64,000 nt of DNA from an uncultured virus (IMG/VR IMGVR_UViG_3300038335_000131) (IMGVR_UViG_3300038335_000131:1-64000), one strand, 5' to 3'; positions 1 through 64,000 are shown, counted from the stretch's first letter. A program made the numbers and translations. The notes: generated by a model not told the origin, from the sequence alone.

Positions 1-579
1 TTAAAATTTATAACTTATTTCCAGTTGTCCTATGCCTTCGCCGCGACTATTTGCTTCGCCGTAAACTCCTAGATGAAAATTACCAACTCGCAAAAATTGC
101 CAACGTCCAAAAACGGTTGATCGCATTTCAAACTCGTCTGTGGAATAACCGACGCGGACACCCAACTCTTTCTTATTTTCAAAGCCAAAGAAGGATAATG
201 GCTCCTGCTTGGCGATAATCTCACTCATGCCGGTCGATGTATCCAATACCGAAATAACGCTCGTCTTGCCGTCGTATGGCTGAATCTCGGCAGTTGTTGT
301 GATCTGTTTATTTTTATCCGATTTAACCGGATCGTTAATTTTTAGCTTTTTAACCGCTTCGTCTTTATCCAGAACATCGATCGGGGCATGGACGGTTATT
401 TTTTTATGTTCTATTTTTATCGCCTTCTTAATCTCTTTGGCCGGGGCATACTCGCTTTGGGATATCGTCGGCTTATCAGCAAACCAACTATGAAACGCTG
501 ACGCCACAGCTAACAGCGCCACAATAAAAATGCCGGCTACGATTAACTTCATTGTTGTATTAAGCGTTTTCCAGGTCAT
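1..579 (-). CDS. Lysis-cassette membrane protein (spanin position); N-terminal TM, C-terminal amphipathic beta-strands ending YKF
   Basis: Directly downstream of endolysin; hydrophobic segment LIVAGIFIVALLAVA. Confidence 0.55.
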   Translation of the reverse strand: MTWKTLNTTMKLIVAGIFIVALLAVASAFHSWFADKPTISQSEYAPAKEIKKAIKIEHKKITVHAPIDVLDKDEAVKKLKINDPVKSDKNKQITTTAEIQPYDGKTSVISVLDTSTGMSEIIAKQEPLSFFGFENKKELGVRVGYSTDEFEMRSTVFGRWQFLRVGNFHLGVYGEANSRGEGIGQLEISYKF

Positions 580-588
580 AAAATCACC

Positions 589-1071
589 TTAAGCGTAAAA
601 CTCATGCGAACCTACCAAGGCGACCAGATTCATTGTATTTACCCACTTCGGGCAAGCCTTTGTTTTTCGCAATGCAGTTGTTAAATATTGTGTGGCGTGA
701 CTCTCAGCTATTCCCTTTGTCCGGGGAATTAGACCGGCCAACATATCACAGGCAATACGGTAGCATTCTCGAAGGTCCGTTGAATGAAGATATTTAGTTT
801 CCCAATCCTGGGCGATTAATTTAAGTGCGGGATAATTAGGATCGGCCGGAAGATAACAGGAAAATTGATAAGGCATTAAGCATACTTCCTGAATAGTGTC
901 GCCGTCCCAATCCCGATGATCAACACGCTCCAGGATAACTGAGCCAACGGCAATTTTACCTTCTTCACTTTCCCCTCTGGCCTCGCCATAAATAGTTAAG
1001 GCCATTAATTGTTTATCGTCCAAGTGGCCGAAGGTATTTAAAAGCAGTTCCTTGATGTCGATTGTTTTCAT
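589..1071 (-). CDS. Endolysin, SleB/Hydrolase_2 cell-wall hydrolase
   Basis: ALTIYGEARGES..GKIAVG.VI..RV, YQFSC and HEFY motifs; ATG at 1071 overlaps upstream stop (ATGA). Confidence 0.85.
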   Translation of the reverse strand: MKTIDIKELLLNTFGHLDDKQLMALTIYGEARGESEEGKIAVGSVILERVDHRDWDGDTIQEVCLMPYQFSCYLPADPNYPALKLIAQDWETKYLHSTDLRECYRIACDMLAGLIPRTKGIAESHATQYLTTALRKTKACPKWVNTMNLVALVGSHEFYA

Positions 1072-1388
1072 AGCCTGTCGCTCTCCCTTCTCTGCTGAGG
1101 CGGAGCTATGAAAATTTTCCCCGTTCTCGGTTTCGTACACGACTCGTTATTGCAAAGTATCTCATGTCCGTGATTATCAAACATAAAGAATATATCTTCT
1201 GTGGTCTTTTTAAGAGTGTCCGAAATGCCTTTAATAGATTTCTTAAGTTCGTTACGGTGGGATTCATCAAGAGCAGATTGCAGTTTCTCTTTCTTGTCCT
1301 CATTGCGATACTTTTGGGTTTGCTTATACCCGATATACAAGACAACAATCGCCATAACCACATTGATAATCTTAAAGAAAGTATCCAT
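1068..1388 (-). CDS. Putative holin / lysis membrane protein
   Basis: Single N-terminal TM; coupled to endolysin; AAGGGG SD. Confidence 0.5.
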   Translation of the reverse strand: MDTFFKIINVVMAIVVLYIGYKQTQKYRNEDKKEKLQSALDESHRNELKKSIKGISDTLKKTTEDIFFMFDNHGHEILCNNESCTKPRTGKIFIAPPQQRRESDRL

Positions 1389-1417
1389 AATTGACGTTTC
1401 CCCTTTTATATGTTAGT

Positions 1418-1487
1418 GGCTTTCGGGGCTTAGACGGATTCCCTTTTGTCCGTATCCCTGCTAGCACAGGGTAAACTAAGCCCTGCC
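1418..1487 (+). ncRNA. Candidate antisense structured RNA (three-way junction)
   Basis: CGGGGCTTAG(1424-1433)/CTAAGCCCTG(1476-1485) closing stem, ACGGAT/GTCCGT hairpin, CCCTG-CTAGCA-CAGGG hairpin; G-U pairs favour the + strand. Confidence 0.5.
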
Positions 1488-1491
1488 CTTT

Positions 1492-2556
1492 CTAATATCT
1501 GATAATGTAATTCACCGATAAATATGGGTTCATTACGCTTTGCGTCGCAGACAATGAGCTCGTAGTTGCGCCGTGATCATGTCCCTCTCCGCCGCCGACA
1601 ATACTTGATGTTACCGTATAAGTAGTGGCCGTTGCAGTGGTTGTTCCTAATTGTCCGCCGACGACTTCGGCTTGTGTCTCACCAACCTTCAAAGTGGTTG
1701 TATGGGAATGCGCGGGTATCTCGTCACTGGTTAAAACATGGTCTGCCGTAGTATGGGTGTGGGATAGATCAACGGTTTCCGTTCCTGCCGTATAGCCTGC
1801 CGCGGTTGCCGCGGCTACTCTTCCTGCCGCGCCTCCGCCCATATTGTCGGGACCTATTACTGAGCGTCCGCGTAAATCAGGCACATTAAAAGTAGTCGTG
1901 CCGTTGCCCGCTCCGAAAGTAGTTCCAATAATGGCAAATAAATCTGAGTAAGTCGTTCTGGAAACTGCTTGTCCGTAACACATAAGCCAACCGGAAGGAG
2001 CGGTAGATCCGCCATAAGGGACAATAACGCCGGTTGCAATAAAGAATTTAGGTGGGACTGCTGAATTTACAGGGGAGAATATGCCTATGCTGACCGCTGA
2101 TAGTCCTGAGTCCAAAGATCCGGAATCCCATGCCACCGTGACGGTCGTAACTGTCGGAGTTCCGCTTGCCGCTACCGTCGTTACCGTCCCGTAAATAGTA
2201 CCGGCTGTAACAACGGCCTTTACTCTTATTCCAACGGGGTAAGAAGAAGTTACGTTTCCCGTTGTGCTGAATTGAGTGGCTGATATATAGGTAAATGTTG
2301 CATTTTGAGTTATCCATTCTTCTGAATATGTCGTAGGGTAATAATCCAGGCTAACCCAATGAGACGTACCGTTGCCGATTTTAAGGCGTCCCGTATCTGT
2401 TTCGTAGGCCGGTTCACCCTGAGATAAAACCGGATTAGCCGATGTCCATGTTGCTGCTGTCCCGCGCCTCAATTGAATGGTGTTATAAACTGTTGCAGAA
2501 AATGATGTGCTTGCAAGTAGCAAGATCATTAAGATAATACTGAATACCCTTTTCAT
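1492..2556 (-). CDS. Tail fibre with Mtd-N-like domain and tail-collar domain; signal-peptide-like N-terminus
   Basis: IQLRRGTAATW..NPVL..GE..YETDTG.LKIGNG; GVIVPYGG..APSGWL.C.GQAVSRTTY..LFAIIGT.FG..FNVPDLRGR. Confidence 0.8.
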   Translation of the reverse strand: MKRVFSIILMILLLASTSFSATVYNTIQLRRGTAATWTSANPVLSQGEPAYETDTGRLKIGNGTSHWVSLDYYPTTYSEEWITQNATFTYISATQFSTTGNVTSSYPVGIRVKAVVTAGTIYGTVTTVAASGTPTVTTVTVAWDSGSLDSGLSAVSIGIFSPVNSAVPPKFFIATGVIVPYGGSTAPSGWLMCYGQAVSRTTYSDLFAIIGTTFGAGNGTTTFNVPDLRGRSVIGPDNMGGGAAGRVAAATAAGYTAGTETVDLSHTHTTADHVLTSDEIPAHSHTTTLKVGETQAEVVGGQLGTTTATATTYTVTSSIVGGGEGHDHGATTSSLSATQSVMNPYLSVNYIIRY

Positions 2557-2571
2557 GGTTCCTCCTTTTTA

Positions 2572-2610
2572 AACAAAAAGGCCGGCAAGGTATTTCTACC
2601 TGCCGACCTT
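2572..2610 (-). terminator. Rho-independent terminator-like hairpin just upstream of the tail-fibre RBS
   Basis: Minus strand GGTCGGCAGGTA-GAAA-TACCTTGCCGGCC-TTTTTGTTT. Confidence 0.6.
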
Positions 2611-2713
2611 CCTTGGCCATCCTAAACTTTGGTTAGTTGTTAAATTTTATTTCATGGTCTTGCCTCTTTTTTTCAAGTCTAATTTTTATAACTTTCAATT
2701 ATTTAGTGGCTGT

Positions 2714-2743
2714 ATTATAATATAAAGTTTTTATACATTGCAA
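2714..2743 (-). promoter_or_regulatory. Sigma70-like promoter
   Basis: TTGCAA-N18-TATAAT in AT-rich intergenic DNA. Confidence 0.5.
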
Positions 2744-2751
2744 GCCTTTTT

Positions 2752-5700
2752 TTAATCTCTCAGTATGGCCCTTTCGTTTTTTGACGGATGCGATAATTGT
2801 CGTCGCTGGCTTCTTAAGGAATCAGAGGTTATGCGCGGCACACCCCTCATATCTTTAGCGGCGGCGTTAAATTCCCTCGCATCTCTAATTATACTCTTAT
2901 ACTCGTCATTGTTTTTACGTCCCCCAATCATCCACGCGCGATATCTCTCGTAGATAGCACTACGTTTCTCGGCCATAGTTGCCTGTTCCCTGTGCCCTTC
3001 CCACGTCCTTTCAGATAAAATAGCCTGATCAGTAGATCGGAAACCTAAACCTCTGGTCACACTCGCGCCGATATCTGGCACAAAAGGTTTACCCTCTTCG
3101 TTCCATACGCGGCGATTATTGCGTGTCGTAACACCTTCTTTATTCTCTCTGAACGCCCTCACAATATTAGAAGCACCGGAAGGTAATAAATGTTCTGCCG
3201 CTTTCCCAAAATCTCCACGGCCCATATTCTCAATGGCTTCTTTCCCCTCTGTAAATACCCCGCCGATAGCTCCCGTAAGATCAATAAAGTTCTTCGGTAT
3301 GCCTATTCCAATGCTTAATGATCCGGATATATCAATCCCGGCCGCTCCGGTCAGTCCATGGCGCCCTATTTTTTCAGCATCCGCGCCCAGGTGTTCTCTT
3401 ATTATATCCCAAACCCACTTCTCCGGATCTTTATCTTCACCAAACAATGATCTTAATATTACTCCGGCGAAAGCGAAAAGAACGTCTTTAAAGGGAAGCG
3501 CTGCCGCTCCTGCTAGTATTAACGGAGAGAGGAAAGCAAACATAAGCGCTTTGATGTTATGTTTTTTGATGCCCAAATCATAGAGCATCTGTAAATAATT
3601 ATGCCCGAATTTAGAATATACATAAGCCATCTGGCCTATTTTCGCTGCGGGGTTTGTCCCTTGCGCCCACATCGGCATAGTGCTCTTGCCGTAAACGCCG
3701 TGCGCTTTATCGGAAGAAGTCTTTGCTGCTTCTGCTGCCTCAACGTGGCCCATGCCCTTCTTCCGTGCAAGTCTATAGGCCGCCAAAATTGTAGTGCCGC
3801 GATTCCACTTTTCCGATTTACCGAACATCCACATCGAGCCGTCCATCATCGAAGACCAAATCCGTGAATGAGTCTTTGACAATTCGCCCAAAGCTTCTCT
3901 TGTATATTGCGCGTCGTCCCAACCCTTCTTATGAACATCGTCAATAAAGGCCTGCTCGTCGGCATTGTGTAATTTTCTACCGGCCATTACCATACCGTAG
4001 TCTTTACCTGCCCGGGCCAGTTCGTTCATTACTCTGGCCATTGAACCATTTCCGCCCATAGCGTATTGGTGGATTGCCGACGGCGCTGTGGTCATTATAG
4101 CGGTCATATTGACAGCCAGAGACCGGAGATTGAAACCCAGGAATTTAAAGGTTGCAATACTCTTTGCAAGGCCTATTATCCGGTCGGAAGAGTCGGCGTT
4201 TCTAAGTTGCTCCTGAATATAGTCTTGTGCGACGGCAAAGGCTTTCGGGTCCTTAACCGGATCGATGCCGCCGATCTGCTGGCCCATTACCTTATCGCCC
4301 AGGAGTTCTTGCATGGCCATACGCGCGGTACGGGCTTTGGAAATCCCACCGGAAAGGTTATTAATATACTGTAAATGCCTTTGAATCGGATCTTCAACAA
4401 ATCCCCGGATAACTCCGCGCCCTCTGTGAATCATTGTGGACCGATAACCACGCGCTTTGATCGCGTTGGAAACTTCCCTTAGTATTTCTTCATTGAACTG
4501 AGCGGTCATATTATTTTTCAGTTCGCTCTTCTTACTCAGTTTTTCAAGGGCCGTATCAATCAATTTTGCCGTGGCCATGGCGTTTACGTCCTGATAAATC
4601 GTCTCAGGGATTCGCTCAATTTCTCCGACGTTAAATATCTTCCATCCCTCACGTTCTAACTTCTTGGAAAGTCTTTGCGCGGCCAGTTCTGAATTGCGGT
4701 GCTCCCTGTACCATTCCCTGTTTTCCTTCATGGGCCCATGCTCTTTATAGGCCTGAACCTTCCAGTTTCCCATTTCCCTGAGACGTGGAGCGTAGAAGCC
4801 TCTCCATTCTTCCATCATAGCAAGAGCGCCTTTGAGGGATTGCTTCATTTCGGAAAGGTCCGGCGTCTCGCCTTTGAAATGAGCTTCTTCGATTATCTCC
4901 GCAATCATGTTTCTTAGTTGTCTGGTCTGCAGGTCAAGGGCTTTATCGTAAGATTCTCTATAAAGTTTCCATACCCTGATAGTGTCGTCAGTGGCGCCCT
5001 CTTTCCGGATATGAGCCTCGAAGTCCGCTATCTGTTTTTCCAGAGGTTCTTTCAGGTTTCGTTTCCATGAGGTATCTCCCTCGTCAATGATATCCTGTAG
5101 GCGCTGATATTCCTTTGAAACTTTGCCGGTCATTCTCTCGGTTAGAGACAAACCTTTATTCTTAAGGGCTTTGGCCGCTTCCGTGACTGTGCTTTCCGGA
5201 GAGTCAACGTCGTCGGTCATATTCAGGTCGTTGAATGTTTCGTGATAGATTTCGTTCCGGTCGCGCATGAAGAGTTTGACGATATTACCTATTTGCGGAT
5301 GGTCAAACCATTCGGGAGATTTCAGCATGGTCTCTAGCCATGTCATATTTTTAGGCTTGAGTTTGTTAACTATGGTTTGAACAATAGCATCCGTCTCGTC
5401 TTTCAGGTAAAGATTGAGAACCTTCGGATCATTGGAGACGGGCGGATCGGTTTGGTTACGGAGCGCATACATCGGTTGCCCTTGATAAAGGACATCACGT
5501 TTCATAGTGGGAGTGATATCAAGGGAATGGACAATCGTTTCATCCTTGCTTGGATTATTTTTATCGTACCATTCTTCTGCCTCCCGTAAACTATTAAATG
5601 GTTCGTGAACACCTTCCATTGTTCTTGAATCTCGTACAACAACTTCTTGTTCTTCATTTTCGTCAGCCGCTACGTTTTCAGCATCAATGATCCATGCCGC

Positions 5701-8700
5701 TTCTTGATCATTTCTAGGGACTGTTTCTATTTTAATTTCCCCAACCTTCGCGCCCCATTTCTTCGCGTACTTATTCAGGAATGAGGGAATGATGGAATCA
5801 TAGAAGCCTTTCATCCCTTCGCCGCCGACTTTGAGGTCGAGGCCGGAAAGCTTTGTAAATTTACCATCACTTTCCATTATTTTTTGTGCAATCTCTTTGC
5901 CTACAACTTCGTCGAGTTGCTTGCCTTGAAACATTCCTTCGCTTTTAATGTTGCCGGTAGTAATATCTACATCGAATGACGGTTCGCCATGATTTTTAGT
6001 AACTACTTCTACGTGTCTAATATCATCGGGCGCATTTTTTTCCTTACTGTAATTAATTAAAAAAACTTCTCTACTTAAATCATATCTCTCAGCCTGCTGT
6101 TCTCCCGTTGTCCAGGCTAGTTTATCGTAACCGTTTTCCGCAGCGTACCTGAGCATACGTTTCATTACCAGTTCCGGCCAGGTCTTTGAGAAGGGGGCGG
6201 TGGGAATACCAGTCACTTGATTTTTTGCTACATATTGTATTGCTTCTTGTGACGTTTTAGCGGCAGACAATGGTGCGTATCCTATCCTATCGAGATGTTC
6301 ATTTACAACTGCCCATTCTCCTTGGAAAGATGGATTGATAGTTGCTTTCCATTTTGATGTATCAATTCCATATCCTTTCTTCCTACCTTCTTGGTGCCAA
6401 TCGCTCTGCACTTCTTCCAGAAACAGTACCTTATTTCCCTCGGCATCAACACGGTCATTCATTCGGATGTGAGCGAGAACGTTGGGTTCTTCCCAATGGG
6501 GGGATTTGTAAGCGTCGCCTAATTTGTCTCTGTTCCCGGCAACGGCAAGGATAGCATCACGTTCAGTTTTTGCTTCTTGGTCAACCTGCATGGGATTACC
6601 TTCTTCGTCAAAAACATCCCATGTACCATCTTCGTTCTTTTCCGCTTCCCATCCTTCTGGTATTTCAACTTTGCCCGGCAGCGTCAGCAACAACTCTCTG
6701 TAATTCTCTCCGCCGGGGAGTTGGTATGAAGAAAATTTTACATCTTCTATTGCTTCCCCATCATTAATTTCGGAATATCTGATCCCCATATCGTACAATT
6801 CAGGAGCTTCTTCTCTAACGGTTTCAGGTTCAACGAGTTCTCCGTTTCGGTCTGTTACCTCAATATCGCCGCCCATTTCCCTGCCGATTTCCCATCCTAC
6901 CGATTGGAACGCTGCTTCTATTCTTATCTTTTCGGCAAGAATATCTTGACCATTTTTCGTTATCTCTTGAATCTGTACCTGATTCTGTGCCAGATAATCA
7001 ACAACGTCCTTCTTACTGATTTTTCCGGTCTGCCCGTCTAACCATTCATTGAGCCCTGACCATTTCAGTTCATCGGTTTTGAATTCACCTTTATTCGCCC
7101 AAGCGGTGATCATGTTGCGGAATTGCTCAGGAGTTCCGGCGTTCGGCAGTTTTACCTCTACGACCTTTGATAGTTGAGAAAAGAAGGTATCTGCTATTGG
7201 TGGATTGACGTTATACCGCCCCGTCTCTACTCCCGGCTCGTCGTATATATCCCTTAAAGCTCCACTGATTGTCGGCTTCTCGTTATAGATTTCTCCGCTC
7301 TTAATATCCCGGATAACCCCTCTTGTGGTTCTACTAAAGAGATTCACCAGTTTATCAATGAAGTCCTGAATTCTGTTTATTATGCGTCGGATTGGTCCCA
7401 CTGGTGGAGAAGTTAAAGCGTCCGCAATAAAGTTAGCTCTATCTTCCGAGCCGCCTATATCGTCTTTGTTCTGAGTCTGAAACTTCCCTTCTCTTACGAG
7501 TCTCTTAATATGGCCTCTTAAAGCGGCAACGTCCAGAGGGCGGAGAATACCCAAATCTTCCATGAAATGAACTGATTCGTGGTAAAGTGTTTGTTTATCG
7601 GCCTGTCCTCGGACAAGTCTTATCTGCCCTTCGTTTCCTACTTTCAGGTATGCGCCTGCTATTTTCTCTGTAGGTTTAAGAGAAGAACGACTATAACCTA
7701 TATTCATTGTAATTTTATCAGGTTCAATATGATCAACATTCAGAATGGTAAGATATTTGCCGCCTGCTGTTTTAATCCATATCTTACCATCAGAAGTTTG
7801 AGTTACTTCCTGGCCTTTAAAAACGTCCTGAACTTCGGAAAGTGTGGGAAGTTGGAACGTGCCAGTTTCTCGAACAGCATACTGCTGGCCATTGAATAAG
7901 CGCCCCTGCCCGGACCGGATACTGTTAATAACTTTTTGTGCGAGTTTTATTTCCTGCGGATAGGCCTCGCCTTCGTGCCATTCGTTCCAAATGTCTTGCG
8001 CCATATCAAGTTTATCCTGGGCATTCTCAATATGTGCTTCGTCTTCCTGTGAAAGAATGGCCTCGTATCGTGCGAATTCTGCATATTTGAAGGCGATTGT
8101 ATCTTGGACCTGAACGGTTTCACTATCGGTTAATCGCTCATATCCTTTATTGAATAATTGTTGTGCTACTTCATTTGGATCATTGCCCTCTTCATCAAAC
8201 AAATCATGCTTGATCGCGTCTCGTTTGGCCTTTATCGTTTCAATGTCTTCGTCGATATCCACTTCCGGCGATTCGACGGTTTCATTGCGATGTTTTTTTG
8301 ATACCCAAACACCATCCGGGAATCTCGGACGATCCTTACTAATATATTTATTTCCGGTTGACGCCCGGCGCGCTCCTATTTCTTCCTCCGCTTTTTGAAC
8401 CTCAGTTAATACTTCCCGATAGCGGGTTTTCATCTTCTGTAATTTTTCTTCATCTTTGAATTGAAGAGACTTAAGAGTGTGTCTTGATATCTCGTCGGAT
8501 TGGTCCATGCGAGCAATATAGTTTGCGGCAAAATCGCGATGTTCTGCCATTTTATTACTTACATATTCAACATTCAAAAGATTCCATATATCTCTTTCAT
8601 CAAAAGATTTATCATGGTCAAGGCGTCTTAAAAACATTCCGTCAGCAGTAATCACATAATCCCATAACTGCACGGGGTTTTCTGCTTTTTTATCCGTCCA

Positions 8701-11700
8701 TCCGCTTTCAAGTTTTTTAATCTCAATCTCTGTATTTCCTAGTTGATATGTAAAGGATTCTCCTTCATCGAGTGCGTTAATTTCCTCCACTATTTTCAGA
8801 CCTGCCGCTATAACACCGGATTTATCGCTCTTGGCCAACTTGCTAGAATGGAAGTGTTTATTCGTTGGTTTCTTAATACCTTTGATGGCATCAGCAACTA
8901 TCTTAGTATTTTTCTCGTCTCCCCAAAATTTACTATACTCAACTTGCGCGGCATTATATTCATTAACGCTCATTTTACCAGAATGATAATCAGATTGGCT
9001 AGGCCTTTCAGGGGGAGTCAAGCCTTCTTTTTTAAATGCTTCTGCCGTTGCCGCATCGATTTCCGTATTATATTTTTTATTAACCAGTGCATTATACGCG
9101 GCAATCTCGTCGGCCTCTTTCTCAACAAGGGCTTTGGCATTATCTTTATATTTCTTCCCTTCAAAGGTAAATGTTGACTGGCCCCTAAGATCATCGATTA
9201 CTTTATCGCGCTTTTCTATTTCCTTCTGCGCCTCTATCCGGGCGTCTTTATTATAATCAAGGCTCTGCTGTGACGAACGCAACCGCGTGGCCGTCCTGTT
9301 CTTAATCGCCTCCAGTGTTTGAATATCGTTCTCTAACTGGAATTTTTCTTTAAATGCCGGGTTGCCGGTAGTCTCCGCCATAAACTCGGAATAACTGGCC
9401 GAATCGGTATTGACTTCTTCGACACTGCGCCGGCCGCTTCTGAAATCATCGAGCATACCGCCTTTTCTGGCGAGTATCTGCCACATAACCGCGTCGAATG
9501 TGTTGGCCGTGGAATAAGCAATTATCTCAACTTTAAATCCTGTAGGATCGATATAATAAAGTTTATTTCCCTGGCGGACGAGACGGCCTTCTCTCTGCTC
9601 AACATCCGACGGCCTCCATGGAGCGTCCATGTGATGAAGGGCGACAAGTCTCTCCTGAACATTCATCCCTGCGCCCATCTTCTGAGACGATCCGAGCAAT
9701 ACGCGAACCTGGCCAGAATTGACCATTGCAAACAAATCTTCCTTTTGCTGTTCGGTATTGGCACTATGGATGAATTTGATTTCGCCCTCTGGAATTCCCA
9801 TCATGATCAGTTTAGATTTCATTTCATCATAAACTGAAAATCCCGTGTCGGCGGTAGTTAAGTCTGCGGTGACATCATCCGTAACCTTTTCAAGATATTC
9901 TTCGATTTCTTCACGGCGTTTCATATATTGATCAGTTTCGGCCTGTGAATGATCGGTAATCGCTTCTATCTCCGCTTCAAGTCTGTTCCTGAGATATCCC
10001 CATTTTTCCTGATAAGTAGATAAGGAATCCAATATTGCCTTGGTTCGTGCATCATTTTCCAAATGCGCTTTATTTAATGCTTCTCTGATAAATACAGCGG
10101 CGTTTTTCTGTGCCGTACCTGCAGGAGTGGACAAATCGCAAAAAACTAACTGAGCGCCCCTGTCCTTTGCCGTTCTGTCGTAAATGTCTTTTATCTTTTT
10201 TGTTGCCCGGTTAATTTTATTGTTCGGGTTTTCTTTTGCCGTGGGATCAACCAGCCGAACATCAAGCGCCATCTTCCGGGCGTCGCTCATAATCCATAAG
10301 TGATTATCGATTTTTGGATCGTTCTTCCGGCCGAGTTCTTCCAGGCGTTCCGCTCTGGCGACAAGGTAATCAACATATTCAATCTGTTCCTGAGAAGGTT
10401 CTGCCACATCGAGGACGCGGCCACCGTCTTTGACTTTCGGTATCGGAAATTCTTCGCTTTCGTTTCCGCCGGTCCGGGCGTTTCTCTCTCTGATCTGCTC
10501 GGCGTAAATGCGTTTCAAATCCGGCATGGTCACGATATCGGCGAATTCCTCATATAATTGCAGGAGCTCAGGCAGGTTATTGAATGTCGCCATAACTGTC
10601 CGCTGCTTTAATTTCTGCGAGGCTGTATATTCAATTCTCGGTTCTATGCTGGCATAGGTATTCGCCCATGAGTCAAAGGCATCAATGCCTCTGGCGTAAA
10701 GGGCATCTCTGTTCATGTAGCGGAGAAGCGCATACATTTCGACGAGGGAATTGCTGATCGGCGTTCCAGTGGCAAAATTAAGCGCATAGTCCTTTTGGGC
10801 TGTAAGCCAGCGGATTTTTGCGTACATATCAAAGGCTCTCTTGGAGCCCATGGGATTACCCATGCCGGTAATGTTCTGCATGGCGCTCGAGTATTCAAGG
10901 TTCTTGAACTCGTGCGATTCATCAACGACTAAGTGATCAATCCCCATGCCTTCAAAGGTCGTGACATTATCCTTGGGCCGTCCGAGCAATTCAGTTATCT
11001 TCTCACGTTTTTTGGCGATTCTATTTGCCAATGTCTTAACCAGCCTCTTGTTGCCGTCGGCTTTCGCCTGCGCCTCGGCCTGTTCTAACTGCGCGATTTC
11101 TTCCATCATCAAATTGGTAATGGCTTCCGGCTCGAGCGGAATAAAGCCGAAAGAAGAATGCCCGACGATAACCGCGTCATATTTGCCTGTGGCGATTCGC
11201 GCGAAGAGCCGGCGGCGGTTTGGCTTTGAGAAGTCTTTCTTGGTTGCCGCGAGTATTCTCGCGCCAGGATAAAGGCGCACATAATCAGCCGCCCACTGGC
11301 CGACAAGATGATTCGGCACGGCGATCATAGCCTTGCGTGTCAATCCCATGCGTACCCGTTCCTGAACGCCGGTTATAATCGTATAGGTTTTACCGGCGCC
11401 TACGCAGTGATCAAGCAATACCCTTTTCGATTGAATGATCCTCCAAGCGGCGTCTCTTTGGGTATTACGTAAAATAACAGCCGGAGAAGCGCCTACGGTA
11501 TGAAGGAGCTTACCGTCGTTTTTCCTTTTCGCGTGAGTATTCTGCGTATCATTGTAAATCTTGTTTAATTCTTTTGCTCTTGTGTCGTCAGCGAATATCC
11601 AATCAAAGAATGTGCTTCTCACGTTCTTGACGATGGTCGCCAGTTCCGCGGTCTGTTCTTTGTTCTGGATGCGCTCGTCTCCCGTACCGTCCCAGGCGAT

Positions 11701-14700
11701 CAGTACCTTATTGTTGGCGACGGCGCTGAAAATATCGGAAAGAGCGTAATATTTGTTCTGCCAGGCGACGTTAATATCATTCTGCTTTTCACCGGACGAG
11801 CGCATGACAAAGTGGCCGTTGTTTCTGTAAATGGAGACGCTCGGGTTTGTTACCCCGATAAAATGGCCGAATTGCTCATAGACCTTTTCCGGAATCCATG
11901 TCGCTCCGGGATTGGCGAATATGCTTTCCGTTGGAACATCGGCGGGGAAGACTGCTTTTAAGGCCTTTGCGTTTTTCTCAAATCCCTCTTTCCCCTCAAC
12001 CTTTTTATATTTCCCCTTAACATTCCCGGAGAGATATTCATCCTCCTGAATCCATTCTTTTGTATCAGGATCTTGATAGATCAAACCATCCTTAGCGAGA
12101 TCGGCGATAACACTTTCTTTCGGTGTTCCCGTCAGTTTAGCAATATAATCAATGTCCAGTTTACCCTTTTGAGATAATGAAATATTATAACCGTCTGCGG
12201 AATCTTTAGCGTAAAGGATTTCTTTCTCAGGGTAAAACATTCTTTCATTAAGGATAGTTGATTTTACCGCGCTGGCCGGAGACGGCTTAATCCCTAATGT
12301 TTTGGCTTTGGCTTTGGTTATTTCCTTTTTAAAGTCTATTTCCAGGCCGAATTCTATTTTTACATCGTCAGACATTAAAGAGAAGTTGGAACTTTCATTT
12401 ATAAATCCGTGCTGTTTTACAAAATTATCATATAGGAAATTGAGTTGTTTCCTTAACTGTTCAATATTGCTAAGATCAAAACGCTCTGCATTGACAAGTT
12501 CATAAGCCTTTGCCCTGATTTCCAACATTCCCTTAATACGCATATAGCGGGTTTCGCCGAGTAATTGCTTCTCTGTCCATTTTGTTTTAGGACTCAGGCG
12601 CGCGTAGGTCGGATTGCCGTATTCGTCGTTATCCTCCCGCATATAAATCCGGTCTTTGTCCATGAAGAAGCCGCCGACGGCAACATCTTCTTTATTGGGT
12701 ACAAGAGAAAGAGCGGCGGCATCCAGTTTGTCATTATTGCTTTTAGCGACATCTTTAAATTCTGCCAATATTGAGTTTTCAAGTAAATTATCAATCAGGC
12801 TTTCAATATCTTCGCCCTCTCGTTTGTTGAGGGTAAACTCACCCTTGCCGCCTTCTTTCCAGGCGCCGCCGTACATCGTGCCTTTCATGGAGGGCTCGCC
12901 TAACATTAAGTCCTGATTCTTTGCAAAATACTTATTCAGCGTGATTTCTTCGCCGCCCTTGTTGGTCATGGTCGCGCCGGTCGTCAGCCACTTAGCGGAT
13001 AGATTCGGTTCTTCGCCAGGCATTAATCTCTGGAAAAATACAAGGTCGGTCGTGACTTCCGTTCCTGCGTTTTTGGCAAAGGCGTCATTAGGCAAACGGA
13101 TTGCCGCGAGTAATTTGAATTGTTTTGCCAGGAATTCTCTCGCTTCGGGATCTGCCGTGTCAAGAAAACGGGTAGTGATAACCATACCCATTACTCCGCC
13201 CGGCTTTAAGTGCATACCGGTTTTGGATATGACGTAATTGTGTATCTTCATCCGGCTGATTTCCGCCCTGTCTTTCCGCGTGTCGGATATCCTTACGTCG
13301 CCAAAAGGAGGATTGCCGACGGCCGCATCGAATTTACCGTAAGGGAATTCTGCCGTCTGAAATCCGGAATGAATAAGCTGAGACTCGGGATAGAGGTATT
13401 GCCCTATTTTGGCCGTGATCGGATCGAGTTCTGAGCCGTACCACTTGGAAGAAGCGGCCATATCTTCCGGCATGAGGCCGATAAAATTGCCTGATCCATA
13501 GGTAGGTTCAATGATATTACCGCCCGTAAACCCGAAATGACGCATTATTTTGTATATGGAACGTATAACCTGGGGGCTTGTGTAATGTGCGTTTAAAACG
13601 GATTGACGCGCCTCAAAGAATTCTTCTTTTGTCAGTAATTCTTTAAGGTCGGAATAAGCTCTCTGGTCCTGAGGTTTGTTACTGGTCTCGTCAAAGACGT
13701 TCTTTATCCCGCCCCATCCGACATATTTGGCGAGTACGGCTTGTTCTTCTTTGGTGGGATAACGGTGTTCCTGATCCAGTTTCTTGATAAGACGAATCGC
13801 CGCAATATTGCGGTCAATCTTCTGGCCGCGGGTTCCACTGCCAATATCATCTTCTTCTGTTATTCGGTAATTTCCGGGATTGACACCGGATAATTGAATG
13901 GTGCGCGGCTCACTGGCCGGCTCTTCTACTGCCGATGGTCCGGACGGTAAGACTTCGCTATCTGTTCCGCTGTCTTGAAGATGAACAGGTGACGACTGTC
14001 CTGCCACGCTTCCGCTTCCGTCGAGCCCCCCTGCATCAAGGTCTGCATTTCCCTCATTGTCAGTTTCGCCGCCGCTTCGCTCTCCCCTTCGAGTGCCTTG
14101 TCCTCTACCATCTGCTGATAGACTTCCGGATTCGTCACTTTCCAGTGTTCCCGTGCCTGTGCTGCCATTTGCGGGATGTTCATTTTTCTCACCTTCCTTG
14201 GTTATATTATAATCCTTTTTTGTGTTTTTGTCAATAGTTTCGGTCTTTGCCTTTGGCGTTTCTGCAAACCTTAAAAACTTTTCTATCGAATCCGTATGCC
14301 TATCGCGGCCAGTTCTCCATGTTATTTGATCGCCATTTATGCTTTCGACGTATGCGGTCAAGCCGCTTGTTAAAACAAAATCTGTATTGGGTTTTACCCA
14401 TTCAGGAACTTTTGCGGCTAACCTCTCATAATGTTCATCATCGAGTTCATCGGCATATTTTCGCGCCGCTGCCTCATATACCTTTTTCGCCTTTCCTTCC
14501 GGCATGGAATCAACCGCACCGAATAGATAAGCTCTTACGTCAAGGGCTTTCGCTTTCGCACGGTTTACAATCTCAGCAAGGTAAGGCTTTAATTTCTGAT
14601 AAAGAGTTTCGTCAAGTTCTTTGGTGGAAATAGAGCCGCGTTCTCCAATATGCTCATTGATAATATCGAACATATCTTTAACCAGATCGCCAGTTGACTT

Positions 14701-17607
14701 CGTGGAAAGGTCTTCTTCTTTTTTAACCACCGTTGCCGGTTCTTCCGTTCTTCCTATTTCCTCTTCCGTCTTCCACTGATCCCGGCGGTTATCAGGATTA
14801 ATCTCGGGTTGCACCCCGCCGCGTGTCATAGCCATTGTAACGGGTTCGGTTACTCTTATACGTCCATCAGTGAAATATCGGACACCATCACCACGTTCAT
14901 AAAGATTATGTCCGTCTGGATTCTTGCCAATCAACCTGCCGCCTTTATCAGCGTTGGCAGTATATTTAACTTCGGGTTTTGGTTCCGCTTTCTTCCTGTA
15001 TTTCTCCGGCACCTTATCGGCTTCCGTCCATCCGCCGGGAGGGGCTTTCTCCATGATGTTCTTCTTTGGTTTCTTCTTCAGCACGGTCTCGGTTTTCTTC
15101 TTAGGGGTGGCCTCCTTTGTAATTTCTTGATTAAGTTTTTTTGCCTCTTCCAATTCCTCTGGTGATAATATTTTTTTCTGTGCTTTATTTTCGAGGCTTC
15201 TTAGTCTTGCTGTTTTTTTCGCTTTTTCAACAGCCGCGGCATCGTTTTCGTCAACAATATTCCCGCGGTGAAGTCCTGTATCGTCAAGAGGGCGTTCTCC
15301 ATTAGAATTATATCTTTTTAGGATTTTTCTATCGGTCGTTAATTCGTTTGTGTCAATATAATGGTATCTGCCGTAAACATCGATCACTCTTTTAAGATCC
15401 GGTTTTTGGGTTGCGGATTCCTTCTTCTGCAGATCAGGATAATCCTTTAAGACTTCCGGGGGAACTAGTTTACCTTCGGAAAGGGCTTTCACGATAAAAT
15501 ATTTATGTGTGTTGTTTATAGATATTCCAGTATCACTTTCTAATTTATCAACCTGTTCCGGTGTCGGTTTTATTTCCTTTAATAAAGATTGCCGCTCTTT
15601 TGCCTGCTTTTTATCATGGGCTACCGCTTCTTGGCGTGACTTAAAATCTTTCTTGTCTGATTTTCCTATTGAGAATAAATAATCAGAAAATTCTTCCCTC
15701 GTCATTTCCCATGGCTCTTTAGGTGCTTCCAACTGATTGCCTGTAAACTTATCCTGAATAGGCGTGATTTCGCCTGTGGTAAGGGGTTCTTTTGTTTGCG
15801 TCTTAATCCCGAACATGGCTTTCACATTAGAAACCTGTTTTTCATCAGGAGCGAAAGGAATCAGTTCATCCTTTGTAAATTTGGCAGGAGATAACAACCC
15901 TCCTTTATGGATATATGCGCCGTCAATCTTGCCGGCTTCATCAATGCCTTTTATAATTATCGAATTAGCCTTTGGTTTACCTTTCTGCCTGTAAAGACCA
16001 CCCAATTCAAACTTATCCGTTCCCGGACGCATAGCTTCAAGCATTTGATCATCGGTTATCTCAGGTGGCAAAACTTCCGCATTTGCCGCAGGTTCAACGA
16101 TCTCCGCGCCCTTTACTTCCGGTGTCTCAATAGTAGAAGTCTCAGCAGGGGTTAAAGCGTCGATTCTCTCCTGTATTTTTTTGCGTCTTGCGACTGCCGC
16201 CTTTCCTTCGCCCTTTACTTTGCTCAACTGCTTATTGAGATTGTCCACTTTACGGGCGTTATCTTCTGGTTCATTAATCGGCACATCTACTTTTTCTTGC
16301 ACTTCTCCGGAGATACTGTTTGTTTCTGTGGTTTCCCCGACTCCACCAGTTCCCTTATGTTCGCTGATATCACCCTCTGGCTCTTTTTCCGTGGCATTTT
16401 GTGCCTCCTTAAATAATTTATTGGTATCTGCTTCAACGATAATACTATTTATAGCGTCCTCTGCCTCTGGCATGGTTTTTAATATATTCTTTCTATGCGC
16501 CAGGGCTTCATCTTTAGTAAGGTTTCCGGAAAGTAGTTTTTGCTTGAATGTCTCAATCTCTACTTCCGGTTGCTCGATCATTGTCTTTTGTGGGGACTGA
16601 GGGGTTTCCGTTTGCTTGTCGGTTTTCTTTGTTTCGTCTTTTCCTTTTTTCATTCCCCTGTAAGCCATACCGCCACCGGTCATAAATCCAGATAACAGCA
16701 GTACGCTTGGCAATACTTCTCCCGCGGATTTCAACCAATCGTCGGGACTTGTCCACTGGCGAAGAGGTTCATTAGACTGACCGGCTTTAACCTCGGCATT
16801 CTGCTGTCCCATCTGAGTAACTGTTTCCGTTGCCTCTTCCGTTCCAACAATACCGGCCGCACGAGCGCCACCTTTTACAATCTTTCCGAGAACACCCTTG
16901 GGAATCATGCTTGCTATACGACCGGGCAAAGTTCCTTTCCCTGCCATCAATGCCAGCTCCAGAACATTACCGACGGCTTCCGGCCCTGCTTCCCATAAAC
17001 CTGATTCAGTGGCGAGAGTGTCAAATTTACGCTTAAATACTGCTTCTTCTTCCGGTGTGATCGGTCGTCCAAAGTTTTTAATGCTTTCTTCGTTTACTTT
17101 GGTCAACCAGTCATTCATGGCCTGATAACTCTGCATACGATAAGCCGTTGCGCCACCTGCTGCCATGCTAGTTGCAATATTAACTCCCGGTACGGGAACA
17201 AGAGCGCCAGCGGCACTGGCTCCCATGGAAACGCCCGAGAAGGAAAGATTCTGCCCTAGTCCGGCCACATCTTCGTTGGATATAATTCCGGGGATAAGGT
17301 CTCCAGTGTCTTTATACTCTTCAGAAAGTTCTCTATTGCGTTTATTCACAAATTGGACAAACTTATCGCCGACATCAGGGTTAGCCACGGATGGACCCGA
17401 TTTCCCTTGCGCTGCCGTAATAGCGGAAGCAAGAAGGTTTTCCGGTACGCGCGTAAGTGTTCTTACAAATGCTCCGGCTGAGGATCGCTCTTTCTTTTTG
17501 GGTATCTGGTCGGTAACGTCTACGAAACCGTCAGGAAGAGAACTCTCTTGTGATTGAATTTGATCGGTTACATCAATAAACCCGTTATCGAGTTTGGGCT
17601 CGGCCAT
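2752..17607 (-). CDS. Giant DarB-like large polyvalent (ejected) protein: N6-adenine MTase, SNF2 helicase, HExxH metallopeptidase, EEVQSDWHQ domain, PLxRFG-like C-terminal region
   Basis: IEPTYGSGNF (~13485-13515), GNPPF (~13303-13317), DHCVGAGKT (~11386-11412), DESH (~10912-10923), QREGRLVRQGN (~9565-9597), HESVH (~7567-7581); AAGGAGG SD. Confidence 0.9.
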   Translation of the reverse strand: MAEPKLDNGFIDVTDQIQSQESSLPDGFVDVTDQIPKKKERSSAGAFVRTLTRVPENLLASAITAAQGKSGPSVANPDVGDKFVQFVNKRNRELSEEYKDTGDLIPGIISNEDVAGLGQNLSFSGVSMGASAAGALVPVPGVNIATSMAAGGATAYRMQSYQAMNDWLTKVNEESIKNFGRPITPEEEAVFKRKFDTLATESGLWEAGPEAVGNVLELALMAGKGTLPGRIASMIPKGVLGKIVKGGARAAGIVGTEEATETVTQMGQQNAEVKAGQSNEPLRQWTSPDDWLKSAGEVLPSVLLLSGFMTGGGMAYRGMKKGKDETKKTDKQTETPQSPQKTMIEQPEVEIETFKQKLLSGNLTKDEALAHRKNILKTMPEAEDAINSIIVEADTNKLFKEAQNATEKEPEGDISEHKGTGGVGETTETNSISGEVQEKVDVPINEPEDNARKVDNLNKQLSKVKGEGKAAVARRKKIQERIDALTPAETSTIETPEVKGAEIVEPAANAEVLPPEITDDQMLEAMRPGTDKFELGGLYRQKGKPKANSIIIKGIDEAGKIDGAYIHKGGLLSPAKFTKDELIPFAPDEKQVSNVKAMFGIKTQTKEPLTTGEITPIQDKFTGNQLEAPKEPWEMTREEFSDYLFSIGKSDKKDFKSRQEAVAHDKKQAKERQSLLKEIKPTPEQVDKLESDTGISINNTHKYFIVKALSEGKLVPPEVLKDYPDLQKKESATQKPDLKRVIDVYGRYHYIDTNELTTDRKILKRYNSNGERPLDDTGLHRGNIVDENDAAAVEKAKKTARLRSLENKAQKKILSPEELEEAKKLNQEITKEATPKKKTETVLKKKPKKNIMEKAPPGGWTEADKVPEKYRKKAEPKPEVKYTANADKGGRLIGKNPDGHNLYERGDGVRYFTDGRIRVTEPVTMAMTRGGVQPEINPDNRRDQWKTEEEIGRTEEPATVVKKEEDLSTKSTGDLVKDMFDIINEHIGERGSISTKELDETLYQKLKPYLAEIVNRAKAKALDVRAYLFGAVDSMPEGKAKKVYEAAARKYADELDDEHYERLAAKVPEWVKPNTDFVLTSGLTAYVESINGDQITWRTGRDRHTDSIEKFLRFAETPKAKTETIDKNTKKDYNITKEGEKNEHPANGSTGTGTLESDESGSLSADGRGQGTRRGERSGGETDNEGNADLDAGGLDGSGSVAGQSSPVHLQDSGTDSEVLPSGPSAVEEPASEPRTIQLSGVNPGNYRITEEDDIGSGTRGQKIDRNIAAIRLIKKLDQEHRYPTKEEQAVLAKYVGWGGIKNVFDETSNKPQDQRAYSDLKELLTKEEFFEARQSVLNAHYTSPQVIRSIYKIMRHFGFTGGNIIEPTYGSGNFIGLMPEDMAASSKWYGSELDPITAKIGQYLYPESQLIHSGFQTAEFPYGKFDAAVGNPPFGDVRISDTRKDRAEISRMKIHNYVISKTGMHLKPGGVMGMVITTRFLDTADPEAREFLAKQFKLLAAIRLPNDAFAKNAGTEVTTDLVFFQRLMPGEEPNLSAKWLTTGATMTNKGGEEITLNKYFAKNQDLMLGEPSMKGTMYGGAWKEGGKGEFTLNKREGEDIESLIDNLLENSILAEFKDVAKSNNDKLDAAALSLVPNKEDVAVGGFFMDKDRIYMREDNDEYGNPTYARLSPKTKWTEKQLLGETRYMRIKGMLEIRAKAYELVNAERFDLSNIEQLRKQLNFLYDNFVKQHGFINESSNFSLMSDDVKIEFGLEIDFKKEITKAKAKTLGIKPSPASAVKSTILNERMFYPEKEILYAKDSADGYNISLSQKGKLDIDYIAKLTGTPKESVIADLAKDGLIYQDPDTKEWIQEDEYLSGNVKGKYKKVEGKEGFEKNAKALKAVFPADVPTESIFANPGATWIPEKVYEQFGHFIGVTNPSVSIYRNNGHFVMRSSGEKQNDINVAWQNKYYALSDIFSAVANNKVLIAWDGTGDERIQNKEQTAELATIVKNVRSTFFDWIFADDTRAKELNKIYNDTQNTHAKRKNDGKLLHTVGASPAVILRNTQRDAAWRIIQSKRVLLDHCVGAGKTYTIITGVQERVRMGLTRKAMIAVPNHLVGQWAADYVRLYPGARILAATKKDFSKPNRRRLFARIATGKYDAVIVGHSSFGFIPLEPEAITNLMMEEIAQLEQAEAQAKADGNKRLVKTLANRIAKKREKITELLGRPKDNVTTFEGMGIDHLVVDESHEFKNLEYSSAMQNITGMGNPMGSKRAFDMYAKIRWLTAQKDYALNFATGTPISNSLVEMYALLRYMNRDALYARGIDAFDSWANTYASIEPRIEYTASQKLKQRTVMATFNNLPELLQLYEEFADIVTMPDLKRIYAEQIRERNARTGGNESEEFPIPKVKDGGRVLDVAEPSQEQIEYVDYLVARAERLEELGRKNDPKIDNHLWIMSDARKMALDVRLVDPTAKENPNNKINRATKKIKDIYDRTAKDRGAQLVFCDLSTPAGTAQKNAAVFIREALNKAHLENDARTKAILDSLSTYQEKWGYLRNRLEAEIEAITDHSQAETDQYMKRREEIEEYLEKVTDDVTADLTTADTGFSVYDEMKSKLIMMGIPEGEIKFIHSANTEQQKEDLFAMVNSGQVRVLLGSSQKMGAGMNVQERLVALHHMDAPWRPSDVEQREGRLVRQGNKLYYIDPTGFKVEIIAYSTANTFDAVMWQILARKGGMLDDFRSGRRSVEEVNTDSASYSEFMAETTGNPAFKEKFQLENDIQTLEAIKNRTATRLRSSQQSLDYNKDARIEAQKEIEKRDKVIDDLRGQSTFTFEGKKYKDNAKALVEKEADEIAAYNALVNKKYNTEIDAATAEAFKKEGLTPPERPSQSDYHSGKMSVNEYNAAQVEYSKFWGDEKNTKIVADAIKGIKKPTNKHFHSSKLAKSDKSGVIAAGLKIVEEINALDEGESFTYQLGNTEIEIKKLESGWTDKKAENPVQLWDYVITADGMFLRRLDHDKSFDERDIWNLLNVEYVSNKMAEHRDFAANYIARMDQSDEISRHTLKSLQFKDEEKLQKMKTRYREVLTEVQKAEEEIGARRASTGNKYISKDRPRFPDGVWVSKKHRNETVESPEVDIDEDIETIKAKRDAIKHDLFDEEGNDPNEVAQQLFNKGYERLTDSETVQVQDTIAFKYAEFARYEAILSQEDEAHIENAQDKLDMAQDIWNEWHEGEAYPQEIKLAQKVINSIRSGQGRLFNGQQYAVRETGTFQLPTLSEVQDVFKGQEVTQTSDGKIWIKTAGGKYLTILNVDHIEPDKITMNIGYSRSSLKPTEKIAGAYLKVGNEGQIRLVRGQADKQTLYHESVHFMEDLGILRPLDVAALRGHIKRLVREGKFQTQNKDDIGGSEDRANFIADALTSPPVGPIRRIINRIQDFIDKLVNLFSRTTRGVIRDIKSGEIYNEKPTISGALRDIYDEPGVETGRYNVNPPIADTFFSQLSKVVEVKLPNAGTPEQFRNMITAWANKGEFKTDELKWSGLNEWLDGQTGKISKKDVVDYLAQNQVQIQEITKNGQDILAEKIRIEAAFQSVGWEIGREMGGDIEVTDRNGELVEPETVREEAPELYDMGIRYSEINDGEAIEDVKFSSYQLPGGENYRELLLTLPGKVEIPEGWEAEKNEDGTWDVFDEEGNPMQVDQEAKTERDAILAVAGNRDKLGDAYKSPHWEEPNVLAHIRMNDRVDAEGNKVLFLEEVQSDWHQEGRKKGYGIDTSKWKATINPSFQGEWAVVNEHLDRIGYAPLSAAKTSQEAIQYVAKNQVTGIPTAPFSKTWPELVMKRMLRYAAENGYDKLAWTTGEQQAERYDLSREVFLINYSKEKNAPDDIRHVEVVTKNHGEPSFDVDITTGNIKSEGMFQGKQLDEVVGKEIAQKIMESDGKFTKLSGLDLKVGGEGMKGFYDSIIPSFLNKYAKKWGAKVGEIKIETVPRNDQEAAWIIDAENVAADENEEQEVVVRDSRTMEGVHEPFNSLREAEEWYDKNNPSKDETIVHSLDITPTMKRDVLYQGQPMYALRNQTDPPVSNDPKVLNLYLKDETDAIVQTIVNKLKPKNMTWLETMLKSPEWFDHPQIGNIVKLFMRDRNEIYHETFNDLNMTDDVDSPESTVTEAAKALKNKGLSLTERMTGKVSKEYQRLQDIIDEGDTSWKRNLKEPLEKQIADFEAHIRKEGATDDTIRVWKLYRESYDKALDLQTRQLRNMIAEIIEEAHFKGETPDLSEMKQSLKGALAMMEEWRGFYAPRLREMGNWKVQAYKEHGPMKENREWYREHRNSELAAQRLSKKLEREGWKIFNVGEIERIPETIYQDVNAMATAKLIDTALEKLSKKSELKNNMTAQFNEEILREVSNAIKARGYRSTMIHRGRGVIRGFVEDPIQRHLQYINNLSGGISKARTARMAMQELLGDKVMGQQIGGIDPVKDPKAFAVAQDYIQEQLRNADSSDRIIGLAKSIATFKFLGFNLRSLAVNMTAIMTTAPSAIHQYAMGGNGSMARVMNELARAGKDYGMVMAGRKLHNADEQAFIDDVHKKGWDDAQYTREALGELSKTHSRIWSSMMDGSMWMFGKSEKWNRGTTILAAYRLARKKGMGHVEAAEAAKTSSDKAHGVYGKSTMPMWAQGTNPAAKIGQMAYVYSKFGHNYLQMLYDLGIKKHNIKALMFAFLSPLILAGAAALPFKDVLFAFAGVILRSLFGEDKDPEKWVWDIIREHLGADAEKIGRHGLTGAAGIDISGSLSIGIGIPKNFIDLTGAIGGVFTEGKEAIENMGRGDFGKAAEHLLPSGASNIVRAFRENKEGVTTRNNRRVWNEEGKPFVPDIGASVTRGLGFRSTDQAILSERTWEGHREQATMAEKRSAIYERYRAWMIGGRKNNDEYKSIIRDAREFNAAAKDMRGVPRITSDSLRSQRRQLSHPSKNERAILRD
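13926..14183 (-). CDS. Overprinted out-of-frame 85-aa helical protein (TnpV-like pattern) nested in the giant gene
   Basis: Own perfect promoter, SD AAGGAAGGTG and ATG; protein-like sequence MNIPQMAAQAREHWKVTNPEVYQQM...; host frame is low-complexity here. Confidence 0.8.
   Translation of the reverse strand: MNIPQMAAQAREHWKVTNPEVYQQMVEDKALEGESEAAAKLTMREMQTLMQGGSTEAEAWQDSRHLFIFKTAEQIAKSYRPDHRQ
14206..14234 (-). promoter_or_regulatory. Perfect consensus sigma70 promoter inside the giant CDS
   Basis: TTGACA (14234-14229), 17-nt spacer, TATAAT (14211-14206). Confidence 0.9.
16287..16397 (-). CDS. Overprinted 36-aa basic peptide MPRKKSQRVISANIRELVESGKPQKQTVSPEKCKKK
   Basis: TAAGGAGG SD (16411-16404) 6 nt before ATG; resembles small phage proteins of the MPLKKG.S...IS.NI..E...GKPQKQAVAIA type. 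Confidence 0.65.
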   Translation of the reverse strand: MPRKKSQRVISANIRELVESGKPQKQTVSPEKCKKK

Positions 17608-17623
17608 ATCAGGCCTCCTTTAA

Positions 17624-19558
17624 TTAAGATTTTTTCCAAATAACCTCAGTCTTGCCATTAGGATATTTAGCGCGAATTTCTCCGGTATCTGGATTTTGGA
17701 GTATTCTCGCGCCAAGTTTTATAGCGTTGTTTGATTTATTAGATATATCCTTCACCTTATCTTCAGGAATACCTTTAACATCGAAAGCACCTTTTTTACT
17801 GGTGTTCCCAAAGTCATTAGCGAATTGCGTTGTTTTCTGAAGTGCCTCAGCCGGAGGTACGCCGTCTCTTACCAGCCCTTCATAATACTGCTGCATGGTG
17901 TTGTGTAATTGCTGTAGCGTGATGGGCTTGCCGTTTTTATCAAACTTATCCTTAACCTCAGAAGTCCCTAGTTTTGATAAGATGGTATTCTTATCAGGAG
18001 CTTTTACATTCCCTTCAAGGTCTTTTTCTGTTGGTAACTGTCCGCCGTATGTTTGGACAAAGAGATCATCGAAGGTTTTCATTTTTGCCTTAATCTTCTC
18101 GCCATTCTCGGTCAAATCCCTTTCCTTTGGCGACCACCTTGGACCCCACGTTACGCCGCCATCTTTAGAAATCATATCAACGCCCTTAACCGTTTTATAC
18201 ATCTCTTCGCTCTTCTTCTCTTTTTCCGGAATAAAGGTTTTCGCTAATTCGACTTGCTCTTTTATCGGCATAGTTTCGGGAAGTTTCTGCATGAAGAGAG
18301 AACGCAAATCATTTATATTTGTTCCTGCGGGTGCGGCCTCGACCGCTTTCAGGGCATCTTTGACAACTTTATTATTGGCCACGGTCTCCCGTATCTTTTG
18401 CTTTCTCTCCGAGAATGCTGTTCCCCCGAGTTTTGCTTCCAACTGTTCAACCATATCAGCAAGGTCTTTTTGCATACTGAATTTACTGGCTGCTAATTGC
18501 GCGGGAAATATCGTCAAGGGCGCATCAGGATCGCCGCCGGTATGCTTCAACATATCTTTACTAACCGATTGCCCGTAATATTCTTTGTCCTTTTTCCATA
18601 TTTCGCTATTATGTAACTCCTGGGCGTACTCGTTGGCAGAAGGAATATCATTAAAGACGCCCAAATTATTTCCGTAGGGTTTTTCAGCGGTCTTTGATTC
18701 ATTCCACTGTTTAAGGGCTTCTTCCCTTGTCAGGATTCTGCCGTCGTCGCTTACAAGCGGAATTAAAACTTCCTTTCCGTTTTGTTCAAATGACGACGAT
18801 AAAACTGTTGAGATTGAACCATCTTGATTTTTAACCACTGGACGGGCATTAAGATTAATGTTGCCCTTTTCAATCATGTTCTTCGGGTTGCTGTCTGGAG
18901 CGACATAGACTTCCTGCTTGTCGCCAATATGTTTATAGGGTTTGCCGGGTAGTGTCGGCGGGATTTCCCGCTCAACAATCAGTCCCATTTCCATATTCGG
19001 AGACGTGCCGTCAACTACGGCGCTCTTGATCTTACCTGTCAGTATATTACCGTGATCGTCCATGTTTAAACGGTCGGGAGTAAACCCTAAAGCCGTGGTT
19101 ATGGTATTGCTTATCCGATCATCAAGAGGCACCTGGCCTTTTTTCCCCTGAACCTGTGGCGCCACATTCTGCATAAACTTCAATACATTCCCGTAATCTG
19201 CGCCATTGACGCTCCCCATGTGATCGTGGAAATATATCATGGCGTCCTGTTCGGATTTTGAAAGACTGGTAACGTCAAAGGGCTCGCCTTTTGTTTTTGC
19301 CGCCTGAGCTTTCGACATGACGATTTCCAGAAGGTTCAAATTCTCCTGTCCGTGTTTCTGTTCGTCCTCTTCGCCCCATTTCTTTTTCTGGCGCTCAAAT
19401 ATTTCGCCCTCGCGTTCGGTTTTTATTTTGCGATCAGCGGCTTCCTGTGTCAAAAGCTCACGCCTTTGTTTGGATTCTTCCAATTGATTAAACGTACCCA
19501 TCAACTTTGAGAAGGTGTTAACTCCCGCATCAATCGGATTGGATAATGTTGATCTCAT
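17624..19558 (-). CDS. Internal virion / DNA ejection protein
   Basis: Position before the giant protein; helical composition; GNINLNARPVVKN.DGSISTV...EVLIP segment recalled from phage virion proteins. Confidence 0.65.
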   Translation of the reverse strand: MRSTLSNPIDAGVNTFSKLMGTFNQLEESKQRRELLTQEAADRKIKTEREGEIFERQKKKWGEEDEQKHGQENLNLLEIVMSKAQAAKTKGEPFDVTSLSKSEQDAMIYFHDHMGSVNGADYGNVLKFMQNVAPQVQGKKGQVPLDDRISNTITTALGFTPDRLNMDDHGNILTGKIKSAVVDGTSPNMEMGLIVEREIPPTLPGKPYKHIGDKQEVYVAPDSNPKNMIEKGNINLNARPVVKNQDGSISTVLSSSFEQNGKEVLIPLVSDDGRILTREEALKQWNESKTAEKPYGNNLGVFNDIPSANEYAQELHNSEIWKKDKEYYGQSVSKDMLKHTGGDPDAPLTIFPAQLAASKFSMQKDLADMVEQLEAKLGGTAFSERKQKIRETVANNKVVKDALKAVEAAPAGTNINDLRSLFMQKLPETMPIKEQVELAKTFIPEKEKKSEEMYKTVKGVDMISKDGGVTWGPRWSPKERDLTENGEKIKAKMKTFDDLFVQTYGGQLPTEKDLEGNVKAPDKNTILSKLGTSEVKDKFDKNGKPITLQQLHNTMQQYYEGLVRDGVPPAEALQKTTQFANDFGNTSKKGAFDVKGIPEDKVKDISNKSNNAIKLGARILQNPDTGEIRAKYPNGKTEVIWKKS

Positions 19559-19567
19559 AAGTTCCCC

Positions 19568-19765
19568 CTATAAAGCGGCGATCATCAGCGCAATACTCGC
19601 TGCAGCACCTATGCCTGAAGCCGCCAATGATACTGTTTGGTTTTGTTCTTGAGCCGCTAAATCTTTATTTTGCTGGTTTATTCTTTGTTCGTCCGCAGAT
19701 TCCCTGATAAAACCGGACAAAGCCTTATTCTTATAAGCCTCTCCCGTACTTAATAAACCTTCCAT
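19568..19765 (-). CDS. Small internal virion protein
   Basis: Gly/Ala hydrophobic C-terminus; synteny. Confidence 0.55.
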   Translation of the reverse strand: MEGLLSTGEAYKNKALSGFIRESADEQRINQQNKDLAAQEQNQTVSLAASGIGAAASIALMIAAL

Positions 19766-19770
19766 GATTA

Positions 19771-20304
19771 TTACCTCACTATATTGGGATTGGGCGTTGT
19801 GCCCAAAAGTATCTGCTCATCCATGGCCCGGACACCTGCCCGGGTTCTGTTCTTCGCACTTGCCGTAGCTGCGGCCTCGTTTATATTTATAAGTCTCTTG
19901 TTCGTGGCTTCCTGCTGGCGCGTTGGAACAATCCCGAGCCCTCTATTCTGACGTTCCAATACTCCGCCCATGACGCCATAAGAATCGGAAACAGTCTTCC
20001 TTGCCTCGTCTAAAGCAGTCGGCAATACGGAAGAATTATTAAAAGACAACTGGTTTAATGCCTCCAGTTCGATAGGCATATAGGTATTCTGCCAGTCCTC
20101 AAATTGTGCCTGTAAAAGCTTCCCTGTTTTAAGGGCGACTTCGTTTACTATTGGTTTTGCTTCGGGAAAAAGCATTTGCCCTATCCCTTGGATGGCCCCG
20201 GAAGCACCGCCTGTCAAGGTAGAGGCGATAGTCTGATTAGTGCTCCCTGTCCCTATTCCACCGGCAAAATTTTCTAACAAAAGATCATTTGTGCTTTGTG
20301 CCAT
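19771..20304 (-). CDS. Putative internal virion protein
   Basis: AAGGAG SD, synteny. Confidence 0.55.
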   Translation of the reverse strand: MAQSTNDLLLENFAGGIGTGSTNQTIASTLTGGASGAIQGIGQMLFPEAKPIVNEVALKTGKLLQAQFEDWQNTYMPIELEALNQLSFNNSSVLPTALDEARKTVSDSYGVMGGVLERQNRGLGIVPTRQQEATNKRLININEAAATASAKNRTRAGVRAMDEQILLGTTPNPNIVR

Positions 20305-20315
20305 AATATTACTCC

Positions 20316-20882
20316 TTACGGTAAAGTAATCTCTGGTTTTTTCTTCGGTATCTTCATTGATCCGTACATCCCGGCAGCGGCCAATGTCCCAATCGTTGAG
20401 CCGATTGCATTTTCTTCTGTTGCTATAACTTCTTCCTCCCGCGCTTTATCTCTGATCGCGTCCTCAACGGACATACTGGCCAATTCATCCAGTCCGGCCA
20501 TGGTCTTAGTGGTCTGTCCTCTGCCGATATTAATTATATTCTGCTTTTCTGCTATTTTCTTTGAATCAACCGCGGTTTTCCCTCCCACTTGCGCGTCAGC
20601 GCCGACATCAGCGAGGGCAAGCATATTCTTTGTATTTACCACGGCATTAGTAGCAGATTGTGGTTTGGCGGCCTTCATAACGTCCGCGTTTATCTGCCCG
20701 GCCATTTTATTCTTCTCAATTGCCGTAGTGCCCTTATCTGTTCTCGAAGCGATATACTTACTGATTACAGGTTTGTAGTTTGTCTGGTAATAATCCCACA
20801 TCTTGTCGTTGATATCGGCCTGCACCTGTTGATCGTAAGTCGGTCCTTGCTGTTGTGATCCGCCCATACACATAATAATCAC
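20316..20882 (-). CDS. Putative internal virion protein
   Basis: MCMGGS-type N-terminus, Gly/Ala-rich C-terminus. Confidence 0.55.
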   Translation of the reverse strand: MIIMCMGGSQQQGPTYDQQVQADINDKMWDYYQTNYKPVISKYIASRTDKGTTAIEKNKMAGQINADVMKAAKPQSATNAVVNTKNMLALADVGADAQVGGKTAVDSKKIAEKQNIINIGRGQTTKTMAGLDELASMSVEDAIRDKAREEEVIATEENAIGSTIGTLAAAGMYGSMKIPKKKPEITLP

Positions 20883-21322
20883 GCTCCTTTCTTCTCGTAC
20901 TTATCAATAAATCCATCAGTCTCAATAAGGTTAAAACCCATTGTATTGAACCAGTCGGATTCATTCTCGCCAATCGTAAACAGTTCGATTATTCCTTTCC
21001 CCTCGGTATAATCATTAACTATAAAGTCACTCGCCTTTTTGAAAAACTTCGTTAACGAGATCCATATCGATTTAAACCCTTCCTCGGTAGCCGCGAACTG
21101 TGTCCGCCATTTCATTTCACCCACGGGCTCCATAATAAAGACAGCGCAACATACTCCGGCTTTATGAAAGGCAGTCGCCCAGGGCTTACCGGCCATACTC
21201 TTGAATTTACGTTTCGCTTCCTCAACTGACGATCCCATAATAATCAATTCTTCGTGGCCGCGAGACCAGAGGTTATCAAAAATACTGTCAACATCTTCTT
21301 TTGTTAAATTCTCTACGTTCAT
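20879..21322 (-). CDS. GNAT-like tail assembly protein (T7 gp13-like position)
   Basis: Size, position before ejection proteins, W...MGF C-terminal motif. Confidence 0.5.
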   Translation of the reverse strand: MNVENLTKEDVDSIFDNLWSRGHEELIIMGSSVEEAKRKFKSMAGKPWATAFHKAGVCCAVFIMEPVGEMKWRTQFAATEEGFKSIWISLTKFFKKASDFIVNDYTEGKGIIELFTIGENESDWFNTMGFNLIETDGFIDKYEKKGA

Positions 21323-22008
21323 ACACTGACGACCTTTTCATGTTTTATCCGTACTTCAGGATCGACGTATATTTTGAATCCTTTTTCTTTTATCCGGAAA
21401 CAGAAGCCGGCATCGTCGGTCATTACATCCGCCATCTTCGTGCCGTTCTCTTCCCATTCATACGTCCAACCGGTAAACCACGGATAAGTAAGGGCTTCAA
21501 AAACCCCCTTCTTAATAACCATCAAACCCATTCCGGCATAATCAACTTCAAGCAATCCCTTTTCGTTACGTGGCATATTCGCCATTTCGTTCACTAAGTA
21601 CGGACGTGAATCACTTCTGCCATTCTCTAATTTCCAAAGACCGCAAGCTGTTTTATTGGTATCGTCCAACTGACCATCTGAATACTGGCGATACCATGCG
21701 GCGACGATATCAACGTCATGCGCGATAAGTTTATTGATCGCCTTCGGATTGATTATATTGTCCGAATCAACCCAAATAATACGGTCGTAATCCTCGTAAA
21801 CTCCTTCAAATGGTTTCTGGTCTATCCGGCTATTCGCCTCTTCTTTTAAGCAACCGTTTCTAACTACGTAAATATTACAGCTCTTCGCCTGCTTTATTCC
21901 CACTGCTTTGCCCTGATTCATTAAATCAATCATGGCCACATTCACATTTACCGCCTGTTTTCCGCTTGACGGATTGCCGGGCAAACAAAATATATAATCA
22001 ACTTTCAT
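21319..22008 (-). CDS. Glycosyltransferase family 2-like (GT-A fold)
   Basis: RN, WVDSD (DxD), GMGLMVIKKGVFE, DDAGFC..IYVDP....H motifs. Confidence 0.75.
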   Translation of the reverse strand: MKVDYIFCLPGNPSSGKQAVNVNVAMIDLMNQGKAVGIKQAKSCNIYVVRNGCLKEEANSRIDQKPFEGVYEDYDRIIWVDSDNIINPKAINKLIAHDVDIVAAWYRQYSDGQLDDTNKTACGLWKLENGRSDSRPYLVNEMANMPRNEKGLLEVDYAGMGLMVIKKGVFEALTYPWFTGWTYEWEENGTKMADVMTDDAGFCFRIKEKGFKIYVDPEVRIKHEKVVSV

Positions 22009-22016
22009 CCCGTCTC

Positions 22017-22376
22017 CTACGTATCAACATTAATTCCGTTATCGTCTATTGTTAAAGTGGCCTTTGGCGCCAACGTCCGTCTGCAAATTGTGCATGACGT
22101 TGTTCCCTCGGCTATAACGACACTTACTTCAGCGGCAACGGTATCTTTATTATAGATAAAGACGGTCTTAACCATCCGAAGAATCAGCGACGGGACGCCT
22201 ACTATCGTTATCTCCGTCGATCCGGACAATGTTCCCTTGTCGCTTCCGGGCAAATCATCATCGGCAAGCACATCGATAAAGTGAGTGGAGAACTCCGGTT
22301 GATTCGTAGTTATTGATGAAGTCAAAACCGCCGCCAATGTTTCTCCAGCATTCAAAACAATCATATTCCAAACCAC
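22017..22376 (-). CDS. Hypothetical beta-rich virion protein
   Basis: ORF in structural operon. Confidence 0.5.
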   Translation of the reverse strand: MVWNMIVLNAGETLAAVLTSSITTNQPEFSTHFIDVLADDDLPGSDKGTLSGSTEITIVGVPSLILRMVKTVFIYNKDTVAAEVSVVIAEGTTSCTICRRTLAPKATLTIDDNGINVDT

Positions 22377-22687
22377 CTTTGATATCTGTGTCTGTGTCGT
22401 GATATTCTGAGCCAGACACTCGCTACCTGTCGATAAAGCACATCATTTGTTATGTCGTAATACAGATCATAATTATTCCTCAGCGCCGTCGGTTGGCCTG
22501 CGCCGGCATATACGGAAACACCACTGACCGCCGTTACAGTCGGCGTAGTGACCTGGGAGCCAACGGTTGTTGTGGCCGGAGAAGAAGCCGCAACCAAGGT
22601 CTTAAAATATCCCCTGATATTTTCAAGTGTCCGCTGAACGTCTTTAAACGATCTTATTTGTCCGATTACAGGGACATCATTACTCAT
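22361..22687 (-). CDS. Hypothetical virion protein
   Basis: ORF coupled to neighbours; G.P....DLYYD...LY motif. Confidence 0.5.
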   Translation of the reverse strand: MSNDVPVIGQIRSFKDVQRTLENIRGYFKTLVAASSPATTTVGSQVTTPTVTAVSGVSVYAGAGQPTALRNNYDLYYDITNDVLYRQVASVWLRISRHRHRYQRWFGI

Positions 22688-23628
22688 ATCGGTAATTCCT
22701 CCATTGTGGACGCCAGATATACCGCCGTCACCCCTTCAAGCGGATTAACTCTCACTTCAACCGCTTCCATTAAGAATCCCTTTACGCGAACAGGTTTCTT
22801 ACTCGTTACCTCAGTGGTTATAGTATAAGGTATATCGGGAAAGACCAGATCGACCGTTACCGGATATTTTGTCGCCAATACCTGCATTACGCCTATGCTG
22901 TTCGGATTGAATTCATATCTTTTAGATAGATAGGTCGCGTCCCTGTACGTATTTGCGGTAGCAAAAGAGACTATTCCAAATAATCTTGTGGCTACTTCCG
23001 CGACAACGACCGCTCCCACGGTTAATGTGGTATTCCCTGAAATGCCTCCGTATGTTGCTGTAATGGTTGTTTGACCGTCGGCTAAAGACACCGCGAATCC
23101 CGAACTGTCTATTGTGGCAACCGTTGTATTTGAAGAAGCCCACGTGCAGGAAGCCGCCGCAAGTGCAACCTCGGAAGCGTCACTGTAAACTCCCGTGGCT
23201 GAATATTGTTGAGTATCACCCTCGGTAATAGTTGTATTGCTTGGTGTCAGATAGACGGATTCAAGAGTAATTACATCAAGAGTCGCGGTACCGGATACAC
23301 CTCCATAGGTTGCTGTGATCGTTACTTCCCCATCATCTACAGCCGTGGCCAATCCGCCGCTGGCTATCGTGGCAACATCCGTATCGGAAGAAGTGAACGT
23401 GCAAACGGAAGTGAGATCCTGTGTTGTGCTGTTATTATAAGTTCCGGTAGCAGTATATTGTTGAGTTTCGCCGGCCTTTAATGTTTTGGTGTTTGGCGTC
23501 ACGGCAATGGAAACGAGTTGGACCGTATCTAAAACAACGTAACCGACCACCTTGGATATATTTACGCCTTTCGGCGGGGATAATACCCCATAACCAATGA
23601 TTTTAGATATATTTATACCTGATCCCAT
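22684..23628 (-). CDS. Two Ig-like (Big_2) domains fused to a tail-nozzle-like C-terminal domain
   Basis: Repeated SI.VTP...G.TQQY.ATG.Y...SS...VATI...G.A.....G...ITATYGG.SG. Confidence 0.75.
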   Translation of the reverse strand: MGSGINISKIIGYGVLSPPKGVNISKVVGYVVLDTVQLVSIAVTPNTKTLKAGETQQYTATGTYNNSTTQDLTSVCTFTSSDTDVATIASGGLATAVDDGEVTITATYGGVSGTATLDVITLESVYLTPSNTTITEGDTQQYSATGVYSDASEVALAAASCTWASSNTTVATIDSSGFAVSLADGQTTITATYGGISGNTTLTVGAVVVAEVATRLFGIVSFATANTYRDATYLSKRYEFNPNSIGVMQVLATKYPVTVDLVFPDIPYTITTEVTSKKPVRVKGFLMEAVEVRVNPLEGVTAVYLASTMEELPI

Positions 23629-24599
23629 TAGGTAGCAGACCTCACGTTTAGTTGAAGTGCGTTCATTTCGGATTGCAACCAGGCATTGCCAGTTACGGGA
23701 TTTGTATTATTAAGAGATTCATAGGTGGCCCATGCGGTCGTAAGAGTTTGGTCTGCTCCGACGGCTACAGTACCGCCCGAATTATAACCCAAGGCAAGTT
23801 TTCCGATTGAGGCATCCACTGTTTTACAGGCTCGGCAAGCAATCTTCACGGCTTTGATAGCGAATGTTCCCGCTGGTAAATCGCTCACATTAAATTGCTG
23901 ATCTTTTCCAGCAGTGTCGGTATAATTTCCATCTGCGTCATTTATTGTTGTTTCATCAACGGCACTATAATCGCCCACCATGTCGGTTGTCGTGCCATCA
24001 CTGGTAGGAACAAGTTTTGCTAACCTCATTGTACGTGTATCTTCGTCTGCTACGATAATTTCAGATATAACAGGATTCATATTTGTTGTTCCATATGCCC
24101 CAAGCATGATGCAATCAAAACCTGAAACGCCAGTTACCGATAAGTTTCCCGTATAGGTAACCACAAGAACCCCGTTAGCATAGACATTAATTGTTCCTGT
24201 TGCACCGTAATCAATAAGTTGGAGATCAATAAATATTCCACTCACAAAATGGTTTCCGCTTTCTTCTGCTAATTTAGTCCATGATGTTACATATTTCCAA
24301 ATGGCGAATTTTGAGTCTGACGTTCCGCTTCCAACCCATAATCCTTTGTATGCTGTACCAAAAGAACCAAGACCCAAAAATTTATTATTGTTAAATCCTT
24401 GATTACCCTGATAATAACGTAACCAACAAGAAGTAACAGCACCACTAGGAAATTGAGTTGACGTTGCCGCCCCACCATCTCCAATAGATATTCCCGCCCT
24501 TGCATACGATGCATCAAAAGTTCCAGCGGTTGTATTCACGAAACAACCAGTAAAAGTCGGGAAATCTATATCTTCTCCACCAAACCATAAAATTGCCAT
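23628..24599 (-). CDS. Beta-rich accessory virion protein
   Basis: GGAGG SD before MAILWFGGED. Confidence 0.6.
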   Translation of the reverse strand: MAILWFGGEDIDFPTFTGCFVNTTAGTFDASYARAGISIGDGGAATSTQFPSGAVTSCWLRYYQGNQGFNNNKFLGLGSFGTAYKGLWVGSGTSDSKFAIWKYVTSWTKLAEESGNHFVSGIFIDLQLIDYGATGTINVYANGVLVVTYTGNLSVTGVSGFDCIMLGAYGTTNMNPVISEIIVADEDTRTMRLAKLVPTSDGTTTDMVGDYSAVDETTINDADGNYTDTAGKDQQFNVSDLPAGTFAIKAVKIACRACKTVDASIGKLALGYNSGGTVAVGADQTLTTAWATYESLNNTNPVTGNAWLQSEMNALQLNVRSAT

Positions 24600-24609
24600 A
24601 ATGCCTCCG

Positions 24610-26148
24610 TTACTCCAAAACCAAGAATAATACTCCGGTGCCGGGATCACGATATCCCGCCGCAGCATAAAAAGTTAAATCCGTAAGGTCTTTGCTTTTA
24701 ATATCGAACATAAACCCCGATTTGACGCCGTTGTTCTCATAAAATCCAATGTATTTACCTTCCCAATAATAGCCGTTGATAGTCTCGGGATTGTATAAAT
24801 CCTGCCAGTCCTTCCTCGTCATTACGCCCTCTGTAATGACTTCTCTTATCCCTGAACCGATTGCCACCAATCCTTCAGGAGAAGGATAAACAATAACGTC
24901 GCCAGCCTGAACAGTGCCCTTTTTCGACATACAGGAATGGCCTAAGTCCATTGTTTCCATAACTACATTGGAAGGATCGTTGCCGACTGCCAGATAGGGA
25001 ACTCCGGAAGTAAGAACGCCTACGGTAGTTCCAAAGGCACCGAGCGCGACAATCGCGTGATCCGTTGATTTTTGATAACTTGCCGGCCATGCGTGAGGAT
25101 ATCCGGGCACGGAATAGCAAAGCAGATTTCCGACAAATCCGACCAGTGAACCATTCGGAAGCGCTATTATTCCCTGAATTCCCACAGGCGGAGCGTCCCA
25201 TTCCGTTGTTGCCAGGACTTCGCCTAACGCGGAATCAAGAACAGTGTCGCTATAACCCGTGTCCGTAATGTCCACTTCTGCTACAAACTGATATTGCGCT
25301 CCGGTTGAACTTTGATTCAGCCGGTAGATTCTTTTCTTAGTGATATTGTATTTCTGCGTAGCGGTATCTGGCGATAAAGCCATTGCCGATATAGTGGCGG
25401 TATTCCCGTCGAAAATGTCAATCAGTGTTGAAACCGGAGAAGGTGGGCCTTCTGCTCCGTACCCATTAACAAAAGTATAAACATATCCTCTTGTCTCCAT
25501 CAGGGTTTGATCTTGAACGCCGGTTGCTATTACCGCTCCGTCTCCGGTTTGAGTGGAAACTGCGGGGTTTGATGTATAAACGCCGCCGGTAGCAAGATTG
25601 ACTGCGGTTATAAGATTGCTTGCTATTGTATATGTGCCGGTCGCTCCTGAACCGCCGCCGCCGGAAAAAATTAAATTATAAGTCCCGTCTGCTTCAATAC
25701 AATTTGAATCGGTTATTGTAAGAGCCGTTACCGCTGTTAATATGCTCTCTGCTACAACGGTCGGCGCAGTGGTTGGCGCCGGGGGGCATGGATTATAAGA
25801 TTCCATCGGGTAGGCGTTGCCACCCTCTTTGTATTTATTTTTATCAGTAACTTTAAATTCGCCATTCTCAGTATAATAAACCCTTCCATAAACATCAGCC
25901 GGATCGGGCGCGGCGCAAACATCAACATCCGACAACCATGTGAAGAAATTACCGTCAGAGTAACGATAGATAGTCAATAAGGTACCTACCTTTACCTGAT
26001 CGGCCATTGGCAAATCATTTCTCAGGGCAGTCACACCGCCACGGTCAAAGCGGCAGTTTGCGGCCTCTTGTGACCGATTCTCCGGAAGAACTGCAGGATC
26101 GAGAATTTGCGGAACACGACCGCCAAATTTGTCAACTCTAATAAGCAT
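24610..26148 (-). CDS. Tail tubular B / nozzle-like protein (N-terminal part)
   Basis: YVYTFVN.YG.EGPPSP, RIYR, G...LPNG...GF.GN.LC.S.P..PHAWP motifs. Confidence 0.7.
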   Translation of the reverse strand: MLIRVDKFGGRVPQILDPAVLPENRSQEAANCRFDRGGVTALRNDLPMADQVKVGTLLTIYRYSDGNFFTWLSDVDVCAAPDPADVYGRVYYTENGEFKVTDKNKYKEGGNAYPMESYNPCPPAPTTAPTVVAESILTAVTALTITDSNCIEADGTYNLIFSGGGGSGATGTYTIASNLITAVNLATGGVYTSNPAVSTQTGDGAVIATGVQDQTLMETRGYVYTFVNGYGAEGPPSPVSTLIDIFDGNTATISAMALSPDTATQKYNITKKRIYRLNQSSTGAQYQFVAEVDITDTGYSDTVLDSALGEVLATTEWDAPPVGIQGIIALPNGSLVGFVGNLLCYSVPGYPHAWPASYQKSTDHAIVALGAFGTTVGVLTSGVPYLAVGNDPSNVVMETMDLGHSCMSKKGTVQAGDVIVYPSPEGLVAIGSGIREVITEGVMTRKDWQDLYNPETINGYYWEGKYIGFYENNGVKSGFMFDIKSKDLTDLTFYAAAGYRDPGTGVLFLVLE

Positions 26149-26903
26149 TACTGTTTAGCTCCTATCTTTTTTTCAGTAGCGGCCATAACGCCCAAATCCT
26201 GTAAATACTTATTGTAATATGACGATGCTTTCGCTTGCGCGTTGGGAACAGTCGTCTCTTCGGCCAAACAACGATAAATTAAATAGTCCACCGCTGCCGG
26301 CTTAAATGAATCATCAAAAGGAATATCCGTTGATCCCGAAGTTATTTCCGCAGGCATTTCGCTCAGGAGAAGTTTAACCCTGCCGGTTCCCGTCGCCGGT
26401 TGAGGCGGGAATGTATAAAATACTTTCGGGTTCTGTTCGTCCTTGACTATATGAGCAACTGTCGCATTCCCTGTCGCTACCGGCCATCCCGGATATATAA
26501 GATCAAGGGTTTTCTTGGGAATTATGGTTACAGCCACGCCAACCACTTCCGTAGTACCCGACAAAGTAATATTATAAAGACTGTCCAGCAAAGCAATTCC
26601 CACAGTCGGCAAAGTCTGTCTTGCTCCGGAAACCAGTGTTATTGTTGCTTCAACCGGATAGGCTTCTGGTTTTAGATTAACAGTCTCCTGCACAAACAAA
26701 TTAATGTAAGGAAGCATTTTTGACGGTGGCCAATTTATCCCGAATTCATCTTTTAATTGTTCGGAAACGAGTAAAAATAAATCGCCCAGGTCTCCGGAAG
26801 GAGAAACTTCCCCACCTGCGGGAGTTCCACCGTCAATGTTTGTGCTGATTTCGCCTTCTGCTCCCTCACCTGTTACAAGGGTCCCTGTCACTTCCCAACT
26901 CAT
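26148..26903 (-). CDS. Head-tail adaptor / tail tubular A-like protein
   Basis: L.D....W...LL.YIN, RQTLP, FYTFPP, A.VDY..YR motifs. Confidence 0.65.
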   Translation of the reverse strand: MSWEVTGTLVTGEGAEGEISTNIDGGTPAGGEVSPSGDLGDLFLLVSEQLKDEFGINWPPSKMLPYINLFVQETVNLKPEAYPVEATITLVSGARQTLPTVGIALLDSLYNITLSGTTEVVGVAVTIIPKKTLDLIYPGWPVATGNATVAHIVKDEQNPKVFYTFPPQPATGTGRVKLLLSEMPAEITSGSTDIPFDDSFKPAAVDYLIYRCLAEETTVPNAQAKASSYYNKYLQDLGVMAATEKKIGAKQ

Positions 26904-28210
26904 GAGTGAATTACCTCCGTAGTAGGATTAACAAAATTGACTCCTGACTTGAATTTCCACAAATAAACAGTGGTTCCGGCCGGTAGATTCGGATAAAAAG
27001 TAACCTGCCCTAGTTCATCTGTGGTGCCTTTATGAATAGGATTTGCCATTGCGGAGTCGGTTGACATTATAACCAGACAATCGGCGCAATATACCCCGCC
27101 GGTCGTCGTTACCGTGTATAGATGTGCAACGGGAGCAGTACCAACACCGATAGCGGCAATAGTGCTTACAATTGAGGTGAGAGAAGCGGGAAGCGTTGTT
27201 CCGGTATCTTCAAGAATAGAAGCAATCGAACCACCTGCCGCTTCGATAGCGGTCTTAACATCCGCCGCGCTGTGGCTTGATCTGGTTGAAATCTTCGCGT
27301 CAATATTTGCGAGTTCCACTGCCAGATTTGTCCTGACTGCGGCAGCAATGGCTAATAAAGTTAAACCTGAGAGGTCTGGATTAACAGACGCAATCTTATT
27401 TGTTATCGCTATGAGAACTTTCTCGCTATCTGTTTCGTCAATGATTTCCGCTTCAACCTTATTAGCGACTGCCAGTAACGCCGTCGCATTGGGAGCGTCA
27501 ATCAAATCCATCTTATCGCCTGCTTTAGCGGGTGCATAAGCCGCCTGTGTCCCTGCCAATGTTACAACTGGTTCGCCGTTAATTGCGGGAGTTGCTATAT
27601 TCTGGCCACCCCATTGAGCGACATTAACAGCTTGATTAGCAGTTATTGTTTGGGCCGTGCCGGGTTTAGATACTGTGGAATCTTTGGCCATATCGTCATA
27701 TACTTTAGCCAGTCCCTTTGAAGCATTGGCGAGAATTACATTATTATCGGCTCCCTGATTGACACACGCGGTTGTAAATACAGGAGCAGCTACATCGAGG
27801 AATTTCTTAAGTGCCGCCGCTAAATATCCTGCACCTGTTTCCGTAAGAGTAGTTCCGAGGATCTTCACAAGGTCGACTTCATTAAATCTATTCTCAATCG
27901 AAAAATGAGCTAATACGGTACCCACAACACTTATAGAGTTAACTGTGCCCGTGGTTATGACTACCTGATAATCGTTGGCTATGGCGTAGAAAGCATCTGC
28001 GGAAAGGTCTATAAGGACATTGTTAAGTCCTGTAACGCCGTCAAAATCAGCCGTCAAAGTTATTCCCGCTGTCGATTGTGTCGTACTGTTTGCTTTATAG
28101 ACTGATATTGCACCGTCGGTTAAGGCAATAGGCGTCCCATCTGCTTTATGGGTAGAAAATTTAAAATTGAGTGTTGCGTAATCTTCTGTATAATTTCCAA
28201 GATATTGCAT
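26900..28210 (-). CDS. Accessory virion protein
   Basis: Ala/Thr-rich 436-aa ORF between adaptor genes. Confidence 0.55.
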   Translation of the reverse strand: MQYLGNYTEDYATLNFKFSTHKADGTPIALTDGAISVYKANSTTQSTAGITLTADFDGVTGLNNVLIDLSADAFYAIANDYQVVITTGTVNSISVVGTVLAHFSIENRFNEVDLVKILGTTLTETGAGYLAAALKKFLDVAAPVFTTACVNQGADNNVILANASKGLAKVYDDMAKDSTVSKPGTAQTITANQAVNVAQWGGQNIATPAINGEPVVTLAGTQAAYAPAKAGDKMDLIDAPNATALLAVANKVEAEIIDETDSEKVLIAITNKIASVNPDLSGLTLLAIAAAVRTNLAVELANIDAKISTRSSHSAADVKTAIEAAGGSIASILEDTGTTLPASLTSIVSTIAAIGVGTAPVAHLYTVTTTGGVYCADCLVIMSTDSAMANPIHKGTTDELGQVTFYPNLPAGTTVYLWKFKSGVNFVNPTTEVIHS

Positions 28211-28218
28211 ATTGACTC

Positions 28219-30618
28219 CTAATTAATTAAACATCCCTGACCGCACAAAATATTTCCGCCAACTAAAGGGTTTGCACCGACCAAAAGACCGCCTCCGGTT
28301 GCCGGCGGTTCTTCTCCCACCGTTTCCTCCGCACTCCAGGAACCGCTCCACGCAGGTTCGGGTTCTACGTATTGTCTAATACAACTCCAATCAGCACTTA
28401 CACCACTTGATTCTCCAACCGTTTTGAGCATTACTGCCAGATCAACGGTTGGAACATTGTTAGTTGTGCCTGTCCCATTTTGAACTCCATCGGTAAACGT
28501 CCTTACCATGTCTACGTTCTCTGCATTTTTAAAACGCATGATTTCGTAGATGTGGTATGAGCCAAAACCAATAGCATCCTGTGCGAATGTAGTATTTGCG
28601 CCAGCTTTGAATGTTTGGTGGCGTGAATGATTAGTTGCGGCTGAATCGTGATATATTCCAACCATGTCAGTAGCATCAGAGGGATTCTCGGATAAAAATA
28701 GTTGAGAATAATTGGCATCCAATAACTTGGCTTTTATTCTCAACGCAATGTTACCGGAATATGAGTTAGCGCTATAAAGATATTTAGGTGTGCTTGCTCC
28801 TGCGAGCGTACAGATTCCATCAGTTATTGATGCTGAACCAGTATCACCCGTCCAATTCGATAAATCGCCAGAAAAGTCCTCAAAGGAACGAAATGTGTTT
28901 GCCCCGTTACTGTAAGCAGAAGCACCGGCATTCCCATAATATACATAGTAAGTGGCATCTGAAGTCCCGATAGAATCACATTCTACAAAAACTGTTGCAA
29001 CTTGATTAGGTGTTGTGCCGGAAATTGACTCAATACGATAATCTAAAAGAGTTTCACCGTCCGAAGTAGTGAACCGCAAATCATTAAAATTTGATAAACA
29101 ATGTCCTTCGCAATGAAAATCACAAGCACCAGATCCTGAGCTTTCACCGACCAGCAATTTCATTTGGTAGTTAGTGACTGCGCCTGATGCACGACCTAAC
29201 GGTCTATACTTTCGATATGTCCAACCTGGTAGAGCTGTTCTTGTCCCGTTATCCGCTGTGCTTGCGTCGCTTAGTCCGTCGATGTTGATAGCTTTTATGG
29301 TGTAGGCATAAACCTGATATGCTGTCCCTGTCGTATCATCAAAAGTTGCTGTTCCATGAGCAACGACGCCGGATATATCCACTCCGTCGCGGTAAACTCT
29401 ATGACCGTCTGTTTCGCCTACCCCTGCTGTCCATGTGATTGTAACTTTATCGGTTAGATTATCGGTAGCGGAAACATCTGTGGGAGCACTTGGTAAACTC
29501 GCGACATACCCACTATTAATTAAATAATTATTATAACGACAGGTTATATTAGGATTGCTATTCCAACGATGTATGAATAAGAAAGGATTTAATACATTTC
29601 CATCACTTCCTACTGTGATTATTCCTCCTAAAGAAGTCCATGAACCTGTCCCGTCTTTAAAACAAGCGATAAATGAATTATCAATCCTTATTATTTTTAA
29701 AGAACCATAAGAATTGGTTCGACTGGCCGTTGCGTATGTAGCACTTCCTCCATTTTGATAACCCCTTACAAACATTTTAGAACTATCATACGATGCTGAT
29801 ATAAAAAACCAGTGTGTGGAATCTATATAAACATTTAATTGAGATTCGTAACTATTTGTGGCGGGCGGACTTTGAAAAGCAAAATCTACCTGACAATTAA
29901 AATTGCCTGATGGTAAATATTTTGATGTGATTTGTTCTCCAGAAATTAGTTCAGCAGCATTCCCTTGAATATCTGGAGTACCGATATTAATTAACCATTT
30001 ACTCGTATCTATTGCCGAACTATCAGCACCTGTAAAGGTATCATCGTAAGGTGTAGCAATAGGATAACCATCAATAAATGCAAAATTATCATAACGCACT
30101 GTTACATCGGGATTAGTATCCCAACGGGCGGTATATAACTGTACCGATACAGTATTTCCGGCACTTCCGACGGTTACACCTGTATCCAGTTCGGTCCATG
30201 TCCCCGTCGCGTCACGGTAAAAACATTTAAACGAGGTGCCTAATCTCATCAGGGCTAATTTCCCGGAACTGTTTGTCCGGGACACCTGATTATATGTCCA
30301 AGATCCGCCATTTATGTAACCGCGCTGAAAATAATTCCCGCCGCCATGTCGTGAAGCAGAAATATATATTTTATGAGTACCGTCGATTATGGCGGTTAAT
30401 TGTGCAGCATAACTATTAGCAGCAGCAGGGCTTTGGAATGCAAAACCTACTATGACAAAAAAATCGCCGGTAAATGTAAGAAGGGACGTTACACTTTCAG
30501 TAGCAATACATTCAAGCGTATTGTTCTGAATATCAGGCGATCCTGCCTTTGACCATTTAGCAGCGTCTGGTGCATCTCCGTTATTCCCGGTAAAAGTATC
30601 ATCGTAAGGTGTCGTCAT
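28219..30618 (-). CDS. DUF2341-domain accessory virion protein with duplicated N-terminal domain and FN3 domain
   Basis: Two TPYDDTFTG units; PSAPTDVSA..VTITW..Y.Y.IKA.N; FNDLRFT..DG.T.L.Y.IE...YYGN. Confidence 0.7.
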   Translation of the reverse strand: MTTPYDDTFTGNNGDAPDAAKWSKAGSPDIQNNTLECIATESVTSLLTFTGDFFVIVGFAFQSPAAANSYAAQLTAIIDGTHKIYISASRHGGGNYFQRGYINGGSWTYNQVSRTNSSGKLALMRLGTSFKCFYRDATGTWTELDTGVTVGSAGNTVSVQLYTARWDTNPDVTVRYDNFAFIDGYPIATPYDDTFTGADSSAIDTSKWLINIGTPDIQGNAAELISGEQITSKYLPSGNFNCQVDFAFQSPPATNSYESQLNVYIDSTHWFFISASYDSSKMFVRGYQNGGSATYATASRTNSYGSLKIIRIDNSFIACFKDGTGSWTSLGGIITVGSDGNVLNPFLFIHRWNSNPNITCRYNNYLINSGYVASLPSAPTDVSATDNLTDKVTITWTAGVGETDGHRVYRDGVDISGVVAHGTATFDDTTGTAYQVYAYTIKAINIDGLSDASTADNGTRTALPGWTYRKYRPLGRASGAVTNYQMKLLVGESSGSGACDFHCEGHCLSNFNDLRFTTSDGETLLDYRIESISGTTPNQVATVFVECDSIGTSDATYYVYYGNAGASAYSNGANTFRSFEDFSGDLSNWTGDTGSASITDGICTLAGASTPKYLYSANSYSGNIALRIKAKLLDANYSQLFLSENPSDATDMVGIYHDSAATNHSRHQTFKAGANTTFAQDAIGFGSYHIYEIMRFKNAENVDMVRTFTDGVQNGTGTTNNVPTVDLAVMLKTVGESSGVSADWSCIRQYVEPEPAWSGSWSAEETVGEEPPATGGGLLVGANPLVGGNILCGQGCLIN

Positions 30619-30668
30619 TACTTATTCGCCATCCCTTGATTTTTATTTGCCCTTAATAAACCGGACGC

Positions 30669-31624
30669 CTACAGATAATTGCCTGCTTTTAATCGTCCGT
30701 TTCTCGGAATAATACTTGCCCGGGATATAACCACCGTGGAGAATTCCCTATTGAAGAAAGTCATAAAATCCACGTCGGTATCGGGAATAGAAATACCCTT
30801 CGTAATAATGCGCACAACACCCTCTGTAAATATCTCGTCAAACTTCCCTTCCCATGGGATTGTCTGAGTGGCTAATGTCAACACCGTCGGAATTGCGTTG
30901 TATTTACCTTTGACTAATATATCGACAGCCGGAGTAGGCCGGAGATAGAATGTTGAACCGATTATCTTATAAACGTCCGGTTTATAATTATCGGTCAGAC
31001 TGGAATAAGAATACCAATCCCACCAACTTACATCATGGTCGTCGGCGTCGTCGTTTAGATAATTAGGCTGTAAAGGTTTGACATATCCCGTCCAACCCTC
31101 GTCCGAATTCTCAGTAGAAATAATGACGTATTGGCCCGTAGTAAGAGAAAGACCTGTTTGAGTGGTAAGGCTCTTCGTCCCCGTACCGCAGACAACACTT
31201 GTTGTTGAAGTTCCCAGGGTTGCCGCTGGCGTTCCCGGAGTAGCACCAACGGCTATATTCCATGTCGCAAGGGTATCGGTTCCACTGGCTGAGGTTACAT
31301 TTACAACCAATGCGCCGGTTGCGGAATTATAAGACGTAACTGTTCCGGCCATCCAATTAGTAATGAGTTCTTCATAGCGCGGCCTCTCAGCAAGAGAAAT
31401 GAAATTACTTGGCAGTGTGGCGTAATATCCGAATGCTGCAATCGATAAATTGAGATCACCGGTCGCCTGTAAATCAGATTTCTTGTCCAGTAAATTTTTA
31501 TAGATAAGAGACTGAATCGAAGTAGCCGCCTGAAATACCGTTATCCCGCTAACTGGAGCTCTCCCTANNNNNNNNNNCTCCCTAGTCGCGGCAACACCGC
31601 CAATATGAGTTCACTCATTAACAT
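30669..31624 (-). CDS. Head-tail adaptor-like protein, interrupted by a 10-N scaffold gap
   Basis: Collapsing the duplicated CTCCCTA around the gap gives one frame MLMSELILAVLPRLGRAPVSG...WMAGTV...; FYLRPTP motif. Confidence 0.65.
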
Positions 31625-31627
31625 AAT

Positions 31628-32095
31628 TTAGGCCTTTTTCTTGGTTAGTTGTCCTACCTCATCTTCGACTTTGCTTTCCTCTGGAAGCTGCACGGCTTCC
31701 TGCAGGAAAGTGTATGCTTCCATTTCCGACTTGAAAGGCACTACTGCCGTGCCTTTTGTCACCCATTCGCCATTTTCTCCGGCAATCTTAATGGGTTTCT
31801 TGCGCCTATCAACGGCGACATATCCCGCCTCTGAATACTTCTCGATTGAAAAACCCTTCATCAAATCCGGTTTTTTAGCTTCTAACGCTCGCTCTGCCTC
31901 AACTTTTTCCTGATCGTATTCTTCATACATCGACAACTTCAAAAGATGGTCAATGTGACTCTGCTTACTGACCTCACACACCGAGGTTGTCATTTCGCCC
32001 TTCTTCGATCCCGGTATCGGCATAAAGAGATATTTCGTGTTTTCCAATGTTACCGTCGTCGGGCCTTCTCGTTTAATCAAACAATGAATAAGCAT
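31628..32095 (-). CDS. Hypothetical protein (post-capsid cluster)
   Basis: AGGAGGAG SD; 155 aa. Confidence 0.6.
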   Translation of the reverse strand: MLIHCLIKREGPTTVTLENTKYLFMPIPGSKKGEMTTSVCEVSKQSHIDHLLKLSMYEEYDQEKVEAERALEAKKPDLMKGFSIEKYSEAGYVAVDRRKKPIKIAGENGEWVTKGTAVVPFKSEMEAYTFLQEAVQLPEESKVEDEVGQLTKKKA

Positions 32096-32113
32096 CGTGC
32101 TCCTCCTGATTTT

Positions 32114-32145
32114 AAAAGAAAGGGCGAGGCGATCCCCGCCCTTTT
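32114..32145 (-). terminator. Rho-independent terminator
   Basis: AAAGGGCG...CGCCCTTTCTTTT on the minus strand. Confidence 0.7.
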
Positions 32146-32164
32146 GGTTAATTAATTACCGGCA

Positions 32165-32395
32165 TTAATCCTGATCGATTAACATACCGATACCGATTGT
32201 TCCCGCTTTACCCGTGGTCGCCTTGGTCGTGATATCAATGGCGATAATCCTGTCATGGAGTTTATCGACACCGACATTGACCATCTGCGCCAGAGTTAAG
32301 GCATCTATTCTTCCGCCTGCCTGCCCGAGTGTTGAACCGGTGAGTATATTGCCATATACAATTACGGTTCCATCGGCCAGAGTGACCGATCCACT
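32165..32395 (-). pseudogene. 3' remnant of a probable capsid-decoration gene truncated by the Mu-like insertion
   Basis: Startless frame SGSVTLADGTVIVYGNILTGSTLGQAGG...GTIGIGMLIDQD* followed by a terminator. Confidence 0.7.
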
Positions 32396-32480
32396 TGTGG
32401 CGGGGCGTGATAGCGCGATGGCAAAATGCGCGATAAATCACTTCCCAAATTCATTTGATTGTATCAAGGTTCATTTGATT
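32396..32480. repeat. Mu-like prophage end: terminal TGT and repeated TTCATTTGATT (32450-32460, 32470-32480), putative transposase sites
   Basis: Mu-type elements have TG...CA ends with repeated transposase binding sites. Confidence 0.6.
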
Positions 32481-33274
32481 ATCCCCGCCGCCGATCGATA
32501 TTTACCCTCCTCATAGTTCCTGATCAGCAGCTCTTTTACACTTTTTTTCTTGTTTGCGCCACCGGCAGTATATGTCGTCCCGACTGCCTCGATTTTAAAC
32601 CCTTTGAACAAACTCCGGATGTCCGGGACATCATTTATCGACATTATAAATTTACCCTTTATTCCAGCCAATATATCCTTCAACCGGCCAAAGTCTTCCC
32701 GGCTGAATATCCCTTTGCCGTAATAATCCTCAAAGCCATAATAAGGAGGGTCACAATAGAAGAAGGTGTCAGGCTTATCAAATCGGTTAATAATGGCGTC
32801 AAACGGCCTATTCTCCACATATACCCTAGAGAGACGAAGATGCACCGCTGATAACTCCTCTTCGATCCGCAGCAGATTGAGTCGCGGGCGTGACGTTGTG
32901 GCTATATTAAAGGATGGGTTTTCCAATCGCGCTGCAAATCCGGATTTTAAAAGATAATAAAACCGCACTGCCTTCTGGATATCCGTCAGAGTATCCGGAT
33001 TCTCCAGTTTGAAACGTTCGAATTCATCCCTGGCCATGAGTATCCATTTTAAATAGCGAATAAACTCTTCCAGATGGAGTTTGACCACTCTATATAATGT
33101 AACCAGATCGGTATTGATATCGTTGATTATTTCAACGTTTGATTCTTCCTTCCGAAACAGCAGCCAGGCCGCGCCAGCGAATACTTCACAATAGCAATTA
33201 TGATCCGGAATCTTTGTGATGATCTTCTTTGTTAAAAGCGATTTTCCGCCCATGTACGCGAGAAAACTATTCAT
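32471..33274 (-). CDS. D12-class DNA adenine methyltransferase in the mom position
   Basis: YMGGKS, EVFAGAAW, INDIN.DL, YCDPPY; GGAGG SD before ATG 33274. Confidence 0.9.
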   Translation of the reverse strand: MNSFLAYMGGKSLLTKKIITKIPDHNCYCEVFAGAAWLLFRKEESNVEIINDINTDLVTLYRVVKLHLEEFIRYLKWILMARDEFERFKLENPDTLTDIQKAVRFYYLLKSGFAARLENPSFNIATTSRPRLNLLRIEEELSAVHLRLSRVYVENRPFDAIINRFDKPDTFFYCDPPYYGFEDYYGKGIFSREDFGRLKDILAGIKGKFIMSINDVPDIRSLFKGFKIEAVGTTYTAGGANKKKSVKELLIRNYEEGKYRSAAGIIK

Positions 33275-33285
33275 GCGATCCTCCA

Positions 33286-33314
33286 TTGATTTATGGGATG
33301 CCGCCTGATATATT
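33286..33314 (+). promoter_or_regulatory. Sigma70 promoter with extended -10, antisense to late genes
   Basis: TTGATT-N17-TATATT with TG at 33306-33307. Confidence 0.65.
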
Positions 33315-33319
33315 CCGGC

Positions 33320-33416
33320 CCTGGTTCACTGGGTGGATGGTAGCAGGTCATCCTGTCTTGCGAGTATTGATCGCATGGTTTTGGGAGTTGGCGCTCCCAT
33401 AATTACTGTCCGCCTT
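33320..33416 (+). ncRNA. Candidate cloverleaf ncRNA upstream and antisense of the methylase
   Basis: 12-bp closing stem 33332-33343/33403-33414 with 4 G-U pairs enclosing three hairpins. Confidence 0.65.
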
Positions 33417-33420
33417 TCGC

Positions 33421-34800
33421 TTAATATTTAATGATCATCATCCTTGTTGTATTTACCGGGCGTGTTTCGTTTCCGCCTGTTGAACCTGTAGTTTTAGATG
33501 ATGATCCGCCAAGCCCATCACCAGCGCTACCGTCACCATACATTTCATCACGTGTTGCTGTTTTAGCTGGCATAGCATGTGTGTGCGCCTTTAAAGCTTC
33601 GGCTTGTTCAGTCCCGACATGATCTCCTGATGTTCCATCTCCGCGATCCGTCCGGCTGGCTCTATCAGGATCAATGGCCGCACCATGATCCCATACACGA
33701 AGGAACATACCTCTGGAATCCGGCAAATTAAAGGTAGTGCTTCCATCGCCAGAGCCATACATTGTGCTAATTACTGCAAATAATGCAGCGTAGGTTGTGC
33801 GCGATATTGCCGCCCCGTTTTCTTCCAGCCATCCTGCCGGGGGTGTTTCTTTCGGCCAAAACATTTCTGCGCCAACCGGTATAGTTGAAAGAGGTGTGTC
33901 CAATTGATAATAGGTACCGTCATGATGAACGGTAATAATGCCTCCAGCCTGAATATCGCCTGACTGAAGGGCCGTTCCATCTTTCCTTTTGATTGCTATC
34001 GCGCCCGGCCCTGGATTAAACGTGCTTGCGCCGGTGTTTGCGTTAGTAGCCTTAAAAGTAAGCGGCAGACCGGCAATATGCGCCGTTAAAGCCGGGGAAT
34101 ATGTGGCCACGTACGCATTCGCCGAGCCGGTATCAGCCGCGTAATATAAAGTAGGCGTGGCAGATTGTAATTGATAATAGGTACCGTCGTGCTGAACGGT
34201 AATGAGGCCTCCAGCCGGAATATCGCCGCGTTGTAAAGCGGTACCATCTTTCCTTTTGATTGCTATCGCGCCCGGCCCTGGATTGAAAGTGCTCGCGCCG
34301 GTATTTGCGTTAGTAGCCTTAAAAGTAAGCGGCAGACCGGCAATATGCGCCGTTAAAGCCGGGGAATATGTGGCCACATACGCATTCGCCGCGCCGGTAT
34401 CAGCCGCGTAATATAAAGTAGGAGTGGCAGATTGTAATTGATAATAGGTACCGTCATGCTGAACGGTAATTATGCCGCCAGCCGGAATATCGCCGCGTTG
34501 TAAAGCGGTACCATCTTTCCTTTTGATTGCTATAGCGCCCGGCCCTGGATTGAAAGTGCTCGCGCCGGTATTTGCGTTAGTAGCCTTAAAAGTAAGCGGC
34601 AGACCGGCAATATGCGCTGTTAAAGCCGGGGAATATGTGGCCACATACGCATTCGCCGAGCCGGTATCGACGGCGTAATCAATCGGACATGAGCCGTCAA
34701 CATCGCGGCCATCATGGCGGTGATTTTGCATCGCATTTAAAAATGCCGCTGTAACGAGCGTCCCTGGAGAGACAGAATCCTGAAATGGTGTTTTACTCAT
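33421..34800 (-). CDS. Tail fibre with three 89-aa tandem repeats and tail-collar domain
   Basis: 267-bp period repeats (YAADTG.ANAYVATYSPALTAH...); PAGWLEENG.AISRTTYAALF...FNLPDSRG.F.R. Confidence 0.85.
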   Translation of the reverse strand: MSKTPFQDSVSPGTLVTAAFLNAMQNHRHDGRDVDGSCPIDYAVDTGSANAYVATYSPALTAHIAGLPLTFKATNANTGASTFNPGPGAIAIKRKDGTALQRGDIPAGGIITVQHDGTYYQLQSATPTLYYAADTGAANAYVATYSPALTAHIAGLPLTFKATNANTGASTFNPGPGAIAIKRKDGTALQRGDIPAGGLITVQHDGTYYQLQSATPTLYYAADTGSANAYVATYSPALTAHIAGLPLTFKATNANTGASTFNPGPGAIAIKRKDGTALQSGDIQAGGIITVHHDGTYYQLDTPLSTIPVGAEMFWPKETPPAGWLEENGAAISRTTYAALFAVISTMYGSGDGSTTFNLPDSRGMFLRVWDHGAAIDPDRASRTDRGDGTSGDHVGTEQAEALKAHTHAMPAKTATRDEMYGDGSAGDGLGGSSSKTTGSTGGNETRPVNTTRMMIIKY

Positions 34801-34812
34801 ATTGGTCTCCTT

Positions 34813-35337
34813 TTATGCGTAGGCATAGATGACTTGTGTGTGCGCCGGTTTTATATCTGTAAAAAGCCCTTCTAGCGCTGAGGCTATTCCGGCATCAATC
34901 AGAGGGTCACCGGCGCGTGATTGCCCGGCCCTGAAATAGATCACCGGTATTCCTGTAAAAGTGACCCGCCAGCGGAAACGGCCTTCCAGTCCATATCCAT
35001 CAGTGTTCGGCAGTAGCTCCTCGATTGTCACGGTATAACCCATTGTCTCCGCCAGTGCGGCAAAATAGGGAAGGGACAATCCGCCGCGTTCGCGCAGTCT
35101 GGCGATTACCCGCAACTGGCGCGTCTGCAGGAGGTCGCCTGTGGCGGGTATAAGGCCGCAAACCCGTTCCCAGTCTTCTATGGTACTATCGCACGATTCC
35201 GGGAAGGCCTCTCTTAATAACAATTCCGCGCTGGCTTGAGCGGCATCCAACTGTGCGCCTTCCAGGGCAAGATCGTCATCGAACACGCCGCCGAGGGCTA
35301 TCGGTAATAATGATTTTAGTACATCCTTATGAAACAC
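34813..35337 (-). CDS. Baseplate protein gp48/YmfQ (DUF2313)
   Basis: DWERVCGL, GGLSLPYF, KPAHT motifs. Confidence 0.85.
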   Translation of the reverse strand: MFHKDVLKSLLPIALGGVFDDDLALEGAQLDAAQASAELLLREAFPESCDSTIEDWERVCGLIPATGDLLQTRQLRVIARLRERGGLSLPYFAALAETMGYTVTIEELLPNTDGYGLEGRFRWRVTFTGIPVIYFRAGQSRAGDPLIDAGIASALEGLFTDIKPAHTQVIYAYA

Positions 35338-36526
35338 TGATCGCTCCTGGTCTGATCATCTGATATGTGGTGGCTGAGACATCCGACGCCGGTGTGGAGA
35401 CTGTCGCGTTTGCCGCGCCCGCGTCCATCGCGATCTGCACGAGTTTAGCCTTGTACAGCGTCTGTCCGGGTATCATTGTATTCATATAAGCTTCGATATT
35501 GTCGGCAATGGCAGCCAGATCAATGCCCGTACCGGTGGCAGTCATTGTAACGGCCTGTGTGACCGGTGTCGGCGCGAAAATGGTCACTTTAGAAGCCGTT
35601 ACCGGGCGCAACGGATCGATGTATGATTTAACCTGCGCGACAAGGCCTTTAATGACGTAGCTTTTACCCGTGGCGAGGAAAATATCATCGGTCAGCGTAG
35701 CCTGCCCGGCTGCGTCTACGGTATCAATGGTGGTTTCTGTATTGTCCGTTATGTTTTCTACTATGTCGCCGGGTTTGACGGTGTAAGTAGAATCAGTGAA
35801 TGCACCGGCGCTGTCTACCAGTTTGCCCGCGCTAATAGAGGTGTTAACTCCTGTATGCGAATGGATAATATAAGGCTCACCGGCATATTTAAAAATATCA
35901 GCCACCAGCGTCAACTGAATGGCGCTGTCCACGGTGGATACGGTAGTCTGCGTCCCGCGCAGCGGATTTTCCACGATATCACCTGCGGCCACGGCGTGGG
36001 CTGTTGTGAACGTGCCCGCAGAGTCTTTTAATTTGCCCACTGTAACTGATGTCGTCACACCGATCCGCGCCGATGAGCTGGGAATCTCGCTGCCGGTTGT
36101 GTCGACGTCAGCCAGGATAATCACGTCCACCGTGCCCAAACCCTGACCCAGTGGGACGCACCAGGCCTGGGCGACACCGTCGATCTCTTTTGCCCACTTG
36201 ATATAATCGTATTGATTGCCGCCTGCCGGTGGACGGCGGATATATTCGAGGATGCGCGCCAGATAATCGGCATCGGTTTCGCCAACGTTGCGGGATATTC
36301 CGCGCACCCAGCCGTGATGCTCAAGATACGCGGTCTCCGCCGTGTCCGGAAACATCTGCTTTGCGATCCAGTCCTGATATTTATAGAGACCCCAAAGAGC
36401 CGATGCCAGGCAAGCGCTTTTCATATAGATTAGGCTGCCCTGGGAAAGGTCGGCCTCCGGAAACTGATTTTGCCAGTCCGTTAAAATGGCCGCGAAGAGT
36501 GTGTCAAAATCTTTTTGAAAATCCAT
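35327..36526 (-). CDS. Baseplate J/gp47 protein with duplicated inserted domain
   Basis: E.DADY..RI....R.PPAGGN..DY..WA....GV..AW..P...G.GTVDV; RPVTA. Confidence 0.85.
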   Translation of the reverse strand: MDFQKDFDTLFAAILTDWQNQFPEADLSQGSLIYMKSACLASALWGLYKYQDWIAKQMFPDTAETAYLEHHGWVRGISRNVGETDADYLARILEYIRRPPAGGNQYDYIKWAKEIDGVAQAWCVPLGQGLGTVDVIILADVDTTGSEIPSSSARIGVTTSVTVGKLKDSAGTFTTAHAVAAGDIVENPLRGTQTTVSTVDSAIQLTLVADIFKYAGEPYIIHSHTGVNTSISAGKLVDSAGAFTDSTYTVKPGDIVENITDNTETTIDTVDAAGQATLTDDIFLATGKSYVIKGLVAQVKSYIDPLRPVTASKVTIFAPTPVTQAVTMTATGTGIDLAAIADNIEAYMNTMIPGQTLYKAKLVQIAMDAGAANATVSTPASDVSATTYQMIRPGAISVS

Positions 36527-36527
36527 A

Positions 36528-36896
36528 TCAAATTACCTCTATAAAAGTTGAGAAGGCCACCGGCGCAGCGCCGGAGTATGGTGTCACTTCAATGAGCAGT
36601 TTCAGCCGGTTTAAATCCTCTGTCCGGTCGCGCTGGGCGTAGACATTCACGGCTGACGCTTTACCGGCGTCGATCATCCACTGCAGGGCTTCCTTGCAGT
36701 AATCAATTGCCAGGCGCATGGTTGTATCGGTGTTTTTAGCTCTCTGGAGCAGATGCAGGCGGGAGCCAAAAGAAGTATTAGCAAAAAATGATCCGCGCGC
36801 GACGACCAGCGATAAATAGATGTTGTTCATTATCGTTTCGACCTTGTTAAAGGTCATCGCGCCGATGCCACTCTCTGTTGTTATAGCAAAATCCAT
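36528..36896 (-). CDS. Baseplate protein gp46
   Basis: GSRLHLLQRAK...A..YC.EALQWM.D.G.A. Confidence 0.85.
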   Translation of the reverse strand: MDFAITTESGIGAMTFNKVETIMNNIYLSLVVARGSFFANTSFGSRLHLLQRAKNTDTTMRLAIDYCKEALQWMIDAGKASAVNVYAQRDRTEDLNRLKLLIEVTPYSGAAPVAFSTFIEVI

Positions 36897-36898
36897 AT

Positions 36899-37369
36899 TT
36901 ACCCTGCCTTTGTGACGGATGTGCCTACGTTTGCAGTGAGCAGCGCCTGATCAGGAGCGGAGCCACCGTTGTGTGTATGTGCCAGTAACCAGGTAACAAG
37001 CCGTTCATCCATTAGGTATCGCGTTGTGCCGCCACCTAATATGATTGCAGGGCTATCGACCTTTACTTCCGCGCCACTTACGATTTCTATTTTTCTGTCA
37101 CGCTTCAAATGAATTTTGTCACCCTCATCGGTATAGATTGCGACTTCGCCGTCTTCGAGCGCTATGCGGTACCGGCGATCATCGGAGGCAATCGCCACAA
37201 TATGATTGCCTTCCCGGATCATGATAATTTCCGCGCCTTCTTTGGGACGCGACGTGAATCCGTAGTGCTGGAAATACTCTCTGTCTTCAAACGATTCATC
37301 CGTCCGTCCGGACGCGGTAAAGAGTTTGATTAAGCCTTCAGTCACTGAGGTTACAATGCCACGAATCAT
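36899..37369 (-). CDS. Baseplate spike gp45
   Basis: QHYGFTSRP..GAE, DDRRYR..L..GEVAIY; HTH tip motif. Confidence 0.85.
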   Translation of the reverse strand: MIRGIVTSVTEGLIKLFTASGRTDESFEDREYFQHYGFTSRPKEGAEIIMIREGNHIVAIASDDRRYRIALEDGEVAIYTDEGDKIHLKRDRKIEIVSGAEVKVDSPAIILGGGTTRYLMDERLVTWLLAHTHNGGSAPDQALLTANVGTSVTKAG

Positions 37370-38454
37370 GCTACCACCCCCGGTACGCCGAGTTTTACCT
37401 TCGTGATCGGGCCGGTTTGCTTATCCAATTCAAACGTGCGGCCATAGATCAAATAATCGCCGTCGATATATTGTTTTTCGTCTTTGATCCTGCACATCTT
37501 GTTAATTGCCCAGTTCTGGCCGTTCTGGCTGTGTCTGCCGACTGTATAAACAAGACGCGTGCCTTCCCTGCGGTGTTTTTCCATGATAACTCTGGCGCGT
37601 TCTTTAGGGCTTAGATTATCGTTATTGTCCGTAGTGACAAACGGTTTATAGAATGGAAATGTCGGGTCAATACACGGAGTACCTTTGTTGTCCGTGTTGA
37701 TCCCTGAAGGATTAGCAATTGTCGGTGCGCCCTGTTGCTGGCCGACAACGATATATTTAGAGTAGCGCCTGGATATATCCTGCGCCACTTCGGATTCGAT
37801 CACGTTATTGCCCCTGCCGCTTTTAAGCATCGTTAACGTGTATTCCGGCGCTCCTTTGGCCAGCGGGCGTCTAAAGACTAACTGTCCTTTTTCGGTACAG
37901 TAAAACAACATCCCACGGCTCAGAGAATAATTTTTAAGCACTTCAAAGATGGTCATGCCCGCTTCGATATGGCCGATCTTCTGGGCAGTATCTAACGCGG
38001 ACAAAAAACCTGATCCTGTAGCTTTTTTCCCTTTGAGCGTACCGACGACATTTTTCTCATAGTCAATGGATTTAAGTGAGATAAAAGGAGCTTTGGCTAA
38101 AAGAAGTTCTGCCAGGGTTTTTAGTTTCATATTCTTGGTATCAACAAATGACTCGCAGTAAGCATCCACCAGCCAACCCATGAAATCACGGCCTTCCACC
38201 GCTAGAGATTCGCCGCTCTTATTGACTTTGCGATGCACCTTGTCAATGATGCCGGTCAACTCTAAATTGTTGTTTATCCATAAATCACATTGTTTCCCGG
38301 CGGTGATTACCGTTTCCGGATTGGCCAGCTCGAGGTGAAAAGCATCGGCGGGCGTGTACAGATCCGCGTTGATGGAATACTTTAAAAAGTGTTCTATTTT
38401 AATGCCACCAATTTTTAATTCGACCTTATCGGGCATAGACAAAGACCTCACCAT
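37366..38454 (-). CDS. Baseplate hub gp44 (Mu P)
   Basis: ADLY.PADAF, GRD....LVD; likely start MPDKVEL. Confidence 0.85.
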   Translation of the reverse strand: MVRSLSMPDKVELKIGGIKIEHFLKYSINADLYTPADAFHLELANPETVITAGKQCDLWINNNLELTGIIDKVHRKVNKSGESLAVEGRDFMGWLVDAYCESFVDTKNMKLKTLAELLLAKAPFISLKSIDYEKNVVGTLKGKKATGSGFLSALDTAQKIGHIEAGMTIFEVLKNYSLSRGMLFYCTEKGQLVFRRPLAKGAPEYTLTMLKSGRGNNVIESEVAQDISRRYSKYIVVGQQQGAPTIANPSGINTDNKGTPCIDPTFPFYKPFVTTDNNDNLSPKERARVIMEKHRREGTRLVYTVGRHSQNGQNWAINKMCRIKDEKQYIDGDYLIYGRTFELDKQTGPITKVKLGVPGVVA

Positions 38455-39718
38455 CAGCGAAGTTCGGGTTTTGAATATTTCTGTTAACCTTCAGTAAACG
38501 CTCCGCGTCTGTGTAAGGCAGGCCATACTTCAGGCAGACAAGATGCAACGGCATGGGGTTATCCAGCGTTACAGCGATCATTTTCTCGCGTTCCAGACGA
38601 ACAGAGTTGATCTGAGTAAGCAGGGCCGCCGCCATTGTTTTGAGGCTGTCCATTTCGCGGGCGACTTCCACAGCCGCTTCGATCCGCGTGCGGACGATGG
38701 CCAGCGTCTCTTCCAGTTCCCGGATATTCATAACTTGAAAATCGGGATCACCGTCCCGGAAGGCCTGTTCATCGGCGGCATAGATTGCGGCGGCTTCCAG
38801 CGCCAGACGCTGGGCACAGGTGATCTGCAAATGTTTAGTCATGGTTTCTGAGGCTGACTGCCCACTTACGGATTCGCCGAGATCAACGTAAGAATCCTGC
38901 AGATCATCGAAGGCATCGTTTAACTTTGATATGAACTGGCGCGGATAATTCCACGAAGAATCGAACAGTCGCGCAATCTTTTCCACGGCGCTGGAATGAG
39001 ATCCCAAAATTCTACCGGGAAGATTATCAGCATAGATAATAGTAGCCTGAAGCGAGTTAAGAGGGCTGAGTTCCTGATTGGCTACGGCCTGAGATATGGC
39101 AAGGTAATCTTCCACACTGCCGACAAATACCCGCGCCTGTCCGGAGAATTCCTGCATCTGCACCAATAACCCGGTGTCTGCATCCAGTATTTTAGTAACG
39201 GCCCCGGCGTCGGCGGTAGGTATTGCGGCCTTGATGTCGTAAGCCAGGGTGTTTAGTTGCTGATCCTGCCCTGTCAGATATGCGTCTTCCACTGCAGATA
39301 AAACGCTTTGCGAAGACGCGACATTCAGCGCTCCGCGCATCTGCTCGACAAAGGATATGTCCAGTGAAGCCTTGCGGATGCTGTCGTCATGCATGACGGC
39401 AATGGATTCGATCTTCCCTTTGAGCAATCCGTATTTAGGATGCACAAAATCAAGCAGGTCTTGAGTTGCCAGAGAGTCTAATAATGTTTTATGGTCGGCA
39501 TAGGTTTGCTGTTCGGCGTCATCCCAAAAATAACAGCGCACGCGGATGGTGTGGGCTTTTTGACCCATGTCTTCCAGATCCGCACCGTCTGCATAGGGAT
39601 AGTCATAGCGGGCGATCGCTTTTTCAAAATTATCTTCAATGGTTTCCATCTGGATAAATAAATCATTGAGATATCCATGATCGAGGTCTAAAGATGTTTG
39701 ATCGAAATCTAATGCCAT
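38426..39718 (-). CDS. DNA circularization protein (Mu N/gp43)
   Basis: YPYADGADLEDMG, VHPKYG, NPNF motifs. Confidence 0.85.
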   Translation of the reverse strand: MALDFDQTSLDLDHGYLNDLFIQMETIEDNFEKAIARYDYPYADGADLEDMGQKAHTIRVRCYFWDDAEQQTYADHKTLLDSLATQDLLDFVHPKYGLLKGKIESIAVMHDDSIRKASLDISFVEQMRGALNVASSQSVLSAVEDAYLTGQDQQLNTLAYDIKAAIPTADAGAVTKILDADTGLLVQMQEFSGQARVFVGSVEDYLAISQAVANQELSPLNSLQATIIYADNLPGRILGSHSSAVEKIARLFDSSWNYPRQFISKLNDAFDDLQDSYVDLGESVSGQSASETMTKHLQITCAQRLALEAAAIYAADEQAFRDGDPDFQVMNIRELEETLAIVRTRIEAAVEVAREMDSLKTMAAALLTQINSVRLEREKMIAVTLDNPMPLHLVCLKYGLPYTDAERLLKVNRNIQNPNFADGEVFVYAR

Positions 39719-39772
39719 TGTGTCGCTTCGCTCCTTGTGAAGGGTGAATAGAAAACCATCTACTCATCCACG

Positions 39773-41452
39773 TTACACCGCGAAAAAATTTCCGCGAAAA
39801 ATATTTATTTTAAAATCGGCGCCATTACTACCATCGGCAAACAATTTTAAATCCTTATCTAATTTCAGATTAATTGTGTTTTTAACCTCTGTTTTTGCAG
39901 GTTTTTCCGCCTTATGCAAAAAGTCATAGAGCATATCGCCCCATGCCCCTTCAAACACCTCCAACTGTTTTCCACCCGTTAATGTTTTATTGATCCAATT
40001 ATCGCCGCTGCCCCCGCGTAACGCATTAACCAGCGACGTCACTGCTGTAGCGGATGCCACTGTAGCTGCAATAACGGCACCCACCGTCCCTATTACCGGG
40101 GCCAACGCCACTAGTCCCACTTTATCGAGGACACCCGGTACGCCAACACCGCCAGCTGGCATATTTGTAACGAAGACTGGTGTGACGCCTGCTACTTCTT
40201 GCAATGCTTTTCCTTCGGCAACGCCTATGGCGGTTTTGCCAAAACCACCGAGCACTTTTTTTATTGTGCCAAAGCCGAGAGCGCCGAGAACACCGAGGGA
40301 TAAAGCGGCTGCGCCGTAGCCTGCCGCCTTTGTGACACCAGGATGATCCGCCGCAAACTTGACCGGTTTTTTGGCCAGGTCGTATATAAATTTCAAATCT
40401 GTTTTGATTGAACCGAGTTCGCTCTTGACTCTTTCCAATTGTTTGAACCACGCCGCATCGGCGGCGGCGGATCGTTCAGCGGCGATCTGCGCGGCGTGGC
40501 CCATTTCGTCCATACCCTTTTTGAAATTTTCTTTCTGGCTGAAGATAAAATCGAGGCGCTGGCGGGAATTCGGGCCGAATGTTTTGTCAATGACTTCGTC
40601 GTATTTGCTGGAACTCATCGTCTTGCGCATCTTTTGCAGATAGGCTTCGAGGTCTTTTAATACTTCGAGCTGATCACGCCATTCGCCCGTTTTTTTATCT
40701 TTAACCTTAATGCCGCTGGCTTCCAGGATGTCGGCCTTATCCTGTATCGCGCCCAGTGTTTCATTGAGCTGCATGATAACACGCGGATTACTCATGCCCG
40801 CCATATTCAGGCCGCGCAGCATGCCAAGGGTTTGTATATAATCTTTTTTCGACCCGCCGCGAAGAACCAGACGCTGCATCATGGTATCAAGGGATTCCAC
40901 GTCTACACGGGAAGCGACCATCGCGTCTGCGACGCCTTTTGCTTCTTTTGCGGTGAGTTTGTATAGCTTCATGATCTGAACAATGCGATCCTGTACGACA
41001 TCATACGGCGCTTTCATCGCATCGGCGGCTTCGTCAGAGATCTTCACGATTTCCAAAATTTCATCCGGTTTGTAATTAAAAGATAATTTATATGCCGACT
41101 GAAAAGCTGTGCCCTGTTCAATACCGCGTTCACCGGCGACAGCCGCGATCTTAGTTTTTAAGTCATCAAGCTCCTTGCCGGTCAGTTTTAGATTTACTTG
41201 CATCCGAAGAAGCGCGTCGTCGATAGGCATATAATCGGATAGGCCAAATAATTTTTTCAAAACAAGTCCGCCGGAAAGAGCGGCGGCGGCATTGCCCAAA
41301 AATCCAATATTCTGCGTCAGATTTGCGACGACGGAGGCAGCACGGGAAGCGTACTGTTTGAACCCTTCCAGCGACCGTTCACCCGCTTTTAATCCGCTTT
41401 GAAACTTGTCTGATTTCGTGATCAGTTCCAGGTATACTTTTAAATCAGGCAT
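39773..41452 (-). CDS. Tape measure protein
   Basis: Helical; GVTPVFVTNMP motif; synteny. Confidence 0.85.
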   Translation of the reverse strand: MPDLKVYLELITKSDKFQSGLKAGERSLEGFKQYASRAASVVANLTQNIGFLGNAAAALSGGLVLKKLFGLSDYMPIDDALLRMQVNLKLTGKELDDLKTKIAAVAGERGIEQGTAFQSAYKLSFNYKPDEILEIVKISDEAADAMKAPYDVVQDRIVQIMKLYKLTAKEAKGVADAMVASRVDVESLDTMMQRLVLRGGSKKDYIQTLGMLRGLNMAGMSNPRVIMQLNETLGAIQDKADILEASGIKVKDKKTGEWRDQLEVLKDLEAYLQKMRKTMSSSKYDEVIDKTFGPNSRQRLDFIFSQKENFKKGMDEMGHAAQIAAERSAAADAAWFKQLERVKSELGSIKTDLKFIYDLAKKPVKFAADHPGVTKAAGYGAAALSLGVLGALGFGTIKKVLGGFGKTAIGVAEGKALQEVAGVTPVFVTNMPAGGVGVPGVLDKVGLVALAPVIGTVGAVIAATVASATAVTSLVNALRGGSGDNWINKTLTGGKQLEVFEGAWGDMLYDFLHKAEKPAKTEVKNTINLKLDKDLKLFADGSNGADFKINIFRGNFFAV

Positions 41453-41608
41453 TATTTCTTGCTCTTCACTGAATATTTTTTGCCGCTTGTTTTCGGTTCT
41501 TTCATCTCTTTGGCCGCGTTAAGATATTCCATCGTTACCATTATCGGCATCGTCAAAACATCTTTTAACTCAAACCCCATATCTAAGAGAGCCAATATGA
41601 CCTTGCGG

Positions 41609-41935
41609 CTATTTTTTGTTTTCGGCGCGAAAGGATTTGCGCTTCGCGTCCAACCTCTCTTCCGCTGCGCGCAGTTCGTTGAAATTATCCTGACTCATCG
41701 ACATCAATAGATCGCCCGTGATCTTATCCTTTGGTATGCTGCCAAGAGATACGAGCATATTGGCGAGCACGCATACACTCAAGTATTGAGGGTTTTTCAC
41801 CGCTCTCGCTGTTACGTCCGCATCATCAAAAACAGAAATCGCATCGCCCACGAGCTGTTCGCGTATTTCATATCCGCTATGTAATGTCCCGTCGTATTCT
41901 ATTCCGTCCGGAAGAGTTCCTTTTTCGGTAAACAT
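41609..41935 (-). CDS. Tail assembly chaperone (gp41-like); frameshift extension to 41452 proposed
   Basis: GTLP.GIE.DG.LH....RE motif; between tube and TMP. Confidence 0.75.
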   Translation of the reverse strand: MFTEKGTLPDGIEYDGTLHSGYEIREQLVGDAISVFDDADVTARAVKNPQYLSVCVLANMLVSLGSIPKDKITGDLLMSMSQDNFNELRAAEERLDAKRKSFRAENKK

Positions 41936-41998
41936 AATTTAATCTCCTCGTTATTCCTGGATTGCCCGGTCAGGCCGGGCAATGACAGGAGGTTGTTT

Positions 41999-42355
41999 TT
42001 ATTTCCTGGTCTTGGCCGAAAACTCGATGGTGCGGACTGATTCCTTGTCGCCATCGTGTTTCAATGCGCCGATTTTCAGGACGTAAACACCGGCGTATTT
42101 GACGCGGGTGCCGTTCATGTAGTCAATGGTGATCGTCCCGCCTTTGACCTCAGTAAAATCGAATTCCGGCCCATCAAAGGGAACTACGTATTCCACATTG
42201 ACGCCGTGGCGTGGCTGTGCCGTAGTGTGGCCGGTGCCGTTCATCAGGTTGACGACCTTGTGAAGTTCGAATTCCTTCTCTTCCACCGATTTGAAATCGG
42301 TAATGCTTTTGCCGTTTATCTCCAGCAGTACCTGACTTACAAATTCTTCTGACAT
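41999..42355 (-). CDS. Tail tube protein
   Basis: 118 aa, directly after sheath. Confidence 0.75.
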   Translation of the reverse strand: MSEEFVSQVLLEINGKSITDFKSVEEKEFELHKVVNLMNGTGHTTAQPRHGVNVEYVVPFDGPEFDFTEVKGGTITIDYMNGTRVKYAGVYVLKIGALKHDGDKESVRTIEFSAKTRK

Positions 42356-42408
42356 ATTTATTTACCTCCATTCCTGGATTCCCGCCTGCGCGGGAATGAC
42401 ATTATTTT

Positions 42409-43833
42409 TTATAAAAGCAGATCTATCCGACCGGCGAAGACATGCAGGCCGTTGACCACGTCGCAGGGGATCTTCGCATCGAGCCGGTTGGCGTCTTGCA
42501 GATCTCGCTCGACGATAACGCCGTCCGCATTGGCTTCGACCTCTTCGACAATTTCCAAATCCTGCAATTGATACAACACGTCCATGATCTGATCGCGCAC
42601 AGCCTCAGGCGTTTTACTCGATAATTTTTCGCGAGGGAATCGCAGCGCGATGCGGGTGCGGACAGCTTCTCTCACATAATCCAGGGTGCGGATGGTAGTG
42701 ATATCCAGCAGCGAAATATCGTCAATACTGTTGGCGTCATGGACATAGGTACTGATCGCGCGAACAATCTGAACAATTTCGCCGGGGCCTACTTCCAGAG
42801 GCGTCGCTCCGTTAGCCAGGCAGGATTCCTGCTCTGTCCGGGACAGACGCGAGGCGATGGGCGGCGCGGCGATGCCGGTCAGGGCCAGTGTATTGAGCGG
42901 TCTGGCCGGATCTTCTTCAAAGGCGATGACTGCGGCCATTGCCGCCGCGATCTCATAGATCGGGCTTTTAGTGCCGCGTAAATACGCGCAGAGAATACGT
43001 CCCGAATTGATCGTGGCGGTAAGCGTTGTTACTGTGCCCAGGGCGTCGTCATCGGCAATTACGCCGATTCCGGGACGCTGTTCCATCGGGCCGGAAACCA
43101 GATCCAAATGGGTTTTAAGCGCCGCATACGATGTCGCATCAATGAACGGCACGGCGATGATGTCGTATTGTTCACCGACTACTGCCGCCAATGCCGTTGC
43201 CAGCGTCGGGTCGACTGATCCGGCTGTGGTGGCGGTAAAGGTCGCCGTGACGCCGGTGGCCGTGACTGCTGCCTCAAAATCAATCTGGTTGGCCACGGTG
43301 CCTTTGTTTTTGGCGGTGAAGGCCAAAGACCCGGTGGTATGCACAACGGTAAAGGGCAGGGCAGGATCATTGTCCAGGGCGGCTTTCAGCGCATCGCCGA
43401 TGATTGTGGCCGTATCCGTCGAAGTGATGCCTACCTGATAGCGGACATTGCCGACCCACAGAGTTAATGTGCCGCTGCCGGTGGCCGGGCCGGTAATTGC
43501 CAGCGTGTGGACGCGGGCGATAGGCGATGTGGCAAAATCGTCGAGAGCGCAAACGGTCAAATCCAGATACGGATTTGCTTTGATGGCCGCTCTGACCATC
43601 AGGTGTGCGATGGAACCTTCGCCGAAATACGCAGCGGCTTCAGCGTCGGAGAATACCTTTGTGGCAATAAGCTGTGCCACGGTACCTGCCGCCAGCCGCT
43701 GGGCGATGATCAGCATTTTCTGTGCGTTGGCGGGCAGTGTCCTTACCGCCAGCTTGGTATTAAACTCCAAATACTTGCCCGGCTTGCGAATGCTGCTGGG
43801 AATTGAAGCAAATGTAATGTTTTCCGATCCCAT
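42409..43833 (-). CDS. Tail sheath protein (Mu L)
   Basis: IPSSIRKPG.Y.EFN, DPARPLNTL, TIRTLDYVR, VVNGLHVFA. Confidence 0.92.
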   Translation of the reverse strand: MGSENITFASIPSSIRKPGKYLEFNTKLAVRTLPANAQKMLIIAQRLAAGTVAQLIATKVFSDAEAAAYFGEGSIAHLMVRAAIKANPYLDLTVCALDDFATSPIARVHTLAITGPATGSGTLTLWVGNVRYQVGITSTDTATIIGDALKAALDNDPALPFTVVHTTGSLAFTAKNKGTVANQIDFEAAVTATGVTATFTATTAGSVDPTLATALAAVVGEQYDIIAVPFIDATSYAALKTHLDLVSGPMEQRPGIGVIADDDALGTVTTLTATINSGRILCAYLRGTKSPIYEIAAAMAAVIAFEEDPARPLNTLALTGIAAPPIASRLSRTEQESCLANGATPLEVGPGEIVQIVRAISTYVHDANSIDDISLLDITTIRTLDYVREAVRTRIALRFPREKLSSKTPEAVRDQIMDVLYQLQDLEIVEEVEANADGVIVERDLQDANRLDAKIPCDVVNGLHVFAGRIDLLL

Positions 43834-43835
43834 GA

Positions 43836-44024
43836 TTATTCTTTACCTCCCTTTTCTTTTGCGGATTTCGCCGCAGTTATAGTGGCAACGACAAGCGATC
43901 CGTCACTGACCAGGCGCATATAATAAGCGCTGTCCGGCACAGTTTGGGTTGTTTGGTCGTCAATGTATTCTCGCGGTTTTCCTTCCTTAGGGCATTTCGT
44001 GCCCGGCGCTGCTTGAACTCGCAT
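43836..44024 (-). CDS. gp38-like DUF2635 protein
   Basis: VPDSAYYMRLV.DG.L motif. Confidence 0.8.
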   Translation of the reverse strand: MRVQAAPGTKCPKEGKPREYIDDQTTQTVPDSAYYMRLVSDGSLVVATITAAKSAKEKGGKE

Positions 44025-44092
44025 TGTGTATCCTCCTTTTTCACCCTCCCCTGGCCCCTCCCCTCAAGGGAGGGGAAGAAAAGGAAGTGTTT

Positions 44093-44620
44093 CTACGTTT
44101 GATCTAGTGTCACGACGTCCGACGCATCAGCGATGTTGTCGTCTGCCGGATCTTGCAAATAATAATTCAGGCCGATGGTCAGCAGATCCACAAGCTCTTC
44201 GTCGGAGGTCGGCGTGATGACGAAGCCAGTTTCAAATTCAATTTGAAAAACGATCTTGCCCGCTTTGGCTTCGGCCTCCTCGGTAATGTTATCCAGACGC
44301 TTGGGCACGAGCGCCTCTATTTTCAGGCCGAATTTATTTCCCGCCAAAAAAAGAAGTATCGCCAGCAATATCGGATAGACGCCTTTGCGCCGGTCGGCCT
44401 CGCTTTTAAGATTTTGGAAAGTCAAAATCACAAACACCTGCGTTTTACACTTGTATTGCGACATCGTGACGGAGACGAAAGTACCGCCGCCTGCAATCAC
44501 ATTGATGATCGGCAGGTTAAGGTTAAGATTGCTGTGTGCCTTGTCTACAGAGACTTTCGTGACGCCGCTGAGTTTAGCGTTGAGCCGGGCGATAATGCCG
44601 TCTTCGATTTCTGCAAACAT
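44093..44620 (-). CDS. gp37-like (DUF1834) tail completion protein
   Basis: IED.II.RL, RRKG.Y motifs; synteny. Confidence 0.7.
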   Translation of the reverse strand: MFAEIEDGIIARLNAKLSGVTKVSVDKAHSNLNLNLPIINVIAGGGTFVSVTMSQYKCKTQVFVILTFQNLKSEADRRKGVYPILLAILLFLAGNKFGLKIEALVPKRLDNITEEAEAKAGKIVFQIEFETGFVITPTSDEELVDLLTIGLNYYLQDPADDNIADASDVVTLDQT

Positions 44621-44622
44621 TG

Positions 44623-45048
44623 TTAAAACCCTTTCATACTGTCGCGAGTAAAAATGCGATCACTTACTGATTTATTGCTTTCTGCCCCTTCCGACGTTGA
44701 CGCAGCCGGAGGCGGATCAACGCCCAGGGACAGAAGCCCCTTGGCTATGTCCTTGAGCCGGGCGATCGCATTATCATAAGATTTTTGTACGTCCTCGGAC
44801 ACGGTGCGCCGTTTGTAGAGATAATAAATCGACATATCAAGCGAAAGCCCGGCGACGACCGGTGGCACCGTTGTGAAGGGCACCGCGTACTTCACGGCAC
44901 AATAGCCGTCTATCTCAGCATCCGCCCGCGCTATAGCCTTCGTGACGTTAGCCGATATAATCTCGCCGATATTGTCGTCATCGGTTAATTGTTTGATGAT
45001 CTCTTCAGACAGCGCCTTTTTAATATCTGCTAATATGCAGTATGCCAT
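44623..45048 (-). CDS. gp36 (DUF1320) head-tail joining protein
   Basis: MAYC..AD, QLTDD, A.AEIDGY...Y..P, Y..A...L.DIA.G...LG. Confidence 0.85.
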   Translation of the reverse strand: MAYCILADIKKALSEEIIKQLTDDDNIGEIISANVTKAIARADAEIDGYCAVKYAVPFTTVPPVVAGLSLDMSIYYLYKRRTVSEDVQKSYDNAIARLKDIAKGLLSLGVDPPPAASTSEGAESNKSVSDRIFTRDSMKGF

Positions 45049-45061
45049 TGTCGCTTAGCTC

Positions 45062-45382
45062 CTATGGTATCTTGTTTAAATTTTTCACGGTATAGATATA
45101 GGCCCCCGTGGCTTTTTTACTTTGCGGCCCATAAGTAATTTTTACGGTTACCCGTTTATTTTCTTTTTCCAGATCGCTGTTGATGATGGCATTTTGCGCA
45201 TCCGTTATTGACAAGTCGTGCGTCGCTGCCGCTGGTGTAAACGACGTCCAGTCCAGGATCTGCGCGCCCGTTTCGACATCGTCAATCCGGTACTGTGCCG
45301 CAGTCGGGACAACGCCGACGCTGCTTTCATCAGCAAACGACAGCCGCAAATCTAAAGTCGAATTTTCGTTGATAATTTCCAT
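45062..45382 (-). CDS. Accessory virion protein, beta-sandwich-like
   Basis: ORF in an insertion between capsid cluster and gp36. Confidence 0.55.
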   Translation of the reverse strand: MEIINENSTLDLRLSFADESSVGVVPTAAQYRIDDVETGAQILDWTSFTPAAATHDLSITDAQNAIINSDLEKENKRVTVKITYGPQSKKATGAYIYTVKNLNKIP

Positions 45383-45447
45383 TTTGTTTTCCTTCCCTGG
45401 ATTCCCGCCTCCGCGGGAATGACAACGGAGGCGGGAGCAAGGATTAA

Positions 45448-45990
45448 TTAGCTAAGCGTAATTGCCAAATCGACCGTCCACGTCTGGCCGCTAATTTTTG
45501 TACCCTGATCGGAAACTTTACGATTCATGTTTTTTGCAGAATCGCTGTTGCCGTTAGCGACAGTGAATTCCTTCCACGCATGGTTGCCATAAGATCCACC
45601 GACTACTCCACGCCACGTTACAGTCTGGCCAGACCGGGAAGGATAGGTCGATGCCATTGCCGCATAATATTTATTCGTTACGGCCTGCAAACCCGTCTGC
45701 GAGGCTGCTGCTGCTGTATCGCTGTCGCCGATGCCGATGTAAGAGTTGGCTTCGGAAAACGCTGTCCCGCCTGCACCGATAATTAAATCCCACATCTCGG
45801 CAATGCCCTCATTCAGAAGAACATTTTGCTTAAAGGTGCTTACTGCGAATGGCGTACCTGCCATAAACGCCGCGTCATCTGCATATTTGCGGATTGTCCA
45901 TACTTTGGTAAGGACACCTCTGTCACTGACGAGACGAATCTTTCTGAATAACCGTAAAAGTGCTTCCGTAATCGCTGTTAATTTTTTCAT
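45448..45990 (-). CDS. Accessory virion protein with N-terminal leader
   Basis: N.LLNEG, YIG.GD..TAA...QT.LQ, W.EF.V.N motifs; AAGGAGG SD. Confidence 0.6.
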   Translation of the reverse strand: MKKLTAITEALLRLFRKIRLVSDRGVLTKVWTIRKYADDAAFMAGTPFAVSTFKQNVLLNEGIAEMWDLIIGAGGTAFSEANSYIGIGDSDTAAAASQTGLQAVTNKYYAAMASTYPSRSGQTVTWRGVVGGSYGNHAWKEFTVANGNSDSAKNMNRKVSDQGTKISGQTWTVDLAITLS

Positions 45991-46000
45991 AAAATCCTCC

Positions 46001-49000
46001 TTAAATTTTTGTAAAAGTAATATTCCCTTTTTTAGGTGTCATAGTTATGCTTCCCTTCCGGGGAGACATGCTCATTGCGCCATGCCTCGGCACAAATGTA
46101 ATGTCTACACGCTTCGCGTCCTGCCTGTAATTGATGACTACATCCACGCCAATGCCGCTGTCGGCCAGTGAAACCAGTGTTCCGATAAAGCTAATGGTAT
46201 CCATGCCAATGCCGGAGTCAGGTATGGCCAGAGACACGTTGATCGATGGAGCGCTGTCATCGCCGGTGCCGGTGTCGATGATGGAAATTAACGCGGAGAC
46301 AAGGCTGATGATGTCCGTGCCGGAGCCGCTGTCGGCCAGCGATAGCGACACATTGATTGCCGGTGATATATCCGTCCCCGCACCAGTCTCAACAATCTGA
46401 ATAAGCGCATTGAGTTGGGCAATGATGTCCGTACCTTCTCCTGTATCTGAAATATTCAAGGATGCTAAAAGCCGCGCTATCGCGTCACTGCCCGCGCCGG
46501 ATTCAACGACGGGAATTAGTGCGCTGAGTTTTTCGATGACATCAGTGCCGGTACAGCTTTCCGCTAATGTTATCAGCGCAGATAATTGCGCTACGGCATC
46601 GCTGCCGGAGCCGGTATCTGAAATATTCAAGGAGGCTAAAAGCCGCGCTATCGCGTCGCTGCCGGAGCCGGATTCAATGATAGAAATAAGCGCGTTGATA
46701 TTTGCCACAACATCAGCACCCGCGCCGGTATCTGAAATATTCAAGGAGGCTAAAAGCCGCGCTATCGCGTCGCTGCCGGTGCATGATTCAATGATGGAAA
46801 TAAGCGCGTTAATATTTGCTACAACATCAGCACCCGCGCCGGTATCTGTAATTGAAAGCAGCGCGGCAATCAAACTAATAACATCAGCACCCGCGCCGGT
46901 ATCGCTAACGGAAAGCGACACGTTGATATTTACTGCATCTGTGCCCGTGCCGGTATCTGTAAGCGAAAGCAGCGCGGCAATCATATTAATAATATCACTG
47001 CCTGCGCCGGTATCCGTCAATGCCAGGGAAACATTAACCGCAACGGTGTCGGTACCCGCGCCGGTGTCTGTGAGCGCCAGCAGTTTGGTAATTAAATTTA
47101 CGGCATCAGAGCCGAGTCCGGAATCGGGCACGTTAAGCAATACATTAACAGCGGGTACGTCGTTGCCGGTGCCACTGTCAGCCAGCGACAGATTGACTTT
47201 TATTTGTGATACGGAATCGGTGCCTTCAGCCGAGTCAGGAAGCGTAAGCGACACATTGATGCCTGGCAGATCAGCGCCAATGCCACTGTCGGATATGGTA
47301 AGCAACGCGGAAATAAGCGCAACAACGTCATTGCCTGCGCCGGTATCTGTCAATGCCAGGGAAACATTAACCGCAACGGCGTCAGATCCCGCGCCGGTGT
47401 CTGTGAGCGCCAGCAACGCGGCAATCAGGTTGACCGCATCAGCGCCGAGACCGGAATCGGGCACGTTTAGTAATACATTAACAGCCGGTGAGTCGTTGCC
47501 GGTGCCGCTGTCGGCAAGCGAGAGTGACACATTGATTGCTGTAGCGTCCGTCCCTGTGCCTGCATCCGGAAGCGTCAGCGACACATTGATGCCCGGAACA
47601 TTATCTAATCCGTAACCGGTATCCAAGACACTAACAAGCCATTGCGCAAGGTTAACAACATCGCTGCCGGAGCCGGTATCCGTCAATGCCAGGGAAACAT
47701 TAACCGCAACGGCGTCAGATCCCGCACCGGTATCCGTGAGCGCCAGCAGTTTGGCTATCAAATTGACGGCATCCGCACCGAGGCCGGAATCGGGCACATT
47801 TAGTAATACATTAACAGCCGGTGAGTCGTTGCCGGTGCCGCTGTCAGCAAGAGACAAATTTACTTTTATTTGTGATACGGAATCGGTGCCTCCAGCCGCG
47901 TCCGGAAGCGTAAGTGCTACATTAAGCCCCTGCAGATTATCTGTGCCTGCGCCGGTATCCGGTATGCTAATGAGTCGTTGAATGAGATTAACAACATCAC
48001 TGCCTGCGCCGGTATCTGTCAATGCCAGGGAAACATTAACCGCAACGGTGTCGGAACCAGCGCCGGTATCCGTAAGCGCTAGCAGTTTGGCAATTAAATT
48101 GACGGCGTCAGAGCCGAGTCCAGAATCGGGCACGTTTAGTAATACATTAACAGCCGGTGAGTCGTTGCCGGAGCCGCTGTCGGCAAGTGAAAGTGACACA
48201 TTAATTGCCGCAGCGTCCGTACCTGTGCCGGTATCCGGAAGCGTAAGCGATACATTGATGCCCGGCAAATCAGCGCCAAGGCCACTGTCGGTTATGGTAA
48301 GCAACGCGGAAACAAGCGCAACAACGTCATTGCCTGCGCCGGTGTCTGTCAATGCCAGGGAAACATTAACCGCAACGGTGTCGGCTCCTGCGCCGGTATC
48401 TGAAAGCGCCAGTAACGCGGCAATCAGGTTAACCGCATCCGAACCGAGACCGGAATCGGGCACGTTTAGTAATACATTAACCGCCGGTGAGTCGTTGCCT
48501 GTGCCGCTGTCGGCCAGGGCAAGAGATACATTGATTGCTGTGGCATCACTGCCAGCGCCCGCATCCGGCAGTGTAATCGCTACGTTGATACTGGAAATTA
48601 TATCCGCGCCCGCACCGCTTTCCGCGACGGTTATTAATCTTGATACGACATCGATAATATCATTGCCGGAGCCGGAATCTGAAATATTGATCGAAACATT
48701 GAGGCCGGAAATGATATCCGCGCCCGCACCGCTTTCTGCCAGGGCCAGTAATACCGATAAAAGGTTTACTACATCCGTTCCTGTGCCGGTATCACTAAGA
48801 GGCAATCGTGCAGATATACCGCTGCCGAGATTATCCGCGCCCGCGCCGGTGTCAGAAAGAGCTAAGCCAACAGCAATTTGCGTCACGGCATCACTGCCTG
48901 CGCCGGTATCAGTCAAATCAACATTAGGTGCGCCGCCCTCCTGCAAAAGAGAGGTCATATCTTCAGCACATATAATGTCTGATTGATTTTCGATTGATAT

Positions 49001-49012
49001 GTAATCTGTCAT
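46001..49012 (-). CDS. 1003-aa repeat protein (~19-20 aa L.DsG.G.D repeats), probable beta-solenoid fibre
   Basis: Dozens of LTDTGAGSD-like units with higher-order block duplication. Confidence 0.75.
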   Translation of the reverse strand: MTDYISIENQSDIICAEDMTSLLQEGGAPNVDLTDTGAGSDAVTQIAVGLALSDTGAGADNLGSGISARLPLSDTGTGTDVVNLLSVLLALAESGAGADIISGLNVSINISDSGSGNDIIDVVSRLITVAESGAGADIISSINVAITLPDAGAGSDATAINVSLALADSGTGNDSPAVNVLLNVPDSGLGSDAVNLIAALLALSDTGAGADTVAVNVSLALTDTGAGNDVVALVSALLTITDSGLGADLPGINVSLTLPDTGTGTDAAAINVSLSLADSGSGNDSPAVNVLLNVPDSGLGSDAVNLIAKLLALTDTGAGSDTVAVNVSLALTDTGAGSDVVNLIQRLISIPDTGAGTDNLQGLNVALTLPDAAGGTDSVSQIKVNLSLADSGTGNDSPAVNVLLNVPDSGLGADAVNLIAKLLALTDTGAGSDAVAVNVSLALTDTGSGSDVVNLAQWLVSVLDTGYGLDNVPGINVSLTLPDAGTGTDATAINVSLSLADSGTGNDSPAVNVLLNVPDSGLGADAVNLIAALLALTDTGAGSDAVAVNVSLALTDTGAGNDVVALISALLTISDSGIGADLPGINVSLTLPDSAEGTDSVSQIKVNLSLADSGTGNDVPAVNVLLNVPDSGLGSDAVNLITKLLALTDTGAGTDTVAVNVSLALTDTGAGSDIINMIAALLSLTDTGTGTDAVNINVSLSVSDTGAGADVISLIAALLSITDTGAGADVVANINALISIIESCTGSDAIARLLASLNISDTGAGADVVANINALISIIESGSGSDAIARLLASLNISDTGSGSDAVAQLSALITLAESCTGTDVIEKLSALIPVVESGAGSDAIARLLASLNISDTGEGTDIIAQLNALIQIVETGAGTDISPAINVSLSLADSGSGTDIISLVSALISIIDTGTGDDSAPSINVSLAIPDSGIGMDTISFIGTLVSLADSGIGVDVVINYRQDAKRVDITFVPRHGAMSMSPRKGSITMTPKKGNITFTKI

Positions 49013-49026
49013 AAAAACCTTTGCTC

Positions 49027-49896
49027 TTACAAATTATCTTCCCAACCCATGCATCTCAAGCTGCACGAAGCATCAGAACTTGCCCAATATATATTTGTTG
49101 ATTCTAAAACCATTTCAAACGAATGACTTAATTGCAAAGAACCTGACACGACGCGCGTCCCAAAGGCAGGAGGATTTGATGTAGAACTAATCGCACCATA
49201 CGAATTGTTCGGCGCAACCATCGCACCTCCTGAGGTTTGCGCGTATGACCCAAATATAGCAGCAGCTGTAGTGGGTACATAATTGCTGACAGATACAGAT
49301 ACCCATGTCGGAGTAGTTAAGCTGCCAGCCGATCCTGAAGCCATTGATGGCAACGCTGTCACATTTGACCCGGATGCGACCTTGTATTGCACCCGGCGTC
49401 CATATTGGATAAACGATAGCGGATAATAATTCGTTGCGCTCTGTGTTCTAATCCAGCCGACACGCGCTTTATAAGTGTAGCCGGTAGGCAAAGTAGGAGA
49501 TGTGGCAGACGTTGATAGCAACCCTGCGACAGTCGACCCATTATAAATAACCCATACCGAGTACCATGTTGAATATGCTGCCGAGCCAGTGTCGAGGCCG
49601 TTCGCACCGCTGGTAGTAGTCGCGATGGTCAGTGATACCGCAGATAACAACGCACCCAAATCCGATGCATCGGTAACCATAATTTTATCCGCTGTCACAG
49701 ATACATTAACGCTTGTGCCAGTCGCCGATAATTTTAAGTTCTCAAATCCTTTTGTCGCTTTTGACGATAGCATTGCCTTGAAATTGGCAAAGGTTATATA
49801 TTTGCTGATATAGCCGGAACTGTAAATACTCAGAAGAAGGAGGTCTGCGTCCGCGACTGAGGTCACTGCGTCTAATTGTGATACAGATTTATTCAT
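49027..49896 (-). CDS. Fibre-like accessory protein
   Basis: GANGLDTGS....TWY.VW.I, S.SAT.PTLP.GYT..ARVG. Confidence 0.6.
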   Translation of the reverse strand: MNKSVSQLDAVTSVADADLLLLSIYSSGYISKYITFANFKAMLSSKATKGFENLKLSATGTSVNVSVTADKIMVTDASDLGALLSAVSLTIATTTSGANGLDTGSAAYSTWYSVWVIYNGSTVAGLLSTSATSPTLPTGYTYKARVGWIRTQSATNYYPLSFIQYGRRVQYKVASGSNVTALPSMASGSAGSLTTPTWVSVSVSNYVPTTAAAIFGSYAQTSGGAMVAPNNSYGAISSTSNPPAFGTRVVSGSLQLSHSFEMVLESTNIYWASSDASCSLRCMGWEDNL

Positions 49897-49937
49897 TGCT
49901 TTTTCCCCTTATTAATTTATCCCCATCCGTAGGCTCA

Positions 49938-49998
49938 TTAACCTCACCATAAAAGCCCCCTCCCTACCCCTAAGGAGGGAGCTTCTAGCTGGGGTTAA
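49938..49998 (-). terminator. Terminator-like hairpin after the capsid cluster
   Basis: Minus AAGCTCCCTCC...GGAGGGGGCTTTT inside a larger TTAACC...GGTTAA inverted repeat. Confidence 0.55.
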
Positions 49999-50000
49999 AA

Positions 50001-50168
50001 CTATTTATCTTTTTTCTTTTCTTCTTTGACTTCCTCGACAACAAGCATCGGCTCTGCCTTAAGAATGTCGTATGTTTTTTTGTCCACTTCGATTTCCTGG
50101 GGCGTTTCTGTAAATTTTTTCCCGGCCCGGTGGAAGGTTTTTGAAATTGATCTCACTGATATAACCAC
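50001..50168 (-). CDS. HI1506-like small protein (gp35 position), 55 aa, not in ORF track
   Basis: MVISVRSISKTFHRAGKKFT...LKAEPMLVV; AAGGAG SD before GTG. Confidence 0.75.
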   Translation of the reverse strand: MVISVRSISKTFHRAGKKFTETPQEIEVDKKTYDILKAEPMLVVEEVKEEKKKDK

Positions 50169-50238
50169 GGTAATTCTCCTTTCTTGTTTTTAGATTGCCA
50201 CGCCGCCGAAGCGGCGTCTCGCAATGACAATTTATTTT

Positions 50239-51126
50239 CTATGCCAGCCAGGGCACGTTAACGGTCTTGACCGTGTTGTACCAGATGTTGCTGGCTCCGC
50301 CTGCCTGATTGGCCGCATCAATGGCCGTCTTGGCTGCTGATTCCAGCGTCGGGCCGTGGACAAGATGCGTCGGGATAACACCAAGCGGTGTTACGCCATC
50401 TTCACGAGTAAACGACATCATGGCCGCGCGCGCTGCCGCGTAACTGGTGGCATCAAGAGTTTGCTTGCTGCCGTAGCATAGTTGCCACAGGCCGAACCCG
50501 ACGTTTTTGCGGTCGTCAACGCCGTACATATATTTCTTTCGCATGAAGACCTGCTCATTATCGGGTTTGTCCATCGCAACAAATTCCGGTGTTTTTCTGA
50601 CCTGTAGAATTATGGGTTTGATTGCCCTGCGCAGATCCATGAGGAACCACGGCGCGCCGGAACCTCCGCCGCTATTACTGACTACAGCACCGTCCGGCCC
50701 CCAGGGATGGTCGGTATCGCAATAATACTGGTTGTCATAGCACTTGCTGGTAAAAGCCAGTTTCAGCAGGGCGAACACGAGAATGTCGGGATGTTCTTTG
50801 GCTGCCTGAGCAAGACCCTGAATCATCGGCGTGTACAAACCGATATTGTCGTCATCAATGTCGTCTCTATCAACGCCGATGGTGGCTTCATACGATTTGT
50901 TTTTGATGGTGAAATCAAATGCCGATAAGTCTTTGATGACTCTGTCGCCGATCCACTCTTTCATCATGGGGAAATCGGCCAGCCAAGGATATCCCTGCTC
51001 TTTAGATGTAGAGGGACAGCGCATGGCCACGAGGTCGCACATGCTGGGCGCACCCTCAAATGCCTGGTTGAAAATCACTTTAAACGATTTATACATCGCT
51101 TGCAAATTTGCCTGATTGACTATCAT
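50239..51126 (-). CDS. Major capsid protein (Mu gpT)
   Basis: Y.WL..FP.M.EW.GDR, V.RDDI.DD..G.Y, YGVD.R.NVGFG.WQ; AAGGAGG SD before MIVNQ. Confidence 0.92.
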   Translation of the reverse strand: MIVNQANLQAMYKSFKVIFNQAFEGAPSMCDLVAMRCPSTSKEQGYPWLADFPMMKEWIGDRVIKDLSAFDFTIKNKSYEATIGVDRDDIDDDNIGLYTPMIQGLAQAAKEHPDILVFALLKLAFTSKCYDNQYYCDTDHPWGPDGAVVSNSGGGSGAPWFLMDLRRAIKPIILQVRKTPEFVAMDKPDNEQVFMRKKYMYGVDDRKNVGFGLWQLCYGSKQTLDATSYAAARAAMMSFTREDGVTPLGVIPTHLVHGPTLESAAKTAIDAANQAGGASNIWYNTVKTVNVPWLA

Positions 51127-51215
51127 TTGGAAAAATCCTCCTTTTAAAAAAATTGTGAAAGGTGAATGGTGAAGAGTGAATTGTTTTTTATTCACCCTTC
51201 ACGCTTCACGTGTTT

Positions 51216-52193
51216 TTATACTGTACTTAACGTAGCGCCGTCGTTGACAACAACACGCCATACCAACGCGCCCGCTTTCTTCACGGCTTTGAGGACGATG
51301 GTATCGCCCGCGTCGTTGAGCGTGATGGTGTTATTACCTGTCTGATTGATCGCGGAAGCGGCGGTGATAACGCAGTCGCCGCCATCCACATCCATGCTGA
51401 TGCCGATTTCTATTCCTGCTAGTCCGGGAATAGCGATGGTGCGAGTTTCCGCGCCCGTTGTGGTAATTGCAACGGTACCGGACTTGGTCACAGGGATTGC
51501 GCCCGATGCACCGGGATCAGTAATGGCTACTGGAATTTTGGGATATATTTCCTGTAGAGCGCCTTCCACATCTGTCTGCGCGGTATGGTTCCCGGCGTCT
51601 GTAATTGATATGGCCGAAGCGGCATGGGCAGCTGATGTATCGGCAATGTGCGTGGCCACATCGGCCTGTCTGATTGCCGGTTCAATATCAATAAAGGCAT
51701 GGGTAGAATCGATATACTCGGCGATAACACCGCAGAAAATATCATTCGTAGTGTTTGCTGTTAGATCGACGGTCTCATCATCCACAAGGAAAACGTTGTC
51801 GCCGACATTGGCCTGGGTAATGGCATGGCCCAAAGTAGCCTTTACAAGTCCGCGTCTTAATACCAAGCCGGTTAAGTCACCATTGCTGCCCAGGGAATTA
51901 TCCACATACGCACGGGATATCCCCTGGAAAATCAAGGCTGCCGTATCCGCGCCGGGTACAAGAAAACCTGCCGCGTTCACGCATGCCCACGCGCCCGCAA
52001 ATATTTTAGTTGCTGCCGCAACGGGTACGGGAACTTCCACGCCTTCTTTGTATTCCGTTTTTTTATCTGCCGTTAACGCGCCGCGCTGTGAAAGCAATGT
52101 CCGACCGAAAGTGCCTCTGCGGTTCGGGTCTGTCAAAAATGTGAGCAGCAATATAAAAATCGCCGCTATAATTAATCCGATTAAATGTAACAT
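51216..52193 (-). CDS. Capsid decoration/cement-like protein with N-terminal hydrophobic leader and C-terminal extension
   Basis: ALTAD..T, PVAAATKI.AG, VDN..G..G, D.TV; between protease and capsid. Confidence 0.65.
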   Translation of the reverse strand: MLHLIGLIIAAIFILLLTFLTDPNRRGTFGRTLLSQRGALTADKKTEYKEGVEVPVPVAAATKIFAGAWACVNAAGFLVPGADTAALIFQGISRAYVDNSLGSNGDLTGLVLRRGLVKATLGHAITQANVGDNVFLVDDETVDLTANTTNDIFCGVIAEYIDSTHAFIDIEPAIRQADVATHIADTSAAHAASAISITDAGNHTAQTDVEGALQEIYPKIPVAITDPGASGAIPVTKSGTVAITTTGAETRTIAIPGLAGIEIGISMDVDGGDCVITAASAINQTGNNTITLNDAGDTIVLKAVKKAGALVWRVVVNDGATLSTV

Positions 52194-52261
52194 TTGTAAC
52201 CTCCTTTAAAATTCGTAAATGGTGAAGGGTGAATGGAAAAAGACTTCACTTCTCACGTTTG

Positions 52262-53341
52262 TTATTTGTCGTATTTTTTATACGTCTCTTCGTCGACGCC
52301 CATCATTTTATTGATGGATACCTGCGTTTCATCCAGAGCGCCTTCGACATGTTTGTCTTCGTTCACCACTCTGCCCATGACGACGACCACGGGCGCTTTG
52401 GCGACGAAGACCTTGAAACCTTCCAGATCATCCTTGGCATACTTATCGGCCCAGTCTTTCTGCGCCGGTGTGATCTTGCCTTCCTTCATGGCCAGGGCCA
52501 CGACTTCGGTTGCGTCCTTCAGCGTCAGTTTGTCCTTGAGATCTTTTACGGTCTGAGCTAACCCGCCGACCTGATCGTGCGATTGCTTCATCGCCATGAT
52601 GGTGCCGGTGACTTCGGCCTCGGTTGCCGTCTCCGGCAAGCCCAGCGCCGTCAGGACAGCTTTGTTCGCCACAACAACGACGCTACCGCTCTTGAGTTTA
52701 TTCACCATCGCGATTACTTCGGCTTCAGTCGCCGTCTCCGGCAAGCCCAGCACTGCAAAGACGCCCTTATTGGCCACAATGCCTATAAGTTTGTTTACTG
52801 CCGCGATGACGTCGGCTTCGGTTGCCGTCTCGGCCAGGCCGAGAAGTTTCAACAATGCTTTCATCGTTACTTCCTCCTTATTTTCAAATTGGATTTGATA
52901 TCCCGATTTATTCACGAGCGGCACCATGCCGTCGATATTCGGTTGATTGGTGAGGGCCATATTGATTAGTTCGACGACCCTGTTGTCGGATATCCGTTTC
53001 AGAAAAACCGGCGACGTGTATTTATATTCCTTGTTAGCCAGATATTGTTTGGCCCTATCCGTCCAGTTGACAACAGCCCATATTCCGTCTTTGCCCTTGT
53101 CGATCAGTTTGGTAATCCATCCGGCTGCCGGGGCCTCCGTTCCCTGAAGAGTCTGGTGCTCGTAATCAATGACCATTTGATTTTTTTTATTTTCAAAGGC
53201 GGCGATCACGATAGGAGCGCTTTGTTCGTCCAGAGTGAATGGCCCTTTCGGTGTCTGGATTTCGACGCCGTAAGGAATCGCCTGAATTTCTTCCGGGACG
53301 CCTATTATTTCTTTGCAGATTAATTGCAGTAGATGTTTCAT
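52262..53341 (-). CDS. Mu-like protease/scaffold (gpI/Z)
   Basis: VIDYEHQTL, APAAGW, V.WT.RA, EY.Y.SPVF, ALTN.P; three LGL.ETATEA repeats. Confidence 0.9.
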   Translation of the reverse strand: MKHLLQLICKEIIGVPEEIQAIPYGVEIQTPKGPFTLDEQSAPIVIAAFENKKNQMVIDYEHQTLQGTEAPAAGWITKLIDKGKDGIWAVVNWTDRAKQYLANKEYKYTSPVFLKRISDNRVVELINMALTNQPNIDGMVPLVNKSGYQIQFENKEEVTMKALLKLLGLAETATEADVIAAVNKLIGIVANKGVFAVLGLPETATEAEVIAMVNKLKSGSVVVVANKAVLTALGLPETATEAEVTGTIMAMKQSHDQVGGLAQTVKDLKDKLTLKDATEVVALAMKEGKITPAQKDWADKYAKDDLEGFKVFVAKAPVVVVMGRVVNEDKHVEGALDETQVSINKMMGVDEETYKKYDK

Positions 53342-53805
53342 TACATATCCCCTTTTTGCTGTAGGTAGTTTCTCATGCCGTCGCGATAAAGAACGGCCCC
53401 ATCGACTTGACCCGCCGCGATTCTCACCCAGGGACGACCTTTCATGCCCTTGACTGATCTGACCGGGTGCGATGCGCCGGGCCAGTAAAGCGCCTGTTTG
53501 CTTTTGGGCACGATCTTTGTTTTATGCGGGCCGTAAAGACCGGTGCCTTCGTGAACATAACCGGCATACGGCGCGGTGAAAGCCAGCGTGCCGCGTGTTC
53601 CGTCATCATTAACGCGGCTTGTGCGCGTACGCTTCATGTTGCTTGTTTTCTGCGGCGCGTCTTTGACCGAGATCGCTTCAACCGTGGTCAGCCAGTTGGT
53701 CATGCCCGCCCTTCGTGCGGGTTTCATGTCATCTCGAAGGTTTTTAAATAACCTTCCCGGATCTGGCTTTATGTTCATGTTTATTTCCATACGTTCACCA
53801 TTCAC
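53341..53805 (-). CDS. Virion morphogenesis protein (HK97 gp10 / Mu G-like)
   Basis: APYA.YVHEGTG, I.PK.KQAL.W, V.G....P. Confidence 0.7.
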   Translation of the reverse strand: MNGERMEINMNIKPDPGRLFKNLRDDMKPARRAGMTNWLTTVEAISVKDAPQKTSNMKRTRTSRVNDDGTRGTLAFTAPYAGYVHEGTGLYGPHKTKIVPKSKQALYWPGASHPVRSVKGMKGRPWVRIAAGQVDGAVLYRDGMRNYLQQKGDM

Positions 53806-53808
53806 TTT

Positions 53809-55941
53809 TCACGGTTTCACGCGCTTAATCACGATTCCGTGACAATGCGGATGATACGGCGGCAATAAGCCCCTGGCCACGAGGGCCTCTGCATTGGCGA
53901 CGGTCGGCGCAATTTTCTGGATGTCCTTCGTGTACTGATCAGGCGTCATGCCCGCCTGCTTGGTCATTGTGTTGTAGGCCGTGGCCACGCTGATGACTTT
54001 GCCGTTCATCGCCGCGCAGAAATCGCATTCCATTGTCGGCTCGTAAACTTCCAACTCGGTGATCCCGGCTTCGTGGAGCTGCGCCGTTGCCGCCCAGTTC
54101 TGTGCCCTGGTTACTGACGTATCGATGATCCGGCTGACCTGAAAATCTTCCAGATCGGAAAGTTTCTGGCCGAAGAGATCCCGGAAGGCCTGATAGTTTT
54201 CCGGCAGGGCGCGTTTGAATAATGCTTCGCCGTCCTGCAGGTAGCGCTCCGTCAAAAACGATTTGACGGTTTCGACCGCGTCCGGATTCTGCACCCACTT
54301 GGAAATATAAAAATTATCGACTTTGGACAGGAAGTTCATGGCGCGCAGATCCGGCCCGCCAAAATCGGTGATAGTTATATCGGCAAAGCGGAAATTCTTA
54401 TAAATAATTTCGACGGCTTTTTTGATGACCGGCCTGTCCACTACGCTGAGGGCCGCGCCCAGGATGCTCTGTATGGAGGCGATGAATTCGGCCTGCGTGG
54501 GCGGCGTCTTCTGCTTTTGCAGATAGGATTCGATTTCGTCAAGAGCGCCGAAGCGGGCATTCTGCAGAGAAGGTTTGATGGCGGACATATAGGCGGCGAC
54601 CCAGTCGGGCGTGCCTTCTTTGTTGACCATGATCTTATTGGCCTGGCTGATCGCGTCGGGCGCGGGATTAAAACCTTCACCCAGGGAAAAAGGCTGCGCG
54701 GCTTTTAGTGTTATTTCTCCCTTTTCCGGTACGGGTATGCCGAAGCGATCATGAATGTGGCTTGCGGGTATGCCCTCAAAACCAGCGTCCTTGACCAGCA
54801 TGCCGTAGGTGCGGGCAATCTTTTCGAGATCTTCGCCTTCTTCAAAATGCAGTTTGAATATCGGCACGCCTTTGCCTGGGCCGTAATTAAAAATGACCCA
54901 AGGTGCGAGCATCTTAAATTTTATCGTCTTCTGTGCGGCTTTAGCGTCCGATTCTATGAGATCATGCCGCACGGCTTCCGATGCATTTTCTCCGCCCAGT
55001 TTGCCGGGTGTGCTTTCCGCGCTGCCGGTGTGGCCCAGCACGCCCTTGCTCATGGCCTTGTCGCAAAATTCTGCTAACCCTGAAAAAACACCGGTATCTC
55101 CCTTGCGTGCCGATTCTACCAGTTCGATAATCGAATTATCCGAGATCACTGCGGCGGCATCGACGCCCAGGTTGAAGACGGCTTTTTTGAGCGCGTCCTT
55201 TTCGGGATCGCCAGCGCCGGGTTTGTATTTGCCCACGCGCATCGGAACGGCAAACAGTTCGTTAAATATGACCCAGTCCTTGATGTCGTAATTTTTAAAC
55301 AGGTACATATAAGAGCAGGGCCGCAGTAATCCGCCGCGCGCCGTCGCTCCGGAGCGGGCCTTGTACTTGTGCAGGATGAATTTATTCGGCAGAAGATCTT
55401 CGCCCCATACAGGCGCTGCATCGGTGATCAGTTTAGGCATCTTTAACAAAGCGGCAGCAGAGTTGAAGGTGAAGCGCATCTGGTTGACCCATTCCGTCTC
55501 TTTAATCCATACTTGGCCTTCGGACATGTCCCACATGATTTCCTGAACGGAAAAGCCCTTACCGACGGCATCGAGCATGTCAAGAAGCATATCCTCAAAA
55601 TTTTCCATGTACTCGATCATCTGGATGGCGGCTTCGGCGATCTTCTTATCCTCGGCGGAATCGGATGCCGGGAGGATTTCCCACTCCAATCCGGTTATGG
55701 CCAGCTTTCTGGTTTGAAGAACGCCGCCGAGATGCAGGTCTTTTTCTTCCATTTCCATAAACAGTTCAGCCTGCCGCGTGATATCGCCCTGATCAGCCTC
55801 TTTGAAGATGGTCGCCAGGCGTTGCGGAGTCAGCCCCTGGGAGGGGTAAGAACCATACCGATCCCGGACGGTTTGAACCGCGACTTCTTCAAGAATCGGC
55901 TTATTTAATTTGATTTCTCGATTATATTGGTCGTACAGCAT
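53809..55941 (-). CDS. Portal (DUF935/gp29) fused to a MuF/gp30-like domain
   Basis: LF.EMEEKD.H, GLLR......FK.Y...DW, P.R.GKY; C-terminal C.FC...NG and PPYHPHC. Confidence 0.85.
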   Translation of the reverse strand: MLYDQYNREIKLNKPILEEVAVQTVRDRYGSYPSQGLTPQRLATIFKEADQGDITRQAELFMEMEEKDLHLGGVLQTRKLAITGLEWEILPASDSAEDKKIAEAAIQMIEYMENFEDMLLDMLDAVGKGFSVQEIMWDMSEGQVWIKETEWVNQMRFTFNSAAALLKMPKLITDAAPVWGEDLLPNKFILHKYKARSGATARGGLLRPCSYMYLFKNYDIKDWVIFNELFAVPMRVGKYKPGAGDPEKDALKKAVFNLGVDAAAVISDNSIIELVESARKGDTGVFSGLAEFCDKAMSKGVLGHTGSAESTPGKLGGENASEAVRHDLIESDAKAAQKTIKFKMLAPWVIFNYGPGKGVPIFKLHFEEGEDLEKIARTYGMLVKDAGFEGIPASHIHDRFGIPVPEKGEITLKAAQPFSLGEGFNPAPDAISQANKIMVNKEGTPDWVAAYMSAIKPSLQNARFGALDEIESYLQKQKTPPTQAEFIASIQSILGAALSVVDRPVIKKAVEIIYKNFRFADITITDFGGPDLRAMNFLSKVDNFYISKWVQNPDAVETVKSFLTERYLQDGEALFKRALPENYQAFRDLFGQKLSDLEDFQVSRIIDTSVTRAQNWAATAQLHEAGITELEVYEPTMECDFCAAMNGKVISVATAYNTMTKQAGMTPDQYTKDIQKIAPTVANAEALVARGLLPPYHPHCHGIVIKRVKP

Positions 55942-56048
55942 GATTATTTAGCCCCTGCTTCGCGCGACGTTATGTTTATAAACAGTGTCAATGAAACTCC
56001 CGCCCCAATGGGAGGGCAAAACTGCTGTGGGGCATTTTTGCGGCCTCA

Positions 56049-57623
56049 TCAGAAAGCCCCCCTGCTAAAAAAACCGCTTTCATTTTTAGATTCGTCATCA
56101 ATATCTCTTCCCGATGCCCACCTGTTGGCAACCGTCTCGTATTCTACCGGCCCGCCGTTCCATTCCTGCCTCGTTGCAAAGCAGGCCATTGCACCGGCAA
56201 TACCGGAATCGCCGTGGCGCTTTTTATTGTCCTTGCCCTTCTGCCGGATCTCTGGAAGTTTGGCGACTCCCTTAATGACTTTAAAGGCCCGGTGATCTTC
56301 GATGACATCAGCGTCTCTGGCCATCGTTATTGTCTGATCCTCAAATGCCGCTTTATAGGCGGGCATGTTTTCGCGGTACCATGCCTCGGTGATCATGACC
56401 TGCGCAATGCGTCCTTCGCCGTAACGCTGCATGGCGCGTTCCGCCAGATACTGGCCGTTGCCCCTGGCATCGAGCGCGCCGAACTGAAAGCGCGGCAGGC
56501 GATCGCAGATGTAATAGAGGATCTGCTCCTGCTGTTGGAACGGCATATTGCGCAGTTCGAGCTGAAAGAGTTCGCGCCAGTTGGCCTTCTGGTTTTCCAG
56601 CCAGAATTTCATGACGGTCAAATCGCCGGTGCGGGCAAAGTCCTCGCCGAAGACGGCATTTTGTTTTGAATCGATGCCAACAAGAAGAGGCTTTAGAATT
56701 TCCTCGCACCAATCGCTTACCTCGGCATGACGGATATGATCGGGAAGCGCGCCAAAGGATGTCTGCTGTTCATAGCGGATCACCTGTATGTCGGCGCTGA
56801 GGCATTTCTCGATGACGGCGCGAGTAAGGAAAACGCCGGTGCCCTGGCTCGGTATGCAGAAAAGTTCTTCATCCGCATCTTCGCCGTAGGAATCAATGAT
56901 GCCCTGCCGCCATGTTACCTCGGCCTCCGGCGACCATTGGCGTTTCAGAACTTCGCAGATACGTTTATAAAGTCCGTCTTGCAGGGCTTCATCAAACGTC
57001 ACGCGATGGAGGCTGTAAGGTTTCTTGCCCGCCCGGATATCCTGGATAACGGAGTTGAATTCGTTGCTGTCGCCGAAGTGTGTGGAGATAACGCGAACCT
57101 GACCGCCCCACATAAGCAATGCCATTGCCGCTTTCAGGAGGCCCGGCAGATCGTCATGGAAGGCCGCTTCGTCGATAACCACACGGCCCTGCTTGCCGCG
57201 CAGGTTTGTCGGCCTGCTGGAGAGAGCTGTAATGCGCCAGCCGGATTCAAAGGTGATTTTATAGGCAAGGATCTTCTGTTCTTTGACAATGCCCTGGTCA
57301 TCTTCGTCCGGTTCTTCATATTCATTAATGGATGATACAGCCATATTATAGGCGCGCGCCCAATTGGCGCAATCGTTGATAAATTCCAGCGCCATGTCTT
57401 TGGTGTAGCCGATGTACCAGACGTTGCGCTTTTCGCCGTTGCCTTTCTGTGATGCGTAAAGGGTATCGTCAGCGGCCTCGGCCCAGGAGATGCCGACACG
57501 CCGGGATTTTTCTATGAACTTGACATCGGCCTGATCCGCCACCCATCGTTGCTGATAGGGCAGGAGGATGCCGGTTGAACTGCGCGCCTGATCAAATTCG
57601 TTTTGATTGTTTTCTTTATCCAC
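56049..57623 (-). CDS. Terminase large subunit (gp28)
   Basis: LLPYQ..W, EKSRR.GISWAEA, NLRG.QG.V.IDEAAFH, DFAR.GDL, RHGD. Confidence 0.92.
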   Translation of the reverse strand: MDKENNQNEFDQARSSTGILLPYQQRWVADQADVKFIEKSRRVGISWAEAADDTLYASQKGNGEKRNVWYIGYTKDMALEFINDCANWARAYNMAVSSINEYEEPDEDDQGIVKEQKILAYKITFESGWRITALSSRPTNLRGKQGRVVIDEAAFHDDLPGLLKAAMALLMWGGQVRVISTHFGDSNEFNSVIQDIRAGKKPYSLHRVTFDEALQDGLYKRICEVLKRQWSPEAEVTWRQGIIDSYGEDADEELFCIPSQGTGVFLTRAVIEKCLSADIQVIRYEQQTSFGALPDHIRHAEVSDWCEEILKPLLVGIDSKQNAVFGEDFARTGDLTVMKFWLENQKANWRELFQLELRNMPFQQQEQILYYICDRLPRFQFGALDARGNGQYLAERAMQRYGEGRIAQVMITEAWYRENMPAYKAAFEDQTITMARDADVIEDHRAFKVIKGVAKLPEIRQKGKDNKKRHGDSGIAGAMACFATRQEWNGGPVEYETVANRWASGRDIDDESKNESGFFSRGAF

Positions 57624-57624
57624 T

Positions 57625-58080
57625 TTAAACTATCCCCAAAATACGCCGCGAAATATCTCTTGCGTCAGCATCCGACATGCCGCCTTTCTTGACGGCTTTG
57701 GCTACTTCCGCCGCTGCCGCATTAACTTTATCTCTGAACAGGCCGTTGCTCTCGGCCTGTTTGAATTTAACGACTAACGATCCCAGCTTTGTGAGACTAT
57801 CCATCAGAGCGCTGTCAATCGCGCCGGGTTGTCTCTCTTCGGCGTGGGTCAACTCCCGTTCCAGGAGGGCTTCCATGCGTAGGCCGAAGTTTGCTTTGCG
57901 GGCGCGTGCCTTATCCCATTCGTCGAGATCTTCACCCGGCTTTTTGGTCAGGCCTTTCCATGCGGATAGTGTCTGCCGGGATACGCCGAGTTCTGTTTCG
58001 ATGGCGGAAAGGGATTTCCCGTCGATGAACATCTGCCGGGCAACGGGTTCAAGTTGTATCTTGATTCCTTTCTCAGCCAA
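57625..58080 (-). CDS. Terminase small subunit (HTH)
   Basis: LGVSRQTLSAWK HTH, WDKAR; TTG start after GAGG. Confidence 0.75.
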   Translation of the reverse strand: MAEKGIKIQLEPVARQMFIDGKSLSAIETELGVSRQTLSAWKGLTKKPGEDLDEWDKARARKANFGLRMEALLERELTHAEERQPGAIDSALMDSLTKLGSLVVKFKQAESNGLFRDKVNAAAAEVAKAVKKGGMSDADARDISRRILGIV

Positions 58081-58081
58081 T

Positions 58082-58354
58082 TTAAAACCTCGTGAATAGT
58101 GAATAGTGAACGGTGAAAAAAATAATTATCAAAATCACCCATGCAGACACTGAAACAATTAACCGAGTGTTCCACTCAAAGTCATCCATCCAATCTAATA
58201 GAGCGTAAGCCTTGTCACCTGCCCAATCCATTACCCAAAGCAGAGAATAAAAAAGGATTAACGGGAAAAAGACTAACGACAGAATCAATGATTTTAAAAG
58301 TTTAATGATTGCCTTTTTCTTTTTACTATTCACTTTTAACCCTTCACCATTCAC
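58082..58354 (-). CDS. Small two-TM membrane protein bracketed by inverted heptamer repeats
   Basis: GTG overlaps upstream TAG; two hydrophobic segments. Confidence 0.5.
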   Translation of the reverse strand: MNGEGLKVNSKKKKAIIKLLKSLILSLVFFPLILFYSLLWVMDWAGDKAYALLDWMDDFEWNTRLIVSVSAWVILIIIFFTVHYSLFTRF

Positions 58355-58632
58355 TAGCGAAGTTCCTCTTCCAGCCGCTTGATCTCCGCCTGTGCGGAAA
58401 CCAGCTCCGCCCACTTTGATTTCAGTTCATCAAACTGATTGTCCACGATATCGATCGGCAGATCTTCCGGACGCTTTAATGAACAATCAAGATTGATGCT
58501 GATTACCTGTGAGAGATTTTCAATCTCAATCCGTAATTGTTTTGCTTTATGCTCCAGATTCGTCAGTCTCACTTTGCGCATTGCGTTGAGTGTGCTCATT
58601 AGATCAACCTTCCACGGCTTCTTCGTCGACAA
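58354..58632 (-). CDS. Hypothetical coiled-coil protein
   Basis: ORF in late operon. Confidence 0.6.
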   Translation of the reverse strand: MSTKKPWKVDLMSTLNAMRKVRLTNLEHKAKQLRIEIENLSQVISINLDCSLKRPEDLPIDIVDNQFDELKSKWAELVSAQAEIKRLEEELR

Positions 58633-58945
58633 GCCGCATTGCTTTTTTCTTGCTGATTCTTATTACCGGGCAAAATTGATTTTGATTTATTGAGTCCTTA
58701 CATTCGGTCATTGTCTGGATGTTGAGAGTGACGATATCGCGCAGGTCATTCGTCACCGTGGCGAAGTCCTTGCATAAAGAGACATTGGATTTGTACATCT
58801 CGCGTTGCTCATTCATGTCCTTTTTGTATTGGTCAAGGACGGCCCACATCCGTTTGTTATCAGACCACCACAAAAAAATAACCAGGCCCACAGTCCCGAA
58901 ATCGCCCAAAATTTTTAAAACGCTCATTATGCCCAGTTGATCCAC
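58604..58945 (-). CDS. Membrane protein, possible holin
   Basis: N-terminal TM, lysis-region synteny. Confidence 0.5.
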   Translation of the reverse strand: MDQLGIMSVLKILGDFGTVGLVIFLWWSDNKRMWAVLDQYKKDMNEQREMYKSNVSLCKDFATVTNDLRDIVTLNIQTMTECKDSINQNQFCPVIRISKKKAMRLVDEEAVEG

Positions 58946-58946
58946 G

Positions 58947-59177
58947 TCAGTCCCTCCGTTGTTCGTAATTTGTCTGACACCCTATGCACCGCTCCGCACC
59001 GGGTTTTGCTTTCAATCTTTTTTTCGGGATCGGCTCTCCGCAATCCTTACAATTCCTCTTTTTCACCTCGCCCTTGAGGGGAGAGGGTAAGGGAGAGTGT
59101 GATTTTTTAAAGTGCTCCTTCAGCGCGGTCTCCCGGAAAAGTGCGTCACGCTCCTGCGCCTGATCAAAGATGTCCAC
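58947..59177 (-). CDS. TraR/DksA C4-type zinc-finger protein
   Basis: MD.FD.AQE; CKDCGEPIP..RL.A.PG..RCI.CQ. Confidence 0.85.
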   Translation of the reverse strand: MDIFDQAQERDALFRETALKEHFKKSHSPLPSPLKGEVKKRNCKDCGEPIPKKRLKAKPGAERCIGCQTNYEQRRD

Positions 59178-59184
59178 CCGCTTT

Positions 59185-59406
59185 TTACTCCTCCCGGTAC
59201 GTCTGCTCGTAGCACTTCACCGTCTTCTCCAGCTCCTTCGCGTAGATGACAGTGTTCGTGCTGTTTGCAACAAAATTTTTACCGCCCTTTTCCCATGTTG
59301 GCGGCAGCGGACTGCGGCAGAATGGCTTCACCAATACAGGTTCGGGGCAGCACGCTGTTATTAAAAAAAGCACCGAGACAATCGTTAATGCGATCCATCT
59401 TTTCAT
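59185..59406 (-). CDS. Outer-membrane spanin lipoprotein (Rz1-like)
   Basis: Lipobox ITAC, Pro-rich, overlaps i-spanin out of frame. Confidence 0.7.
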   Translation of the reverse strand: MKRWIALTIVSVLFLITACCPEPVLVKPFCRSPLPPTWEKGGKNFVANSTNTVIYAKELEKTVKCYEQTYREE

Positions 59407-59701
59407 TGTTGAATCCTTCCTTCTCTTTTTCGGTGAGGCTTGCCGCCAGATTACGCAGCGGCTCTGCCTGCTTTTGAATTGATTTCATTTCGATGTCCGC
59501 AACGCGGGCCGCCTGAGCGTTGCGGTTCATTGTTTTGTTGGCTGTTGTCAGCGTTTCGATTTGACCCTTCTGTTTTTCGATCTTTGCTTTTTTAAATTCG
59601 AGGTTGACACGCTGTGTGGCGATGATCAGTGCTGCGGAAACCGCCACGACTGCCAGCAAAATCCATACTTTGTATTTCCAGACAAATGATATGAATGCCA
59701 T
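59279..59701 (-). CDS. Inner-membrane spanin (Rz-like)
   Basis: N-terminal TM, coiled coil, C-terminal cysteines. Confidence 0.7.
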   Translation of the reverse strand: MAFISFVWKYKVWILLAVVAVSAALIIATQRVNLEFKKAKIEKQKGQIETLTTANKTMNRNAQAARVADIEMKSIQKQAEPLRNLAASLTEKEKEGFNNEKMDRINDCLGAFFNNSVLPRTCIGEAILPQSAAANMGKGR

Positions 59702-59717
59702 GTTCTAAACTATCTCC

Positions 59718-60350
59718 TTAATCCACGCTCCGATTTATCCATGCGGAAAAAAATTGTCGCATCGCTGGCCGCCTCTGAATCAATGTAACGTAGAACTGCA
59801 CACGCTTGATCCGTATCGAATTAAAGAACGCCACACGGCGTTCTCTTGCTTTTGTATAAGCATTTATCCAGGCTATTGTTTCAGGCGTGAATTTTGCGGG
59901 AATCGTCGGGATGGGATTGCCGGTCGCCCAGTATATTTCGATGAGAACCTTCGTGAGCAATCTCTCTGCCGCCGCGCCGCCCATGTTCACGGATTCGTCG
60001 CAGAGTTCATCGGCAATGCCCTGAGATTTTAATTTATCGAAATGAAATTTCAGCCAGTAGTCGCGCTCGTAGATCATGCGCGCCTGATCAGGTGTGAGAT
60101 GTTTAATGATGAGTCCTTGCTTAAGCAGGCTTGTGCCGTATTGAGAAGCCGCTATGCCGTACTTTGTGCCCAGGAATCTGCCCTGGCCTTCTTTGCCGCC
60201 CGTCCAGTTGCCCGGATCGTGGATGTTATTGGAGTAGCCGCCCTCATGCGGGAGGATTGTGTTTTGCCACACCGGCAAAAAATCAGCCGCGAAAACCGGC
60301 TGAGCAATCAAAACGAATATGAATATAATTGTGGCGATGATTTTCCGCAT
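59718..60350 (-). CDS. GH108-family endolysin with N-terminal signal peptide
   Basis: HEGGY.N...DPG, TKYGI, IY.RDYW, D.SVN.G; MRKIIATIIFIFVLIAQPVFA leader. Confidence 0.85.
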   Translation of the reverse strand: MRKIIATIIFIFVLIAQPVFAADFLPVWQNTILPHEGGYSNNIHDPGNWTGGKEGQGRFLGTKYGIAASQYGTSLLKQGLIIKHLTPDQARMIYERDYWLKFHFDKLKSQGIADELCDESVNMGGAAAERLLTKVLIEIYWATGNPIPTIPAKFTPETIAWINAYTKARERRVAFFNSIRIKRVQFYVTLIQRRPAMRQFFSAWINRSVD

Positions 60351-60583
60351 GTCTCGCACCTCGCTGGGTTCCTCCTCTATGCGCCTGCCGGTTGATCGGG
60401 CGGAATGGCGACCGCCCGATCAGTTCCGGCAAGCTATAGCGAGGAGATGGTCATGTCTGGCTTACGACATTAAAGGATTGTTAAACGGCGGGCTACCAAA
60501 GCACTTGAGAAAATGGCAAAAGAAAACCCCTCTCTCGCGCGTGCGAGGAGGGGCTGGGAAGGTTTGAAAATAATTATAATGTA

Positions 60584-60769
60584 TTATTTATTAGTTCTAT
60601 TTTCCGTAGTTAATAAGCGAGCCAGTTGTTGTAACCCGTTTACGATATCTACGGTGTCATTTGTTATATTGAATTTCTGTGATGCGAGGTAACCGTCTTG
60701 CAACATAATCACTATAGTGAATCCTCCATGACGATCGTCTTCTACTGTTATATTATTTAAAGTGCTCAT
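60584..60769 (-). CDS. Hypothetical AT-rich protein
   Basis: GAGGAGG SD. Confidence 0.55.
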   Translation of the reverse strand: MSTLNNITVEDDRHGGFTIVIMLQDGYLASQKFNITNDTVDIVNGLQQLARLLTTENRTNK

Positions 60770-60781
60770 GAGACCTCCTCT

Positions 60782-61087
60782 TTATTCAAACAACTTACCT
60801 TGCTGTAATTTCCCGCGTAAAATATCACGGATGCGCGTCTCCGTCAAGCCGTAACGCCGCGCCAGTTCCAGATGGTTGAATCCGGTGAACTCTTTGCGGA
60901 TCCGTTCATCGCGTTTATCCATGAGCAGGCCGTCGAGTTTGCGGAAATAAAATCGCGTGCCGCCGAGGTACTCACTAAGGCTCAGTGTTGCCTCAACGCC
61001 GATGATTTCCGCGATGTCCTGGTAACATTCAGGGAGACTTTCGGTGGTCATCTCGGCAGCGATTTCTTTTAGCCATTCACCTTTCAC
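60782..61087 (-). CDS. Mor/C family transcription activator
   Basis: IG.EA...L....GG...Y, RD..I..EF.G.N..ELARRY.LT...I..I. Confidence 0.9.
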   Translation of the reverse strand: MKGEWLKEIAAEMTTESLPECYQDIAEIIGVEATLSLSEYLGGTRFYFRKLDGLLMDKRDERIRKEFTGFNHLELARRYGLTETRIRDILRGKLQQGKLFE

Positions 61088-61584
61088 TATTCACCCTTCA
61101 CGGTTTGATGATCCAGCATTTTTTTCAGTCCTTCTATAACGGTCGAGGCTTCCCAGTCTTTTGTGATGCGTTCTATTCTGTAAAACTTTTTAATCCAGTG
61201 ATGAAAGCCATCTTCGACACGCCACTTTATTTGTCCGGCCAGGGCGTCGATCATATCAAGCTGTTCTCTCGACGGCATGACAACAACATTTTCCGGACGA
61301 TCCTTGCGGGGCATGGATCGGAAATCCTGAAAGGCGTTTGTTCCTCGTGTATATTTTTTTCGCCTGGGAATTTTGAAGCCTAATGTTTTGAAATGATCGA
61401 TCAACTTCGATGCCTGATGATAATTCAGATCCGTGCATGATGATGCCTTGCATTGAAGCCACAGAATGTCCCTGTATATCTGATCGGATAAACCGAGATT
61501 GCTTACTGCTGTATGAATTATCTTGATTTGCAACGGTTCGATTTTTTTAACGGGCCGTTCTATTTTCACACCGGTATTAATCAT
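61087..61584 (-). CDS. GemA-like (gp16) regulatory protein
   Basis: IH.A...LGL.D..YR..L.....SS..DL......I..F...GF; VIEGLK.M. Confidence 0.8.
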   Translation of the reverse strand: MINTGVKIERPVKKIEPLQIKIIHTAVSNLGLSDQIYRDILWLQCKASSCTDLNYHQASKLIDHFKTLGFKIPRRKKYTRGTNAFQDFRSMPRKDRPENVVVMPSREQLDMIDALAGQIKWRVEDGFHHWIKKFYRIERITKDWEASTVIEGLKKMLDHQTVKGE

Positions 61585-61790
61585 GATCTATGCCTCAAAA
61601 TGCCGCAAATATAACTGACTGTAAAAAACAAACTCACAAGGGAAATACCCCACTGCCCGGCTGTAATCGTGGCGTAAATCCAAAACGGCTGGCCGCACAG
61701 GCCGCAAATGAAACCGAGTTGGTATCGTTTGCCGGACAGCGCCCAAATCGAAATACAAGAGAAAAAGAATATGGCTACTTGAATAATCAT
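61581..61790 (-). CDS. Small membrane protein
   Basis: GF..GL.GQPFW......QWG motif. Confidence 0.6.
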   Translation of the reverse strand: MIIQVAIFFFSCISIWALSGKRYQLGFICGLCGQPFWIYATITAGQWGISLVSLFFTVSYICGILRHRS

Positions 61791-62332
61791 ATTTTTTTAC
61801 CTATGCCGTTAACAATATCACGACATCGCTGCATATTGGCTTCTGCCACCTCAGGAGGAACGCTCCTGGGTGTTTCTTCCTTCTCCGGCCTGCCGTTCCC
61901 GGCCAGTGCGTTTCCTTCGCGCACGCGCAGATCCTTTTCGTCCTGTTTGGATTTTCCTTTTCCTTCGCGCTCGGAGATATCGATCATAATCTGTTTTAGG
62001 TAATTATGATTAGTCAGGTGCTTTTTGAAATCCCTTTTTATCATGATGTCCAGCGCCTCGCCGATTCCGGCGTGACTGATTCCGTATGTGACTTTTTCAA
62101 ACGCGAATGATTGCGCGTCGAATAACTTTTTCATCTCTTCGATGATGAGCCGCAGCTTCTTGGCCTTGATGTGCATGGGCGTGACGCCGAATAGCTGCGC
62201 GTACCCCATGACCAGGTGCGCATACCGCGAACCAAAAGAGGGCAGCGCGGCGATGACGTAACGTAAATCCTTGTCTGTAATAACATCCATAAAATTTATC
62301 TCCTTATTGCAGTGTGGGCAGTGATCGGTCAT
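61787..62332 (-). CDS. Hypothetical Mu-like protein with N-terminal CPHC
   Basis: CPHC; L.NHNYLK motif. Confidence 0.65.
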   Translation of the reverse strand: MTDHCPHCNKEINFMDVITDKDLRYVIAALPSFGSRYAHLVMGYAQLFGVTPMHIKAKKLRLIIEEMKKLFDAQSFAFEKVTYGISHAGIGEALDIMIKRDFKKHLTNHNYLKQIMIDISEREGKGKSKQDEKDLRVREGNALAGNGRPEKEETPRSVPPEVAEANMQRCRDIVNGIGKKI

Positions 62333-62631
62333 TTTTTAGTTTCCTTATGTAACATCGCTTTTGATGTGACTTTTAATGATAAACAAACAAAGCCCTCCTG
62401 AAGACCATATCGTCGATCGTATAGTATATGAGTTATTCTGGCCGAGATTGATGATCCCGTATAAATCAACGGCTTTCCTTTTCGCATTTCTGCGCCGGAA
62501 TATTTTGTCTCTCTTAAAAGCAATCTATCACCGGTGCTGAAAGTTCTGTCATTATAGCGAATCTCGCAAGACTTCTCCTCGTTGAAGAGATATTTAAATG
62601 GAATCTTGTCGCATTTTAATTCGTGTACCAT
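62329..62631 (-). CDS. DUF3850/ASCH-like protein
   Basis: HELK, K..EIR.NDR.F..GD.L.LRE, YTG, ITHI. Confidence 0.8.
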   Translation of the reverse strand: MVHELKCDKIPFKYLFNEEKSCEIRYNDRTFSTGDRLLLRETKYSGAEMRKGKPLIYTGSSISARITHILYDRRYGLQEGFVCLSLKVTSKAMLHKETKK

Positions 62632-62633
62632 TG

Positions 62634-63681
62634 TTATTTCTCCTCACATTTTTTATCCAGCCATTGACAACTAACGCCTGCTATCTGCCAGGCTTTTCTG
62701 ATGATCGTCAGCGGAAGGCTGACAACAAAACAAACTATGATTATCCAGCCGATTAATATTTTTTTGATCATGATATTTTCCCTTCGCTTTCTCCTGGATT
62801 CCGGCCTTCGCCGGAATGACACACTTTATTTGGTAAAAAAAACTTGTATGCCAATATCTTTTCGCGTGGTTCATTAATAGCCTCCGATATATGAGCAAGT
62901 AGAAATTTACCTGCTTTCGCAAGGCCAAAAATAATTACTCCAATTACCAGTAAGGTAATCGCGATCAGGAAAATAGTAATTGTCATCAAAAAAAACATTT
63001 TAGCGACCAATGTCACCGCCTGACCATAATCAACCATTACAATGCCTTCCATAATTCCCTCCTTTTTAAACTTCGTAGTCTTCGCATCCTTTTTTTTCTC
63101 CCGGTTTGGGTATTGATTCCGGGAAAAACTTTTGTTTTTTTAAACAATACGCCCATCGCCAAACGTGCGGTTCATGCCGCCATCCATAGTGCGCGCATGT
63201 TGCGCAGATCCTCTCCAGTGGCGCGCTCAGTTCAGGACTCATTTAAATGCACCGAGTGTACCTATAATTAACGCGATGCATGGCAGGTGTTTGTCCAACC
63301 AGGCCATAATGCGGCGCAGGTGGCGGGGCGGATATTTAACTTCTGCATCGCAACAAGTTTCAATTGAGAAAAGAATCCGACAATTATTTGAATATTGCGG
63401 ATCGTGTTGCATGCACGAATCTTTTGTACATATCGGTTCGCTAAAAATTAACTTCTTCATGTTTTTATCTCCTGGATTCCCGCCTGCGCGGGAATGACAA
63501 ATTATTTTTCCCGGCACTTTTTCCAGCCGCCATAACCGTAATCACTTTTATATTTTATTTCGCAGTCCGCGAAATCCCATCCCGCCATCGCGCAAGCGTC
63601 ACGTACGGTCGCAGCGCGGTCTTCCCACCATTCGTTTGTTTTTGTATTTCTGATTCGATATACTTGTTTTGCTTTTACCAT
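62634..63681 (-). other. Run of small semi-essential-region ORFs (62634-62771, 62768-63052, 63066-63242, 63239-63460, 63502-63681)
   Basis: Short, mostly translationally coupled ORFs, several TM- or Cys-rich. Confidence 0.5.
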
Positions 63682-63702
63682 TTACCATTCACCCTTCACC
63701 CT

Positions 63703-64000
63703 TCACTTTTCACTCTTCACGGTGTATTCAAATTCCTCTTTCGGTTTCCGCTCCGCGCCGATGAGCACGAGTTTGGCGTCCGGCCACTTTTCTATTTTGT
63801 TGCGGTCGAGCGATTCGACGATCTTAATAACATCAATGAATTTGTTTTCCTTGCAGGCTGCCAATGCTGTTTTGGGAATGCTGACATGATCGCCTTCGTT
63901 ACGGATCAGTGAGCCATGCGGCAGATTGACAACGTCGGTACCGTCAAAAAGGACTCCTTTGTTTCTCTTCATTAACGTGGTGAGTTCCTTTTCCAGCGCG
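63703..64000 (-). CDS. Gam-like host-nuclease inhibitor, 5'-partial
   Basis: Frame open to the window edge; LF, L.HG, I...ES.D...I..W.D..L..IG..RK..E.F.Y. Confidence 0.7.
   Translation of the reverse strand, partial: ALEKELTTLMKRNKGVLFDGTDVVNLPHGSLIRNEGDHVSIPKTALAACKENKFIDVIKIVESLDRNKIEKWPDAKLVLIGAERKPKEEFEYTVKSEK

Follow-up and report, generated by a model that had tools for sequence, protein, structure and literature searches.

Small open reading frames (ORFs) that have their own start and lie wholly within a larger gene, on the same strand but in a shifted frame, are known from Rz1 inside Rz of phage lambda and from comS inside srfA of Bacillus subtilis, and both of these embedded out-of-frame genes are functional and conserved. 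The ORF described here has the same arrangement within a giant phage gene. Unlike Rz1 and comS, however, it is a degenerate copy, confined to one genome, that probably stems from the capture of a pre-existing gene rather than from de novo overprinting.

A second comparison is offered by the ORgenes of the E. coli pangenome, which the passages of Watson, Lopez and Bapteste (2021, PMC8788219) that describe them attribute to out-of-frame fusion, fission or transfer, and in which out-of-frame fusion giving short disordered segments is documented. As in those ORgenes, a coding stretch from elsewhere appears to be reused here in another frame within a larger gene, and the alternative-frame part is short and likely disordered by composition, a description that the 38-residue acidic stretch at this locus fits. 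In contrast to the ORgenes of those passages, the donor ribosome-binding site (RBS), the start and two thirds of the donor frame are still recognisable in the recipient; moreover, the recipient, a polyvalent phage gene, spans 15 kb and the donor family is known from phages only.

Like the recipient gene here, P1 DarB and the methylase-helicase polyvalent proteins described by Iyer et al. (2017, PMC5512222) combine a methylase with an SF2 helicase and carry many modules. In the text under that accession neither 'overlapping' nor 'frameshift' occurs and 'nested' is used solely of a hairpin fold, so this text gives no account of out-of-frame embedded small genes or of the origin of linkers.

Results

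The window, a stretch of 64,000 nucleotides, belongs to a myovirus-like provirus of an uncultured virus (IMG/VR contig IMGVR_UViG_3300038335_000131). Its giant gene, referred to below as the host gene, neighbours genes for tail sheath, baseplate and internal virion proteins, and the host protein has Pfam matches to Eco57I methylase (residues 1421-1505), SNF2/ResIII (2046-2318) and Helicase_C (2609-2680). Giant ORFs that are 33-41% identical to it from residue ~1207 onward were found in 22 DarB-like records, and its conserved N-terminal module (residues ~38-364) has homologues in two further loci, L002 (55% identical) and L003 (37% identical). The nested ORF (Table 1) lies at the boundary after this module, in a variable inter-domain region. 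It starts in host codon 404 and runs in the +1 frame relative to the host gene, whose own frame continues uninterrupted across the site.

Table 1. Coordinates of the host gene and of the features of the nested ORF, in positions of the window.
Feature	Position	Strand	Basis or remark
DarB-like polyvalent (methylase-helicase) host gene, 4951 codons	2752..17607	-	ORF and Pfam
Shine-Dalgarno (SD) TAAGGAGG	16404..16411	-	6 nt 5' of ATG; Lys-Glu-Ala in host frame
Spacer CACAAA	16403-16398	-	6 nt, between SD and ATG
Nested ORF, ATG 16397-16395, 36 codons and TAG 16289-16287	16287..16397	-	degenerate phrog_2423-family copy
Conserved part: helix 1, SGKP turn, QKQ (residues 5-28)	16314..16385	-	phrog_2423; E 2.0e-7 in search of own record
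Probable original C-terminal tail SARKSRCAD and TAA, third frame (model A)	16274..16303	-	inferred; PSSM and DNA identity

The encoded peptide, MPRKKSQRVISANIRELVESGKPQKQTVSPEKCKKK, is 36 aa long and strongly basic (K+R 11 versus D+E 3, pI 10.46), whereas host residues 404-441 across the same DNA are acidic (D+E 10 versus K+R 3, pI 4.3). The stop-to-stop open frame around the ORF spans only 53 codons, which places it under the usual ORF cut-off. Little structure is predicted around the SD (MFE -8.8 kcal/mol across 75 nt; z -0.42). Thus the anatomy given in the preliminary description, an SD with a 6-nt spacer, ATG, 36 codons, TAG, a sub-cutoff length and an off-frame position in an acidic linker, was confirmed in full on the minus strand.

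The SD and ATG by themselves are not beyond chance. Codon shuffling of the host gene produced an 8-nt SD ahead of an ATG in 46 of 300 trials, although in the real gene the nested SD is the sole SD of at least 7 nt that precedes a start codon and the strongest internal SD in 14.9 kb. The 53-codon stretch ranks only about 21st of 99 alternative-frame pieces of the host gene, so its length carries no signal. It is homology that sets this ORF apart: only 2 of these 99 same-strand pieces match any PHROG at E <= 0.01, and residues 5-28 of the nested peptide match positions 7-30 (of 52) of the phrog_2423 profile with E 5.7e-7 and 30.5 bits. A profile built from 58 family members and run against a small six-frame database recovered the ORF over the same span with E 2.1e-12. 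As judged from these profile matches, homology to phrog_2423 exceeds chance, and the small phage-peptide family to which the preliminary description had likened the ORF does exist.

The phrog_2423 family is abundant and consists of basic phage proteins of 41-50 aa, most of which are free-standing and adjoin head and packaging genes, while in some cases the family sequence makes up the N-terminus of a DUF2213 head protease. Among 205 family copies in the surveyed loci, a count that includes repeats from contigs fetched twice, 179 are ORFs of at most 80 aa, 21 form the N-terminus of a longer protein and 5 are unclear. The family is nearly always N-terminal or free-standing, with an invariant Met1-Pro2, and is not an internal domain; the ATG of the nested ORF coincides with its Met1 position in the alignment. 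Seventeen positions are near-invariant, each in at least 92% of 167 distinct members (M1, P2, L3, G6, S8, S13, N15, I16, G23, P25, Q26, K27, Q28, A29, A31, L34 and A37).

Measured against this family, the nested ORF is a degenerate copy of a small gene. It scores 30.5 bits, versus 50.5-71.1 bits for all nine real members tested (profile positions 1-40 to 1-45), and keeps 11 of the 17 near-invariant residues: L3 is changed to R, G6 is deleted together with a second codon near the start, A29 and A31 have become T and S, and L34 and A37 are lost. Proline and glutamate stand at positions 32-33, the proline replacing the helix-2 core. All nine central near-invariant residues from S8 to Q28 are retained. 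None of 107 distinct free-standing members, all of 41-50 aa, is as short as the nested copy. With the family alignment, AlphaFold2 predicts helices at residues 9-21 and 26-36, separated by a turn, for a canonical member (pLDDT 87.1, pTM 0.63), and a single helix (3-19) followed by coil for the nested peptide (pLDDT 70.9, pTM 0.34). At the DNA level, the head of the copy has a similarity of 0.56 to the family; in ungapped register the value drops to that of the null (0.24) starting 9 nt past Gln28. The tail, which looked diverged in the preliminary description, is aberrant, with the helix-2 core gone.

Two models may account for the lost core. In model A, the better supported of the two on the evidence of profile and DNA comparison, a net 5-nt frameshift would have left the original C-terminal tail behind in the third frame: the highest score of a PSSM of family columns 35-41, among 11,366 windows across the host gene, falls on this tail, and the tail has a DNA identity of 0.541 with those of the family, where the null is 0.270 and none of 3000 random segments reached the observed value. 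Alignment of the nested copy to L022 likewise contains a 5-nt gap. Rival model B, a 15-nt in-frame deletion, reaches 0.450 versus a null of 0.286 (P 0.003); in this model each of the two deletions would have a length divisible by three and the family's own stop would still close the ORF, whose frame would never have been broken.

The copy is not conserved in the relatives examined. Both N-terminal homologues continue as long ORFs (L002 at least 860 aa, L003 at least 1355 aa) that contain no family copy, and none was found anywhere in the 100%-complete record that contains L003. Among the DarB-like loci, 0 of 22 have a family copy in the DNA examined (best E 0.8). Three collections yielded no relatives of the linker region, and no orthologue of the nested stretch was found. 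The nested ORF is the only family copy in the 72-kb record of the host gene. The recurrence in related polyvalent genes that the preliminary description had suggested looking for was thus not seen, and the SD is not kept in L002 or L003.

One comparable case was found among the 205 family copies, the only clear out-of-frame nested one. In IMGVR_UViG_3300033805_000025 (L050/L090) an unrelated 1437-aa SLT-domain internal-virion-protein ORF encloses an intact phrog_2423 member that has its own start. As at the present locus, the small gene is in the host +1 frame and sits in acid-rich sequence that separates modules of a giant gene of virion type, but this copy is complete (47 aa, with 53 bits across profile positions 1-45). 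It is the only family copy in its record, and its host protein has no BLASTP similarity to the giant protein of the window (best E 0.27). A host-equivalent frame is open along the whole gene in 7 of 108 distinct small members, so that out-of-frame capture is expected to be rare.

The giant gene of the window contains another nested ORF (14183-13929, 85 aa), a small-gene homologue whose out-of-frame conservation extends to all 22 DarB-like genes examined. Its conservation indicates that it is clearly kept by selection, which implies that internal out-of-frame genes do work in such giant genes.

Discussion

The nested ORF probably represents a small gene that was captured and is decaying, and whose DNA, read in another frame, now acts as linker; it is best read as an out-of-frame remodelling rather than as a de novo overprinted gene. 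In the capture that we infer, phage DNA carrying a small gene and its own RBS would have joined the variable inter-domain region of a DarB-like giant gene, between the N-terminal module and the next modules, either by entering a giant gene that already existed or by fusion of genes that were once separate. The host reads the stretch in a frame shifted by one base, turning Lys/Arg-rich coding into an acidic, probably disordered segment that would serve as linker. The small gene has since lost two codons near its start, the invariant Gly6 among them, as well as Leu3 and the hydrophobic core of helix 2, the last by either the frameshift or the 15-nt deletion. With these losses it can no longer form the two-helix hairpin of the family. 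Since both SD and ATG remain intact and free of structure, ribosomes may initiate there and yield a short basic peptide, which, if made, would most likely be a by-product. Translation of the ORF may thus persist, but its product is unlikely to work as a family member. The absorption of a small gene read off-frame as linker, proposed in the preliminary description, is thus the best-supported reading, and both the intact nested member elsewhere and the 85-aa nested ORF fit it.

The alternative that the ORF is a working overprinted gene, as the term 'mini-gene' had implied, is unlikely. The internal SD and ATG on the giant mRNA would then yield a 36-aa basic peptide, a shortened phrog_2423 derivative, with helix 1, turn and basic tail retained, that would act alone, for example as a putative head-associated or nucleic-acid-binding peptide. 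The perfect 8-nt SD, the ideal 6-nt spacer and the little local structure are consistent with this, but sites of this strength also arose in the codon shuffles, and the length of the open stretch carries no signal. Selection for a shortened peptide could likewise leave an intact centre between damaged flanks; by rough estimate, however, the contrast (about 3 mutational events in the flanks versus 0 in the centre) is not significant. Model B would preserve the frame and natural stop, whereas the third-frame tail favours a true frameshift. The intact member in the same relative frame, sole copy of its record, and the 85-aa ORF also speak for a working gene, yet in the present copy 6 of 17 near-invariant residues are gone, a proline stands at the helix-2 core and the second helix is absent from the prediction. 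It is shorter than all 107 free-standing members and lacks a conserved counterpart in the two N-terminal relatives and the 22 DarB-like genes, so that the label of a working mini-gene is not supported.

A role in cis for the SD-like sequence, with the ORF irrelevant, is far less probable. In prfB and dnaX, SD sequences are known to stimulate frameshifting and pausing, and the strongest SD-like site of the gene, at a domain boundary and ahead of a small ORF in the host +1 frame, could pause ribosomes after the N-terminal module or promote a +1 shift to a truncated product with a basic tail. Inspection by eye revealed no slippery or hungry-codon site between SD and ATG, however, the SD is not conserved in relatives, and it is fully accounted for as the native RBS of a homologous gene, with Met1 at the right distance.

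It is equally improbable that the ORF is a chance occurrence, or that chimeric joining or indel errors in metagenome assembly dephased a real small gene or an in-frame domain: the record is an IMG/VR provirus contig, the SD and ATG alone are within chance and the linker region lacks relatives, but the phrog_2423 match begins at the ATG, a frame that is open for 4951 codons through the site would not survive random chimerism or uncompensated indels, the family is rarely anything other than an N-terminal or free-standing unit, and the same arrangement is present in an independent contig.

Thus, the captured and decaying small gene remains the preferred reading, and the nested copy suggests how giant phage genes can take in other genes.

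The nested reading frame and its host gene

The giant gene is a 4951-codon ORF whose product joins an N6-adenine-type methylase and, after it, an SF2 (SNF2-like) helicase in a single polypeptide, the architecture of DarB-like polyvalent proteins. From residue ~1207 onward this protein shares 33-41% identity with 22 giant ORFs of the DarB-like type, one of which is gp27 of Erwinia phage Pavtok, annotated as 'DarB-like antirestriction'. The source record is an IMG/VR provirus of 72,318 bp, and genes for tail sheath, baseplate, tail fibre and internal virion protein lie around the giant gene. Wholly within the giant ORF, in its +1 frame and starting inside giant codon 404, lies a small ORF encoding a basic peptide (K+R 11 vs D+E 3; pI 10.46); the giant frame across it, NATEKEPEGDISEHKGTGGVGETTETNSISGEVQEKVD, is acidic (D+E 10 vs K+R 3; pI 4.3). 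The preliminary description of this ORF as a Shine-Dalgarno (SD) sequence, 6-nt spacer, ATG, 36 codons and TAG, out of frame in an acidic stretch, proved exact when the sequence was re-examined.

Coordinates of the nested reading frames, their host genes and related features
Feature	Position	Strand or source	Remark
Giant DarB-like gene	window 17607-2752	minus	4951 codons
Eco57I-type methylase	giant protein residues 1421-1505	Pfam	
SNF2/ResIII (SNF2-rel_dom/ResIII) helicase	giant protein residues 2046-2318	Pfam	
Helicase_C	giant protein residues 2609-2680	Pfam	
SD TAAGGAGG	window 16411-16404	minus	6-nt spacer to ATG
Small ORF start ATG	window 16397-16395	minus	
Small ORF MPRKKSQRVISANIRELVESGKPQKQTVSPEKCKKK	window 16397-16287	minus	36 codons; stop TAG 16289-16287
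phrog_2423 match in the record	G000:C1:16314-16385		E 2.0e-7
Stop of third-frame tail	window 16276-16274		
DUF2213 protein, Acinetobacter phage vB_Ab_01_KEN_02	L007:2501-3838		
DUF2213 protein, second locus	L027:567-1910		
Further nested case, host ORF	L090:4001-8314	IMGVR_UViG_3300033805_000025	
Further nested case, small gene	L050:2501-2644	IMGVR_UViG_3300033805_000025	
85-codon nested ORF	window 13929-14183	minus	ATG 14183
Homologues of 85-codon ORF	L216:1501-1818; L217:1501-1824; L220-L239		
183-aa ORF downstream of giant gene	window 589-1140	minus	

The ribosome-binding site (RBS) alone is not more than chance would provide; the gene is purine-rich, and 46 of 300 codon shuffles of it contain an 8-nt SD followed by ATG. 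The homology of the small ORF to phrog_2423, a PHROG family of small basic phage proteins, is on profile evidence beyond chance. The resemblance to a phage peptide family stated in the preliminary description was recovered as a match to this profile at E 5.7e-7 (30.5 bits), with residues 5-28 of the peptide aligned to profile positions 7-30 of 52, and a custom profile of 58 distinct members finds the small ORF at E 2.1e-12 in a small six-frame database. Among same-strand alternative-frame pieces of the giant gene of at least 28 aa, 2 of 99 match a PHROG at E <= 0.01. The ATG of the small ORF stands at the position where the alignment puts Met1 of the family, and the window copy has its own start codon and RBS as family members do, though it is nested. 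The +1 frame of giant codons 404-440 is homologous to phrog_2423, as in an out-of-frame remodelled gene (ORgene).

Other searches were negative. The peptide has no match in Pfam, even at E 10, and a word-indexed protein search with a 49-aa TTG-started form of the ORF gave no candidate; phmmer with the 36-aa peptide returned 0 matches at E <= 0.001 among 1.84 billion representatives, as expected of so short a query. At the nucleotide level, blastn with 1.9 kb around the small ORF found no match in 50,697 phage records, and a three-frame tblastn of window 15700-17000 against all retrieved loci found no remnant of an adjoining donor gene. An apparent upstream extension of similarity to two loci (L010 and L016) looked like BLAST over-extension and was rejected.

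The phrog_2423 family

The family consensus is MPLKKGxSxKTISxNIRxxMKxGxPQKQAVAIALSxAxKSKKK, and among the members are proteins from Ralstonia phage RSB1 (57 aa) and Burkholderia phage BCSR129 (58 aa). A tblastn search of the 50,697 phage records with the peptide matched 88, most of them (74) from Acinetobacter phages. Scans of IMG/VR yielded 205 copies, a count that includes contigs retrieved twice, comprising 179 ORFs of at most 80 aa, 21 N-termini of longer proteins and 5 unclear cases; free-standing members are 41-50 aa long (107 distinct). The genes neighbouring family copies were surveyed by drawing a random 140 from 231 candidate ORFs, keeping mostly those longer than ~100 aa and running 68 against PHROGs. 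A match at E <= 1e-8 was obtained for 33 of the 68, of which 17 belong to head and packaging functions (head assembly 6, large terminase 7, major head 2, portal 1, structural 1), 4 are endolysins and 3 are nucleases, the remainder being other or unknown. In Acinetobacter phages the phrog_2423 module also forms the N-terminus of a 445-aa 'head maturation protease' (DUF2213, phrog_2229), and because the module heads proteins of this kind there is a hint that the small protein may act in or at the prohead.

AlphaFold2 with 61 sequences models a canonical member as a two-helix hairpin (helix 9-21, SGKP turn, helix 26-36; pLDDT 87.1). A profile search of solved structures with the family gave no significant match (best E 0.48), and the ESM Atlas returned unnamed clusters together with one cluster that has DUF6496 in 38% of its members, a weak lead only; no literature mention of DUF6496 was found. 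Two DUF2213 proteins, listed in the table, consist of the phrog_2423 module over their first ~40 residues. In three loci from the viral contigs (L035, L041 and L057), the upstream gene extends at its 3' end, in the +2 frame, across all or most of a free-standing phrog_2423 gene; these overlaps of 40-50 codons could be steps towards full nesting or simply long overlaps.

Degeneracy of the window copy

The window copy does not cover the full domain (profile positions ~1-43), its match being confined to positions 7-30, whereas all nine real members tested score 50.5-71.1 bits in alignments that span positions 1-40 to 1-45. Across 167 distinct members, seventeen positions are near-invariant, with conservation of at least 92% at each. 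Of these the window copy retains 11 (M1, P2, S8, S13, N15, I16, G23, P25, Q26, K27 and Q28), including all nine from S8 to Q28, and lacks L3, G6, A29, A31, L34 and A37. The changes comprise L3R, A29T and A31S, loss of the invariant G6 by a 6-nt deletion, and Pro and Glu in place of the family [AI][AS]. This uneven decay, with the centre intact and the flanks lost, looks significant when counted per residue, but not per mutational event, by a rough estimate. AlphaFold2 with the family alignment models the window peptide as a single helix (3-19) followed by coil (pLDDT 70.9, pTM 0.34), and these predictions suggest that the two-helix hairpin of the family is absent from it.

At the DNA level the head of the window copy averages 0.56 identity with 161 family genes. 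When the register is kept ungapped, similarity continues for 9 nt past Gln28 (0.50, P 0.008), beyond which it drops to that of the null (0.24). Two models of the damaged tail were compared. A net 5-nt loss may have shifted the reading frame of the tail, which would then be found in the third frame as SARKSRCAD. A position-specific matrix of family columns 35-41, run over all 11,366 windows of the giant gene, scores this SARKS tail best; compared with family tails it has a DNA identity of 0.541 (null 0.270), a value that 0 of 3000 random segments reached, and the alignment of the window copy to one family locus (L022) contains a 5-nt gap. Such a signal is not automatic, because only 8 of 107 family genes show a similar motif in their own +1 frame. 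Alternatively, an in-frame 15-nt deletion would align PEKCKKK with AGKSKKK and with the natural stop; this is the arrangement picked by MAFFT, and its DNA identity is 0.450 against a null of 0.286 (P 0.003). Both models exceed their nulls, the 5-nt loss more strongly, and on these comparisons the 5-nt loss appears the better supported. The hydrophobic core of helix 2 is gone under either model alike.

Recurrence of nesting

Functional overprinted genes of the Rz1 or comS kind would be expected to keep frame, start and RBS in relatives of the host gene, and this was not found for the small ORF. The N-terminal module of the giant protein (residues 38-364/399) has a 55%-identical homologue in locus L002 (residues 38-399) and a 37%-identical one in L003; a search of viral contigs for orthologues of the linker returned only these two and three weak matches to residues 600-744. 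The ORF of L002 (at least 860 aa) and that of L003 (at least 1355 aa) diverge after the N-terminal module and contain no phrog_2423 copy, nor is one present anywhere in the complete record containing L003. Among the 22 other DarB-like loci, none has a copy in the locus DNA examined (best E 0.8). The window copy is the only one in its own record. Searches of viral, metagenome and genome collections found no closer relative of the linker, and neither the metagenome nor the genome contigs yielded a linker orthologue; at least two ordinary phrog_2423 members were among the matches listed in a metagenome search with a 53-aa open piece.

One clear further case of nesting exists among the 205 copies, on one contig (loci L050, L090 and L113). 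Here the nested member is intact: it is 47 aa long, has its own ATG and scores 53 bits against profile positions 1-45. Its frame relative to the host (+1) is that of the window copy, and the host is a 1437-aa ORF whose first domain is a lytic transglycosylase (phrog_342, 'internal virion protein with endolysin domain'). Within this host, the small gene is situated between modules, in an acid-rich stretch, and is the sole phrog_2423 copy in its 36-kb record; it is a candidate for a live embedded gene. The host protein shows no similarity to the window giant protein by BLASTP (best E 0.27), and no phrog_2423 copy lies near the homologues of its C-terminal part (L091-L093). Only 7 of 108 distinct small members have the host-equivalent frame open from end to end, and capture should therefore be rare, as observed. 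Another locus (L115) that first scored as nested was rejected as a high-GC contig with long spurious frames.

A second nested reading frame in the giant gene

An 85-codon ORF beginning MNIPQMAAQAREHWKVTNPEVYQQM, with AGGTGA 5 nt upstream of its ATG, occupies the +1 frame of the giant gene in a Gly/Ser/Asp-rich linker directly before the methylase. Its homologues, which measure 83-115 aa or more, share this +1 frame and location within DarB-like giant ORFs; they are present in Erwinia phage Pavtok, in Pseudomonas phage Itty13 and in all 20 IMG/VR loci found with an alignment. They are 32-35% identical to the window ORF, with W14, Y22, EAW and F69 invariant and a core without internal gap; the giant frame here is low-complexity and alignable only with long gaps. 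This ORF has the appearance of a conserved embedded gene. It has a further match to the C-terminal end of the 2185-position phrog_938 (positions 2080-2159, E 4.5e-7), a family annotated as 'endolysin' whose N-terminal part (positions 45-170) is matched by a 183-aa ORF downstream of the giant gene. At the Itty13 locus (L217; NC_070969.1 5599-8823) a DarB-like ORF of at least 1074 aa with clear methylase motifs is open through the entire 3.2 kb, and GenBank annotates two CDS on the opposite strand; the deposited annotation may be on the wrong strand.

Origin and fate of the small ORF

The small ORF is probably a captured phrog_2423 gene with its RBS, lodged in a variable inter-module region, read out of phase as an acidic spacer and now decaying. 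Phage DNA carrying the gene and RBS would have been built into this region of the giant gene, which would read the captured DNA out of phase to yield the spacer, its disorder being suggested by composition only, and the small gene would have decayed thereafter. Such an event would be of the same kind as the out-of-frame remodelling that Watson et al. 2021 (PMC8788219) describe in E. coli, where the alternative-frame parts of remodelled genes are short and disordered.

A different reading is that of a live, shortened overprinted gene, the peptide still being made from the giant gene's strongest internal RBS. The SD is strong and the RBS region weakly structured (MFE -8.8 kcal/mol, z -0.42). Because a promoter scan found no promoter-like site on the minus strand in 15900-17900, the small ORF would be read from the giant gene mRNA, and since the RBS is also intact and unstructured, some translation from that mRNA is plausible. 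Judged against the lost flanks and the failure of the ORF to recur in host-gene relatives, a live gene is nonetheless unlikely, and it is equally doubtful that the peptide is still made and functions as a 'helix-1 plus basic tail' form, shortened from a head-associated small protein. Were the peptide live, a single polyvalent gene would hold two live overprinted genes, and more broadly the giant injected-protein genes of phages would be hosts that capture small genes, keep them for a while and wear them into linkers, a turnover in which the window locus would represent a late stage and L050 an early one. A cis role for the SD, the only one of at least 7 nt preceding a start codon in the real giant gene, is very improbable. 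Similarly improbable, given the family homology, is a chance ORF or assembly artefact.

The reading as a captured and decaying gene bears on annotation, as a perfect SD and a family-matching ORF inside a giant gene do not necessarily mark a live gene; conversely, the 85-codon nested ORF of the same giant gene looks live, yet is unannotated in the two GenBank records examined. Among the papers listed in literature searches, none concerned genes that are nested or overprinted within DarB or a polyvalent gene. The passages found in Iyer et al. 2017 (PMC5512222) on polyvalent proteins do not deal with the origin of inter-domain linkers, and in the portion of that text covered 'overlapping' and 'frameshift' occur 0 times and 'nested' refers to a hairpin fold only. 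Polyvalent giant proteins are described as strings of domains, and the window locus offers a sequence-level example of how a linker may originate. Taken with the intact nested copy of L050, it suggests how capture may lead on to decay.
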